Virus record (IMG/VR): IMGVR_UViG_3300027711_000008
Location: 1-38,472 of that record
DNA: 38,472 bases
From: a virus
Taxonomy: Duplodnaviria > Caudoviricetes
Strand: one strand, 5' to 3'
Notes under the pieces: generated by a model
The model's input: the letters and a program-made list of their open reading frames with translations, nothing else
Databases searched by the model: none
What the model was told of the DNA's origin: nothing
Shown here: piece by piece, positions 1 to 38,472 of the stretch
Layout of the letters: each line of letters begins with the position of its first letter
Position numbering within the stretch: position 1 is the stretch's first letter
Position numbers and translations under genes: made by a program

Positions 1-127
1 GCAGCAACTACATGACGCACTGGAAGCAGATCGCTGTGCTCGTGAGCCTCATCCCGCTGCTCTCGGTGACTGGCTGCGCAAGCACTCAGACGGTCTATAA
101 GACCAACACGATCTATCGCAACCCTCC
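1..127. repeat. Exact 127-bp direct repeat, copy 1 (circular/assembly overlap)
   Basis: 1-127 identical to 37311-37437; the copies diverge at 128/37438. Confidence 0.95.
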
Positions 128-278
128 GGCGTTCCTGCTTGCCGACTGCCCAGTGCCTGAGTACACAGGTACGCAATGGGGCGACGTTGTGGCGTATGCG
201 GGGGAGGTTCAGACGATGTTGAGCATCTGTAACACGGACAAGGAATTGCTGAGAGAGTGGGTGGGTACGCATGACTGA
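12..278 (+). CDS. o-spanin (Rz1-like lipoprotein), allele A
   Basis: Signal peptide with lipobox-like VTGC, Pro-rich segment, two further Cys; overlaps the 3' end of the i-spanin (stop at 100). Confidence 0.8.
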   Translation: MTHWKQIAVLVSLIPLLSVTGCASTQTVYKTNTIYRNPPAFLLADCPVPEYTGTQWGDVVAYAGEVQTMLSICNTDKELLREWVGTHD

Positions 279-651
279 TTTTCCCGACTATAAAACCGTT
301 TCGGTTAACAGCTTGGTGCCCTACGCCCGCAACAGCCGCACTCACAGCGATGAGCAAGTGGCGCAGATAGCGGCCTCAATAAAAGAATTCGGATTCCTGA
401 ATCCCATAATTATGGATGGCGAGAACGGCATTATTGCAGGCCATGGACGCGTATTGGCTGCGCAGAAGTTGGGCCTTGAGCCGCTGCCTTGCGTGGGGGC
501 GTCCCACTTGACGGACGCCCAGCGCAAGGCATACGTAATCGTTCGCCGATGGCAAGATTTCACCGGCAAGCAAGCCACGCTGGAAGCGACCGGAGAGACA
601 TTCGAGGAGGTGAGTGATGGCAGAGAAGCGCCGGACCAAGCCGCCTCATGA
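271..651 (+). CDS. ParB/Srx N-terminal domain protein; probably an internally deleted ParB-DNA methyltransferase
   Basis: LVPYARNSRTH...IKEFGFLNPI...IIAGHGRVLAA ParB motif fused directly to VIVRRWQDFTGKQATLE, the usual C-terminal tail of phage ParB-MTases. Confidence 0.75.
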   Translation: MTDFPDYKTVSVNSLVPYARNSRTHSDEQVAQIAASIKEFGFLNPIIMDGENGIIAGHGRVLAAQKLGLEPLPCVGASHLTDAQRKAYVIVRRWQDFTGKQATLEATGETFEEVSDGREAPDQAAS

Positions 652-964
652 GCCGACCAAGGCCACCCGCGACACCGTGCAGATGCACACCCTGGTCGGC
701 ACCACGCAGGGCGACATTGCTCGCGTCATCGGGATTGACGAGAAGACGCTGCGCAAGCATTACCGCGATGAGCTAGATCTAGCGAAGGCGAAGGCCAACG
801 CAACCATTGGTGGTGCGCTGTTCAATAAGGCCAAGGCAGGCGATACCACGGCTATGATTTTCTGGATGAAGACGCAGGCCGGGTGGCGCGAGAAAGCCCC
901 CGAAGGCGGCTCCGACGACATGGCCGCCGCCCTAGCCAAGCTAGCGGAGAGCCTGCCCGGATGA
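614..964 (+). CDS. terS: Terminase small subunit, allele A (HTH type)
   Basis: HTH (TQGDIARVIGIDEKTLRKHY), GDTTAMIFWMKTQAGW motif, immediately upstream of terL with ATGA overlap. Confidence 0.75.
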   Translation: MMAEKRRTKPPHEPTKATRDTVQMHTLVGTTQGDIARVIGIDEKTLRKHYRDELDLAKAKANATIGGALFNKAKAGDTTAMIFWMKTQAGWREKAPEGGSDDMAAALAKLAESLPG

Positions 965-2274
965 ATCCCGCCTTGCAGCGCCAACTGGACCGCTGGTATG
1001 GCCTCAAGGACATCCCCGAGCAGGTCCGGCTCATTACCGAGGATTACCGCTTCAAAGTGGTTCCCGCTGGCCGTCGCTCCGGCAAGACCGAGCGAGCCAA
1101 ACGGTTTCTGGCCAAGCAGGCTATGAAGAATCCCGGCGAAACCTACTTCGCAGCCGCACCGACTCAGGACCAGGCCAAAAAGATTTGGTTCGACGACCTG
1201 TGTGCCCTGACACTTTCATCTGCGCACCCGACACGGCCAAAGGTTAGCCCTCAGCCGATTATCACGCTGCCTAACGAAACCGAGATTCATATCATCGGGC
1301 TTGACAAGCCGCAGCGGATTGAAGGCATTGGCTGGACGGGCGGGATCATTGACGAGATTGCAGACATCAAGGGCAGCGCTTGGGAGGCAAACATTCTCCC
1401 GGCCCTGAACACGGTTAACCCCTTGCGCCCTGACTATCGCGCTTGGTGCTGGTTGATAGGCGTGCCGGACGGCCTGAACCACTATTACGAGCTTTACCAG
1501 TACGCGCTCAACTCAGGAGACCCAGATTGGGCCGGATATCACTGGAAGTCTGCCGAGATACTGCCAGCCGATGTGATTGAATCCGCCAAACGGGTTATGT
1601 CGGCGAAGCAGTACAAGCAGGAGTTTGAGGCAAGCTTTGAGACTGCAACGGGGCGGATATACGAGGACTACGGCCGTGCCAACCACACCAGCGCCACTAT
1701 CGAGCCGCACGAGCAGCTTTGCTGGATGCACGACCAGAACTTTACGCCGCTGTCCTCAGCCATTGGCGTGAGGCGCGATAATGATTTGTATCTGCTGGAT
1801 GAGATCGTGCTGGAAAGCGCCATCAGCAAGCAGTCAGCCCTTGAGTTTGTGTCGAAGTACGCCGATCACAAGAACAAGCACGTCTTGATATACGGCGATC
1901 CGGCAGGCAAGGCGGGCGAAAAGCACGGCCACGCATCCGACTACACCGACATTGAAGGCGTTCTGAAGTCGAACGGCTGGGGCTACACCCGCAAGGTTAA
2001 GAAGGCACACCCGGCCATCAAGGACCGGCAGAACGCTGTCAGGGCAAAGATTTGCACCGCTTCCGGTGATCGTAGCCTGTTTGTAAACCCTTCAACGGCG
2101 GTTTGGTGTGACAAAGGCTTGTCTACCGTCCAACTTCAGAAGGGCTCGACGTTTCAGGAAGATCAGAAAAACGAATACCAGCACATCACCACGGCCATCG
2201 GCTATATGGTCGATGTTGAGTGGCCAGTTGACCGCAAAGCAGCGGGAATGAAACGAATCAGAGGTCTAGCCTAA
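961..2274 (+). CDS. terL: Terminase large subunit
   Basis: Walker A AGRRSGKT, Walker B GIIDE, C-terminal nuclease domain (YGDPAG); start moved to ATG 961 overlapping the terS stop. Confidence 0.93.
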   Translation: MNPALQRQLDRWYGLKDIPEQVRLITEDYRFKVVPAGRRSGKTERAKRFLAKQAMKNPGETYFAAAPTQDQAKKIWFDDLCALTLSSAHPTRPKVSPQPIITLPNETEIHIIGLDKPQRIEGIGWTGGIIDEIADIKGSAWEANILPALNTVNPLRPDYRAWCWLIGVPDGLNHYYELYQYALNSGDPDWAGYHWKSAEILPADVIESAKRVMSAKQYKQEFEASFETATGRIYEDYGRANHTSATIEPHEQLCWMHDQNFTPLSSAIGVRRDNDLYLLDEIVLESAISKQSALEFVSKYADHKNKHVLIYGDPAGKAGEKHGHASDYTDIEGVLKSNGWGYTRKVKKAHPAIKDRQNAVRAKICTASGDRSLFVNPSTAVWCDKGLSTVQLQKGSTFQEDQKNEYQHITTAIGYMVDVEWPVDRKAAGMKRIRGLA

Positions 2275-3665
2275 TGCCAGTTAGCAGCACGCACCCGCAA
2301 TACGATCAGATTGCCGGCGACTGGCAGCGGATGGACGACGCCCTGGCCAAAGGCTCAGCGGTTAAAGACGCTGGCACCAAGTACCTGCCGAAAACATCCG
2401 GTATGCGTGAGGCCGAGGTAGCCGCCGCTGGCCAAGAGGCCATGCTGACGCCTGCACAAGCCCGTCAGTTATACGAAGCATACAAGGACAGGGCGGTCTA
2501 TCCGCTTTGGGTGAAAGACGGACTGCGTACGATGATGGGCCTGCTGTCACGGCAAGAGCTAGAGATTCAGCTACCGCCACGACTCCAGGCGCTTGAGAAT
2601 AACGCTACATCAGACGGATTCAGCACCAAGCAATTGTGGTTGCGGGTGTGTGTGGCGCTGCTATCAAAGGGCCGCGCACCCATGGCCGCAGATATTGACG
2701 AAGATGGCAATCCCTACGTAGCCGAGTACAGCGCCGAGAGCGGTATAAACTGGATGGTGGCGAACAACCGTGGGCGCAGTGACTTAACGCTGGCCGTGTT
2801 TCGCGAGAAGCGCAAGGTTGATGCAGGTGATGAATTTAGCCATGCCACCGAAGACGTGTACCGCGTGTTTTCCCTCATGGATGGGCAAGCTGTTGTTCGC
2901 GTACTTAAAGAGGACGGCGAAGAGATTGATGGTGATTTTATTGGCAACGAGTCACCGGGCAACACTAAACCGCTGACATTCTTGCCGGTTGTATTTGCAG
3001 GCACCACCGACAACAACCCCGATATTGACGAGATCCCGCTGCTATCCATGGCGCAGGCTGCGCTCAAGTATTACCAAGTGTCGGCTGATTACTACACCAG
3101 CATGCACTACACCAGCCACCCGCAGCCGGTTGTTACTGGCCTGCCGGACGATGCCGAGTTGCGCGTCACCGGGCCGATGGCCGCGTGGATGCTGCCCAGC
3201 GATGGCGATGCCAAGTATCTGGAATTTACCGGCGCAGGCATTGAGGCCAACCGCCAAGCCATGACTGATCAGCGTGATGCCGCCATGGAGGCGGGCGCAA
3301 AGGTGATGGACGTGGGCGCAGAGTCTGGCGAGGCCCGCAAGACACGGCAAGACGATCAGCATATGACGCTTTACGGCGTGGCCAAACAAGCTGCCGCCGC
3401 AATCAATCAGCTGTACCGCTATCTGGCCGAGTGGATGGGTGCAGATGTTGAAGGCGTAAACGTAGAGGTTGAGCCAAAATTCAGCCGCCAAGAGCTTGAT
3501 TCAGCCATGCTTCAGATTGTCTCCAACATGCGTTTGGCTGGCGAAGTTCCAAGGCAGGTTGTTTATGAGGCTATGCGTAAGGCTCAGGTAACAGAGCTTA
3601 CCGACGATCAGCTTGACGCCCTGAACGAAGGCGGGGATTTGATCGATGACGAAGACGCAGAGTAA
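2274..3665 (+). CDS. Portal protein (DUF4055-like)
   Basis: 463 aa after terL; HPQY, YLPK, YKDRAVY, DEIPLL motifs typical of this portal family. Confidence 0.85.
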   Translation: MPVSSTHPQYDQIAGDWQRMDDALAKGSAVKDAGTKYLPKTSGMREAEVAAAGQEAMLTPAQARQLYEAYKDRAVYPLWVKDGLRTMMGLLSRQELEIQLPPRLQALENNATSDGFSTKQLWLRVCVALLSKGRAPMAADIDEDGNPYVAEYSAESGINWMVANNRGRSDLTLAVFREKRKVDAGDEFSHATEDVYRVFSLMDGQAVVRVLKEDGEEIDGDFIGNESPGNTKPLTFLPVVFAGTTDNNPDIDEIPLLSMAQAALKYYQVSADYYTSMHYTSHPQPVVTGLPDDAELRVTGPMAAWMLPSDGDAKYLEFTGAGIEANRQAMTDQRDAAMEAGAKVMDVGAESGEARKTRQDDQHMTLYGVAKQAAAAINQLYRYLAEWMGADVEGVNVEVEPKFSRQELDSAMLQIVSNMRLAGEVPRQVVYEAMRKAQVTELTDDQLDALNEGGDLIDDEDAE

Positions 3666-4794
3666 GGCCGCCAAGGCCACGGCACAGCGCAAGATTGTCG
3701 AATCGATTGCGCGACATACAGCATGGCTTCACAGGGCGGCAACGGCTCAAGTTAACGACCTGACCGAGATCATCGACAAGTCAGGCGGCACTCTAGCAAG
3801 GCTGCTTAATGACCGGCTCGACAATCTGACACCGGCTGAGCTCAAGGCGTTTTCACAGGGCAAGTACACCACCAGCAGGCTCAAAGGCTTGCGCAAAGAA
3901 ATGGACGCGTGGGCAAAAGCCCTTACCAGCGAAGTCACGCAAGCCAGTTTTGAGGGCTTCGAGAAGTTAGCCGGCTACGAGGCCAGTTACGCACGAGAGA
4001 CGCTATCCGGTGCACTGACTGATACGAAGCTGCCGGCAGCACCTGCAGCCGCCGCAGCGATGAAAGCGGCCAAAGATGCGCCCGTGCTCGGGCAAATGCT
4101 AAGCGACCTTGTTAGCGACGTTACATCGCCGGTTAAGAAGCGCATTTATTCAACGATCCGGCAAGGCATCAGCGAAGGCCAGACAAACCAGCAAATCGTT
4201 CGGGCTTTACGTGGCACCAAGGCGCTGCAATTTAAAGATGGTGTATTGCAAACCACCCGGCGCGATGCAGAGCGCATGGTGAGAACCTGTAGAAACCACG
4301 TGTCGAACACAGCCATGAACGAAACATATCAGGCGCTCGGCGTGGAAGAGGTTGTTTGGACGAGTACCCTGGACGGTAGAACGTCAGATGTTTGCGCCAC
4401 TAGGGATGGCACCCGCTATAAGGTCGGCAGCAACCACCCTACGCCTCCCGCGCACCCGAACTGTAGAAGCATTATCGCCCCATCACTGGACGGCGACATA
4501 ATTGGACAGCGCCCATACGTCAGAGCTTTCGAGCCAGTCGGAAAGATACCGAAGGGCAAGCGCCCTGACGATATGATCGGCCAAGTATCAGCCAAAACCA
4601 CCTATGCGGACTGGTTCGGAAGGCAGCCGGCAAGCTTTCAAAAGGAGTGGCTTGGCCCAAGCCGGTACAAGCTATACAAGAAGGGTGATTACAAGCTTGA
4701 TCGCTTCGTTGATCCGACAGGAAAGCGTCTGACTCTGGATGAATTGCGGATTAAAGACCGCGAGACTTTCAGTGAGATATTCGGAAATCCCTAA
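3646..4794 (+). CDS. Minor head morphogenesis protein (SPP1 gp7 / Mu F-like)
   Basis: WTSTLDGRTSDVC...PPAHPNCRS motif, follows portal. Confidence 0.88.
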   Translation: MTKTQSKAAKATAQRKIVESIARHTAWLHRAATAQVNDLTEIIDKSGGTLARLLNDRLDNLTPAELKAFSQGKYTTSRLKGLRKEMDAWAKALTSEVTQASFEGFEKLAGYEASYARETLSGALTDTKLPAAPAAAAAMKAAKDAPVLGQMLSDLVSDVTSPVKKRIYSTIRQGISEGQTNQQIVRALRGTKALQFKDGVLQTTRRDAERMVRTCRNHVSNTAMNETYQALGVEEVVWTSTLDGRTSDVCATRDGTRYKVGSNHPTPPAHPNCRSIIAPSLDGDIIGQRPYVRAFEPVGKIPKGKRPDDMIGQVSAKTTYADWFGRQPASFQKEWLGPSRYKLYKKGDYKLDRFVDPTGKRLTLDELRIKDRETFSEIFGNP

Positions 4795-4805
4795 TAACTG
4801 AAACC

Positions 4806-4830
4806 AGCCGGCCATTGAGTCGGCTTTTTA
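4806..4830 (+). terminator. Intrinsic terminator-like hairpin
   Basis: AGCCGGC-CATTGA-GTCGGCT followed by T tract. Confidence 0.5.
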
Positions 4831-4871
4831 ATGCCTACAAGGTAGGCCACAACGCTCAAGGAGCAGAAGCC

Positions 4872-5594
4872 ATGATTGATTTTGACGAACTCGGTATAGA
4901 GCTAGACGACGAAGTGAAGCAGAAGATTGCAGCAGCAGCGACAAAGGCGCACGAAGCAGACGTGGCCGGCCTGAAGGCCAAGCGTGACGAGTTGCTAGGC
5001 GCGCAAAGCAAGCTCAAGGAGCAGTTGCAGCAGTTTGAAGGCATCGACCCAGCCCGAGCCAGGCACCTTGAGTCAGTGCTATCCGAGAACGAAGAAGCAA
5101 AGTTAATTGCTGACGGCAAAATTGACGAGCTGATTAGCAAGCGACTCAGCCGAGAACAGGCAACATGGCAAAGCCAGATTGAGCAGAGAGACACTGAAGC
5201 GCAGCAACTACGCCAGCAGATCGAAGGGCTACAGGGTGCTACGATCAACAGCGGCATTGCAACGGCTGCACAGAAAGCAGGGCTGGCACCCACTGCCATT
5301 GAGGATGCCCAGCTACTAGCAGGGCACGCGGGCTGGAAGGTCGAAGATGGCGTCCCGGTCCTGCGTAAAGGTGAAGAAGTGGTAAGGGGCAAAAACGGCC
5401 CGATCACATTTGAAGAATGGCTGGAATCGCAACGCGATACTCGGCCCCACTGGTTCCCGACTCCCAAGGGGAGCGGCGCACAAGGCAACAGGTCAGGCGA
5501 GGCTTCGACCAAGACAATTGAACGATCAGCCTTTGACTCAATGGACGGCACGCAGAAGCGCGAGTTCTTGAGCAAGGGCGGCAAAGTAATCTAA
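4872..5594 (+). CDS. Capsid scaffolding protein
   Basis: Coiled-coil, acidic, PHWF..GSG motif; AAGGAG RBS before ATG 4872; precedes capsid gene. Confidence 0.75.
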   Translation: MIDFDELGIELDDEVKQKIAAAATKAHEADVAGLKAKRDELLGAQSKLKEQLQQFEGIDPARARHLESVLSENEEAKLIADGKIDELISKRLSREQATWQSQIEQRDTEAQQLRQQIEGLQGATINSGIATAAQKAGLAPTAIEDAQLLAGHAGWKVEDGVPVLRKGEEVVRGKNGPITFEEWLESQRDTRPHWFPTPKGSGAQGNRSGEASTKTIERSAFDSMDGTQKREFLSKGGKVI

Positions 5595-5609
5595 TTCGAG
5601 GCTTTAACT

Positions 5610-6752
5610 ATGAGCAATACACTGACTGATTTAATCCCTGATTTGTACGCGTCTCTTGACGTTGTATCCCGAGAGTTGGTTGGCATGATTCCCGCCGTTA
5701 CCGTGGACGCACGCACCAACCGTGCGGCCCTTAACCAAGATGTTGTTGTGCCTATCGTTCCGACCTCAAACAGCAAGACCGCAACCACTCCGGCTATGTC
5801 TGTCCCGACAGCGGCTGACCAAGTAATCGGCAACACCAAGGTCAAGATCAGCAATTCTTTTGCTGTGCCATTTTCGTGGTCTGGCAGCGAGCAGGACGGG
5901 CTGAACAGCAACGGTGCTGGCTATCTGCCGATTCGGGCTAATCAAATTGTGCAGGCAATGCGCACTCTGACCAACGCGGTAGAAGCAGATCTCACCGGGT
6001 TGTACAAAACATTTAGCCGCGCAGCTGGCAAGTCAGGAACCGTCCCGTTTGCAACCGCTGGCGACTTCTCCGATGCGTCCCAGACACTGAAGATCCTGAA
6101 GGACAACGGCGCTCCGGTATCTGATAACCACCTGATCCTTGGGACTGGCGCTGGCGCTAACTTCCTTGGCAAGCAGGCTCAGGTGCAAATGCAGGGCACC
6201 GACAGCATCCTCCGGCAAGGCGTTCTGGCCAGCACCTCCGGTATGGATTTGCGTGAGTCTGGGCAGATCGTGACGCCTTCCAGCACGCCCGCGACAGGCC
6301 ACCTGGCTGACGGTGCGCACGCTATCGGAGCTACAACCATCAAAGTTAAGACCGGAACCACAGAAATCTTCGCGGGCGATGTTGTGACGTTTGCTGACGA
6401 TGCTAATCAGTACGTTGTCGCAGTTGGTTTATCTGGCGGCGGTGGCGATATTGAGATAGGCGCTCCCGGCTTGCGGCAGGCGCTAGCTACCGGGAAGGCT
6501 ATGACCGTTGTGGCGCAAGCCCCGAGAAACCTTGGCTTCAACCGCTCTGCAATCGTTCTGGCTACCCGTATGCCCGAGCGCCCGCAAGAGGGCGACATGG
6601 CGCTTGATGTGTTGACCATCACCGACCCGCGCTCCGGCCTTGCCTTCGAGGTGAGCATGTACCCGGGATACCGGATGGTTCGCTATGAGATCGCGCTGGC
6701 TTGGGGTGTAGCTAACATCAAGCCTGAGCACACAGCAATCCTGCTGGGCTAA
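5610..6752 (+). CDS. Major capsid protein (P22 coat-like family)
   Basis: 380 aa, NTLTDLIPDLYASLDVVSRELVG start and ITDPRSGLAFEV...YEIALAWGV end; GAGG RBS. Confidence 0.88.
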   Translation: MSNTLTDLIPDLYASLDVVSRELVGMIPAVTVDARTNRAALNQDVVVPIVPTSNSKTATTPAMSVPTAADQVIGNTKVKISNSFAVPFSWSGSEQDGLNSNGAGYLPIRANQIVQAMRTLTNAVEADLTGLYKTFSRAAGKSGTVPFATAGDFSDASQTLKILKDNGAPVSDNHLILGTGAGANFLGKQAQVQMQGTDSILRQGVLASTSGMDLRESGQIVTPSSTPATGHLADGAHAIGATTIKVKTGTTEIFAGDVVTFADDANQYVVAVGLSGGGGDIEIGAPGLRQALATGKAMTVVAQAPRNLGFNRSAIVLATRMPERPQEGDMALDVLTITDPRSGLAFEVSMYPGYRMVRYEIALAWGVANIKPEHTAILLG

Positions 6753-6756
6753 AAAC

Positions 6757-6780
6757 ACGGGGCTTCGGCCCCGTACTTAT
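6757..6780 (+). terminator. UUCG-tetraloop hairpin after capsid gene
   Basis: ACGGGGC-TTCG-GCCCCGT; weak T tail. Confidence 0.55.
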
Positions 6781-6793
6781 TCAAGGGGGCGCT

Positions 6794-7168
6794 ATGATCG
6801 AGTACATAACCGTTGGCGACGTTGATAGCGCTCTGCCTGCTGACTGGGAAGGCACGGGCGACAAAGACGAAGCCGTGCTTCAGGCCAACGCTTATCTAAA
6901 CACGCTGAGGTTTAAGGCATGGGATACGCAGCCAGACGCCGTTACCCGCGCAGGCGCTGAGCTGGCGAGAGAGTCAGCCGCTGGCAACCTGTACCAATCG
7001 ACGGACGGCACTGTAAAGCGTAAGAAAGTAAAGGCCGACACTGTAGAATCAGAAAAGGAATACGCCGACGGAAGCATTGCCAGATCCGGTTCCATGCAGT
7101 TTGTTGATGCGCTGCTTGAGCCGTGGATTGTGTCGGGTGGCTCTGTTCAGCTACTGCGGAGGCTGTAA
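6794..7168 (+). CDS. Head-tail adaptor/connector protein
   Basis: Synteny after capsid; YITV...ANAYL...KKVKADTVE pattern. Confidence 0.65.
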   Translation: MIEYITVGDVDSALPADWEGTGDKDEAVLQANAYLNTLRFKAWDTQPDAVTRAGAELARESAAGNLYQSTDGTVKRKKVKADTVESEKEYADGSIARSGSMQFVDALLEPWIVSGGSVQLLRRL

Positions 7169-7557
7169 TGGGGCTACGCTCTGAAATACAGGCCGATATT
7201 GCTGAGGCATTCGACACCGACTTAGCGGACGCTGTGCAGACGTTTTCAGGTTCGCGAACAGTGCAAGGCAGCTATGACCCGGCAACCGGCACCAGCACAA
7301 CTACCACTGTGACTTATACAGGGCGCGGGGTTTTTGGCTCTTTCAAGGCTGAAGAGCTGAATCAGCATATTGTCAGTACTGATGAGAAGCTATACGGCAT
7401 TTTGCAAAACGAGCTTTTGGTGAACGACGAGCAGGGCCAGCCAACCTCCGTGCCAGCGACCCCTGAGACTAGCGACTTGATCAGTGGCAAGCGGGTTGTT
7501 GCCGTGATGCGTGACCCAGCTTCAGCAACGTGGACAGTAGCCCTACGAAAAACCTGA
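7168..7557 (+). CDS. Head closure/neck protein
   Basis: TAATG coupling to upstream gene; GSYDPATG and DPASATW motifs. Confidence 0.6.
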   Translation: MGLRSEIQADIAEAFDTDLADAVQTFSGSRTVQGSYDPATGTSTTTTVTYTGRGVFGSFKAEELNQHIVSTDEKLYGILQNELLVNDEQGQPTSVPATPETSDLISGKRVVAVMRDPASATWTVALRKT

Positions 7558-7619
7558 TACAATTGTTGCGTGCGGCTAGACCGGCCAGTCGAAAAGGGTA
7601 TCGCCTACCCCTGCCGCAC
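7555..7619 (+). promoter_or_regulatory. Extended -10 promoter plus structured RNA leader of the endonuclease gene
   Basis: TGATACAAT at 7555-7563, then multi-stem element GTGCGGC...GCCGCAC 7570-7619. Confidence 0.5.
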
Positions 7620-7649
7620 TCTTTCAAGGCGATAACACGAGGCGATGTT

Positions 7650-8282
7650 ATGAAGAAATGCACGAATTGTCAGAAGGTTAAGCCGTTTTCGGAATTCTGG
7701 AAAAGGAAGCAGTCTCTGGACGGACTCCAGCACAGATGCAGGGAGTGCTTGAGCAAAAGGTTTTCGGAATATCGCAAATCCAAGCGAGGGATAATCAACC
7801 AGATTTATCGGAACCAGGTTTCAAGCGCAAAGCAAAGAGGTATGGCGCTGCCGGAATATTCCATAGCAGAGTTCTATGACTGGATTATTTCAAAAAGAGC
7901 GTTTCATCGCATTTACAATGAGTGGGTGAATAGCGGATACAAGGAAACTGAAGTACCTAGTTGCGACAGAGTTAATGACAGAATCAGTTACAGGTTTGAC
8001 AATATAAGGGTCGTGGCCTGGAAGGATAATTGGCATAAGATCCATGATGACGTAAAGTCAGGCAGGAACACGAAGAGATGCACTGCTGTAGATCAGCTTT
8101 CTTTAGATGGAAGGCTTGTCCAGAGGCACCACTCTATGTCGGCCGCTGCAAGATCAGTGAAAGGCAGCCAAGGAACGATTTGGAAAGCCGTAAATAATCA
8201 ATCGATTCAGATGTATGGTTATCGATGGCGATATTCTCTGGAAGAAAATGATAACTCAGAGATCATTAAAAAATCCGCGTAA
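7650..8282 (+). CDS. Free-standing HNH-like (homing) endonuclease with N-terminal Zn finger and C-terminal NUMOD1-like HTH
   Basis: CxxC..CxxC, PSCDRVND..Y.FDNIRVV..KDN betabetaalpha-like motif, VDQLSLDG...SMSAAARSV...YGYRWRY; AT-richer than flanks; interrupts neck gene cluster. Confidence 0.7.
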   Translation: MKKCTNCQKVKPFSEFWKRKQSLDGLQHRCRECLSKRFSEYRKSKRGIINQIYRNQVSSAKQRGMALPEYSIAEFYDWIISKRAFHRIYNEWVNSGYKETEVPSCDRVNDRISYRFDNIRVVAWKDNWHKIHDDVKSGRNTKRCTAVDQLSLDGRLVQRHHSMSAAARSVKGSQGTIWKAVNNQSIQMYGYRWRYSLEENDNSEIIKKSA

Positions 8283-8296
8283 CAAACCATCAAAAC

Positions 8297-8322
8297 AGGC
8301 CCGCCAAGTGCGGGCTTTTTTG
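8297..8322 (+). terminator. Intrinsic terminator
   Basis: AGGCCCGC-CAAGT-GCGGGCTT plus T tract. Confidence 0.75.
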
Positions 8323-8338
8323 TGGGCAGGAGGAAGAC

Positions 8339-8719
8339 ATGAGCTGGTCCCGCTCGCTATCAGGCTTTACTGATCAGGTAGAGAAAGATCTGACGAAGAA
8401 GCAAAAGGATATGGCCGTTTACGCACTACAGCAGATCATATTCGGATCGCCGGTAATGGACGGAACCTATCGCGGCAATCACCGGGTCACGGTTAACGGC
8501 GAGACTCAGGACTACGACCTAAGCACTGCCGACAAGTCAGGGCAGATGACGCTCAACGAAGGGCTGCAAGTCATCGGATCAATATCCAGACCGTTCGGAA
8601 CCGTAACCATTCAGAATAACTTACCGTACGGCGAGCGATTAGAAAACGGTTGGTCAGACCAGGCGCCCGCAGGCGTTTATAGCGTTGCCGAGCAAAGCAC
8701 AAAGGAGCGGTTTAAATGA
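8339..8719 (+). CDS. Tail completion protein (HK97 gp10-like)
   Basis: SPVMDGTYRGNH...NNLPYGERLENGWSDQAPAGV. Confidence 0.8.
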   Translation: MSWSRSLSGFTDQVEKDLTKKQKDMAVYALQQIIFGSPVMDGTYRGNHRVTVNGETQDYDLSTADKSGQMTLNEGLQVIGSISRPFGTVTIQNNLPYGERLENGWSDQAPAGVYSVAEQSTKERFK

Positions 8720-9111
8720 CCTTTGAGGACATAAGAAAAACCGTTGAGGTGCGCATGGCCGCATGGGCGACCGCTAAAACTATCTCTGTGGCTTACGACA
8801 ACGTGAAGCCTTCATTCGATACTGCCGCATTAGACAAGTGGGTGCGATGTACGATCATTGACGGCGACAGCTTCACAGCCGGCATCGGTAGCGACCCTTG
8901 CGTGCGCAGAGTTGGGCTTGTATCCATGCAGATTTTCACGAGGCGCGATAAGGGCTCACTGGCAGCCAGAGAGATTGCCACTAGCCTTGCCAGCCACTGG
9001 GAGTATTACCAGAGCGGCGGGTTTAGCACTCAGGCAGCGCGGCTAATAAACGTCGGTCCTGATGACAATTACTATCAACTTAACTTGCAGGTCGGCTTCA
9101 CCGCCGATTAA
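8716..9111 (+). CDS. Tail terminator protein
   Basis: Synteny before tail tube; VAYDN, WVR, GLVSMQIF motifs. Confidence 0.7.
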   Translation: MTFEDIRKTVEVRMAAWATAKTISVAYDNVKPSFDTAALDKWVRCTIIDGDSFTAGIGSDPCVRRVGLVSMQIFTRRDKGSLAAREIATSLASHWEYYQSGGFSTQAARLINVGPDDNYYQLNLQVGFTAD

Positions 9112-9131
9112 CCACCAAGCACCACCCAACC

Positions 9132-9155
9132 AGCCCGCCTCGATGCGGGTTTTTT
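9132..9155 (+). terminator. Intrinsic terminator
   Basis: AGCCCGC-CTCGAT-GCGGGTT plus T tract. Confidence 0.7.
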
Positions 9156-9189
9156 AATACCTAACTGAAAAACCCGAGAGGTAATAGAG

Positions 9190-10083
9190 ATGGCTGAGAG
9201 TAATAGAGTTCGCATAGCTTACAAAGCCGCAGGCGCACCCGTAACAGGATGGAAAACGCTCCGGCGCACAGGCGACAGCCTAACCGTTGGAACCGAAACC
9301 GTAGTATCAGACGAGATCCGAAGCGACCGGTTGCGCGGCGGCTCGAAAGTTGTCACGCAGACCGCCGGCGGCACGATTGATTTCGAGTTCAGCGCAACGT
9401 CGTATGACGAGATCCTGGAAGCGGCATTTATGGGCGCATGGACGAACAATGTGCTGGAAATCGGCACAACCACCGTAAAGCTGGACATCCTCAAGAGCTA
9501 TCTTGATGAGGCCCGGCACGTGCTGATTGAAAACTGCGAGATCAGCAATCTGCAAATCACGATGGACGCTGCATCGAAAATCACCGGGCAGATCACCGTC
9601 ATGGGCACCACCATCGATGATGACTACGCAATCACAACCGACGCATTCGCCGCACCGGGCACTAGCCTGATCATGGACAGCTCAAACAACCTTGGCAGCA
9701 TCCAGGTTGACGGATCACCCGTTGCGGGCGTTTGCTTCACTGGCATGGGCTTGACGCTGGATAACGGCCACAGCTCTGACCAGTGCCTTGGCACAGCGAC
9801 ACAGCAGCACTGGAAAGGCTCGGCAACCGTCACCGGAACCGTAGCCATGCGCAGTTCAGCCGCAGCGTTTACGTTGTGGGAGAACACCATCACGAACACG
9901 CCGGTCAAGCTGTCTTACGTCCTCACCGATGGCGCAAAGAGCTACACGTTTGAAGTTGCAGCGGCTCACCTTGCAGGCGACCTGCCGAGCGGTGGCCTGG
10001 ATGCAATATTGTCGTTTGATCTGACATTCACAGCGGCAACAGGTGCGGCAAGCGCTTACCTGAAGGTCACTCGCGTACCTTAA
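9190..10083 (+). CDS. Major tail tube protein
   Basis: 297 aa, LRRTGDSL..SDEIRSDR..GGTIDFEFS pattern; GAGGT RBS. Confidence 0.85.
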   Translation: MAESNRVRIAYKAAGAPVTGWKTLRRTGDSLTVGTETVVSDEIRSDRLRGGSKVVTQTAGGTIDFEFSATSYDEILEAAFMGAWTNNVLEIGTTTVKLDILKSYLDEARHVLIENCEISNLQITMDAASKITGQITVMGTTIDDDYAITTDAFAAPGTSLIMDSSNNLGSIQVDGSPVAGVCFTGMGLTLDNGHSSDQCLGTATQQHWKGSATVTGTVAMRSSAAAFTLWENTITNTPVKLSYVLTDGAKSYTFEVAAAHLAGDLPSGGLDAILSFDLTFTAATGAASAYLKVTRVP

Positions 10084-10175
10084 CCAGTTTGCGCCCCTTG
10101 GCTGTTTGTCCCGTGGCCTTGGGTGCGCTCTAAATAACGGGACAGTTTATCAACGGGATAATTGAGGTAATTGTT

Positions 10176-10601
10176 ATGGCTTACGTGTTCAAGAAGTACG
10201 ACGACAGCAAAAAAGAGAAAGGCGCTTGGGTAAACATTGACGGCGGGCGCTTCAAAATTGCATCAATCTCAACATCTGCTGTCGAGCGGAAAAACGAAGA
10301 GATACGCGAGCGCAACGAACGCGAATACGGCAAAAGCCGCCCACCGCTTGAAGTGCAGATCGCCGACGACGCAGAGGCTATCTCTGAGGCTTTGCTGCAC
10401 GACTGGGAGGGCATTGTTGCTGAAGATGAGGCCGGCGAAGAAGTGCCGGTGCCGTTCACTCGCGAAAACGCCTACGAGCTTTTGCTGAACGATGACCCGC
10501 TGCGAAAGCGAATCTTGCTTGAGTCTCAGAATATGGCGAACTACCAGCGGGAGCGGGTGGCTAAGCAAGCAAAAAAGCGGCGGAATACCTCAAGTTCCTG
10601 A
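10176..10601 (+). CDS. Tail assembly chaperone (gpG-like)
   Basis: Between tube and TMP; LLHDWEGI, VPFTRENAYELL; slippery site near 3' end. Confidence 0.8.
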   Translation: MAYVFKKYDDSKKEKGAWVNIDGGRFKIASISTSAVERKNEEIRERNEREYGKSRPPLEVQIADDAEAISEALLHDWEGIVAEDEAGEEVPVPFTRENAYELLLNDDPLRKRILLESQNMANYQRERVAKQAKKRRNTSSS

Positions 10602-10876
10602 AGGAGTGGAAAGGCGACCGGGAGCAGTACGCCCTGGTTGCCAGGCTACTAGAGGTAGACGAGCCGCCACCAGAACTCGATGAGCGAACAGCCTTCTGGA
10701 TCAATGCTTTCAACCTGCTGTGCCGAGGCAGGCCGCAGGCGATGAGCGGTATCCCCTGCCTGCCACCGCTCGACATTCTGGACACGGCAGAGCGCCTTGG
10801 GTGGCCGTGTGAGCCATACGAGTGCATCGAGGTCATTACCGCTATGGACGATCAGTGGCGGGACTTGAATGCCTGA
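10571..10876 (+). CDS. gpT-like C-terminal extension of tail chaperone made by -1 frameshift
   Basis: A-AAA-AAG at 10571-10577; -1 frame open for 99 codons (AAEYLKFLKEW...AFNLLCRGR...ITAMDDQWRDLNA) to TGA 10874-10876. Confidence 0.8.
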   Translation, partial: KKAAEYLKFLKEWKGDREQYALVARLLEVDEPPPELDERTAFWINAFNLLCRGRPQAMSGIPCLPPLDILDTAERLGWPCEPYECIEVITAMDDQWRDLNA

Positions 10877-10904
10877 CCTTCTCTCCCTTCTTGTGTAAGA
10901 TAAA

Positions 10905-11216
10905 TTGAATGCGGGCAAGGGAGAAATGGTGATGCAGATAGCTATATTTGTGGTTCTGGTAATTATAGCCTTGGTGCTTGCGCCTTGGCTGATTGGCGTT
11001 GCTGCGGCATTGGTGGCTGCCTACGGCGTGATTATTGTCGTTTTGGGAGGCATAGCCATTCTTTCGGGCATTGCTGTCGTTTTATGGGTGGTGATGACGG
11101 ACAGAGAGCCGGCCGAGTCGCCCCCTTTAGTGGGAGCTAGGACAAGTTGTCGCTATTGCCAGGCCGAGATATCGTCCAGCTTGGCATTCTGCGACAACTG
11201 CCACCACGAGCAGTAG
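10905..11216 (+). CDS. Moron-like membrane protein with C-terminal zinc ribbon
   Basis: Long hydrophobic stretch, CRYC..CDNC; own terminator; start may be 10926 or 10932. Confidence 0.65.
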   Translation: MNAGKGEMVMQIAIFVVLVIIALVLAPWLIGVAAALVAAYGVIIVVLGGIAILSGIAVVLWVVMTDREPAESPPLVGARTSCRYCQAEISSSLAFCDNCHHEQ

Positions 11217-11233
11217 CCTAGAAACATCGAACG

Positions 11234-11260
11234 AAGCCCGCCATTGAGCGGGTTTTTTTT
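11234..11260 (+). terminator. Intrinsic terminator
   Basis: AGCCCGC-CATTGA-GCGGGTT plus long T tract. Confidence 0.8.
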
Positions 11261-11281
11261 ATGCCCAAATTTGAGGTCGCC

Positions 11282-14200
11282 ATGGCATATTCTTCTCGCT
11301 TGGAGTTAGTCGTTGATTCGCGCACAGGCGAAGCACGGCTGCGCAACTTTCGCACAGAACTTGGTCGAACCGAGCGTGCCGGTAGCAGTGCAGGCGAAAC
11401 CATTGGCCGGACCTCCCGCCAGATTGACGGCATGGCGACCGTCACGCAGACCGCAACCCGAGCACTGACTGGCTTGGCCGGGGCGCTAAGCATTCGCGAG
11501 GTTATCCGTTACAGCGATGCCTGGACAAGCGCAGGCAACCGCATCCGCGTTTACACCGACAGCGTTAGCGAGATGCAGCAAGTTCAGAGCCGACTCGTAT
11601 CAGCAGCAAGGGATACCCGTTCAAGCTTTGAGGCGACTGCCGACCTCTATGCAGCCCTCGCCCGGTCCAACGACGAGCTTGGCCTGTCGCAAGATAAGCT
11701 GATTGAGCTGACCTCAACCATCAATAAAACCTTTGCACTCTCTGGCGTCGAGGCTCAGGCCGCAGCGGGCGCTATTCGCCAGCTCGGGCAGGGCTTGGCG
11801 GCGGGTGCGCTTCGCGGTGACGAGTTTAACTCCGTAGCTGAGCAAGCGCCGGACATTATGCGGGCCATTGCGCAGTCTCTCGGCATGGCTATTGGCGATT
11901 TGCGCGAGTTTGCGGCCACTGGTGGCATCACCGCTGAAATCATCGTGAACGCGCTCTCAGAAGCTCGGGAAGAAATTGACGGAAACTTTGCCCGGTCAAT
12001 CGCCACTTTTGGCCAGAACCTAGAGAACGCGCAAACCAACCTGATTGAATTTGTCGGCACCTCGGACACCCTGGCAGGGGCAACCTCGGCTTTGGGCGGC
12101 ACTATTGAAACCCTGAGCGAAAACCTAGAGACCATCGCCGACATTGCAGTGGTAGCGGGCACGGTATTCGCGGGCCGCTTGGCCGGTGGTGCAGCCGCAG
12201 CAGGCGCATCAATGGCCGCCGCTCAAGTTCAGGCGCTGAGGTATCAAGCCGCTCTTGCGTCTATGGCGGGAGCCTCCCGAGTGGCGGCAGCCGGGCTTGG
12301 CACCTTGGCGGCCGCTGCGCGCGGGGCAAGCGGTGCAATGGCATTTCTCGGCGGCCCCGTGGGCTTGGCTGTTATCGCAGCCGGATCGCTATTTTATTTC
12401 CGGGATGAAATCTGGAAGTCTGCCGAGGCCACCAAAGGGCTTAAAGAGCAGCTCGACGGCGCGGCTGAGTCAATGGATACGTTTACAAAAGCGGGCCTTG
12501 AGAGTCGCAGGGCCGAGCTATCGGCGCAGCTTGAGGACATGCGAGCTAAAGCGACCGCTCTCGCAAAAGAGCTTGAGGCTAAGCGGCTCGCAAATGTCAT
12601 GTACCAAGGTCGCCCCGGCGCAAACCCAAGAATGGAAGGCACGATAAACCGAGAGCTGCAAACAGCTCAGGCTGACATGCTGCTGCTTGAAAACGCCATA
12701 GGCGATGTGGATAACAGCCTTGATCGGCTAGGCGAAACACAGGGCAAGACCGGTAAAACCACCGAACAACTCGCCCGCGAGGCCCGCAATCTGGCCGAGG
12801 CCTGGTACAGCGTCCGAGAATCGACCGGCGATGCGCTGGACTCGATGATGGAGCGCCTTGGGCTAATTGGCGAAGGTACAATTCAATTCCGCCGCGACAT
12901 GGAGCTGGTGCAGAAAGCCTTCGCCTTGGGGCTGATTGACGAGGCTCAGGCGGACGCCATTGCGAACGCAATGAACGATCCGAAGCACTGGGAAGAAGCC
13001 GGCAAAAAGTCCGGCGAAGAGTTCTCACACGGCTTCGAGTCCCAAGTTGACCGAGTAGCTGATAGCCTGCAAGACGCCATAGCATCCGGCAACTGGGCAG
13101 GTATTGGCGCGACCATTGGCGCAACGCTGGCATCCAGTGCCGCGCAGGTCATGGGCGACCAAGTGGCGGGCAGTCTTGGGCAGGGTATTGCTGGCGCTAT
13201 CGGCGGCCCCATCGTGGGCGCGATTGCAGGCGGGCTTGTTGGGTTGGCCGCGCAGAAGATCAGCGACTACTTCAGTGACGACTGGGATCCAACCGAAATG
13301 CGTCAAGCCGCGCAAGGAACCGGCACGCTACTTGGCTCCATTAGCGAGAAGTCTCAAAGCATCAGCAAAGGCATGGACGTTACCGCATCGGCAACCAGCC
13401 AGCTTGTGGGAATTAACCGATCCATGCTGCGGGCAATGGAGCAGGTGAACATTGGCATCCAGGGTGCATCTGCAAGGGTGGCGCGGGGTGCATCTGGAGT
13501 GTCGTTTGGCGCTCCGTCAGCGGGCGGCCTGTCCGGCTCTGATTTCAATATTACCGGTGGCGTCATGCCACTGATAGACGGAACCCTTAACGCGGCATTT
13601 GAGTTTTTCGACGGCGCGATAGACCTGTTCACGTTCGGCTTGATTGATCTCGGCAAATTGCTGGGCGGAAAATCCCGTCAGGTAGACGAAGGCGTCAACA
13701 TCGTCGGCGGCTACATTGGCGACCTTGTTGATGACGTTGTGGTTCAGTCCTTCGCCACCTTCAGAGTTAAGAAAAACGTTTTCAGCAGCACCAAGACCAA
13801 AGAGAAGTACCAGAATCTCGGCGACGAAGTAACCGATCAATTCAGTCTCGTGTTCGAGAGCATACTGGATAGCGTGGTGGCTGGCGCAGGCGCACTAGGC
13901 ATTGACGCATCAGCAGCCAGCGGGTTTAGAGTTGGCACCCAGAAGCTGAGCCTTGAGGGGCTGAACGCTGAGCAACAGCAGAAAGAGCTTGAGGCTTATT
14001 TCAGCACTGTATTCGACAGGCTTTCTGCTTATACCGTGCCGTGGTTGGGTGAGCTCCAGCGTGCCGGCGAAGGTCTAGGTGAGACGCTGGCAAGGGTGGC
14101 GACTCAAACGCAAACTACCCAGTACGCGATTGACGCGATGGGCATCCGCTTTGACGACCTGGCAGGCCGTGAGCTTGTGGCGGCTTCCGAGCGCCTGATT

Positions 14201-14971
14201 GAGTTCAGCGGCGGTCTTGAGCAGTTTATCAGCGGTATGCAGGGCTTTATCAGCAACTTTGCTACCGAGGCGCAGCAGTTTGAGCTTGCACAGTCGAATC
14301 TAAACAAAGCCATGCGCGAGGCTAACTTGATATTGCCCGACACGCGTCAGGGCTACTATCAGCTCATGCAAGCGCAGAACGGCAGCACCGAGCAAGGAGC
14401 CGAAAACATCGCAACGCTACTTCGGTTGCAGGGCGTGGCGGATCAGTATTATTCGTCTCTCGAAGATCAGTCTAAGAGCTTTGTTGAGACGCAAAAGCAA
14501 GCCCTGCAAAGCCAAGTCTCGCTTCATCGCAGCGCTCTGAGCTCGGCGCAGCGCATGGCCGATTCGGTAGCGGACGCACTGTCCGGGATGATGATTGGCA
14601 CGCCCGCAGCCGCAAGAGTGCGTCGAGAAGATGCCCTGTCCAGCCTGTCGGGCATGGTTAGCCGTGGGCGGGTTCGAGACACTGACGATTTGTCCGGCGC
14701 TCTAAGCTCCGCCACCAACATCAATGCCAATGACTACGCCAGCCTTAACGATTACATCCGCGAAGTTGCCCGCACAGGTGCTGTGCTGACGAACTTGCAG
14801 AAGGTGACGGATAAGCAGGTTTCCGCAGAGCAAAGGTCGCTTGAGGCTATTGAGAAAACGCTTGAACGGATGCAGCAACAAAGTGACGCACAGCAAACGG
14901 CTATCGCAAAACACACGGCGAAGACCGCCAAAATCCTTGAAAGAATTGAAATTGAGGGCGCGCCGCTGTGA
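11282..14971 (+). CDS. Tape measure protein
   Basis: ~1230 aa, Ala/Gly-rich helical; QLGQGLAAGALRGDEFNSVAEQAP tape-measure motif; GAGGT RBS before ATG 11282. Confidence 0.93.
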   Translation: MAYSSRLELVVDSRTGEARLRNFRTELGRTERAGSSAGETIGRTSRQIDGMATVTQTATRALTGLAGALSIREVIRYSDAWTSAGNRIRVYTDSVSEMQQVQSRLVSAARDTRSSFEATADLYAALARSNDELGLSQDKLIELTSTINKTFALSGVEAQAAAGAIRQLGQGLAAGALRGDEFNSVAEQAPDIMRAIAQSLGMAIGDLREFAATGGITAEIIVNALSEAREEIDGNFARSIATFGQNLENAQTNLIEFVGTSDTLAGATSALGGTIETLSENLETIADIAVVAGTVFAGRLAGGAAAAGASMAAAQVQALRYQAALASMAGASRVAAAGLGTLAAAARGASGAMAFLGGPVGLAVIAAGSLFYFRDEIWKSAEATKGLKEQLDGAAESMDTFTKAGLESRRAELSAQLEDMRAKATALAKELEAKRLANVMYQGRPGANPRMEGTINRELQTAQADMLLLENAIGDVDNSLDRLGETQGKTGKTTEQLAREARNLAEAWYSVRESTGDALDSMMERLGLIGEGTIQFRRDMELVQKAFALGLIDEAQADAIANAMNDPKHWEEAGKKSGEEFSHGFESQVDRVADSLQDAIASGNWAGIGATIGATLASSAAQVMGDQVAGSLGQGIAGAIGGPIVGAIAGGLVGLAAQKISDYFSDDWDPTEMRQAAQGTGTLLGSISEKSQSISKGMDVTASATSQLVGINRSMLRAMEQVNIGIQGASARVARGASGVSFGAPSAGGLSGSDFNITGGVMPLIDGTLNAAFEFFDGAIDLFTFGLIDLGKLLGGKSRQVDEGVNIVGGYIGDLVDDVVVQSFATFRVKKNVFSSTKTKEKYQNLGDEVTDQFSLVFESILDSVVAGAGALGIDASAASGFRVGTQKLSLEGLNAEQQQKELEAYFSTVFDRLSAYTVPWLGELQRAGEGLGETLARVATQTQTTQYAIDAMGIRFDDLAGRELVAASERLIEFSGGLEQFISGMQGFISNFATEAQQFELAQSNLNKAMREANLILPDTRQGYYQLMQAQNGSTEQGAENIATLLRLQGVADQYYSSLEDQSKSFVETQKQALQSQVSLHRSALSSAQRMADSVADALSGMMIGTPAAARVRREDALSSLSGMVSRGRVRDTDDLSGALSSATNINANDYASLNDYIREVARTGAVLTNLQKVTDKQVSAEQRSLEAIEKTLERMQQQSDAQQTAIAKHTAKTAKILERIEIEGAPL

Positions 14972-16839
14972 AGCTAATCAAGCCGATTGACGGGATTGAA
15001 AATGTAACCACCAGCGATGCGCCTCCTGATGGCTTTCAGGCGTGGGAGCCTGACGGGCGACTGAACAGCTTTCCCGATGACCAGCTGCTATCTGTTGGCG
15101 GAAACTTTGCGTTCTACGCTCCGTTATCGGTTAGCAACAAAACGATCAGCATATACGATCTGGCAACTGGTGATGTTGATTCGACGGTTACTGATTCTGC
15201 CATCCGCTATATTTCCGAGCTTTCGGCAAGCCCGGACGGCACCCTGATTGCTTACGGGTATAGACTGGATAACGGCGACTCTGGCGTCAAGGTTTATGAC
15301 ACGTCGTCATCACAGGTCGTTTATAACCGGGTGGCGCAAGGCACCAATGGCGTTATCTCATGGGCGTCAGACTCGTCTGCCATCGTCTACTATGATCGAT
15401 CTTTCGCGTTCCTGTACTGCGTTAAAGCGGAGTCGGTTACCTGGGGGTCTCCGGCCGTATCTGCTAACTTGCTGGACGAGTCTGGGCTAACTGTGTCAGG
15501 CATCGTGGCGATTTCACTGCAAACGCCAAGGCTCAGTGATGCGGGAATTGTTTTTACCGTCTATCGTGCCACAGAAAACCAATCCAGTGGTGGCGACACT
15601 GCCGTTGTGCTATCGCGCCTATCGCCTGCCATGGCGGTTACTCATACGCAGCTGCTACCGACATCAATTTACCCTCAAGGCATTCTTGCAAATGAGGTTA
15701 GATCAGAAGTCGCCATCATCCACGGCGGCACTGGGGCAAGCTTCTTTAATTACGCCGATTTAAATCCAATAGGCACTCCGGCGACAATTTCCGGAACGGC
15801 TTACAAGGGTCTCTCTGTGTCTCTGGATGGCGCTGAATTTACGCTTCAGGCAAGCTCCGTACAGCCGTACAACCGGACGTTTTCGCTAACCGATTACTCG
15901 GAGCTGACAGCCATGCCGGCGGTTGGCGGTTACGCCGATATTTACTACGCGACGGATTATTTTCTTGGGGTCAATAGGGATGGCACTTATGACATCGTTG
16001 ACCTAGCAACCAATGCCCTGATCACTCAGTCCAACCCCACCGTCACCGCCGGCGACATATACATATACCAAGATCACGTATATGAAGCACTAAAGGACGG
16101 GAACGACAAGCCTGACGCTGGTACGCTAATGGATCCACCAACTTGGCTGGACAGGGGCTTTATAAACCCGCTGCGTATGTTCGACGGCAAGCTAGACAGC
16201 CTAACCACTGCCGACGGAATCCTAACCATTACCGTAAATTCCGGCACGCTCAATAACGGCTTGGCGCTGTTTAACGTCGGCGCGGCAACTGTTCGGGTGG
16301 TCATGGAGGACGACACGGCAGGGGTGGTTTACGACACCGAAGAAATCGCCATGCGCGATAACTCCGTTGTCCTTGGCTGGCATGATTACTTTTTCACTCC
16401 ACGGCCTGCAAAAAAGGACTTGGCGCTTATCGACCTGCCGACTTACCCTGGCGCTGAAATCACCGTAACGATTAGCGCGCCGGGTACAACTGTGGAGCTT
16501 GGAGAGATTGTACTAGGCCGAGTGCAAACACTAGGCGAAACACAGTACAGCTCAAACGTAGGAATCATCGACAGCAGCCGAAAAGAGCGCGATCAGTTCG
16601 GAAACTACAGCGTGCTGGAGCGCCCATTTAGCAAGCGGGCGGAGTATGATGTACACATAATGAGGGCGGCTACTTCTGGTGTTCAGCGCATCTTGGCAGG
16701 CTATCGAGCCACGCCTATTGTCTATATCGGCAACATCGAAGAAGAGGCGCTAATCGTGTTCGGGTTCTACAGGGATTTCCAGATCAATTACGACAATTTT
16801 AGCATCAGTCACGCAACCATAACCGTCGAGGGTTTATAA
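14968..16839 (+). CDS. Tail tip/distal tail protein with inserted beta-rich (propeller-like) domain
   Basis: Follows TMP; SASPDG / ISWASDS / VSLDG blade-like motifs; C-terminal NPLRMFDG...RKERDQFGN...VFGFYRDF core. Confidence 0.6.
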   Translation: MKLIKPIDGIENVTTSDAPPDGFQAWEPDGRLNSFPDDQLLSVGGNFAFYAPLSVSNKTISIYDLATGDVDSTVTDSAIRYISELSASPDGTLIAYGYRLDNGDSGVKVYDTSSSQVVYNRVAQGTNGVISWASDSSAIVYYDRSFAFLYCVKAESVTWGSPAVSANLLDESGLTVSGIVAISLQTPRLSDAGIVFTVYRATENQSSGGDTAVVLSRLSPAMAVTHTQLLPTSIYPQGILANEVRSEVAIIHGGTGASFFNYADLNPIGTPATISGTAYKGLSVSLDGAEFTLQASSVQPYNRTFSLTDYSELTAMPAVGGYADIYYATDYFLGVNRDGTYDIVDLATNALITQSNPTVTAGDIYIYQDHVYEALKDGNDKPDAGTLMDPPTWLDRGFINPLRMFDGKLDSLTTADGILTITVNSGTLNNGLALFNVGAATVRVVMEDDTAGVVYDTEEIAMRDNSVVLGWHDYFFTPRPAKKDLALIDLPTYPGAEITVTISAPGTTVELGEIVLGRVQTLGETQYSSNVGIIDSSRKERDQFGNYSVLERPFSKRAEYDVHIMRAATSGVQRILAGYRATPIVYIGNIEEEALIVFGFYRDFQINYDNFSISHATITVEGL

Positions 16840-18234
16840 ATGTCCGCACCACAGATTACACCACTGCCCCTGGCCCCGAGTCCGAGCGATCCGGGCGATG
16901 TATTTGACGCTAAGGCGTTCGCTCTTACTAGCGCCTGGCCGGACTTTATAAATGAGACGAATGCAGCGGCAAACTACATTGAAGGCGGCGTTGATGCCGT
17001 TGCTGATAGCATAGCAGGAGCAACTGATACAGCCATAAACGCCGCCCAATCGGCCGCATCGGCTGCTTCCGCATCGCAGGTCGCACAATACGCAAGCGAG
17101 GCATCGAGCGCGACAGCAGTTGGCGCGGCTAATTTTAAAGGGAGCTGGGCAGGCTTGTCTGGGCCGCTTGGCCTGCCCTCTAGCGTCGAGCATGATGGGT
17201 ATTTCTGGGTTTTGCTTGAGAGTGTTTCCGACGTAACGGCGCACGAGCCGGGTGCAGGTGGAAAATGGCAGATAATCTCGTCCCCAACGATACGCGAGAG
17301 ACTGCTCAAAGAAGCCACACTCAACCTAGACTTTGCTAACAACAAGTATGAGGTGTATGAAGGCCCAGTCAGCGGCATGACCGCCAAGCCTTTCAATGAC
17401 ATTCTGAATTTCACCCGATCCAGTGGAGCAACTGCCAAAACTGCTACAGGAGGCATTACTGATGTCCTGACAGGCGAGCAACGGCTTGTTGGTAATCGTG
17501 AGGGGCTGCTGATTGAGGGGCAGCGGACTCGACTTAATACGATTGCTGCCGCACCAACAGCACCTGAAAATGTCACAGTGGCGGCAGCCGCTCACACGAT
17601 CAGCTTTTACGGTACTGGTTCAGTAGGTTTGACTGGAGTTGCCACTGATACGCTTGTCGGAACGGGCGCTAATGATCGTGTGACTCTTACTTTTACACCT
17701 ACGGCTGGCACCCTGACCCTGGCCCCATCCGGCACAGTGGCAGACTTACAATTAGAGGTTGGAAGAAATGCCAGCTCGGTTATCCGTGGTGAAGGCACCC
17801 AAGTAACCCGCGCTGCTGATAAATGTAGTCGGGCGTTGGGTGCTGAGTTTAATCAACAAGAAGGGACATTTTTGTTGGAATTTACTCCTGCTGGTGAGTT
17901 TGAGCCTTCGTATATCTTGACCGATGGCGCAAGCCGTAGAGTGTTTTACACGTTATCCAGCACCGCTCTTGTTGCTTATGATGGGAGCACGACAGTTAGT
18001 ATTAACGGACTTACTTTGCTGACATCGAATAAAGCCGCTTTGTCATTTTCTAAATCCGGCGCTCAGATGGCCCTTAACGGAGCAGCTAACGCAAAAAATA
18101 ACGGTTTTTCGTTTTCCGCATTTTCTGCTTTAGATTTTTTTATCTCTCGGTCCGGAACTATCTCAGCTTTCCAGTACTTCCCCCGTGCCCTAACCGAAGC
18201 CGAGATCATCGACCTAACAACACCGGGGGCTTAA
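16840..18234 (+). CDS. Tail fibre / receptor-binding protein
   Basis: ITPLP..PSPSDP..FDAKA N-terminus, Ala/Ser coiled segment, FTRSSGAT..GLLIEGQRT..QLEVG..VTRAAD domain, YFPRALT end. Confidence 0.7.
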   Translation: MSAPQITPLPLAPSPSDPGDVFDAKAFALTSAWPDFINETNAAANYIEGGVDAVADSIAGATDTAINAAQSAASAASASQVAQYASEASSATAVGAANFKGSWAGLSGPLGLPSSVEHDGYFWVLLESVSDVTAHEPGAGGKWQIISSPTIRERLLKEATLNLDFANNKYEVYEGPVSGMTAKPFNDILNFTRSSGATAKTATGGITDVLTGEQRLVGNREGLLIEGQRTRLNTIAAAPTAPENVTVAAAAHTISFYGTGSVGLTGVATDTLVGTGANDRVTLTFTPTAGTLTLAPSGTVADLQLEVGRNASSVIRGEGTQVTRAADKCSRALGAEFNQQEGTFLLEFTPAGEFEPSYILTDGASRRVFYTLSSTALVAYDGSTTVSINGLTLLTSNKAALSFSKSGAQMALNGAANAKNNGFSFSAFSALDFFISRSGTISAFQYFPRALTEAEIIDLTTPGA

Positions 18235-18235
18235 C

Positions 18236-18499
18236 ATGCAACCAGACATCATAGGCACCATATACAAGCCCACCGGCGAAACCGACAGCGAGGGCGTTCC
18301 AGTGTTAGCGCCCATTGACGGTTATCACGTTAACTACCCTGCTGACGTTCCCGAGCTGGCACAGTACAAGTGCGACCCTCAACCTGTGACGCCTTATCGG
18401 GTGTACGCCGGGATTATGCCGGTGTGTTACGTCTTCCCGGATGAGGATGCGTTCAGAGAGCTTTTTCCAGCAACCCAAAACCAAAATGTAACCATTTGA
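18236..18499 (+). CDS. Small tail-fibre-associated hypothetical protein
   Basis: IGTIYKPTGE...GYHVN...PVTPYRVYAG; directly after fibre gene. Confidence 0.6.
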   Translation: MQPDIIGTIYKPTGETDSEGVPVLAPIDGYHVNYPADVPELAQYKCDPQPVTPYRVYAGIMPVCYVFPDEDAFRELFPATQNQNVTI

Positions 18500-18501
18500 T
18501 A
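18489..18501. promoter_or_regulatory. IHF consensus site at the convergent operon junction (possible attP remnant)
   Basis: TAA-CCAT-TTGATA matches YAANNNNTTGATW. Confidence 0.35.
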
Positions 18502-18570
18502 TTTAAAAGGGTAGTGGCTGGCGAACGCTGGATATACCCTCACTGATACCCGCATTCGCCGCCGCTTGGG

Positions 18571-18891
18571 TCATCGCTTGAAATGCTCGTCGCTGCATTC
18601 GTCGCACAGCAATACGGCGTTCGATAGCACGCTTTCAAATCTGCACCCGCAATCACCAATGTCGTCCGGTAGTTGCAGCCGCGCTCTGATTTGACGCACA
18701 AAGTTGGAGGCGAATTCGGGATTTTCATTACACACTCTGGCTATCTCTTCCGCATCACTCTTTGTCAGCCCTTTAATAGGCTCATCCTCGTAGCCGAATA
18801 CATTAAGTCCTGCAACTCCAAAAATTTTTTCACCTACCGTTATCGGGTAGGGCTGATAAATATACGCCTTGTTTGGTTCCGCTTTCATCAC
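18571..18891 (-). CDS. Hypothetical protein, C-terminal Cys cluster
   Basis: Overlap-coupled last gene of leftward operon. Confidence 0.55.
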   Translation of the reverse strand: MMKAEPNKAYIYQPYPITVGEKIFGVAGLNVFGYEDEPIKGLTKSDAEEIARVCNENPEFASNFVRQIRARLQLPDDIGDCGCRFESVLSNAVLLCDECSDEHFKR

Positions 18892-19079
18892 CCTGCCTCC
18901 CGGTATTCTGCCACACGCTCAGCAATCCATGCGTTGATTTCTGACTGCAACCACACCGACACCCGGCCCAACTTCACCGGCTCCGGAAATTCGCCCCGGC
19001 TGATTCTGCCATAAATCTCGGCCTTACATAATCCGACTGAGCTTATGACCTCTGGCAATCTTAGGAATCTTTCAGTCAC
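18888..19079 (-). CDS. AlpA-family regulator / excisionase
   Basis: RFLRLPEV...GL....IY..I..GEFPEPVKLGRVSVW..SEINAWI. Confidence 0.9.
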   Translation of the reverse strand: MTERFLRLPEVISSVGLCKAEIYGRISRGEFPEPVKLGRVSVWLQSEINAWIAERVAEYREAG

Positions 19080-19639
19080 TGCTCACCTCCCGCCTTTTCG
19101 GCCTCGTCGCGTAGGCGTTGGGCTTGCCTGTCAACTTGCTCCGCGGCTGAAGTGACGCCCTCCACAAAAGATGCGCAAGGGCTGCCGGGCAAATCTTTGA
19201 GCCACATTCCGAGAGCCTCACCGTAGTGCTCCAGCGCCTCGGCCTGCTTTCGCTTGATGAAGGGTTGAGAGTTCCCACTTGCTCTCATAATGCCGTGATA
19301 GTCCATCATGATTGCGTCCATGTGCCCGTAATCTCCTTGGTCAACATAGAATCCTTGCGCGCAGTGTTGCAGTCGTTCGCACAGATTTCTAAGCTCCGCC
19401 ACCCTTGCCTGAGCCTGCTCAAGCTGCTTATACGGATCAACGAATGATCCACTGGCTACTACCTTCTCGACCGTGTTCCATGTGTGTTCGTAGTTCGGCC
19501 AGTCGCTCTCAACGACTACGCAATCTGTGCAGGGAATTCTCGCCCCGGACAGCAGGTCGCAGAGAGCTATATCCTGATCTTCGGACAAGTCCTTTATTTT
19601 AATAACGTAGTATCTGGCTTCGCGCTGAAAGTCACTCAT
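19076..19639 (-). CDS. Hypothetical modular phage protein
   Basis: Start MSDFQREARYYVIK after GGAGG; CVVVESDWPNYE motif; coiled coil. Confidence 0.7.
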   Translation of the reverse strand: MSDFQREARYYVIKIKDLSEDQDIALCDLLSGARIPCTDCVVVESDWPNYEHTWNTVEKVVASGSFVDPYKQLEQAQARVAELRNLCERLQHCAQGFYVDQGDYGHMDAIMMDYHGIMRASGNSQPFIKRKQAEALEHYGEALGMWLKDLPGSPCASFVEGVTSAAEQVDRQAQRLRDEAEKAGGEQ

Positions 19640-19886
19640 CGCCTGAGCCCTCCTGCAGGTACCAGATGGTTTCTTTGACCATCTGCAGCTCCCAACCAGC
19701 GGGCTTACTGTAATCCTCCATTCGCCACGCCTCCTGAAGGTCTCCGCTCGCCTGAATTCTTGCGCCGAACTCTTCCTCAAGGACTTGCTTTATCCTGTGC
19801 AAAACGGCTGACTTGCCGCATTGGACAGGCCCGGTTACGGTGACGCAGGCCAATTCTGGGATTGATATTGCCAACTTTTTACTCAT
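19632..19886 (-). CDS. Small protein with P-loop-like GPVQCGKS motif
   Basis: Coupled ORF, start MSKKLAISIP. Confidence 0.6.
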   Translation of the reverse strand: MSKKLAISIPELACVTVTGPVQCGKSAVLHRIKQVLEEEFGARIQASGDLQEAWRMEDYSKPAGWELQMVKETIWYLQEGSGDE

Positions 19887-20379
19887 CGGCTTCGCCATCC
19901 TGTGGTGGTTGTGTAGCGGCCACCATTGCATCAAACGCAAGCTGTAGCTTCTCGGCTACTTCGACTCTTTGATCTTCTGGCCGGTTATCCCAATCGCCCA
20001 CGGTTGCCAAGGCAAACGCTTTCACCGCTTCATTGGGTAGGCTTTCCGGCATCAGCACGTACCCCTCCGGCACTGGCTGAGGGGCTGCGCATGCATCACG
20101 AACGCTAAACCCTGCCTCATGAAAGCTACAATTGGCTAATTCTGATGATGCTTTGCGCAGCTTCTCGTTCTCGGCTTGTAGGGCTGGCGTAAACCTCTCC
20201 AGGCTCGCCCAGTCCGGATGGTCCGGGAAATCCCATTGTCTATCGCCCCAGCACAGCTCGCACCAGCACTCGGTGTCATACACGCGCAGGTCGCTCGCAG
20301 GCCACGAGAATTCCTCGTAGCAGCTTGTGCAGCCATACAGAGGCCGCTGATTTACTGTTCCGGGCTTATTGGTTGTCAT
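19879..20379 (-). CDS. Modular hypothetical protein (Zn-binding N-terminus, Ea22/Ead-like linker architecture)
   Basis: CTSC..CELC; AAPQPVPEGY linker; MVAATQPPQ end. Confidence 0.65.
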   Translation of the reverse strand: MTTNKPGTVNQRPLYGCTSCYEEFSWPASDLRVYDTECWCELCWGDRQWDFPDHPDWASLERFTPALQAENEKLRKASSELANCSFHEAGFSVRDACAAPQPVPEGYVLMPESLPNEAVKAFALATVGDWDNRPEDQRVEVAEKLQLAFDAMVAATQPPQDGEADE

Positions 20380-21073
20380 GGCTGGTCTCCTGTGGTGGTT
20401 GTGGGCGCTTGAGGCCGGTGGGTTTCCATGCGTAATACTCACAGTCGATCTCATTTACGTACTCTCGATCAGTGCGCCAGCCACGGTCGTACCAGCACAC
20501 CCATAAATACCCGTCACAATCCGCATCCGCCTCAGTCGGCAACCTCTCGCTGCACTTAATCCACCCATCACCCTCTGGCTGGGGTGTGGCGGGAATGGAG
20601 AGTAGGGCAGCCATATCTTCCCAAATGTTGTTCACGATCTGCGTGTAGTTGCCGCCAAACGTCTTGAGCCCTCGCGTAAGCGCGGTCACGCCCTCGTTCA
20701 GCATCTGTTCTGTTGGTACCTCCGGCACACTCCCTTGCTGGGCGGGCTGGGGGCCACGAGAAGCCTGAACGTTCAGGTCTTCCAGAATTTCCAAAACCAG
20801 TTCCTCGTGGTAAGTATCTTGGTCAGAGAAATGGATTGGCGTAAATCCACCCTCAACGGTGTCGTGATGCCCAGCCTCATAGCCAGAGTTGTAAACGTGG
20901 ACGAACCACGGAAGACTGCCTTTGCCATCCTCCTCCTGCCCACCCTGAGCGCGGGCGGCTTGCCCATCTTTTAGCTCTTGAACAATCTCTTCAATGGTCA
21001 TTGGCTGGCCATTTTTTAGAATTGCAGCCCCATCGCCGCAGATTCCTTGGCTGTACTCATGCTCAATCATCAC
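20366..21073 (-). CDS. Modular protein with C-terminal DUF551-like domain
   Basis: GWIKCSERLP motif; RAQG and PQPPQE linkers. Confidence 0.7.
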   Translation of the reverse strand: MMIEHEYSQGICGDGAAILKNGQPMTIEEIVQELKDGQAARAQGGQEEDGKGSLPWFVHVYNSGYEAGHHDTVEGGFTPIHFSDQDTYHEELVLEILEDLNVQASRGPQPAQQGSVPEVPTEQMLNEGVTALTRGLKTFGGNYTQIVNNIWEDMAALLSIPATPQPEGDGWIKCSERLPTEADADCDGYLWVCWYDRGWRTDREYVNEIDCEYYAWKPTGLKRPQPPQETSHDNQ

Positions 21074-21278
21074 CTGAGCCCTCCTGCTTTATGAGGTGTG
21101 CAACAGCGGCCTGTGTAGATGGATTGCACATTATCTCAGCGCCGCAAATCGTCTTAATTGGCTTGATGCAATTTGCATAACCGTCAATCATTGTCGTAGC
21201 GAGTCTTATTGACGGACTGGGGTATTCACTTATAAACGCCTTAACTTCAACGGCGCAGTCATATCTTAGTTGTGCCAT
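21063..21278 (-). CDS. Hypothetical protein
   Basis: Start MAQLRYD after GGAGG repeat; coupled on both sides. Confidence 0.6.
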   Translation of the reverse strand: MAQLRYDCAVEVKAFISEYPSPSIRLATTMIDGYANCIKPIKTICGAEIMCNPSTQAAVAHLIKQEGSGDD

Positions 21279-21850
21279 CACTCGCCCTCCTGTGGTGGTT
21301 GTGGTATTTGAAGCCAGAGCGTTACCGCGCGATGCGGATCGTTTGCGAACCATTCGCTACCCGTGTCTGCGCAAACATCGACATAATCCAACTCATAACC
21401 GTCTACTCCGGGGATGCTCGTCAGAACCTCAAGGTCTGCATCCGGCAGTAAATCATCGACGCTAATCCACTCCGGCACTGCCTGAGCCTTTGGTGGGTGG
21501 GTGTAGCCTTCCAGAACATCCTCACCTTGCTGCGCTATTTCCCATAATGCCGGGCTGCGCTGAACCCGATTCAATAGGCCCAGCTGCACAAGCATGTCCA
21601 GCCAGTGGCGGCCAATATCAACATCCTGTCCATCCTCGGCGCACACGTCGAAACGCCGCAGCTTCTCGATGATCTTGGTGGCGAATTTCGGGAGCGCCAC
21701 CGGCTCCGCATCACCCTGAGCGCGGTCTTCCATATGTTGCTTTGCTAACTCCCAGTCGGATCTCAAGATTGTTGCTCGTTCAACGTCAATACTATTTGTG
21801 CTTGTAAATTGCCGCTGGATTTTCTCAAACGCCTCTCTAATATCACTCAT
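21278..21850 (-). CDS. Modular protein with C-terminal DUF551-like domain
   Basis: RAQGDAEPV / YTHPP / VPEWISVDDLLP...VTLWLQIPQPP. Confidence 0.7.
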   Translation of the reverse strand: MSDIREAFEKIQRQFTSTNSIDVERATILRSDWELAKQHMEDRAQGDAEPVALPKFATKIIEKLRRFDVCAEDGQDVDIGRHWLDMLVQLGLLNRVQRSPALWEIAQQGEDVLEGYTHPPKAQAVPEWISVDDLLPDADLEVLTSIPGVDGYELDYVDVCADTGSEWFANDPHRAVTLWLQIPQPPQEGE

Positions 21851-22055
21851 CGCCTTCGCCCTCCTGTGGTTCTCGAATCTCGACTTCGCCAAATCTCACG
21901 CAAAAATGATTTCCTGACGCTGCGTGCTCAAAAACAAAAAGCTGGTCTGTCGCAAACAGCAGCCTTGTCTTAACCCAGACTGACCTGAACTTAACCCCGA
22001 CGCTGCGTATTTCACACGTCTCGCCAGGCCTCGGAATGAAAGTTGAAATCATCAC
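21843..22055 (-). CDS. Hypothetical protein
   Basis: Coupled small ORF between two copies of the junction repeat. Confidence 0.55.
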   Translation of the reverse strand: MMISTFIPRPGETCEIRSVGVKFRSVWVKTRLLFATDQLFVFEHAASGNHFCVRFGEVEIREPQEGEGDE

Positions 22056-22612
22056 TCGCCCTCCTGTGGTGGTTGTGGGGCTACGTCTAGCAGTGCACGG
22101 GCTCTAGACATCATTGCCTTGTGCTTATACGGCGGATCTTCGTCATAGTCCATTTGATAGATTCGCATAGCCTCAATCAGTTCTTCCAAGCACTCTTTCC
22201 ACCCCTCCGTCACTCCGGCGCTTGGTGGGTGGGTGTAGAGCTGTGACCATTCAAAGCGATCACTAATCTCCGACATCAAGTTGCTATACTTGCTCTCATC
22301 GTCGCTGTTGCTATCATGCAGGTTGCATATAAGCTCACTCTCTACAGCGCACCACGCAACGCAGACCATTGCCTCAGTATTTGAGTCGTCGAACCCACGA
22401 ACAAGGTAGCGCCCCGGCCTGTGTGGTTTTGGTGTCCATACCGGCTCCGCATCACCCTGAGCGCGGGCTTCCAGCAACTCCACCGCCGCATCAATCATCC
22501 TCCCCAACTCCTCAGGCAAAATGCCCGCCTCGTCCATAGTCCGTTCGTCGTCGCCGCGCCGCCATGCGTTGTATTTGCGCAGGTAGGCGGTAATCTCTCT
22601 AACACCACTCAT
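22052..22612 (-). CDS. Modular hypothetical protein
   Basis: YNAWRRG N-module; RAQGDAEPV, LYTHPP, APQPPQEGE linkers. Confidence 0.7.
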   Translation of the reverse strand: MSGVREITAYLRKYNAWRRGDDERTMDEAGILPEELGRMIDAAVELLEARAQGDAEPVWTPKPHRPGRYLVRGFDDSNTEAMVCVAWCAVESELICNLHDSNSDDESKYSNLMSEISDRFEWSQLYTHPPSAGVTEGWKECLEELIEAMRIYQMDYDEDPPYKHKAMMSRARALLDVAPQPPQEGE

Positions 22613-22791
22613 AGCTCACCCTCCACCTTAACCATCTTGCCGCCGACAATTTCATACCTGTACCTGGCCGGCTTTGGTTCCGGCTCCGGCTCGTGCATAG
22701 CATTGCGGATCTGTTCGAGGTCGTTTACCTGCCCGTACAGAAGCGCAAACTCTTCGGGGTTGTTGAGGTCGGTCATTCGGGATTCCTCCAT
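22609..22791 (-). CDS. Hypothetical protein
   Basis: Coupled ORF; likely start 22776. Confidence 0.55.
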   Translation of the reverse strand: MEESRMTDLNNPEEFALLYGQVNDLEQIRNAMHEPEPEPKPARYRYEIVGGKMVKVEGEL

Positions 22792-23063
22792 CGCATAGTT
22801 GCCGCAATAAAATTTATGCTCTTCACCGCCTCATGGCTCAACTTTTCAGGAGCCACTTTTAAGCCTATCTGTTTGTTCGGCGGGAAAATCTTAATGACCT
22901 CGCCGAGCAGACCTGCCTCCCTGGCCCGGACGTTTAGCGTTCTCGGCGTCGTCCCAAGCTCCGCGCACAGGTCGGTCTTGTTCAGGCCTGGATCTTCTTG
23001 CTTTCGCTTGCGCAAGTAGTCCAGCTTTTCCCTTGTGATCTGGAATCGCTTTGGCTTTGTCAT
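22773..23063 (-). CDS. Putative HTH DNA-binding protein
   Basis: NKTDLCAELGTTPRTL; GGAGG RBS before ATG 23063. Confidence 0.6.
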   Translation of the reverse strand: MTKPKRFQITREKLDYLRKRKQEDPGLNKTDLCAELGTTPRTLNVRAREAGLLGEVIKIFPPNKQIGLKVAPEKLSHEAVKSINFIAATMRWRNPE

Positions 23064-23101
23064 GACTTCAACCTCCGTGCATCCAGTGAGAGGGGTTTGG
23101 C

Positions 23102-23575
23102 TTATACTGCATTTTTCGCTTCTCCGTTTTTGGCGTGCCACTCCTTGTGACATTTAGGGCACAACCAGCGTACAACCAACGGCTGCGCATAATCGTCGTG
23201 ATGGCCGTGCAAGCGATTTGGTGATGATCCGCAAGACTCGCATAGTTCTGGTTTTTTGATTCTTCCGGCACGCACTGCATTGCCTAAAAGCACATGCGCC
23301 GCTCGCTTTACGGCGTTCCTTTCAATAAATCTTACCTTTGCCCTTCTGGTAGCATCTTTACCTGCCTTCGTTGATTGATATCTTCTGTGTCGCTCTCTAA
23401 CCCTTGGGTCTTCCTTGAATCTTTTCTTGTCATAGGCCCTATAGTATTCGGCCTTTGCAGCCCTGTTAGCTCTAACCTTTGCCTTCCTGCACTCTTTGCA
23501 GGTGTTGTCATTGGCGTAGAATCCAGTGTCTTCAGGTAGCTCGTCGTTGCACCTATTGCAGATTTTAGTGATCAT
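23102..23575 (-). CDS. Free-standing HNH-like endonuclease (zinc-finger type)
   Basis: N-terminal CxxC..CxxC, basic helix, C-terminal CESC..HGHHDDY..PLVVRWLCPKCHKEWH. Confidence 0.75.
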   Translation of the reverse strand: MITKICNRCNDELPEDTGFYANDNTCKECRKAKVRANRAAKAEYYRAYDKKRFKEDPRVRERHRRYQSTKAGKDATRRAKVRFIERNAVKRAAHVLLGNAVRAGRIKKPELCESCGSSPNRLHGHHDDYAQPLVVRWLCPKCHKEWHAKNGEAKNAV

Positions 23576-23605
23576 AAAAAGCCCTCCGTAGAGGGCATTA
23601 TATCA
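23576..23605 (-). promoter_or_regulatory. Extended -10 promoter and RBS-sequestering/terminator hairpin for endonuclease
   Basis: TGATATAAT (23605-23597), then GCCCTC-TACG-GAGGGC-TTTTT-ATG. Confidence 0.7.
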
Positions 23606-23618
23606 TTGAAAGGTATGT

Positions 23619-24320
23619 TTAGAAAGGAATCAATTATGTTCAGTTAAGGGCGCTAACCTTAACCCGCCTTTCGGCAGCTACCTGTTTCCAGGCAGATCAG
23701 ACCATATCATCACCTACTTGAGGTGGCCCCCGCTTCCACTCGCTTGAGTGTACGCCTTACGGCTGGTCGTTGAACGTTCCCGTTTAGGGCTTCGCTGCTG
23801 ATTGTCTTCGGCTTTATCCGGTCAGAGTTCCCAGCAATTCAAGGGCTTTTCACTGCCGCATCGCTACGGCAGGCGACATTCATTTATCGTCATCAAAATC
23901 ATCTACCGGGGCCAAGCCTCCGCCCGCGCCAGTCGGGGCTGGATTGTTCTGCTGATACTGCTGCTGCGGGCGCTGTGCCGGTTGCTGTGGTTGCGCCTGC
24001 TGGCCTTGCGGCTGGGGACCAACGAGGCTGATCTCGCTAATGCGCAGCGTTACCGAAAAGCCCTGCGTGCCATCGTTTTTCTGGTATTGGCGCGTGCCAA
24101 GCTCACCCGTTACGGCGACCTGCTGGCCTTTAGTGAGGTACTGTATGAGGCCGGATTCGGCGCGCTTGCCGAACAGGGCGCAATCGATCCAAACGGTTTG
24201 TTTGTTGTCACCAAAACCGCTATCAACGGCCAGTGCGATACCGGCAACGGGCGTGCCGTTGGCGGTGTGGTTTACTTGGGCATCACGGCCAATGCGGCCG
24301 ACGGCGGTAAATACGTTCAT
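23619..24320 (-). CDS. ssb: Single-stranded DNA-binding protein, intron-split: join(24320-23886, 23630-23619), 148 aa
   Basis: OB fold (GRIGRD...WIDCALFGKRAE...LTKGQQVAVTGEL), Q/P-rich linker, acidic tail DDFDDD completed by IPF in exon 2. Confidence 0.93.
23631..23885 (-). ncRNA. Group I self-splicing intron (IA-like, no internal ORF) in ssb
   Basis: P (AAUUGCUGGGAA), Q (AAUCAGCAG), R (GUUCAACGACCA), S (AUGAUAUGGUC) elements; P1 U.G pair at 5' splice site, P10, GNRA-capped P2/P9, terminal G; removal restores DDD-IPF-stop. Confidence 0.9.
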
Positions 24321-25198
24321 TTTGAGATCCTTACAGTCCATGAGGTTGTTGCTTGCTTGCGAAACTCATCAGGGTTCAGCCCGGATGCTTTAGCAAGGGC
24401 TTCGGTATCGACTGAGCCCTGTCGGGTAGTCGGGTAGGCCATGAGGCCGCAGCCCTTCGACTTTTTGCCCTCGGCCATTTTGATGAGCGCTTTCTTGAGC
24501 GCGTCTTGTCGTTTTTTGAGCGCCTTCATCTCGCCGTCAATTTCGAGGTATTCGGCGGCATGGTTCGCCCACGCCTCATCCTCTGACATATCGCGTTCGA
24601 GCGGTTCAAGGTGCGGGTTCTCGCCTTCTGGCAGGGTAATCGCGGCCTGGTAGTCGGCCATGAACGCCTCAAGCTCGGGCATGCGCTTTTCTAGCCAGCC
24701 CGCTTCGGCTTCAACCGTTTGCAGGCGGTGCGCATTGGGTGCCCAGGCGAAGTAATCCCAAGTGCCCCGGCCAGTGACAGCCATGCAAAGTTGGATTTGA
24801 GCCATGTAGTGCGGCTGATCTTCAATCGCCTTCAGATTGCCGGAGTACGGACACTTGATCTCAACGCCGTGATCGTCGTTTACGAGCCCGTCAGGGCTTG
24901 CAGCCAGCCATTCGTGTTCGGGGTGCACGATTAGCCCGACCTCATCCACGATATGGCCGGTGACAGCTTCGTACTCGCTCAGAGCGTCGGCTTCGTGCTC
25001 GGTGCCGTACTCGGTTGCCACGTTGCCCTGAAACTCCTTCTCAACCCCGAAGAGCTCCCGCACCATCTCCCGCAACACGTCGTCGCGTGTGGTGTATGGG
25101 TTCAGGCCAAGGATTGAGCCGATGCGGCTGCCGGTGATCCGGCCAACTCGCTGGGCAAACCATGCTTCACTTCTTTGCTCTGCTGGTGCGTTCATCAC
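24317..25198 (-). CDS. YqaJ / lambda-exonuclease family recombination nuclease
   Basis: EQRSEAW...R.GRITGS, G..HE, ASPDG, EIKCP, Y.AQIQ motifs. Confidence 0.92.
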   Translation of the reverse strand: MMNAPAEQRSEAWFAQRVGRITGSRIGSILGLNPYTTRDDVLREMVRELFGVEKEFQGNVATEYGTEHEADALSEYEAVTGHIVDEVGLIVHPEHEWLAASPDGLVNDDHGVEIKCPYSGNLKAIEDQPHYMAQIQLCMAVTGRGTWDYFAWAPNAHRLQTVEAEAGWLEKRMPELEAFMADYQAAITLPEGENPHLEPLERDMSEDEAWANHAAEYLEIDGEMKALKKRQDALKKALIKMAEGKKSKGCGLMAYPTTRQGSVDTEALAKASGLNPDEFRKQATTSWTVRISK

Positions 25199-25761
25199 GC
25201 TGCCTCCTTAACTTGAGCGTACCGGGCCTTAACCGCGCCATTCACGGCCGCTCGGGTTTCCTGATCGAATGTTTCACACAGAGCTTTCAATGCTTCCTCT
25301 GTCGCGCACTCATTGATTTTCTGCACCTGCGCACCGTAATCCTTGGCGGGGGCTTTCTTGCGGTTGTTCGGGCCGCCTACCGCGCCGTTACCGTCGTCAT
25401 CCTCTTGAGCGATGCCCGCCATGGCGGCTAGCCCGTAACGCCTGCAATATGTGATTGCAGAGCCCACACCTTGCGCGTCCTGCTTGCTCACCGGAGCCGA
25501 TACGCTGCTGGCAATCCATTCGCCCGACTTGTGGGTAAACATGGTTTCAACCGTCACCGCGCCGTTCTCATACTCGGGTGCCTGGATCACGGCAATATCG
25601 TGAGCGGCCAGCACCGGGCGAACCGTATTCAGCACTTCCGCCAGGTCGGCGTATTGGCTGCGGAAATGCGGATTTTTCGCGTTCTTGCTGGCGTTGCTGA
25701 TCTCGGCCTGAGCCTTCGCCAGCGCGCTTGCGATTTCGGTAATGCTGTCTGACATTTTCAT
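25195..25761 (-). CDS. erf: ERF family single-strand annealing protein
   Basis: KNPHF.S.YADL...Q..GSAITYCRRY.L..M.GI..EDDDG. Confidence 0.9.
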   Translation of the reverse strand: MKMSDSITEIASALAKAQAEISNASKNAKNPHFRSQYADLAEVLNTVRPVLAAHDIAVIQAPEYENGAVTVETMFTHKSGEWIASSVSAPVSKQDAQGVGSAITYCRRYGLAAMAGIAQEDDDGNGAVGGPNNRKKAPAKDYGAQVQKINECATEEALKALCETFDQETRAAVNGAVKARYAQVKEAA

Positions 25762-25919
25762 ACTGTTTGCCCCATCATTTCGCGCTGCAACTCGTTAGCC
25801 CACAGCTCATCGGTTCTGGCCTGCCAGCGGGCGGCCTCATCACTCCCGGCTGGATACGGGTTATCGCCCGCACCCATGCCATCCTTGTAATCCTTCACTG
25901 CTTGCAGCTCGGGTGTCAT
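25758..25919 (-). CDS. Small hypothetical protein (53 aa, not in ORF track)
   Basis: MTPELQAVKDY...DNPYPAGS...; ATGA overlaps at both ends, GGAGG upstream. Confidence 0.6.
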   Translation of the reverse strand: MTPELQAVKDYKDGMGAGDNPYPAGSDEAARWQARTDELWANELQREMMGQTV

Positions 25920-26287
25920 GCCACATCCCTCCTGCTAAGTTCCCGCTCAGCTTTCGCCGAGTTCTCAAAATCAATCAGCCCGACTACATGCCGAACCGCC
26001 TTATCACGCGCTTCTTTCAGAATCCGCACCGCTTCCAACGGATCGCTGTCCAGCTTTGCGAACGCCAGAGTTACCTCGTCGCGGCTCAGATCATCGACCG
26101 CTTCCATCACATCAAAGTCGGTTTTGTAGTCATCGGTGAGCGTGCCAAAATCGGTCAGCACGTCGTAATCAAACCGGTTCAACTTGGTCAGGGCTTCGTT
26201 TGCCTGTTCGCGAAGTTCGTCTGCCCTGGCCTCGATCTCTGCCGCGTCGTCGAGTTCTTTCTGGTAGTTTGAAAATGACTGTCTCAC
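25916..26287 (-). CDS. Hypothetical acidic protein
   Basis: Coupled ORF in early operon. Confidence 0.65.
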   Translation of the reverse strand: MRQSFSNYQKELDDAAEIEARADELREQANEALTKLNRFDYDVLTDFGTLTDDYKTDFDVMEAVDDLSRDEVTLAFAKLDSDPLEAVRILKEARDKAVRHVVGLIDFENSAKAERELSRRDVA

Positions 26288-26547
26288 GCCACTATCTCCT
26301 GACGCTGAGCCAGCGTCTCTTTGTACATCTGCTCAAGCCTTCGACGCACACCTACGAGACTGTGGCTATCGTCGTCCAGACTGTAAGCCGTCCAGCTATC
26401 GGTGATGTCGTTGCCGCTCCAGAAAACTACCCAGGCCAACGTTGCGCCCTTTCTGGAGAAGTCCACCGAAACGTCAGCTATGCCGCGCTCTTTCATCGCC
26501 TCGGTCAGATTCAAAATCCGCAGCTTCTCTTTCCGTATCTCGTTCAT
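26284..26547 (-). CDS. Hypothetical protein
   Basis: Coupled ORF, GGAGG RBS. Confidence 0.65.
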   Translation of the reverse strand: MNEIRKEKLRILNLTEAMKERGIADVSVDFSRKGATLAWVVFWSGNDITDSWTAYSLDDDSHSLVGVRRRLEQMYKETLAQRQEIVA

Positions 26548-27041
26548 GCCGCCACCTCCAGTTTTTCGAAGTTCTCAAAGGCCATTTCAAATGGGTCTCT
26601 TTCTTCCCATGGAAATTCACCGGGGAATGTAAAGCGAACCGCTTGAAACCATTCGCCCACGGTCATCTTTCGGGTCCCCTTATTTGAGGTGCTGGCGTAG
26701 CCGTTAAACGGAACTTCCTTTGGATTGGCATCCTTGATCATCTGCAAAGCCTGCGCCTGATCCATATCTGCCCAAGCCTCGCCCATGAGGTCAGCGACAA
26801 GTGCAAACTGACTCATCGTCAGCATGGCGGTTGATGCCCGCTCGCTAGGGCTACACAGCTTGCAACCGGTTTTGATGTGGGTAACCGCAAATGTCCCAAA
26901 CGGAAACATCGTCACAGCAAGGCCGGGGCAAGATTTATGCGCAAGAGCTGGAACCTCTATTTCGCCGCCCTCGCGCATAACCTTGACTCTGATCTCTGCC
27001 AAGCCATCGAGATATTCAACGGGTTTCTGTTCGCCCTTCAT
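26544..27041 (-). CDS. Hypothetical protein
   Basis: Coupled ORF, AVTHIKTG motif. Confidence 0.65.
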   Translation of the reverse strand: MKGEQKPVEYLDGLAEIRVKVMREGGEIEVPALAHKSCPGLAVTMFPFGTFAVTHIKTGCKLCSPSERASTAMLTMSQFALVADLMGEAWADMDQAQALQMIKDANPKEVPFNGYASTSNKGTRKMTVGEWFQAVRFTFPGEFPWEERDPFEMAFENFEKLEVAA

Positions 27042-27301
27042 GCCGCCATCCTCCGAATTCCGGCAAGTGCCGCCACCTGCATCTGCTCAAGTTCGTGCCG
27101 GATCAGCCGCAACTTTGCTTCAAGCGCAGAGCTGTCCATCTCCAGAGAGGCCGCGTAGATTGTTTTTCCGCCTTCATCGACGGTGATTTCCCAGATGCGG
27201 TCTGCCCAATTAATCCGGTCAGTCACCACCGCTGAAAAATTGTCATTGATGCTCTGAAACAGCTTGCCAATCAGGGCCATTTCGTTTTCGAGAGTGTTCA
27301 T
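27038..27301 (-). CDS. Hypothetical protein
   Basis: Coupled ORF. Confidence 0.6.
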   Translation of the reverse strand: MNTLENEMALIGKLFQSINDNFSAVVTDRINWADRIWEITVDEGGKTIYAASLEMDSSALEAKLRLIRHELEQMQVAALAGIRRMAA

Positions 27302-27468
27302 GCTGCTACCTGTTTGATGTGATTCAGCTTGCGCTCATACTCAGCCAGCCGCTGGTCGTTGTTCTTTGGCTCAATGCCTGCCAGCTCGACCGAGCGTAAG
27401 GGTGCAGCCGTAGCGCCCTTGATGGGCTTCTGGCTGCCAGTGAAGGTGATGCGTTGGATTGTTGTCAT
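27298..27468 (-). CDS. First gene of leftward operon (56 aa, not in ORF track)
   Basis: MTTIQRITFTGSQKP...KQVAA; GAGG RBS; ATGA overlap with next gene. Confidence 0.55.
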   Translation of the reverse strand: MTTIQRITFTGSQKPIKGATAAPLRSVELAGIEPKNNDQRLAEYERKLNHIKQVAA

Positions 27469-27499
27469 GGTTTACTGCCTCTGTTTCGTGATTCGATGT

Positions 27500-27610
27500 C
27501 AGGATATTGAACTATACGTTCCGATACGTCAAGCGAGAAATTGACTATTTTTTAACGCTTGATGTATAGCGGGGCGATAGTATAGAATGACGTACATAAA
27601 GTTCAAACTG
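27500..27610. promoter_or_regulatory. Divergent early promoters with candidate operators
   Basis: Leftward TTGACG-N17-CAATAT, rightward TTGATG-N18-TAGAAT; GWAC-N5-GTTC sites at 27509-27521 and 27592-27604. Confidence 0.5.
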
Positions 27611-27619
27611 GAAATCAGC

Positions 27620-27886
27620 ATGACACTACTGAAGAAGATGATCGACAGCATACCGGGAAAGATTCCGGCTGCGGCAAAGGTTTGTGGCGTGTCCACCAGG
27701 GCTGTCTACAAGTGGACAGCAAGCGGTAGATTGCCAAGAACCGATTACACTGGAGAGACAGATTACGCAGAGCGCATGGCCGATGCCGCTGGTGGCGCAT
27801 TTAGTGCGGAGTGGCTAAAGTCTGCGACGATGCGCGATGCTAAGAAGGGGTCGAAGCCGCATCTAAGTCAAAAGCAAGCAGCCTGA
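27620..27886 (+). CDS. Cro-like HTH regulator
   Basis: AAAKVCGVSTRAVYKW...GRLPRTDYTGET; first gene of rightward operon. Confidence 0.8.
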   Translation: MTLLKKMIDSIPGKIPAAAKVCGVSTRAVYKWTASGRLPRTDYTGETDYAERMADAAGGAFSAEWLKSATMRDAKKGSKPHLSQKQAA

Positions 27887-27963
27887 ATTTCAGGCAATAA
27901 AAAACCCGGGTCATTGCTGGTTGGACAGCTCGCCGGGTTAATCACTAACTGAGGTAATTGTAA

Positions 27964-28557
27964 ATGTTTAAGTTTGAATTTCCAAGCGAAAAGCGGTTTG
28001 AAGACTATGTATGGCATCACATACAGAAATATAAAGAGTGCCCGATTACCGAGGAGCCGGTCAGCTTTGCTTATCGCCAGCCAGCGCTTACCGGTTATGG
28101 GATAGCGGACATTATAAAAGTGTACGTGAGCCCGTGCGAGCTAAATGTATCTGTCCTCGAACTGAAAAACGAACCACTCAAAGAGGCGCACCTCTCACAG
28201 GTCGCAAAGTACCTCTCCTGCATTAAAGATCTAATGCGCCCAGCATTAAACATTAATAGCCAGTATTTTTATGTATCGCTTGTTGCACAGCTTGCGGGGC
28301 CGTTTCAGAAAGACCGAAGTGATTTTCCTTTTTTGCTGAGCTGCCTAAAAGATATCGAGGTCTATGACGTTTGCGTCTCTATGGAGCGAGGCTTTCACTC
28401 TAAACCGATAGAGGACGGCTGGAGGTCCACGGGGCGGAAAATATCGGACAGGAAAAGGTTTAGAAAGGATGTGGTTTCAGAGTACAGAAATGCGCTGAGT
28501 AGAATCCAAAACAACATAGCGGGCAATCTTGAAAAGATGCCGTGGGAGGAAGCGTAA
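27964..28557 (+). CDS. Putative PD-(D/E)xK nuclease-fold protein
   Basis: SEKRFE...RQ..L..YGIADII...VLELK....Q...Y; AT-rich. Confidence 0.55.
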   Translation: MFKFEFPSEKRFEDYVWHHIQKYKECPITEEPVSFAYRQPALTGYGIADIIKVYVSPCELNVSVLELKNEPLKEAHLSQVAKYLSCIKDLMRPALNINSQYFYVSLVAQLAGPFQKDRSDFPFLLSCLKDIEVYDVCVSMERGFHSKPIEDGWRSTGRKISDRKRFRKDVVSEYRNALSRIQNNIAGNLEKMPWEEA

Positions 28558-28558
28558 A

Positions 28559-29380
28559 ATGGCTAGGGCAAGAAACTTGAAGCCAGGCTTCTTCGTTAAT
28601 GAATATCTTGGTACATGTGATCCGCTTGAGGCGCTTCTTTTCGAAGGGTTGTGGACGCTGTCAGACCGGTTTGGTCTTCTGGAAAACCGGCCCCTTAGAA
28701 TAAAAGCTCAGATATTCCCATACCGGAACCTTAGCCCTCAAGAAATTACTAGATTTGTACAGAACCTATCGGGTGCCGGATTCCTTAACCTCTACAGTGT
28801 AGATGGGGTGGAATACATAGAAATTTGCAACTTCTCAAAGCACCAAAACCCGCACAAGAACGAAAAGGGCGGGGAAATCCCAAAACCTCCGCAACCTCCT
28901 GAAAATAAAGAGGGTGATTCCAGTTCGAGTAATTACCAGAGCGATCAAGAAAAGCATCAAAGCGATCCGGATGAATCATGTATAAGGAATGAGGAATCCC
29001 TATTACATGAACCCAATAATAAGGGCTCAACGTCTGACGACGATTCGCCTGCCCGCAATGATCCCGACCTTGCCAGGAAATTCCCGCTCAAGGACGGAAC
29101 AGACTACACCGCTCCAGAGAATCTGGTTTCTGAACTCAAAGACACCTACCAAAACTTGGATGTTGAGTTCCATCTGAAGAAAGCCCGGCTATGGCTAATC
29201 ACCACACAATCCAAGCGAAAGACTGAACGAGGGATGCCTAAGTTTCTCAATGGCTGGATGAGTCGGCAGAGGCCAGCAGGCGAAGTCGTGCAAATCCAGA
29301 GCCGCCACACCGGTTTCGAAGATCGTGATTACAGCGAAGGCTTGATCGAGGGGGTGCCCGATGACGCAGCAAACTTCTGA
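28559..29380 (+). CDS. Replication initiator (lambda O analogue)
   Basis: MARARNLKPGFF...LWTLSDRFG.L..RP.RIKA.IFPY...NFSKHQNPH; upstream of DnaC-like gene. Confidence 0.8.
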   Translation: MARARNLKPGFFVNEYLGTCDPLEALLFEGLWTLSDRFGLLENRPLRIKAQIFPYRNLSPQEITRFVQNLSGAGFLNLYSVDGVEYIEICNFSKHQNPHKNEKGGEIPKPPQPPENKEGDSSSSNYQSDQEKHQSDPDESCIRNEESLLHEPNNKGSTSDDDSPARNDPDLARKFPLKDGTDYTAPENLVSELKDTYQNLDVEFHLKKARLWLITTQSKRKTERGMPKFLNGWMSRQRPAGEVVQIQSRHTGFEDRDYSEGLIEGVPDDAANF

Positions 29381-30212
29381 AAAAAGAACTGGCGAGGCCA
29401 AAGAGCCTTTGTTCTCCGATGCAGTCTTTGACCGCATGTTTGGGGTGATCGACAAGCGCTCAGGCAAGTGCGAAGAGCACGGCGATTATGTGGACGTTTA
29501 TTTTTCAGGCGAAAAAAACGCCCCGAAGGGCTGGAAGGGTTGCCCTGAATGCTCCCGCATTGCCCACGAAGAGACCCGAAAGCGCGAAGAGCAAGAGCGC
29601 CAGGCCGAAATGTACCGGGAGCGCATCGAGCGCACGGTTAATCTTTCCGGCATACCGGCCCGCTTCAAAGAAAAAACCTTCGACAATTTCGAAGCCGTGA
29701 ACCGAAAAGCGGAAAACCATCTGGCCAAAGTTAAATCCTACGCCGATCTGGTGTGCAGTGAAGATCACGAAGGGCGCTGCCTGCTCATGCTTGGCAAGGT
29801 TGGTAACGGGAAAACACATCTGGCCTGTGCACTTCTGGCGCACACAATCCGCACAACCGGCCATGCCTGCCACTACTGGACATTCTCAGAGTTGGTGCGC
29901 GCCGTCAAAGGCTCGTTTGCCAAAGGTGCGGAGTATTCCGAAGAGGAAGTTTATCGGGATTTTGCACGCCCTCGGCTGGTTGTGCTCGACGAAGTTGGAA
30001 TGCAGAACTTTACCGACTTTGAGCAAGCCGTCGCTTACGAGGCCGTAAACGCCCGTTACTTGGCACAACGACCAACTGTAGTCATAAGCAACCTTCAAGC
30101 CAAAGACCTGCCTCTGTGCATCGGTGAGCGCGTTGTAGACCGTTTGCGCGAGGGTGGCGGTCGTGCCCTCGACTTTGACTGGAAATCTTACCGTGTCGGA
30201 GGTGCTGCATGA
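29361..30212 (+). CDS. DnaC/IstB-like helicase loader ATPase
   Basis: GIPARF..KTFDNF, GKVGNGKTHLA, VVLDEVG, RVVDRL, FDWKSYR. Confidence 0.9.
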   Translation: MTQQTSEKRTGEAKEPLFSDAVFDRMFGVIDKRSGKCEEHGDYVDVYFSGEKNAPKGWKGCPECSRIAHEETRKREEQERQAEMYRERIERTVNLSGIPARFKEKTFDNFEAVNRKAENHLAKVKSYADLVCSEDHEGRCLLMLGKVGNGKTHLACALLAHTIRTTGHACHYWTFSELVRAVKGSFAKGAEYSEEEVYRDFARPRLVVLDEVGMQNFTDFEQAVAYEAVNARYLAQRPTVVISNLQAKDLPLCIGERVVDRLREGGGRALDFDWKSYRVGGAA

Positions 30213-30526
30213 AGCTGCAAAAAGTCTGCGCCCTGTACATGGAAGGATTGCGCCTGCGCGACCAGGCCGCACAACTCAGCCAACACATGCTCGCCAAGAA
30301 GTTTGAGCGCGCGCACAAAACCATCAGCAAGGTCGTAAACGGCATTCCGTGCAATGTCCCTGAAGACGAGCAGAGGTTGATCCGCGAATGCTCGTCAGAG
30401 CGTGACCGGCTGAAGTCGAAAGCCACTGAGCTTTCACTGATGCGCCTATGCACAAAGTACCGGATTTCTCACCACACCGTAGTCGCCGAACTTGAGCGCC
30501 TGGATGCGTGGAGGGCTGCGGCATGA
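30209..30526 (+). CDS. Hypothetical protein
   Basis: Coupled ORF. Confidence 0.6.
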   Translation: MKLQKVCALYMEGLRLRDQAAQLSQHMLAKKFERAHKTISKVVNGIPCNVPEDEQRLIRECSSERDRLKSKATELSLMRLCTKYRISHHTVVAELERLDAWRAAA

Positions 30527-31437
30527 GAGTGATTGACTTGTTTTCAGGCGCTGGAGGGTTCAGTACCGGCGCGCAAATGGCCGGTTGTGATGTTGTTTGG
30601 GCGGCCAACCATTGGCCTGATGCGGTTGAGTGGCACAGCAAGAATCATCCTGACGCGATGCACATCTGCCAAGACTTACACCAGGCCGACTGGTCGAAGG
30701 TTCCGGTGCACGACATGATGCTGGCCTCTCCGTGCTGCCAAGGTCACAGCAAGGCGCGAGGCAAAGCCAAGGGCAACCCGCAGCACGATGCAAGCCGAAG
30801 CACTGCATGGGCGGTTGTATCAGCCGCTGAGTACCACAAGCCGAAAATCATCATCGTGGAGAACGTGCCGGAGTTTCTGGACTGGCAGTTGTATCGCCCT
30901 TGGGAGCTGGCCATGAATGCCCTTGGATACGCCGTAAGCCCGCACATCATCGACGCTGCCGACCTGGGAGCGCCACAGAACCGGATACGCATGTTCCTGG
31001 TACTGACCCAGACCAAATCGCCGCTCCTGCTGAGCCTGCCGAAAATGACTCACAAGCCAGCGACATCGTTCATCGACTTTAAGGCTGGCAACTGGTCATT
31101 GATTGATAAGCCTGGCCGAGCAAAGGCAACGCTTGAGCGCGTAGCTGCTGGCAGATCTGCATTCGGTGATCGCTTCCTGACCTCGTACTACGGGAACACC
31201 AAAACAGGCCGGAGCCTTGACCGGCCAATTGGCACCATCACAACCCGTGACCGGTGGGCAATCATCGACGGTGATCGGATGCGGATGCTATCGCGCTGGG
31301 AATGTCGGGACGCCATGAGCTTTCCAGAGACTTATCAGTTACCGGACAACCACCGACTGGCTGTGCACCTGATGGGTAATGCCGTGTGCCCCGAGCCAGT
31401 AAAACAAATCATCAACGCAGTGAGGCAGGCAGCATGA
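30523..31437 (+). CDS. DNA cytosine-5 methyltransferase
   Basis: DLFSGAGG, SPCCQG, ENV, Q.R.R, GNAV motifs. Confidence 0.92.
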   Translation: MRVIDLFSGAGGFSTGAQMAGCDVVWAANHWPDAVEWHSKNHPDAMHICQDLHQADWSKVPVHDMMLASPCCQGHSKARGKAKGNPQHDASRSTAWAVVSAAEYHKPKIIIVENVPEFLDWQLYRPWELAMNALGYAVSPHIIDAADLGAPQNRIRMFLVLTQTKSPLLLSLPKMTHKPATSFIDFKAGNWSLIDKPGRAKATLERVAAGRSAFGDRFLTSYYGNTKTGRSLDRPIGTITTRDRWAIIDGDRMRMLSRWECRDAMSFPETYQLPDNHRLAVHLMGNAVCPEPVKQIINAVRQAA

Positions 31438-31631
31438 CCCAATGCAAACACTGCCAGATCGGCACACCACTACAACACGGCATCCACATGTGCGAATTCC
31501 ACATGGAGCCGTGCGAGCGCTCAAAAGTCACTCAAAAGTTCAAGCTTGAGCCAATGGAGCGCGACACCTGGCACCAGCCTGCAAAGCGGGTTAAATCGGA
31601 TGCGCCTTTTGTAGTTGGGGGTGGGAGATGA
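31434..31631 (+). CDS. Small Cys/His-containing hypothetical protein
   Basis: MTQCKHC...; ATGA overlaps. Confidence 0.5.
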   Translation: MTQCKHCQIGTPLQHGIHMCEFHMEPCERSKVTQKFKLEPMERDTWHQPAKRVKSDAPFVVGGGR

Positions 31632-33220
31632 GCGCCGCCGTACAGCCTTTGACTGAATCACAATTCTTCGCACCTGCCAGCACGGACATGGTAGATGGCC
31701 TTGTTGGTCGATACCGGTCTGAGCGTGACCGCATGGAGCGTGTCGTTGATTACCTCTCCGGCGATGACTTCAAGTCGGTTGTCAGCTATTTCGAGGATGC
31801 AGCAAGACGCAAGGATCATAGAGCCGGATCTACGCCAAGCTTCCGGCTAGAGCAGGGGGTGGCCGCGCTGAATGCAAGCTATTGGCAGCAAGCCCTGAGC
31901 CTGACCGACGTTCTGGACTTCATGCCGAGCAAGCGCCGTGAAGAGTGGTTCAGCCAGATCCAAAAAATGGAAACGCCGGACTTCGAAGAGTCAACAGTTC
32001 GGGCAACACTTTCTGGAATGCTAGCCGCCCGCATGGACTTCCTTGCCGAAAAGGTTGACGGAATTTTTCGAGCCCTGAGTAAGACCCATATCACCAACCA
32101 GCCGGAAGGGTTTGGAAAGCGCATGATCCTGACCGGCGTCACGGATAGCTGGGGCTCATACGGCCGGCAGCAGACAGGCCACATCAACGATCTGCGCCAG
32201 GTTATTGCTAAATTCATGGGCCGTGATGAGCCGGACTACAACGCCAGCAACCGGGTTGTTGAGATTGCCAGAGAGAATCACCGGGGCGAATGGATAACTG
32301 TAGACGGCGGGGCGCTTCGGGTTCGTTGCTACCTGAACGGCAATGCCCACATTGAGATTCACCCGGACATATCCTGGCGCCTGAACGAGATCCTGCACCA
32401 CCTGTACCCGACCGCCATTCCATCTCGATTCCGGCAGAAGCCGAAGCGCAAGGTAAAAGAATTTACCTTGATGGAAAGACCTTTACCTTTTGCCGTGCTG
32501 GAAGTTCTGCACAGGATGAGACCAGCTTACGACACGGCAGAGCGTAGCCGGAGCATGATCCCGAATACCGTTCGCATAGATGCGCACGGGAAGGACAAGC
32601 ACGTTATTGCTGAGGTTGAGCAGGTGCTGGAGTTGTTGGGCGGCGTGAAGCAGAGCACCAACGCCTACAGCTGGTATCAGTTTGACTACGACCCGGACCC
32701 GGTCATAAAAGAGATCGTGTGCACCGGCGTTATCCCTGACCAGAAAAGCCACCAGTATTACCCGACACCCGAAGGTATTGCGCGGGATGCGGTGGAGTTG
32801 GCCGAGCTTGAGATTGACATGTTGGTGCTTGAGCCTTCAGCCGGAACCGGAGGTCTCGCTGACATAATTCAGAAGTATGCGCCGGTTCAATGCGTAGAGA
32901 TAAGCGGCCTGCACAGTCGTGTTCTTGAGAGCAAGGGCCATGCGGTTCACAAGGTCGATTTTCTCAAGTGGGGTACTGAACACCTATTCCCGCGCATAGT
33001 AATGAACCCGCCTTATAGCCAGGGCCGCTGGCAGGCTCACATCGAACACGCGGCAACCATGCTTCGGCCTGATGGCGTGCTGGTAGCGATCCTGCCATCC
33101 AGCGCAAAAGGCAAAGGGCTTATTCCAGGCTACTCGCACACCTATTCCCGAGTTTACGAAAACCAGTTCAAGGGCGCGTCCGTTGACGTGGTGATCGTGA
33201 AGATGGAGGCGCAATCATGA
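31628..33220 (+). CDS. DUF4942-like domain plus class I SAM-dependent (N6-adenine type) DNA methyltransferase
   Basis: YYPTP, LEPSAGTG, MNPPY motifs; N-terminal LS..H.TN...GFGKRMI domain. Confidence 0.85.
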   Translation: MSAAVQPLTESQFFAPASTDMVDGLVGRYRSERDRMERVVDYLSGDDFKSVVSYFEDAARRKDHRAGSTPSFRLEQGVAALNASYWQQALSLTDVLDFMPSKRREEWFSQIQKMETPDFEESTVRATLSGMLAARMDFLAEKVDGIFRALSKTHITNQPEGFGKRMILTGVTDSWGSYGRQQTGHINDLRQVIAKFMGRDEPDYNASNRVVEIARENHRGEWITVDGGALRVRCYLNGNAHIEIHPDISWRLNEILHHLYPTAIPSRFRQKPKRKVKEFTLMERPLPFAVLEVLHRMRPAYDTAERSRSMIPNTVRIDAHGKDKHVIAEVEQVLELLGGVKQSTNAYSWYQFDYDPDPVIKEIVCTGVIPDQKSHQYYPTPEGIARDAVELAELEIDMLVLEPSAGTGGLADIIQKYAPVQCVEISGLHSRVLESKGHAVHKVDFLKWGTEHLFPRIVMNPPYSQGRWQAHIEHAATMLRPDGVLVAILPSSAKGKGLIPGYSHTYSRVYENQFKGASVDVVIVKMEAQS

Positions 33221-33468
33221 CTGGCACAGGAAAACACAGCAGAGAGGCAGCAAAAGACAGCATGGCGGAAAATGGCAGAACGCAGCACGAGATCATTCTT
33301 GAGGCGCTGGAGGCCAGACCGCTATCGCGCTATGAGATTGCCAGCCTTATCGGCACAAACCCGCTGGCAGCCATGAGGCCAATTGCTCAGCTGAGAGAGG
33401 CGGGGCGCGTGAGGGTAACAGGAAATGGCGATTATGAGCTGATACCGGACTTTGGGGGTGCGGCGTGA
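33217..33468 (+). CDS. Winged-HTH small protein
   Basis: ILEALEARPLSRYEIASLIG...IAQLREAGRV. Confidence 0.6.
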   Translation: MTGTGKHSREAAKDSMAENGRTQHEIILEALEARPLSRYEIASLIGTNPLAAMRPIAQLREAGRVRVTGNGDYELIPDFGGAA

Positions 33469-33908
33469 GTCGGCGCGAACTGGTAAAGCTAATCAAATCC
33501 CCTGACGACATATTCCCCGCCGCGCAGTGTGTGAGCCAGATGGCACACAAAGGGCTCCCCGCTGGAAGCGTTCAGATCACTGTAGGCCGTGAGAAGCGCA
33601 GCACCGACCAGAACAGCAAGCTGTGGCCAATGCTTGGCGACGTTGCCGAACAGGTCGAATGGTACGGGCAGAAGCTGTCAGACGAGGATTGGAAGCATGT
33701 ATTCACGGCAAGTCTAACAAAGCAGCGGGCGGTGCCTGGTATTGATGGCGGGTTTGTCGTGCTGGGCCAGTCTACCAGGAACATGAAAAAGGATGAATTC
33801 AGCGATCTGATCGAACTGATGTACGCTTTCGGCGCTGAGCACGGAGTCCAGTGGTCAGAAAAGGCGCTGGCGATCTATGACGAGATGATGGAGGCGAGGG
33901 CGGCATGA
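33465..33908 (+). CDS. ninB: NinB/Orf family recombination protein
   Basis: RSTDQNSKLWPMLGDVAEQVEW.G.KL..EDWK..F...VPGIDGGFVVLG.ST..M. Confidence 0.92.
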   Translation: MSRRELVKLIKSPDDIFPAAQCVSQMAHKGLPAGSVQITVGREKRSTDQNSKLWPMLGDVAEQVEWYGQKLSDEDWKHVFTASLTKQRAVPGIDGGFVVLGQSTRNMKKDEFSDLIELMYAFGAEHGVQWSEKALAIYDEMMEARAA

Positions 33909-34093
33909 TCCACAAAGGCACTGGCCAAACCCGGCGAAAAGAAAAGCGCGAACTGTCTGACGAGATCGAGCGCCAGACGGCGGAATATTTGGCAAGAAAA
34001 AGCAAGATCCAGGCGGAAGATGTAGACAAGACGAAAGTGGTGGGTCTGACATGGCGCAACTACGCGCAGACGGCGATGGAGGATGTGGAGTGA
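33905..34093 (+). CDS. Hypothetical protein
   Basis: Coupled ORF. Confidence 0.55.
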   Translation: MIHKGTGQTRRKEKRELSDEIERQTAEYLARKSKIQAEDVDKTKVVGLTWRNYAQTAMEDVE

Positions 34094-34641
34094 AGAAGTG
34101 CCGGGTGTGCAAGGCCAAGTTTGAGCCGTTTAACTCGCTGCAGGTGGCCTGCTCTGCATCGTGCGCCCTGCAGTATGCGCAGAAAGACCTGCAGAAAGCC
34201 GCAGAAAGAAAGGCCAAGGAGCAGCGCAAGTGGGTGCGAGAGCAGAAAGAGCGCCTGAAAAGTCGCGGGGATCACACCAGAGAGGCGCAGCAAGCCTTCA
34301 ATGCCTATATCCGGGAGCGTGACGCAGACCTGCCGTGCATATCGTGCGGCACCTACACGGCTGGCCAGTATCACGCGGGGCACTATCGCACCACCAAGGC
34401 AGCGCCAGAACTCCGGTTTGACGAGGCCAACGTGAATAAACAATGTGCACAATGCAACAACTTCGACAGCGGCAATATCGTTGAGTATCGCATCAATCTG
34501 ATTAAGCGCATCGGGCAGGCGGAAGTTGATCGACTGGAAGGGTTGACGCCGCCAAAGCACTACACCATAGACGACCTGAAAGAGATCAAGGCCAAGTACC
34601 GGGCCATGAAGCGCGAACTTGATCGGGAGAGGGCAGCATGA
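34090..34641 (+). CDS. ninG: NinG/Rap endonuclease
   Basis: AQQAFNAYIRERD..LPCISCG...HAGHYR...APELRFDE.N..KQC..CN. Confidence 0.92.
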   Translation: MKKCRVCKAKFEPFNSLQVACSASCALQYAQKDLQKAAERKAKEQRKWVREQKERLKSRGDHTREAQQAFNAYIRERDADLPCISCGTYTAGQYHAGHYRTTKAAPELRFDEANVNKQCAQCNNFDSGNIVEYRINLIKRIGQAEVDRLEGLTPPKHYTIDDLKEIKAKYRAMKRELDRERAA

Positions 34642-34997
34642 GTTTTGACGAGAACCGCATGGACATAATCGGACAAAACGGCAACACGGCAGAGCATTAC
34701 GATCCTCCCGCAGCAGAATTTAAGCGCACAGCGCCTGAGTTCTTGCGGCAAGCCGAACAACTAATGATCGAGCGCGGCAAGCAATACGACCAGCCGGACG
34801 GTGAGCGCAGCATGGGGCGAGCGATTGAAGCGTTTAATGCTGTCACCGGAAAAGATCTGTCAGAGCCTGATGGGTGGCTGCTCATGAGCCTTCTCAAGCG
34901 CGTGAGGCAGTACAGCGGGGGTTACCACAAGGACAGCGCCGAAGATGCAGTAGCTTATGCCGCACTGGAAGCTGAAGCGCTGGAAAGGGTGAGGTGA
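34638..34997 (+). CDS. Hypothetical phage protein (DUF6378-like)
   Basis: ERGKQYD...GERSM...AFNA.TG..L....GWLLM.LLK.VR...H.DS.ED..AYAAL. Confidence 0.7.
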   Translation: MSFDENRMDIIGQNGNTAEHYDPPAAEFKRTAPEFLRQAEQLMIERGKQYDQPDGERSMGRAIEAFNAVTGKDLSEPDGWLLMSLLKRVRQYSGGYHKDSAEDAVAYAALEAEALERVR

Positions 34998-35122
34998 TCC
35001 AGCTAACCGCCATAGTGGATGGTAAGCAGGCCACGATGCTGACCGGTAACAGCATCGAAGAGGCCGAAAGAAGTTGCCGGGACAGGTTTGGGGCGATGTT
35101 TAACGAAATGCGGGGATGAGAT

Positions 35123-35617
35123 ATGGCGATGGTTGAGCGCACGACGGAAAGCAGGGCGGCACGAAAGCAGGCGGAAGTGATCGTTGATATGGCGCTGGAC
35201 GTGATGCTGGACGCCGACAATGACATTGCCTGGCAAGGGCGCAGCATTATAGGGGCGCTGGTGGATTTCAAGGGCGAGATACCCAGATCGTCTGGGTTCA
35301 GCGGGTTCTGCAAGCTGGCAGGCAAGATCGATCGCATGAAGCGCTGGAGCGATATGCACTTGATGGCCTGCATGGTAGTGCGCAATTTGTCCGACCGGCA
35401 GCGTGAGGCGGTGGCGTATGACCGGTTTTACCGGGGCAGAACCAAGGCGGCCATTGACCCATTCACGCCGGAGAAGCGCATTGAGATTTATTGGGACGAC
35501 CAGAGGTGTGCGGATAGCCTGCGATGCTCAGTATCAGCGTTCCGGAGCCGGGTGTATGAGGGGTACAGTTCGATAGAGTCGATGATGCAGGCTCAGGTTA
35601 CAAGGCGGGCAGCCTGA
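35123..35617 (+). CDS. Putative late-gene regulator (Q antiterminator position)
   Basis: C-terminal HTH (CADSLRCSVSAFRSRV); directly upstream of promoter-terminator pair and lysis genes. Confidence 0.55.
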   Translation: MAMVERTTESRAARKQAEVIVDMALDVMLDADNDIAWQGRSIIGALVDFKGEIPRSSGFSGFCKLAGKIDRMKRWSDMHLMACMVVRNLSDRQREAVAYDRFYRGRTKAAIDPFTPEKRIEIYWDDQRCADSLRCSVSAFRSRVYEGYSSIESMMQAQVTRRAA

Positions 35618-35628
35618 CAAAAGACTGT

Positions 35629-35656
35629 TTGACAATTTCGGATCAGAGTGTAGACT
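35629..35656 (+). promoter_or_regulatory. Late promoter (pR'-like)
   Basis: TTGACA-N16-TAGACT. Confidence 0.6.
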
Positions 35657-35682
35657 TGGAATCACGGTCAAAGTTGACCCCG

Positions 35683-35718
35683 AAAACCGCCCTCACACCA
35701 GAGCTGGCGGTTTTTTTG
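35683..35718 (+). terminator. tR'-like intrinsic terminator
   Basis: AAAACCGCC...GGCGGTTTTTTT. Confidence 0.7.
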
Positions 35719-35748
35719 TGCCCAAACAAAGCCAGCCGGGAGACGAAG

Positions 35749-36075
35749 ATGGCTACTTGCGATTATCAAGAAGAGATTAAAGCCAAGGGTTTGAATGCGC
35801 CGCGTGTTACGCCAGACCACATTGAAAGCGTTATTGTGGCCGGAAGCTATCATGTATTTCCTGGCACTACGGTAACGGTATGCTGCCTGACTTTGCGCAA
35901 CGGCTTCACCGTGATTGGCGAGTCAGCCTGCGCAGACCCTGCCAACTTCAACGAAGAGCTTGGCCGGAAAATCGCCCACGACAATGCTAAAAACAAGATT
36001 TGGCAACTTGAGGGGTATCTTCTCCGTCAAGAGTTGAGCCAGAAAGAATCCGTGGCAGACTGCCAAACAGCGTAA
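35749..36075 (+). CDS. Phage Gp49/66-family protein
   Basis: APRVT..HIE...TVCCLTLRNGFTV.GESAC..P.NF..ELGRKIA..NA..KIW.LEGYLL. Confidence 0.8.
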   Translation: MATCDYQEEIKAKGLNAPRVTPDHIESVIVAGSYHVFPGTTVTVCCLTLRNGFTVIGESACADPANFNEELGRKIAHDNAKNKIWQLEGYLLRQELSQKESVADCQTA

Positions 36076-36084
36076 TCAACACGA

Positions 36085-36121
36085 CCCTGGCCAATGCTCA
36101 GCACGCCGGGGTTTTTATTTT
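36085..36121 (+). terminator. Terminator-like hairpin
   Basis: ACCCTGGC...GCCGGGGT plus T tract. Confidence 0.5.
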
Positions 36122-36140
36122 CCAGATGCCGAGACCGCCC

Positions 36141-36563
36141 ATGAACCGCGAGCTACTCAGATCACAACTTGATCGGCACGAAGGACTGCGTCTGCGTGTT
36201 TACCGGGACACTGTGGGCAAGGCGACCATTGGCTATGGCCGAAACCTGGACGACGTGGGCATAAGCCGCGATGAGGCAGAATTTATGCTCAATAACGACA
36301 TTGAAAAAGTTGAGCGTCAACTGGCGACGGTTAGCGAGTACCGTGAGCTGGACGCAGTGCGCCAGACCGTTATCGCAAACATGTGCTTCAACCTCGGGTT
36401 TCGCGGGCTGATGAACTTCTCCCGCATGTGGGCGGCCATTGGCAAGGGTGATTACGAAGAGGCCGCCAAGCAAATGATGAAGTCAAAGTGGGCCAGTCAA
36501 GTCGGTACGCGCGCCGTTGAGCTCTCGGAGATCATGCGTACTGGCGGAGTTGACGGTGACTGA
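36141..36563 (+). CDS. Endolysin (T4 lysozyme-like GH24)
   Basis: HEGLRLRVYRDTVGKATIGYGRNL catalytic E-D-T triad; SKWASQVGTRA. Confidence 0.92.
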   Translation: MNRELLRSQLDRHEGLRLRVYRDTVGKATIGYGRNLDDVGISRDEAEFMLNNDIEKVERQLATVSEYRELDAVRQTVIANMCFNLGFRGLMNFSRMWAAIGKGDYEEAAKQMMKSKWASQVGTRAVELSEIMRTGGVDGD

Positions 36564-36837
36564 TATGGTTGATCGCCGAGGCTGGCACATCGATAAAGGC
36601 GTCAATATCGCTGTCATTATCACTGTGCTGGGTATTGCGTACGCCGGCGTACAAAAGCTGTCCGTTCAAGATGAGCGAATAAGTAAGATCGAGCTGAGCG
36701 TCCAGTACCTACAGCAATCCCGCGTCAGTGATCAGCAGCGTACTGAAAAGAAGTTTGATGAGATCAAAACGGATCTCAGAACGATCAACGCCAATCTGCT
36801 AAGACTGCTGGAAAAACGTGAACAACCCTCCCGATAA
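36556..36837 (+). CDS. Single-TM coiled-coil lysis-cassette protein (holin/antiholin-like)
   Basis: WHIDKGVNIAVIITVL TM segment then coiled coil. Confidence 0.55.
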   Translation: MTDMVDRRGWHIDKGVNIAVIITVLGIAYAGVQKLSVQDERISKIELSVQYLQQSRVSDQQRTEKKFDEIKTDLRTINANLLRLLEKREQPSR

Positions 36838-37039
36838 CAACATGTACTGGCGTCACCGTCGCAGGTTAGCGTTTGTCGCAATGACGGCCTTGGTAACAAC
36901 ACTCGGCGCTGCTATCGCGGGCTTTATAAGACCAGAGGCGATGCCGTTGATTGAGGGTCTTTCTTGGACGTTCACGGCGATAGTGGTCAGCTACTACGGC
37001 AACAATGCTTTTGAAGCGTTCGCGAATAGACCAAAATGA
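36818..37039 (+). CDS. Putative holin (2 TM)
   Basis: Two hydrophobic segments, basic N-terminus, in lysis cassette. Confidence 0.6.
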   Translation: MNNPPDNNMYWRHRRRLAFVAMTALVTTLGAAIAGFIRPEAMPLIEGLSWTFTAIVVSYYGNNAFEAFANRPK

Positions 37040-37410
37040 TACTCGGACGAATCAAGATGATTGCATTGGCGATTGCAGGCACAGCATTCCTTGGTCTTGG
37101 TGCTTTGTCTTGGTGGCTACACGAAAACAACCAGGCGCTCGTCTCAGAACAGCAAAGGCTCAAACAAACAAACACAGCGCTGGCAGACTCAGCCGAGAAT
37201 CAAAAGGCCGTTGCCGACACTCTCGCCGCCGACATCAGCAAGCGCGACGATCTGGCACAAAGAGCGATACAGGCCCGAGACGAGGCCGATAAACGACTCA
37301 ACCGAGTAAGGCAGCAACTACATGACGCACTGGAAGCAGATCGCTGTGCTCGTGAGCCTCATCCCGCTGCTCTCGGTGACTGGCTGCGCAAGCACTCAGA
37401 CGGTCTATAA
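37036..37410 (+). CDS. i-spanin (Rz-like)
   Basis: N-terminal TM, coiled coil, C-terminal Cys; overlaps o-spanin. Confidence 0.75.
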   Translation: MILGRIKMIALAIAGTAFLGLGALSWWLHENNQALVSEQQRLKQTNTALADSAENQKAVADTLAADISKRDDLAQRAIQARDEADKRLNRVRQQLHDALEADRCAREPHPAALGDWLRKHSDGL

Positions 37411-37437
37411 GACCAACACGATCTATCGCAACCCTCC
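37311..37437. repeat. Exact 127-bp direct repeat, copy 2
   Basis: Identical to 1-127. Confidence 0.95.
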
Positions 37438-37588
37438 CGCCTTTCTGCTGGCTGACTGCCCAATTCCTGAGTACACCGGCACGATCTGGGAAGATGTTGC
37501 CGCGTATACGGGAGAGGTACTAACCATGCTGAGCATCTGCAACACAGATAAGGAATTGCTGAGGGATTGGGTGAGCACGCATGAGTAA
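37322..37588 (+). CDS. o-spanin (Rz1-like lipoprotein), allele B
   Basis: Same N-terminus as 12-278, diverged C-terminal half. Confidence 0.8.
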   Translation: MTHWKQIAVLVSLIPLLSVTGCASTQTVYKTNTIYRNPPAFLLADCPIPEYTGTIWEDVAAYTGEVLTMLSICNTDKELLRDWVSTHE

Positions 37589-38096
37589 GCTAACCCCAAA
37601 ACAACAGCGCTTTGTCGAAGAGTACCTTATCGACTTAAACGCTACTCAGGCTGCAATCAGGGCTGGATATAGCAAGAAAACGGCCTACAGAACAGGCGCT
37701 GATAACCTCAAGAAACCTCAAATTGCCGAATTGCTTGAAAAAAGATCATCTGAAAGATCTGGAAGAACTCAGACTGACGCTGATTATGTTCTTACTCGGC
37801 TTCGCGAGATCGACGAACTGGATATTGCCGACATACTAGATGACGCTGGCAAAGTAAAACCTGTCACTCAGTGGCCGAAGCCGTGGCGCCAGTCTATTAC
37901 AGGCGCGGACCTGCACGAGCTTCAGGTGGGCGACGTAATGACCGTTGTCCGCAAGATCAAGTGGCCGGACAAGCTGCGCACCCTTGAGCTGATAGGCAAG
38001 CACGTTAGCGTAAAAGCGTTTGAGGAGTCGCAGCAGGGCGGGTCTGAGGATCTGGCCAAGGCACTTTCAGATCTGGCCGACAAGCTACCAGGATGA
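37581..38096 (+). CDS. terS: Terminase small subunit, allele B (Terminase_2 family)
   Basis: LTPKQQRFVEEYLIDLNATQAAIRAGYS...KIKWPDKLRTLELIGKH. Confidence 0.92.
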   Translation: MSKLTPKQQRFVEEYLIDLNATQAAIRAGYSKKTAYRTGADNLKKPQIAELLEKRSSERSGRTQTDADYVLTRLREIDELDIADILDDAGKVKPVTQWPKPWRQSITGADLHELQVGDVMTVVRKIKWPDKLRTLELIGKHVSVKAFEESQQGGSEDLAKALSDLADKLPG

Positions 38097-38472
38097 GCCC
38101 GGCAACGAAGCGACAGCTTGAGCGTTGGTACAAGCTCAAGGACATACCCGAGCAAGTGCGGCTCATTACTGAGCAGGCGCGGTTCAAGGTTGTTCCAGCC
38201 GGCCGTCGATCCGGCAAGACCGAGCGAGCCAAACGGTTTCTGGCCAAGCAGGCTATGAAGAATCCCGGTGAAACCTACTTTGCGGCGGCTCCAACTCAGG
38301 ATCAAGCCCGAAAGATATGGTTTGACGACCTGTGCGCGTTAACCCTTTCATCTGTGCACCCTTCGCGGCCAAAGGTAAGCCCGCAACCGATCATCACGCT
38401 CCCCAACGGCACCGAGATACACATCATCGGGATGGATAAGCCGCAGCGGATTGAAGGCATTGGCTGGACCGG
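38093..38472 (+). CDS. terL: Terminase large subunit, allele B (5' partial, runs off contig)
   Basis: MSPATKRQLERWYKLKDIPEQVRLITEQARFKVVPAGRRSGKT; homologous to 961-1340 with many synonymous changes. Confidence 0.9.
   Translation, partial: MSPATKRQLERWYKLKDIPEQVRLITEQARFKVVPAGRRSGKTERAKRFLAKQAMKNPGETYFAAAPTQDQARKIWFDDLCALTLSSVHPSRPKVSPQPIITLPNGTEIHIIGMDKPQRIEGIGWT

What the first reader, a model, noticed from the sequence alone, without database searches (positions are those of the whole stretch)
23102..23885. ORF-less intron plus adjacent free-standing HNH endonuclease: candidate collaborative-homing system targeting the ssb tip
Seen: the intron has no internal endonuclease, but the next gene starts 43 nt after the spliced ssb stop and encodes a zinc-finger HNH-like protein (CESC..HGHHDDY..WLCPKCH). 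Established: collaborative homing between an ORF-less intron and a neighbouring free-standing endonuclease is known for cyanophage S-PM2 psbA/F-CphI. Inference: the endonuclease may cut intron-less DDDIPF-coding DNA of competing phages (possibly also host ssb), with the intron giving self-immunity by splitting the site. ERF and YqaJ exonuclease next door could carry out the repair and conversion.
Basis: inference. Interest (0 to 1): 0.85.

Follow-up and report, generated by a model that had tools for sequence, protein, structure and literature searches.

The report
Intron and nuclease share SSB-tip target
A self-splicing-type intron splits the last codons of a phage single-strand-DNA-binding (SSB) gene, and the nuclease gene next door belongs to a family that almost always sits right behind those same codons in unrelated genes, so the two likely spread together as one selfish unit aimed at a short protein-tail motif rather than at one gene family.

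Summary
Observation confirmed. A 255-nt ORF-less group I intron (23885-23631, minus strand; Rfam 80 bits) splits ssb at DDD|IPF*; unspliced, the protein ends DDDK*. A zinc-finger His-Me (HNH) gene starts 43 nt after the spliced stop. Extra copies of the IPF-coding DNA sit in the nuclease's promoter region (31 of 69 vs 1 of 69), an I-TevI-like operator signature. Intronless carriers seldom keep the canonical DDIPF* tip (7 of 69 vs 29 of 68). Same-site introns occur in 16 contigs (12 groups) with three unrelated host-gene families. An identical intron+nuclease block sits on three SSBs only 33-42% alike. Against: 69 of 71 tip-linked nuclease genes have no intron, 7 of 12 intron groups lack this nuclease, and no cleavage or splicing data exist. 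Verdict: a likely collaborative-homing pair inside a larger intronless-homing family aimed at the SSB tip. The scan noted this intron before on other DNA (e1-3661861); the nuclease link is what is added here.

The parts
23886..24320 (-). ssb exon 1 (OB fold, Q/P linker, ...VDDFDDD); likely start at the ATG overlapping the yqaJ stop
   Evidence: PF00436 E 3.6e-20; phrog_44; relatives start at MN
23631..23885 (-). ORF-less group I intron, 255 nt
   Evidence: Rfam RF00028 80.4 bits; U.G in P1, terminal G, P10 7 of 8; 31 of 55 consensus pairs show two-sided changes across 11 same-site introns
23619..23630 (-). ssb exon 2: Ile-Pro-Phe-stop
   Evidence: sequence; the same exon 2 peptide in all 16 intron contigs, partly imposed by the search pattern
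23608..23616 (-). second copy of the IPF-coding motif, likely an operator for the nuclease
   Evidence: motif positions; enrichment 31 of 69 vs 1 of 69; function inferred
23597..23605 (-). extended -10-like element (TGnTATAAT), likely the nuclease gene's own promoter
   Evidence: sequence; -10-like hexamer in 37 of 69 nuclease spacers vs 2 of 69 controls; not listed by the two-hexamer scan
23576..23596 (-). hairpin plus T5 that holds the GGAGG ribosome-binding site in its stem; terminator-like for read-through from ssb
   Evidence: terminator scan; the fold is lost when the transcript starts a few bases after the -10
23102..23575 (-). free-standing zinc-finger His-Me (HNH) endonuclease gene, 157 aa
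   Evidence: phrog_2340; H125, H126, H143, H147 invariant in 107 of 107; model; homologous to I-KsaII
24317..25198 (-). YqaJ-like exonuclease (context; role in homing untested)
   Evidence: PF09588
25195..25761 (-). ERF annealing protein (context; role in homing untested)
   Evidence: PF04404

Best explanation
A group I intron splits this phage ssb gene between the DDD and IPF codons of its tail tip, and the adjacent gene encodes a predicted HNH homing endonuclease that likely recognises those tip codons, so the intron likely shields the phage's own gene while both would be copied together into intronless phages (collaborative homing). Steps: (1, inferred) the protein binds the ATHCCNTT motif of the IPF codons and nicks or cuts in or near the DD codons just upstream. 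(2, inferred) The intron separates the two parts of the site at the DNA level, while splicing restores a canonical free DDDIPF end; relatives without the intron reach the same end by altering the tip (DE/SD/DS-IPF, or IPF plus extra residues). (3, inferred) In co-infection the break is repaired off the carrier genome with about 30 nt of shared tip-coding DNA on the left and a shared downstream gene on the right, probably by Red-like recombinases such as the neighbouring ERF/YqaJ. (4, inferred) Expression is kept low by a hairpin that hides the ribosome-binding site on ssb read-through RNA, and by self-repression at the second motif copy beside the gene's own promoter. Shown: the anatomy, the positional association, the motif duplication, the tip bias and the shared cassette.
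For: (a) 71 of 74 evaluable nuclease clusters lie directly behind an acidic-[ILVM]P[FW] tip (69 intact, 2 intron-split), against 0 of 479 other ORFs in the same loci; the upstream genes belong to several unrelated families. (b) An extra ATHCCNTT copy within 63 nt behind the tip in 31 of 69 carriers vs 1 of 69 nuclease-free ssb (shuffles expect about 2; Fisher 2e-10), often between -35 and -10-like hexamers, as for the I-TevI operator (PMC2988022, passages). (c) Canonical DD[ILVM]P[FW]* in 7 of 69 intronless carriers vs 29 of 68 non-carriers (p 1.5e-5, no phylogenetic correction). In Phapecoctavirus all 3 carriers read have an altered tip (DEDIPF* twice, DDDIPF plus 15 aa once), while 2 of 3 non-carriers have DDDIPF*. 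(d) Intron, spacer and nuclease are 99.6-100% identical in L075, L154 and L168; exon 1 is at background identity (0.56-0.60) beyond 30 nt upstream, the downstream flank is 91-97%, and the SSBs are 33-42% identical. (e) This nuclease follows 5 of 12 intron groups vs 5 of 84 intact ssb genes (p 0.002). (f) His-Me active-site residues are invariant, the best fold match is an HNH nicking enzyme (Z 5.9, rmsd 2.5, 64 residues), and there is full-length homology to intron-encoded I-KsaII (hhalign 99.3%, E 9e-21).
Against: No cleavage, binding or splicing data; the eight read sets laid were contigs and showed no spliced joint. 69 of 71 tip-linked nuclease clusters have no intron, so the intron is not needed by the family. 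7 of 69 intronless carriers keep the canonical DDIPF* tip, so the proposed immunity rule is not strict, and 39 of 68 non-carriers also deviate from it. One non-carrier (DE16) has the extended tip as well. 7 of 12 intron groups lack this nuclease, and 2 of them have a different family (phrog_13389) there. The identity block in the L075 group runs past the nuclease into downstream genes, so swapping of the upstream ssb module explains it too. Fold matches are weak (Z under 8; no Foldseek hit at E 0.001). The control and carrier sets differ in taxonomy and are not independent samples.
Confidence: 0.65

Rival explanations
1. The nuclease is an ordinary intronless-homing nickase aimed at the SSB tip that tolerates or nicks both alleles; the intron gives no immunity and only hitchhikes in the conversion tract.
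For: 69 of 71 tip-linked clusters are intronless, and 7 of 69 keep the canonical tip. Exon 2 keeps the whole ATHCCNTT motif in intron alleles. HNH homing enzymes MobA, MobE, I-HmuI and I-HmuII nick one strand (PMC2988022 section 7); that I-HmuI nicks both alleles is recalled, not checked.
Against: Intronless carriers are depleted of the canonical tip, while all 13 intron loci examined splice to a DD-IPF* or ED-IPF* end with a free Phe (partly imposed by the search patterns). The nuclease is enriched behind intron-split tips.
Confidence: 0.2
2. Intron and nuclease converged independently on a conserved hot spot; the intron moves by another route (another nuclease such as phrog_13389, or reverse splicing), and the adjacency is a by-product.
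For: Intron without this nuclease in 7 of 12 groups; L066 and L156 are near-identical phages that share the intron and differ by a 645-nt insert carrying phrog_13389. The 5 intron-linked nucleases need 4 changes on the quick tree, no fewer than shuffled labels (42 of 500 as low).
Against: Identical intron+nuclease block on three divergent ssb genes. L064 keeps the intron and the nuclease's spacer up to the ATG (91% to the window) but has lost the gene, so at least one nuclease-free case is a loss.
Confidence: 0.1
3. The protein is a domesticated recombination or replication nuclease that works with SSB and is co-transcribed with it; no homing is involved.
For: Near-invariant position behind ssb in the recombination module.
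Against: Present or absent among near-identical phages; only 5 of 84 intact ssb genes have it; it carries its own promoter-like element, sequestering hairpin and target-like repeat; it is homologous to an intron-encoded protein.
Confidence: 0.05

Closest known systems
Cyanophage S-PM2 psbA intron with free-standing F-CphI (collaborative homing; PMC6083498, passages read)
   Same: ORF-less group I intron in a conserved gene, adjacent free-standing beta-beta-alpha-metal nuclease, proposed intron-based self-protection and joint spread.
   Different: F-CphI uses an Endo VII motif and its cleavage is proven. Here the enzyme is a phrog_2340 zinc-finger HNH, cleavage is untested, the site is three codons from the stop, and it recurs in non-homologous genes.
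T3/T7-like phage gene 5 intron with a free-standing endonuclease (Bonocora and Shub 2009; paper not held; seen only as cited in PMC10448857 and PMC3984707 passages) and ICP1 terL intron with a T5orf172 gene (PMC10448857, passages)
   Same: Endonuclease gene beside rather than inside the intron; nuclease turnover at the locus.
   Different: Those target one homologous gene family; this targets a short linear motif shared by unrelated genes.
T4 I-TevI operator and hairpin control; T4 seg/mob intronless homing (PMC2988022, passages and section 7)
   Same: Target-like operator next to the nuclease promoter, ribosome-binding site hidden in a hairpin on read-through RNA, optional free-standing gene between conserved genes.
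   Different: I-TevI is an intron-encoded GIY-YIG enzyme. T4 free-standing enzymes cut hundreds to thousands of bp from their gene; here the inferred target is within about 60 bp of the gene, or one intron length.
I-KsaII of Kayvirus polA intron (annotated 'intron-encoded, putative endonuclease')
   Same: Full-length homolog with the same two zinc motifs and the HH.DY..PL...WLC..CH core.
   Different: Inside an intron in DNA polymerase, about 27-30% identical; I found no biochemical characterisation (listing only).

Membership tests
Group I intron | Conserved catalytic core scoring above the Rfam cut-off | tested here: met
   80.4 bits vs 50; 5 other same-site introns 52-94 bits
Group I intron | U at the 5' splice site in a U.G pair of P1, terminal G, P10 pairing with exon 2 | tested here: met
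Group I intron | Spliced RNA or self-splicing | tested here: inconclusive
   Only contigs of related introns were available; no joint seen
His-Me finger (HNH) nuclease | His at the end of strand 1 preceded by D/E/H; His/Asn at the helix start and a polar residue at +4 (PMC5714182, passages) | tested here: met
   H126 after H125 in strand 123-126; H143 and H147 in helix 140-150; invariant in 107 of 107
His-Me finger (HNH) nuclease | Omega-loop Asn of the H-N-H motif | tested here: not met
   No Asn between residues 127 and 135; the loop is short. The review notes strongly reduced loops in Endo VII and Hpy99I
His-Me finger (HNH) nuclease | Beta-beta-alpha fold with zinc knuckle | tested here: inconclusive
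   Model pLDDT 97 shows the topology; best match Gme HNH Z 5.9, then T5 SciA and EcoKMcrA Z 4.0-4.2; under the Z 8 trust level
Free-standing homing endonuclease | Optional gene at a fixed position between conserved genes | tested here: met
Free-standing homing endonuclease | Site-specific cleavage of the empty allele and over-inheritance | not testable with these tools
   Indirect only:
Collaborative homing | ORF-less intron with an adjacent free-standing endonuclease gene | tested here: met
Collaborative homing | Enzyme cuts at the intron insertion site | not testable with these tools
   Inferred from the duplicated IPF-coding motif and the position
Collaborative homing | Intron prevents self-cleavage | not testable with these tools
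   Inferred from tip bias in intronless carriers
Collaborative homing | Joint inheritance of intron and nuclease | tested here: inconclusive
   Identical block on three ssb genes, but module swapping is not excluded

The most novel reading that the evidence does not exclude
The few codons that spell the SSB docking tip (DDDIPF) are a portable homing site. One nuclease family, at least one second nuclease-like family and several intron lineages home on this peptide motif and so jump between non-homologous genes and unrelated phage families using about 30 nt of left-hand homology. The arms race reshapes the tip itself (recoded, capped or intron-split), the intron is the solution that keeps a canonical free C-terminal Phe, and intron retention yields a near full-length but tipless SSB, so splicing could also tune partner binding. 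The same enzyme might nick the host's chromosomal ssb.
Probability: 0.4. Interest if true: 0.85.

Novelty: new variant of a known kind. Interest (0 to 1): 0.72.

Why it matters
Collaborative homing rests on a handful of cases, each tied to one gene family. Here the inferred target is a short linear motif shared by unrelated genes, which would let selfish elements cross homology barriers and would explain why many phage SSB tips end in odd variants (IPFN, DSDIPF, capped tips). All stages of the proposed route to mobile introns except the last (nuclease inside the intron, not found in my scans) coexist at one site. Cultured E. coli phages with and without the nuclease make the target and immunity rules directly testable. 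Annotation also misses these genes: the SSB is called with a truncated DDDK end.

Tried and rejected
Pfam gave no HNH family for the protein or any of 107 relatives. A PDB sequence search gave only PacI at E 0.8. Foldseek had no hit at E 0.001. blastn of the intron region against 50,697 cultured phage records gave only generic intron-core matches, none over 80% of the query; none of the 60 of 644 rows listed was annotated as ssb. Pattern scans: 27 of 33, 18 of 23, 11 of 23 and 3 of 3 (579 prokaryote genomes) matches lacked the intron core next to an IPF-stop exon and were dropped; no ssb-tip intron was found in bacterial or archaeal genomes at that pattern, and no ORF-containing intron at this site in any scan. 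The patterns would miss introns with other P9 lengths or LPF/VPF tips. Reads: eight runs, all contigs, no spliced or intronless joint. A scan for phrog_13389 relatives found nothing, so that family's tip link rests on 3 loci (L156, L159, L291). The Atlas gave only unnamed clusters for the L064-type and phrog_2544 host proteins, and L074's host protein does not match the Phapecoctavirus SSB: their SSB function is inferred from tail and position only. The nuclease tree is a quick, poorly supported one and is not used for dating. The two-hexamer promoter scan did not list the proposed promoter. Literature searches listed no paper on an intron in a phage ssb tip or on a nuclease aimed at it; PMC11878797 has no mention of ssb and PMC5746245 mentions it in another context. 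Subscription papers and supplementary tables of phage intron surveys were not seen and could list such introns.

Full report
Observation. The window is a lambdoid-type phage record (G000, 38,472 nt, 77% complete). On the minus strand the order is erf, yqaJ exonuclease, ssb, intron, nuclease. Rfam finds one RNA family in the window, a group I intron at 23678-23895, 80.4 bits. The sequence fixes its ends at 23885 and 23631: the 5' exon ends in U paired to G in a 4-bp P1, the intron ends in G, and 7 of 8 guide positions pair with exon 2. Splicing would give ...DDFDDD-IPF*; without it the frame stops at DDDK*. The nuclease ATG is 43 nt behind the spliced stop.

The protein. It matches phrog_2340 'endonuclease' (E 6e-41) but no Pfam HNH model. 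An alignment of the window protein with 106 of the 120 listed homologs (of 356 found) gave a model with pLDDT 97: an N-terminal zinc finger, long helices and a C-terminal beta-beta-alpha unit. H125, H126, H143, H147, C112, C115 and C139 are invariant in 107 of 107, the pattern that defines an active His-Me site (PMC5714182, passages); the loop Asn is absent. The best structural match is the Gme HNH nicking enzyme (Z 5.9, rmsd 2.5, 64 residues), with T5 SciA, Hpy99I and McrA below; these are weak scores. A distant full-length homolog is I-KsaII, annotated as intron-encoded in Kayvirus polA. Nuclease activity is therefore predicted, not shown.

Position. I fetched 56 and 80 viral loci of relatives (the second call kept the best 80 of 469). 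They reduce to 90 distinct sequences and 82 clusters at 85% identity; 8 were set aside as partial matches or too near a contig end. Of the 74 left, 69 have an acidic-[ILVM]P[FW] tip ending just upstream, 2 have that tip split by the intron, and 3 have none; 0 of 479 other ORFs in the same loci have such a tip upstream. The upstream genes are canonical SSBs, about 100-130-aa and 200-aa phage proteins and 300-370-aa proteins. All five cultured phages I opened first show the same order. Conversely only 5 of 84 intact phage ssb genes have this nuclease behind them (87 distinct genes set aside), and near-identical Phapecoctavirus and Drexlerviridae genomes differ by its presence. It behaves as an optional element fixed to a motif, not to a gene family.

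What it likely binds. In the 63 nt behind the Phe codon, a further copy of ATHCCNTT (either strand) occurs in 31 of 69 carriers and 1 of 69 nuclease-free controls; shuffles expect about 2. The copies often lie between -35- and -10-like hexamers; a -10-like hexamer is present in 37 of 69 vs 2 of 69. In the window the copy (23616-23608) abuts TGnTATAAT (23605-23597), followed by a hairpin that holds GGAGG in its stem and a T5 run; a transcript starting just after the -10 cannot form it. T4 I-TevI uses this logic: an operator like its homing site over its promoter, and a hairpin over its ribosome-binding site (PMC2988022, passages). I infer that the protein recognises the IPF codons.

Self-protection. 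Intronless carriers have the canonical DD[ILVM]P[FW]* end in 7 of 69 cases, non-carriers in 29 of 68 (p 1.5e-5); 27 of 69 carriers add residues after Phe, against 9 of 68. These tests are not corrected for kinship and the two sets differ in taxonomy. In Phapecoctavirus, where ssb is about 98% conserved, carriers read DEDIPF* (2) or DDDIPF plus 15 residues (1); non-carriers read DDDIPF* (2) or the extended form (1, DE16, with the first bases of the nuclease gene left). All 13 intron loci examined splice to DD-IPF* or ED-IPF*, though the patterns impose part of this. The picture fits a site spanning the DD and IPF codons that a carrier must either alter or split. Seven carriers keep the canonical tip, so the rule is a bias, not a law.

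The intron family. Pattern scans found the same insertion point in 16 distinct contigs including the window's phage: 6 of 33 matches, 5 of 23 (all repeats), 12 of 23 (2 repeats), 0 of 3. Rfam confirmed the five non-window introns; the rest share the core by alignment, with 31 of 55 predicted pairs showing two-sided changes. Host genes are canonical SSB, a roughly 100-aa family with no PHROG or Pfam hit, and phrog_2544. Intron identity is uncoupled from host identity: window vs L064 93% with no protein match, window vs L082 91% with 31% protein identity; L151's intron is about 60% alike and uses a different guide for the same site. Merged into 12 groups, 5 have this nuclease behind exon 2, 2 have phrog_13389, 1 (L064) keeps the spacer up to the ATG but not the gene, and 4 have none; 5 of 12 vs 5 of 84 gives p 0.002.

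Joint travel. In L075, L154 and L168 the intron, spacer and nuclease are 99.6-100% identical, the last 30 nt of exon 1 are 80-93% alike, exon 1 further up is at background (0.56-0.60), and the downstream flank is 91-97%. That is what a recent sweep with a short left arm would leave; swapping of the upstream module among related phages fits as well, since identity runs on downstream. Window, L075, L157 and L162 share intron, spacer and the first 100-130 nt of the nuclease and then diverge, which suggests domain exchange behind a shared left end. One 14-kb contig in run X2 matches ssb at 23929-23960 and then 23072-23089 only about 50 nt further on, a hint of an empty allele in a related phage (18-nt match, sequence not seen). 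No spliced RNA was seen; all laid runs were contigs.

Mechanism and comparison. The best reading is collaborative homing as defined for S-PM2 psbA and F-CphI, where the intron prevents self-cleavage and the free-standing enzyme mobilises it (PMC6083498, passages; PMC3984707 and PMC10448857, passages), embedded in a larger intronless-homing family. It works like that system; membership needs cleavage and immunity data that I could not get. It differs in enzyme family, in a target three codons from the stop, and in spreading across non-homologous genes. A role for ERF/YqaJ follows from what is known of Red-like recombinases (recalled) and is untested; the family also occurs where no such neighbours are annotated. 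Cutting of host ssb is possible because bacterial SSBs end in the same motif (recalled); no tip intron was found in 185,579 prokaryote genomes.

Novelty. Six literature searches listed nothing on an intron in a phage ssb tip or a nuclease aimed at it; subscription papers and supplements were not seen. Within this scan, e1-3661861 described the same intron family on other DNA, and five notes described a capped tip arriving with an endonuclease in rV5-like phages; these are unchecked AI notes and not independent support. New here are the family-wide tip association, the operator-like repeats, the tip bias and the shared cassette. Verdict: new variant of a known kind, interest 0.72, best explanation 0.65.

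Noticed in passing
window 7530-8282 (+): A second endonuclease-like gene (phrog_1035 'endonuclease VII', E 1e-18) between head-closure and neck genes; its N-terminal part also matches phrog_2340.
   Followed up: no
L268 (Aeromonas phage phiA005) about 900-930: ssb stops at DDD*, and the IPF-stop codons follow after a 10-nt insert at exactly the intron insertion point; scar, intron relic or sequencing error.
   Followed up: no
L156 1830-2408 (-), L159 1838-2422 (-), L291 downstream of ssb: A second family (phrog_13389, unknown function; a PD-(D/E)XK-like motif by eye only) sits behind SSB tips; L066 and L156 are near-identical phages without and with a 645-nt insert carrying it.
   Followed up: partly
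L096, L114, L118, L121, L329 downstream of ssb: Other nuclease-like ORFs (judged by eye) directly behind ssb stops, suggesting the tip is a hot spot for several families.
   Followed up: no
L176, L180, L175, L186, L244, L115, L282: SSB tips followed by a similar 10-15-residue extension; FAPIGLQ is shared by a 150-kb myovirus and a 46-kb siphovirus in front of the nuclease.
   Followed up: partly
L281, L284, L292: IPFD, IPFN and IPFS tips with no nuclease of this family behind them; possible relics.
   Followed up: partly
L064 2019-2324 (+); L074 2785-3786 (-); L066 2856-3971 (-): Two unannotated protein families end in the SSB-type tip and host the intron; likely unrecognised phage SSBs.
   Followed up: partly
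L167 about 300-714 (+): A different intron-like element with S-motif and 3' end similar to this family, in front of an IPLE exon of another gene, apparently with an internal ORF.
   Followed up: no
window about 21698-21725 and 22442-22468: A repeated stretch of about 28 nt (RAQGDAEPV in two small genes), and QPPQEGE-type ends in several neighbouring ORFs: modular small early genes.
   Followed up: no
window 30508-31437 and 31628-33220 (+): Two adjacent DNA methyltransferase genes; whether they could protect against the nuclease was not examined.
   Followed up: no

Follow-up and report, generated by a model that had tools for sequence, protein, structure and literature searches.

A predicted group I intron splits the tip codons of a phage ssb gene and lies beside a putative nuclease gene

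Introduction

Why does the ssb reading frame of a phage stop just short of the codons for the protein's C-terminal tip, and what keeps the intervening DNA in place? In bacterial SSB the tip is where host DNA-processing factors such as SbcB dock, according to the portion cited of bioRxiv 10.64898/2026.04.29.721553. We analysed a virus record of 38,472 bases, called the window here, in which siphovirus-type head, tail, replication and lysis genes are present. An initial annotation, made from the letters alone, had placed a 255-nt insert with a terminal G between the DDD and the Ile-Pro-Phe-stop codons of ssb and had predicted either a tip-less 146-aa or a full 148-aa SSB. All checked coordinates hold, and the unspliced and predicted spliced frames agree with these lengths. 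It had also suggested that splicing could act as a switch, an idea that fares worse below. It had overlooked an adjacent predicted nuclease gene, which gives the likeliest reason for the intron's presence here, and from one genome it had no view of the intron's recurrence in unrelated gene families.

Results

The divided ssb gene

The ssb gene lies on the minus strand, downstream of two recombination genes in one operon.

25761-25195, minus: Erf-like annealing protein gene, upstream of ssb
25198-24317, minus: RecE-like exonuclease gene, upstream of ssb
24320-23886, minus: ssb exon 1, 145 codons, with an OB fold, a Q/P-rich linker and a DDFDDD end
23885-23631, minus: predicted group I intron, 255 nt, IA-type periphery, terminal G
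23880-23882, minus: in-frame TGA within the P1 region, which terminates the unspliced ssb frame
23630-23619, minus: ssb exon 2, 12 nt, Ile-Pro-Phe-stop

The exon 1 protein matches PF00436 at 72.6 bits and TIGR00621 at 80.7 bits (cut-off 53.95), and its PHROG match is phrog_44. An alternative in-frame ATG lies upstream at 24341; the start at 24320 has a Shine-Dalgarno-like AAGGA, and homologues align from its methionine. Unspliced, the frame encodes 146 aa ending in DDDK. The spliced product would have 148 aa and end in DDFDDDIPF. Across both strands of the 38-kb window there is a single Ile-Pro-Phe-stop codon run, and it immediately follows the terminal G of the intron. Comparison with intron-less ssb alleles bears the insertion out. 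Of 35 ssb loci one is this phage itself, and all 34 others have an uninterrupted xPF tip, terminal in 31 and followed by an extension in 3.

Elsewhere in the window, 88-aa Rz-like spanin genes lie at both ends (12-278 and 37322-37588), as do two different terminase small subunit matches (614-964 and 37581-38096). The similar modules at 12-964 and 37036-38096 could be a terminal overlap between variants or a chimeric assembly. Two pairs of direct repeats, each about 750 bp apart among small early genes, are possible recombination points of a gene cassette array: one of 34 bp (97%; 21699-21732 and 22440-22473) and one of 29 bp (100%; 21276-21304 and 22050-22078).

Structure of the insert

By every feature testable by computation, the insert is a group I intron. 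The Rfam covariance model RF00028 matches minus-strand positions 23678-23895 at 80.4 bits (gathering score 50, E 4.6e-19), the sole gathering-level Rfam match in the whole window. The 255 nt hold no ORF of 60 aa; an intron-encoded homing endonuclease is absent. The predicted elements are as follows.

23881-23874, minus: internal guide sequence, pairs with the exon 1 end (P1) and the exon 2 start (P10)
23889-23886/23877-23874, minus: P1, 4 bp, U.G at the splice site
23881-23878/23630-23627, minus: P10, 4 bp
23853-23872, minus: P2 hairpin, GNRA loop; 8/8 pairs changed on both sides across the family described below
23846-23840 with 23732-23726, minus: P3, 7 bp; encloses P4-P6, the P7 5' strand, P7.1 and P7.2
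23768-23764 with 23704-23700, minus: P7, holds the predicted guanosine-binding G-C pair
23763-23754, minus: P7.1, forms in the window sequence
23750-23737, minus: P7.2, forms in the window sequence
23725-23711, minus: P8
23695-23643, minus: P9 (GAAA loop), P9.1 and P9.2

Every helix named in the initial annotation forms in the window sequence, as do P4 and P6; only the length of P3 needed amending, from 6 bp to 7. The proposed IA-like build also stands, with the P7.1 and P7.2 hairpins, a feature of subgroup IA2, present between P7 and the P3 3' strand. The 3' part of the intron is 74-75% identical to the T4 td intron, and one family member is 75% identical to Twort introns. Folding energy is modest on its own (z-score -2.0, with 8 of 200 shuffles equally good), so the evidence is the covariance model together with covariation.

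A family of introns at the tip codons

Relatives were gathered by blastn against annotated phages and by pattern scans, the metagenome scan covering 42 of 64 parts. At least 18 full-length introns of 254-344 nt, including the window's, interrupt the tip at DDD/IPF; this and the other family counts are lower bounds, because several scans covered some of their parts only and patterns missed variants, and biased ones, because the patterns and the blastn selection favoured xPF-stop ends and near-duplicates are included (the locus pairs L086/L153 and L070/L189 are near-identical). Four further introns at this site are cut by contig ends, and phage helene 12B3 has an additional copy identical to that of L060. 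The Rfam gathering score is passed by 15 of the 18; L113, L556 and L557 fall below it and match only a profile built in this analysis, of which L113 is a seed. A second insertion site, one codon upstream at DD/DIPF, holds three introns, at these approximate coordinates.

L561:2748-3071: DD/DIPF intron, 76 bits with Rfam
L569:1812-2121: DD/DIPF intron
L570:1825-2148: DD/DIPF intron

The last exon of L569 runs beyond IPF into a 14-residue extension.

Several tip introns are found in cultured Vibrio and Pseudoalteromonas phages, and the Vibrio form is covered to at least 80% in 35 phage records, many of them near-clonal. In GenBank the host CDS ends at the intron and the tip-less protein is on record. 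The CDSs of phages H101, eugene 12A10 and 184E37.3a all stop there, in keeping with the claim that such an intron is invisible to ORF callers. Three V. crassostreae phage records carry an Intron_gpI auto-label with the last exon left out. In Vibrio phage P018-4 (L557:about 540-1760), the 407-codon host gene 5' of the intron is absent from the GenBank annotation.

The family shares the features that splicing would need at both ends. All 18 full-length introns have a terminal G, and all are followed by IPF-stop in varying codons (Ile ATT/ATC, Pro CCT/CCG/CCC, Phe TTC/TTT, stop TAA/TGA). The unspliced frames stop within 0-8 codons in every case, and their tail is not conserved.

Thirteen introns were aligned, with some rows misaligned, by one column in P3 and P4. 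Both sides changed in 38 of 68 named pairs, against a shuffle mean of 27.9 and with none of 500 shuffles reaching that count. Pairing holds in 87% of cells, and in 35-45% with slid partners. These controls lean favourable because the rows are relatives and the window sequence supplied the structure. The covariation looked for in P3 and P7 is there, with both-side changes in 5/7 and 1/5 pairs; P8 has 5/5 and P6 1/3. P7.2 is poorly aligned across the family, with 58% paired. The U.G of P1 is kept in all 12 rows with letters, and the guanosine-site G-C, the first P7 pair past the bulged base, is invariant (13/13). A P7 C-G pair becomes U-A in 7 of the 13 introns, and the pair preceding the bulge, as read from the alignment, changes from A-U to G-C as the bulge changes from C to A. 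Covariation of the bulge with the preceding P7 pair is a rule of the group I guanosine site.

The guide pairings vary. P1 is reduced to 3 pairs in the GUCC guide type, to which 5 of the 18 introns belong, and a G.A mismatch stands at the start of P10 in the Vibrio type. We rejected the GUCC guide as compensation for an exon change; a GNRA-capped P1 extension favours the other register, with a 3-bp P1. On the precedent of group I introns, splicing of the ssb intron is very probable.

A bacterial genome scan matched 19 stretches, none a tip intron, with a pattern blind to variants such as L569 and L570. In plasmids there were 4 matches, all weak and partial. Patterns anchored at the 5' end, run on 23/64 and 5/64 parts, returned mostly chance matches and no new tip intron, and the four matches to the upstream-site (DD/DIPF) pattern were all non-intron. 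Candidates with LPF/VPF/EPF-type 3' ends (12 with profile overlap, 7 without) were set aside with no acidic SSB-type tail upstream, as introns of other genes, tRNA introns or chance; L191 is real.

In a core tree of 19 tip introns and 34 other introns, the tip introns fall in several clusters among introns of other genes. On the starred branches alone, the main site needs 3 changes or more; one clade has a p-AU of 0.075 (bootstrap not settled), so a single origin of the tip introns is not rejected.

Other introns and signatures turned up alongside. Small-family proteins P0130, P0155 and P0198 end in DDDK or DDDKQNVA, the unspliced signature, and are predicted further intron carriers. Group I-like introns in L235 (Pseudoalteromonas arctica) and L155 apparently interrupt a tRNA gene and have an unusually long 5' part. 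One phage gene at L497:1999-2579 (a contig shared with L260) holds two related group I introns separated by about 80 nt, and one of them has the exon-end and guide pairing of the tip intron.

Host proteins

The exon 1 proteins form three groups without a BLAST link, and the tip is their sole common feature. Among the 18 intron host genes, 5 encode PF00436 SSBs, 10 encode phrog_2544 proteins, 1 belongs to a 102-aa orphan family (that of L067) and 2 were too short to be placed. Intron-free homologues of the other two host families have an acidic tip ending in PF or PW in 98/120 and 86/120 cases, and most of the others have PF plus an extension. An extension of 1-16 residues past xPF occurs in many of the tip-bearing proteins (P0002-P0241, and loci L012, L013 and L025), with 20/120 in the phrog_2544-like set.

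The model of the phrog_2544 host protein (pLDDT 86) has PrgE as its best match, a weak one of OB type (Z 6.0, rmsd 4.4, 117 aligned). With Foldseek there was none at E 0.001. Many of its weaker structural matches are what we take to be OB-fold proteins. On this model the phrog_2544 host proteins are likely SSB-like. The small L067 family has a beta-rich model (pLDDT 74; best structural match Z 2.3), with no Pfam or PHROG match and no usable fold match. An Atlas search returned viral clusters without names.

The adjacent predicted nuclease and its spacer

Four features follow exon 2 on the same strand.

23608-23618, minus: degenerate second copy of the tip-coding motif, immediately past the stop; a possible operator or scar of an insertion
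23597-23605, minus: TGnTATAAT, promoter-like extended -10 site of the nuclease gene, not in the two-hexamer scan
23581-23596, minus: GC hairpin with U-run, terminator-like, which hides the nuclease GGAGG (23587-23583)
23575-23102, minus: free-standing predicted nuclease, 157 aa, starts 43 nt past exon 2

The ORF matches phrog_2340 'endonuclease' at E 6e-41 and has a GC content of 48%, compared with 55% for the window. Its protein has an N-terminal Cys4 and a C-terminal CxxC...HGHHDDY...WLCxxCHxxWH, with Cys/His invariant in the family, a motif that we take to be HNH-like; the prediction is of a zinc-finger/HNH-like nuclease. No Pfam, NCBIfam or PDB match reached a useful level, and 1 of 27 family members has a weak HNH_2 match (E 0.055). 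We call it a nuclease because of the PHROG 2340 match and the motif, presumably that of HNH enzymes. A second free-standing nuclease-like ORF at 7530-8282 (plus strand; phrog_1035 'endonuclease VII') is flanked by head-closure and neck genes. It is distantly related to the tip nuclease (hhalign probability 96%) and by eye resembles the ORFs behind the introns in L556 and L570.

The nuclease keeps company with the tip. There were 56 homologue loci, of which 52 were counted after leaving out the window's own and 3 with less than 150 nt upstream. In 43 of these 52 the gene stands directly behind an acidic-xPF tip, 14 exactly and 29 with one extra residue (near-duplicates included), and the nine exceptional loci are among the weakest matches. 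By eye, the upstream genes belong to several families. The intron is present in 0/55 other nuclease-homologue loci, so the nuclease lives mostly without it. Conversely, the nuclease stands in 6 of the 34 intron-free ssb loci. Directly downstream of the 18 introns are 7 matches to the nuclease-family profile and 3 phrog_13389 proteins, with neither in 8. PHROG assigns phrog_13389 no function; its motif alone makes it a putative second nuclease. Against homing, the intron-free, nuclease-bearing alleles L383, L401 and L417 have an intact DDIPF-stop, where self-cutting would be expected.

The spacer features also travel with the nuclease. A second CCNTTY copy after the stop is present in 19/32 nuclease-bearing loci and 0/19 without the nuclease (p 1e-5), and the extended -10 in 19/32 and 2/19; the p-values for both are inflated because the loci are related. 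The 32 loci are the 43 tip-adjacent ones thinned by hand for near-duplicates, and the 19 remain of the 34 once 6 loci with the nuclease, 2 suspected of it, 2 with an extended tail and 5 near-duplicates are taken out. When transcription starts within the hairpin, the RNA is predicted to be unfolded. Operators and RBS hairpins comparable to this spacer are described for T4 homing endonuclease genes in the parts cited of PMC2988022.

Signs of intron movement

Short tracts of high identity, which may reflect co-conversion, surround the splice site in otherwise dissimilar DNA. With the L067 intron, which sits in the unrelated 102-aa gene, the window intron has 93% identity, and the DNA shared is only 23909-23572, from 24 nt 5' of the splice site to the nuclease start codon. 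The window intron is 91% identical to the L096 intron, in a gene whose protein is 31% identical, and there only 23909-23618 is shared, ending with exon 2. The introns of L086 and L153 are identical, the SSBs that hold them are 33% alike, and a 1.7-kb stretch of 96% identity starts 54 nt 5' of the site. In the gene body, phages helene 12B3 and eugene 12A10 are 53-69% alike; the figure rises to 99-100% about 175 nt ahead of the splice site and stays there across the intron and the next gene. The shared tract of these last two pairs extends further downstream, and exchange of the ssb gene body accounts for it no less well than homing.

Introns also differ between closely related hosts. In L036/L561 and L557/L570 the host proteins are 96% identical and carry different introns at sites 3 nt apart. 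L557 and L558 have proteins 78.5% identical and introns only 52% alike. Of four further Vibrio relatives, one has an upstream-site intron and three have none, and gp68 of ICP1 also has an intact tip.

Vibrio phage K470 (L562:2734-3447) has the phrog_13389 cassette without an intron, 96% identical from the first base of exon 2. It has an extra Leu codon exactly at the intron junction, and two cassette-free relatives have an intact DDIPF. This single case is a candidate naturally immune allele. At L067:3091-3368 the nuclease promoter, hairpin and start codon are kept and an unrelated ORF follows, signals without their gene that suggest a clean loss of the nuclease gene.

Discussion

Proposed pathway

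We think it probable, from sequence comparison, that this is a selfish intron, moved by a free-standing nuclease (collaborative homing) and kept by the importance of the tip. The intron is expected to splice by group I chemistry. Guanosine would attack at the U.G of P1 (step 1), and P10 would then guide ligation at the terminal G (step 2). Ribosomes on unspliced RNA would stop one codon into the intron. During co-infection, the nuclease family would cut intron-free alleles at or near the acidic-IPF tip codons (step 3). Repair from the carrier would copy the intron and the nuclease gene together (step 4), and the intron, by disrupting the nuclease target, would protect its own genome. The target would be a short peptide motif rather than a fold, so the intron could pass between unrelated genes. 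It could persist after loss of the nuclease because only an exact deletion would keep the tip. That insertion in a critical site prevents loss is a general logic of selfish elements, as set out in the sections cited of PMC2988022. By analogy with T4 I-TevI and mobE, the hairpin over the ribosome-binding site may hold the nuclease down, its own promoter may release it, and it may repress itself at the second motif copy. Provided that the intron splices, its spread by the adjacent predicted nuclease is likely.

Other readings of the locus

An intron that splices could instead have spread passively, by recombination at the conserved tip or by reverse splicing, with the nuclease an independent tenant. 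The 8 of 18 intron loci that have no adjoining nuclease would fit this, as would the 55 of 55 other nuclease-homologue loci that have no intron, the shared tracts that are also compatible with gene-body swaps, and the recombination operon (Erf/exonuclease) upstream. We nevertheless regard it as unlikely. A putative nuclease stands beside 10/18 intron loci, compared with a window-nuclease match in 6/34 intron-free ssb loci, and the promoter, hairpin and start codon retained in L067 point to gene loss. Passive spread also offers no drive behind repeated replacement at one site, and evidence for mobility by reverse splicing is circumstantial according to the portion cited of a review (PMC3984707).

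The initial annotation's switch, a domesticated intron that regulates production of the tip, is improbable. It has some appeal, since unspliced RNA gives an almost complete protein that lacks the tip only, and several Vibrio and Pseudoalteromonas phages keep the intron without a nuclease. Moreover, a phage SSB-like protein ending in FDDDIPF triggers DRT10 defence, although the escape mutations quoted lie outside the tip (both from the part cited of bioRxiv 10.64898/2026.04.29.721553). Against it, the intron is sporadic, different intron types replace each other in 96%-identical genes, no aptamer or other Rfam element lies nearby, and the unspliced tail is not conserved (0-8 residues). Group I introns of bacteria and phages commonly have such an early in-frame stop, which the passages cited from PMC3984707 tie to intron folding. 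Finally, a dead relic with the tip-less SSB in use, for which one could cite the OB fold complete within exon 1, is very improbable given an intact core, guide sequence and terminal G, compensatory changes throughout the family and an exon 2 IPF-stop kept under synonymous change.

Significance

Homing beside a nuclease, our preferred reading, has a broader and more tentative extension. The tip codons may be a battleground across protein families, where a widespread family of free-standing nucleases homes on the codons of a five-residue motif in any protein that bears it, and introns serve as both immunity and passengers. This would include several separate group I lineages colonising two adjacent sites in the motif. 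If true, a short linear motif, and not a gene, would here define homing, tips and their neighbours would be shuffled among unrelated replication genes, and tip production in carriers would depend on RNA splicing.

In line with the initial suggestion that an ssb intron may be undescribed, we found none in a literature search of mostly open papers; survey tables in supplements could list some. Word counts of 'ssb' in PMC3984707 and of 'SSB' in PMC10448857 are 0, and in the portion cited of PMC5746245 the intron described sits in td. SSB-type genes, with an exon of just three codons, would join the genes known to harbour phage group I introns. The element would be a selfish one that tracks a short peptide motif across unrelated proteins. 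Annotation is corrected as well, H101, eugene 12A10 and 184E37.3a having been deposited with the tip-less protein. Phage SSBs use the tip to recruit host enzymes and are able to set off defence systems, so relatives in culture, with and without the intron, allow a direct test of tip function and of target sharing between nuclease and intron.

Comparison with known systems

The predicted spliced product has the same tip as E. coli SSB (...DFDDDIPF) and phage mimics such as Bas52_0087. In those proteins the tip is coded without interruption, whereas in the window an intron splits it.

As an intron, the element shares its core, P7.1/P7.2 periphery and in-frame stop just inside with the IA2 phage introns (T4 td, nrdB and nrdD; Twort). 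Unlike them, it interrupts an SSB-type gene three (or four) codons before the stop, with a last exon of 12-15 nt. The tip introns further differ in being ORF-less and in occupying unrelated protein families with only a short motif in common.

The T4 SSB, gp32, is not a bacterial-type DDDIPF SSB. T4 segG is a free-standing GIY-YIG homing endonuclease gene between genes 32 and 59 that targets gene 32 (PMC2988022, in the part cited). Both it and the putative window nuclease adjoin a phage ssb gene, at which segG is aimed and the window nuclease would be, as selfish elements; segG differs in belonging to another nuclease family and in having no intron.

The cyanophage psbA intron is reportedly paired with a free-standing endonuclease, in work said to be that of Zeng et al. 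in 2009. Intron and nuclease in the window would work like such a collaborative-homing pair, with the nuclease activity a prediction. The resemblance lies in an ORF-less intron beside a free-standing putative nuclease gene and in short tracts of identity that may reflect co-conversion. Precedents for collaborative homing, operators and RBS hairpins, and the known pairs (cyanophage psbA, T3/T7-like phages, ICP1 terL with T5orf172, and T4 mobE), are given in the sections cited of PMC3984707, PMC2988022 and PMC10448857. The known pairs act within one conserved gene family. At loci of the window type, in contrast, the site consists of the codons for a five-residue motif that several unrelated proteins have; there are two insertion sites, and the putative nucleases belong to more than one family.
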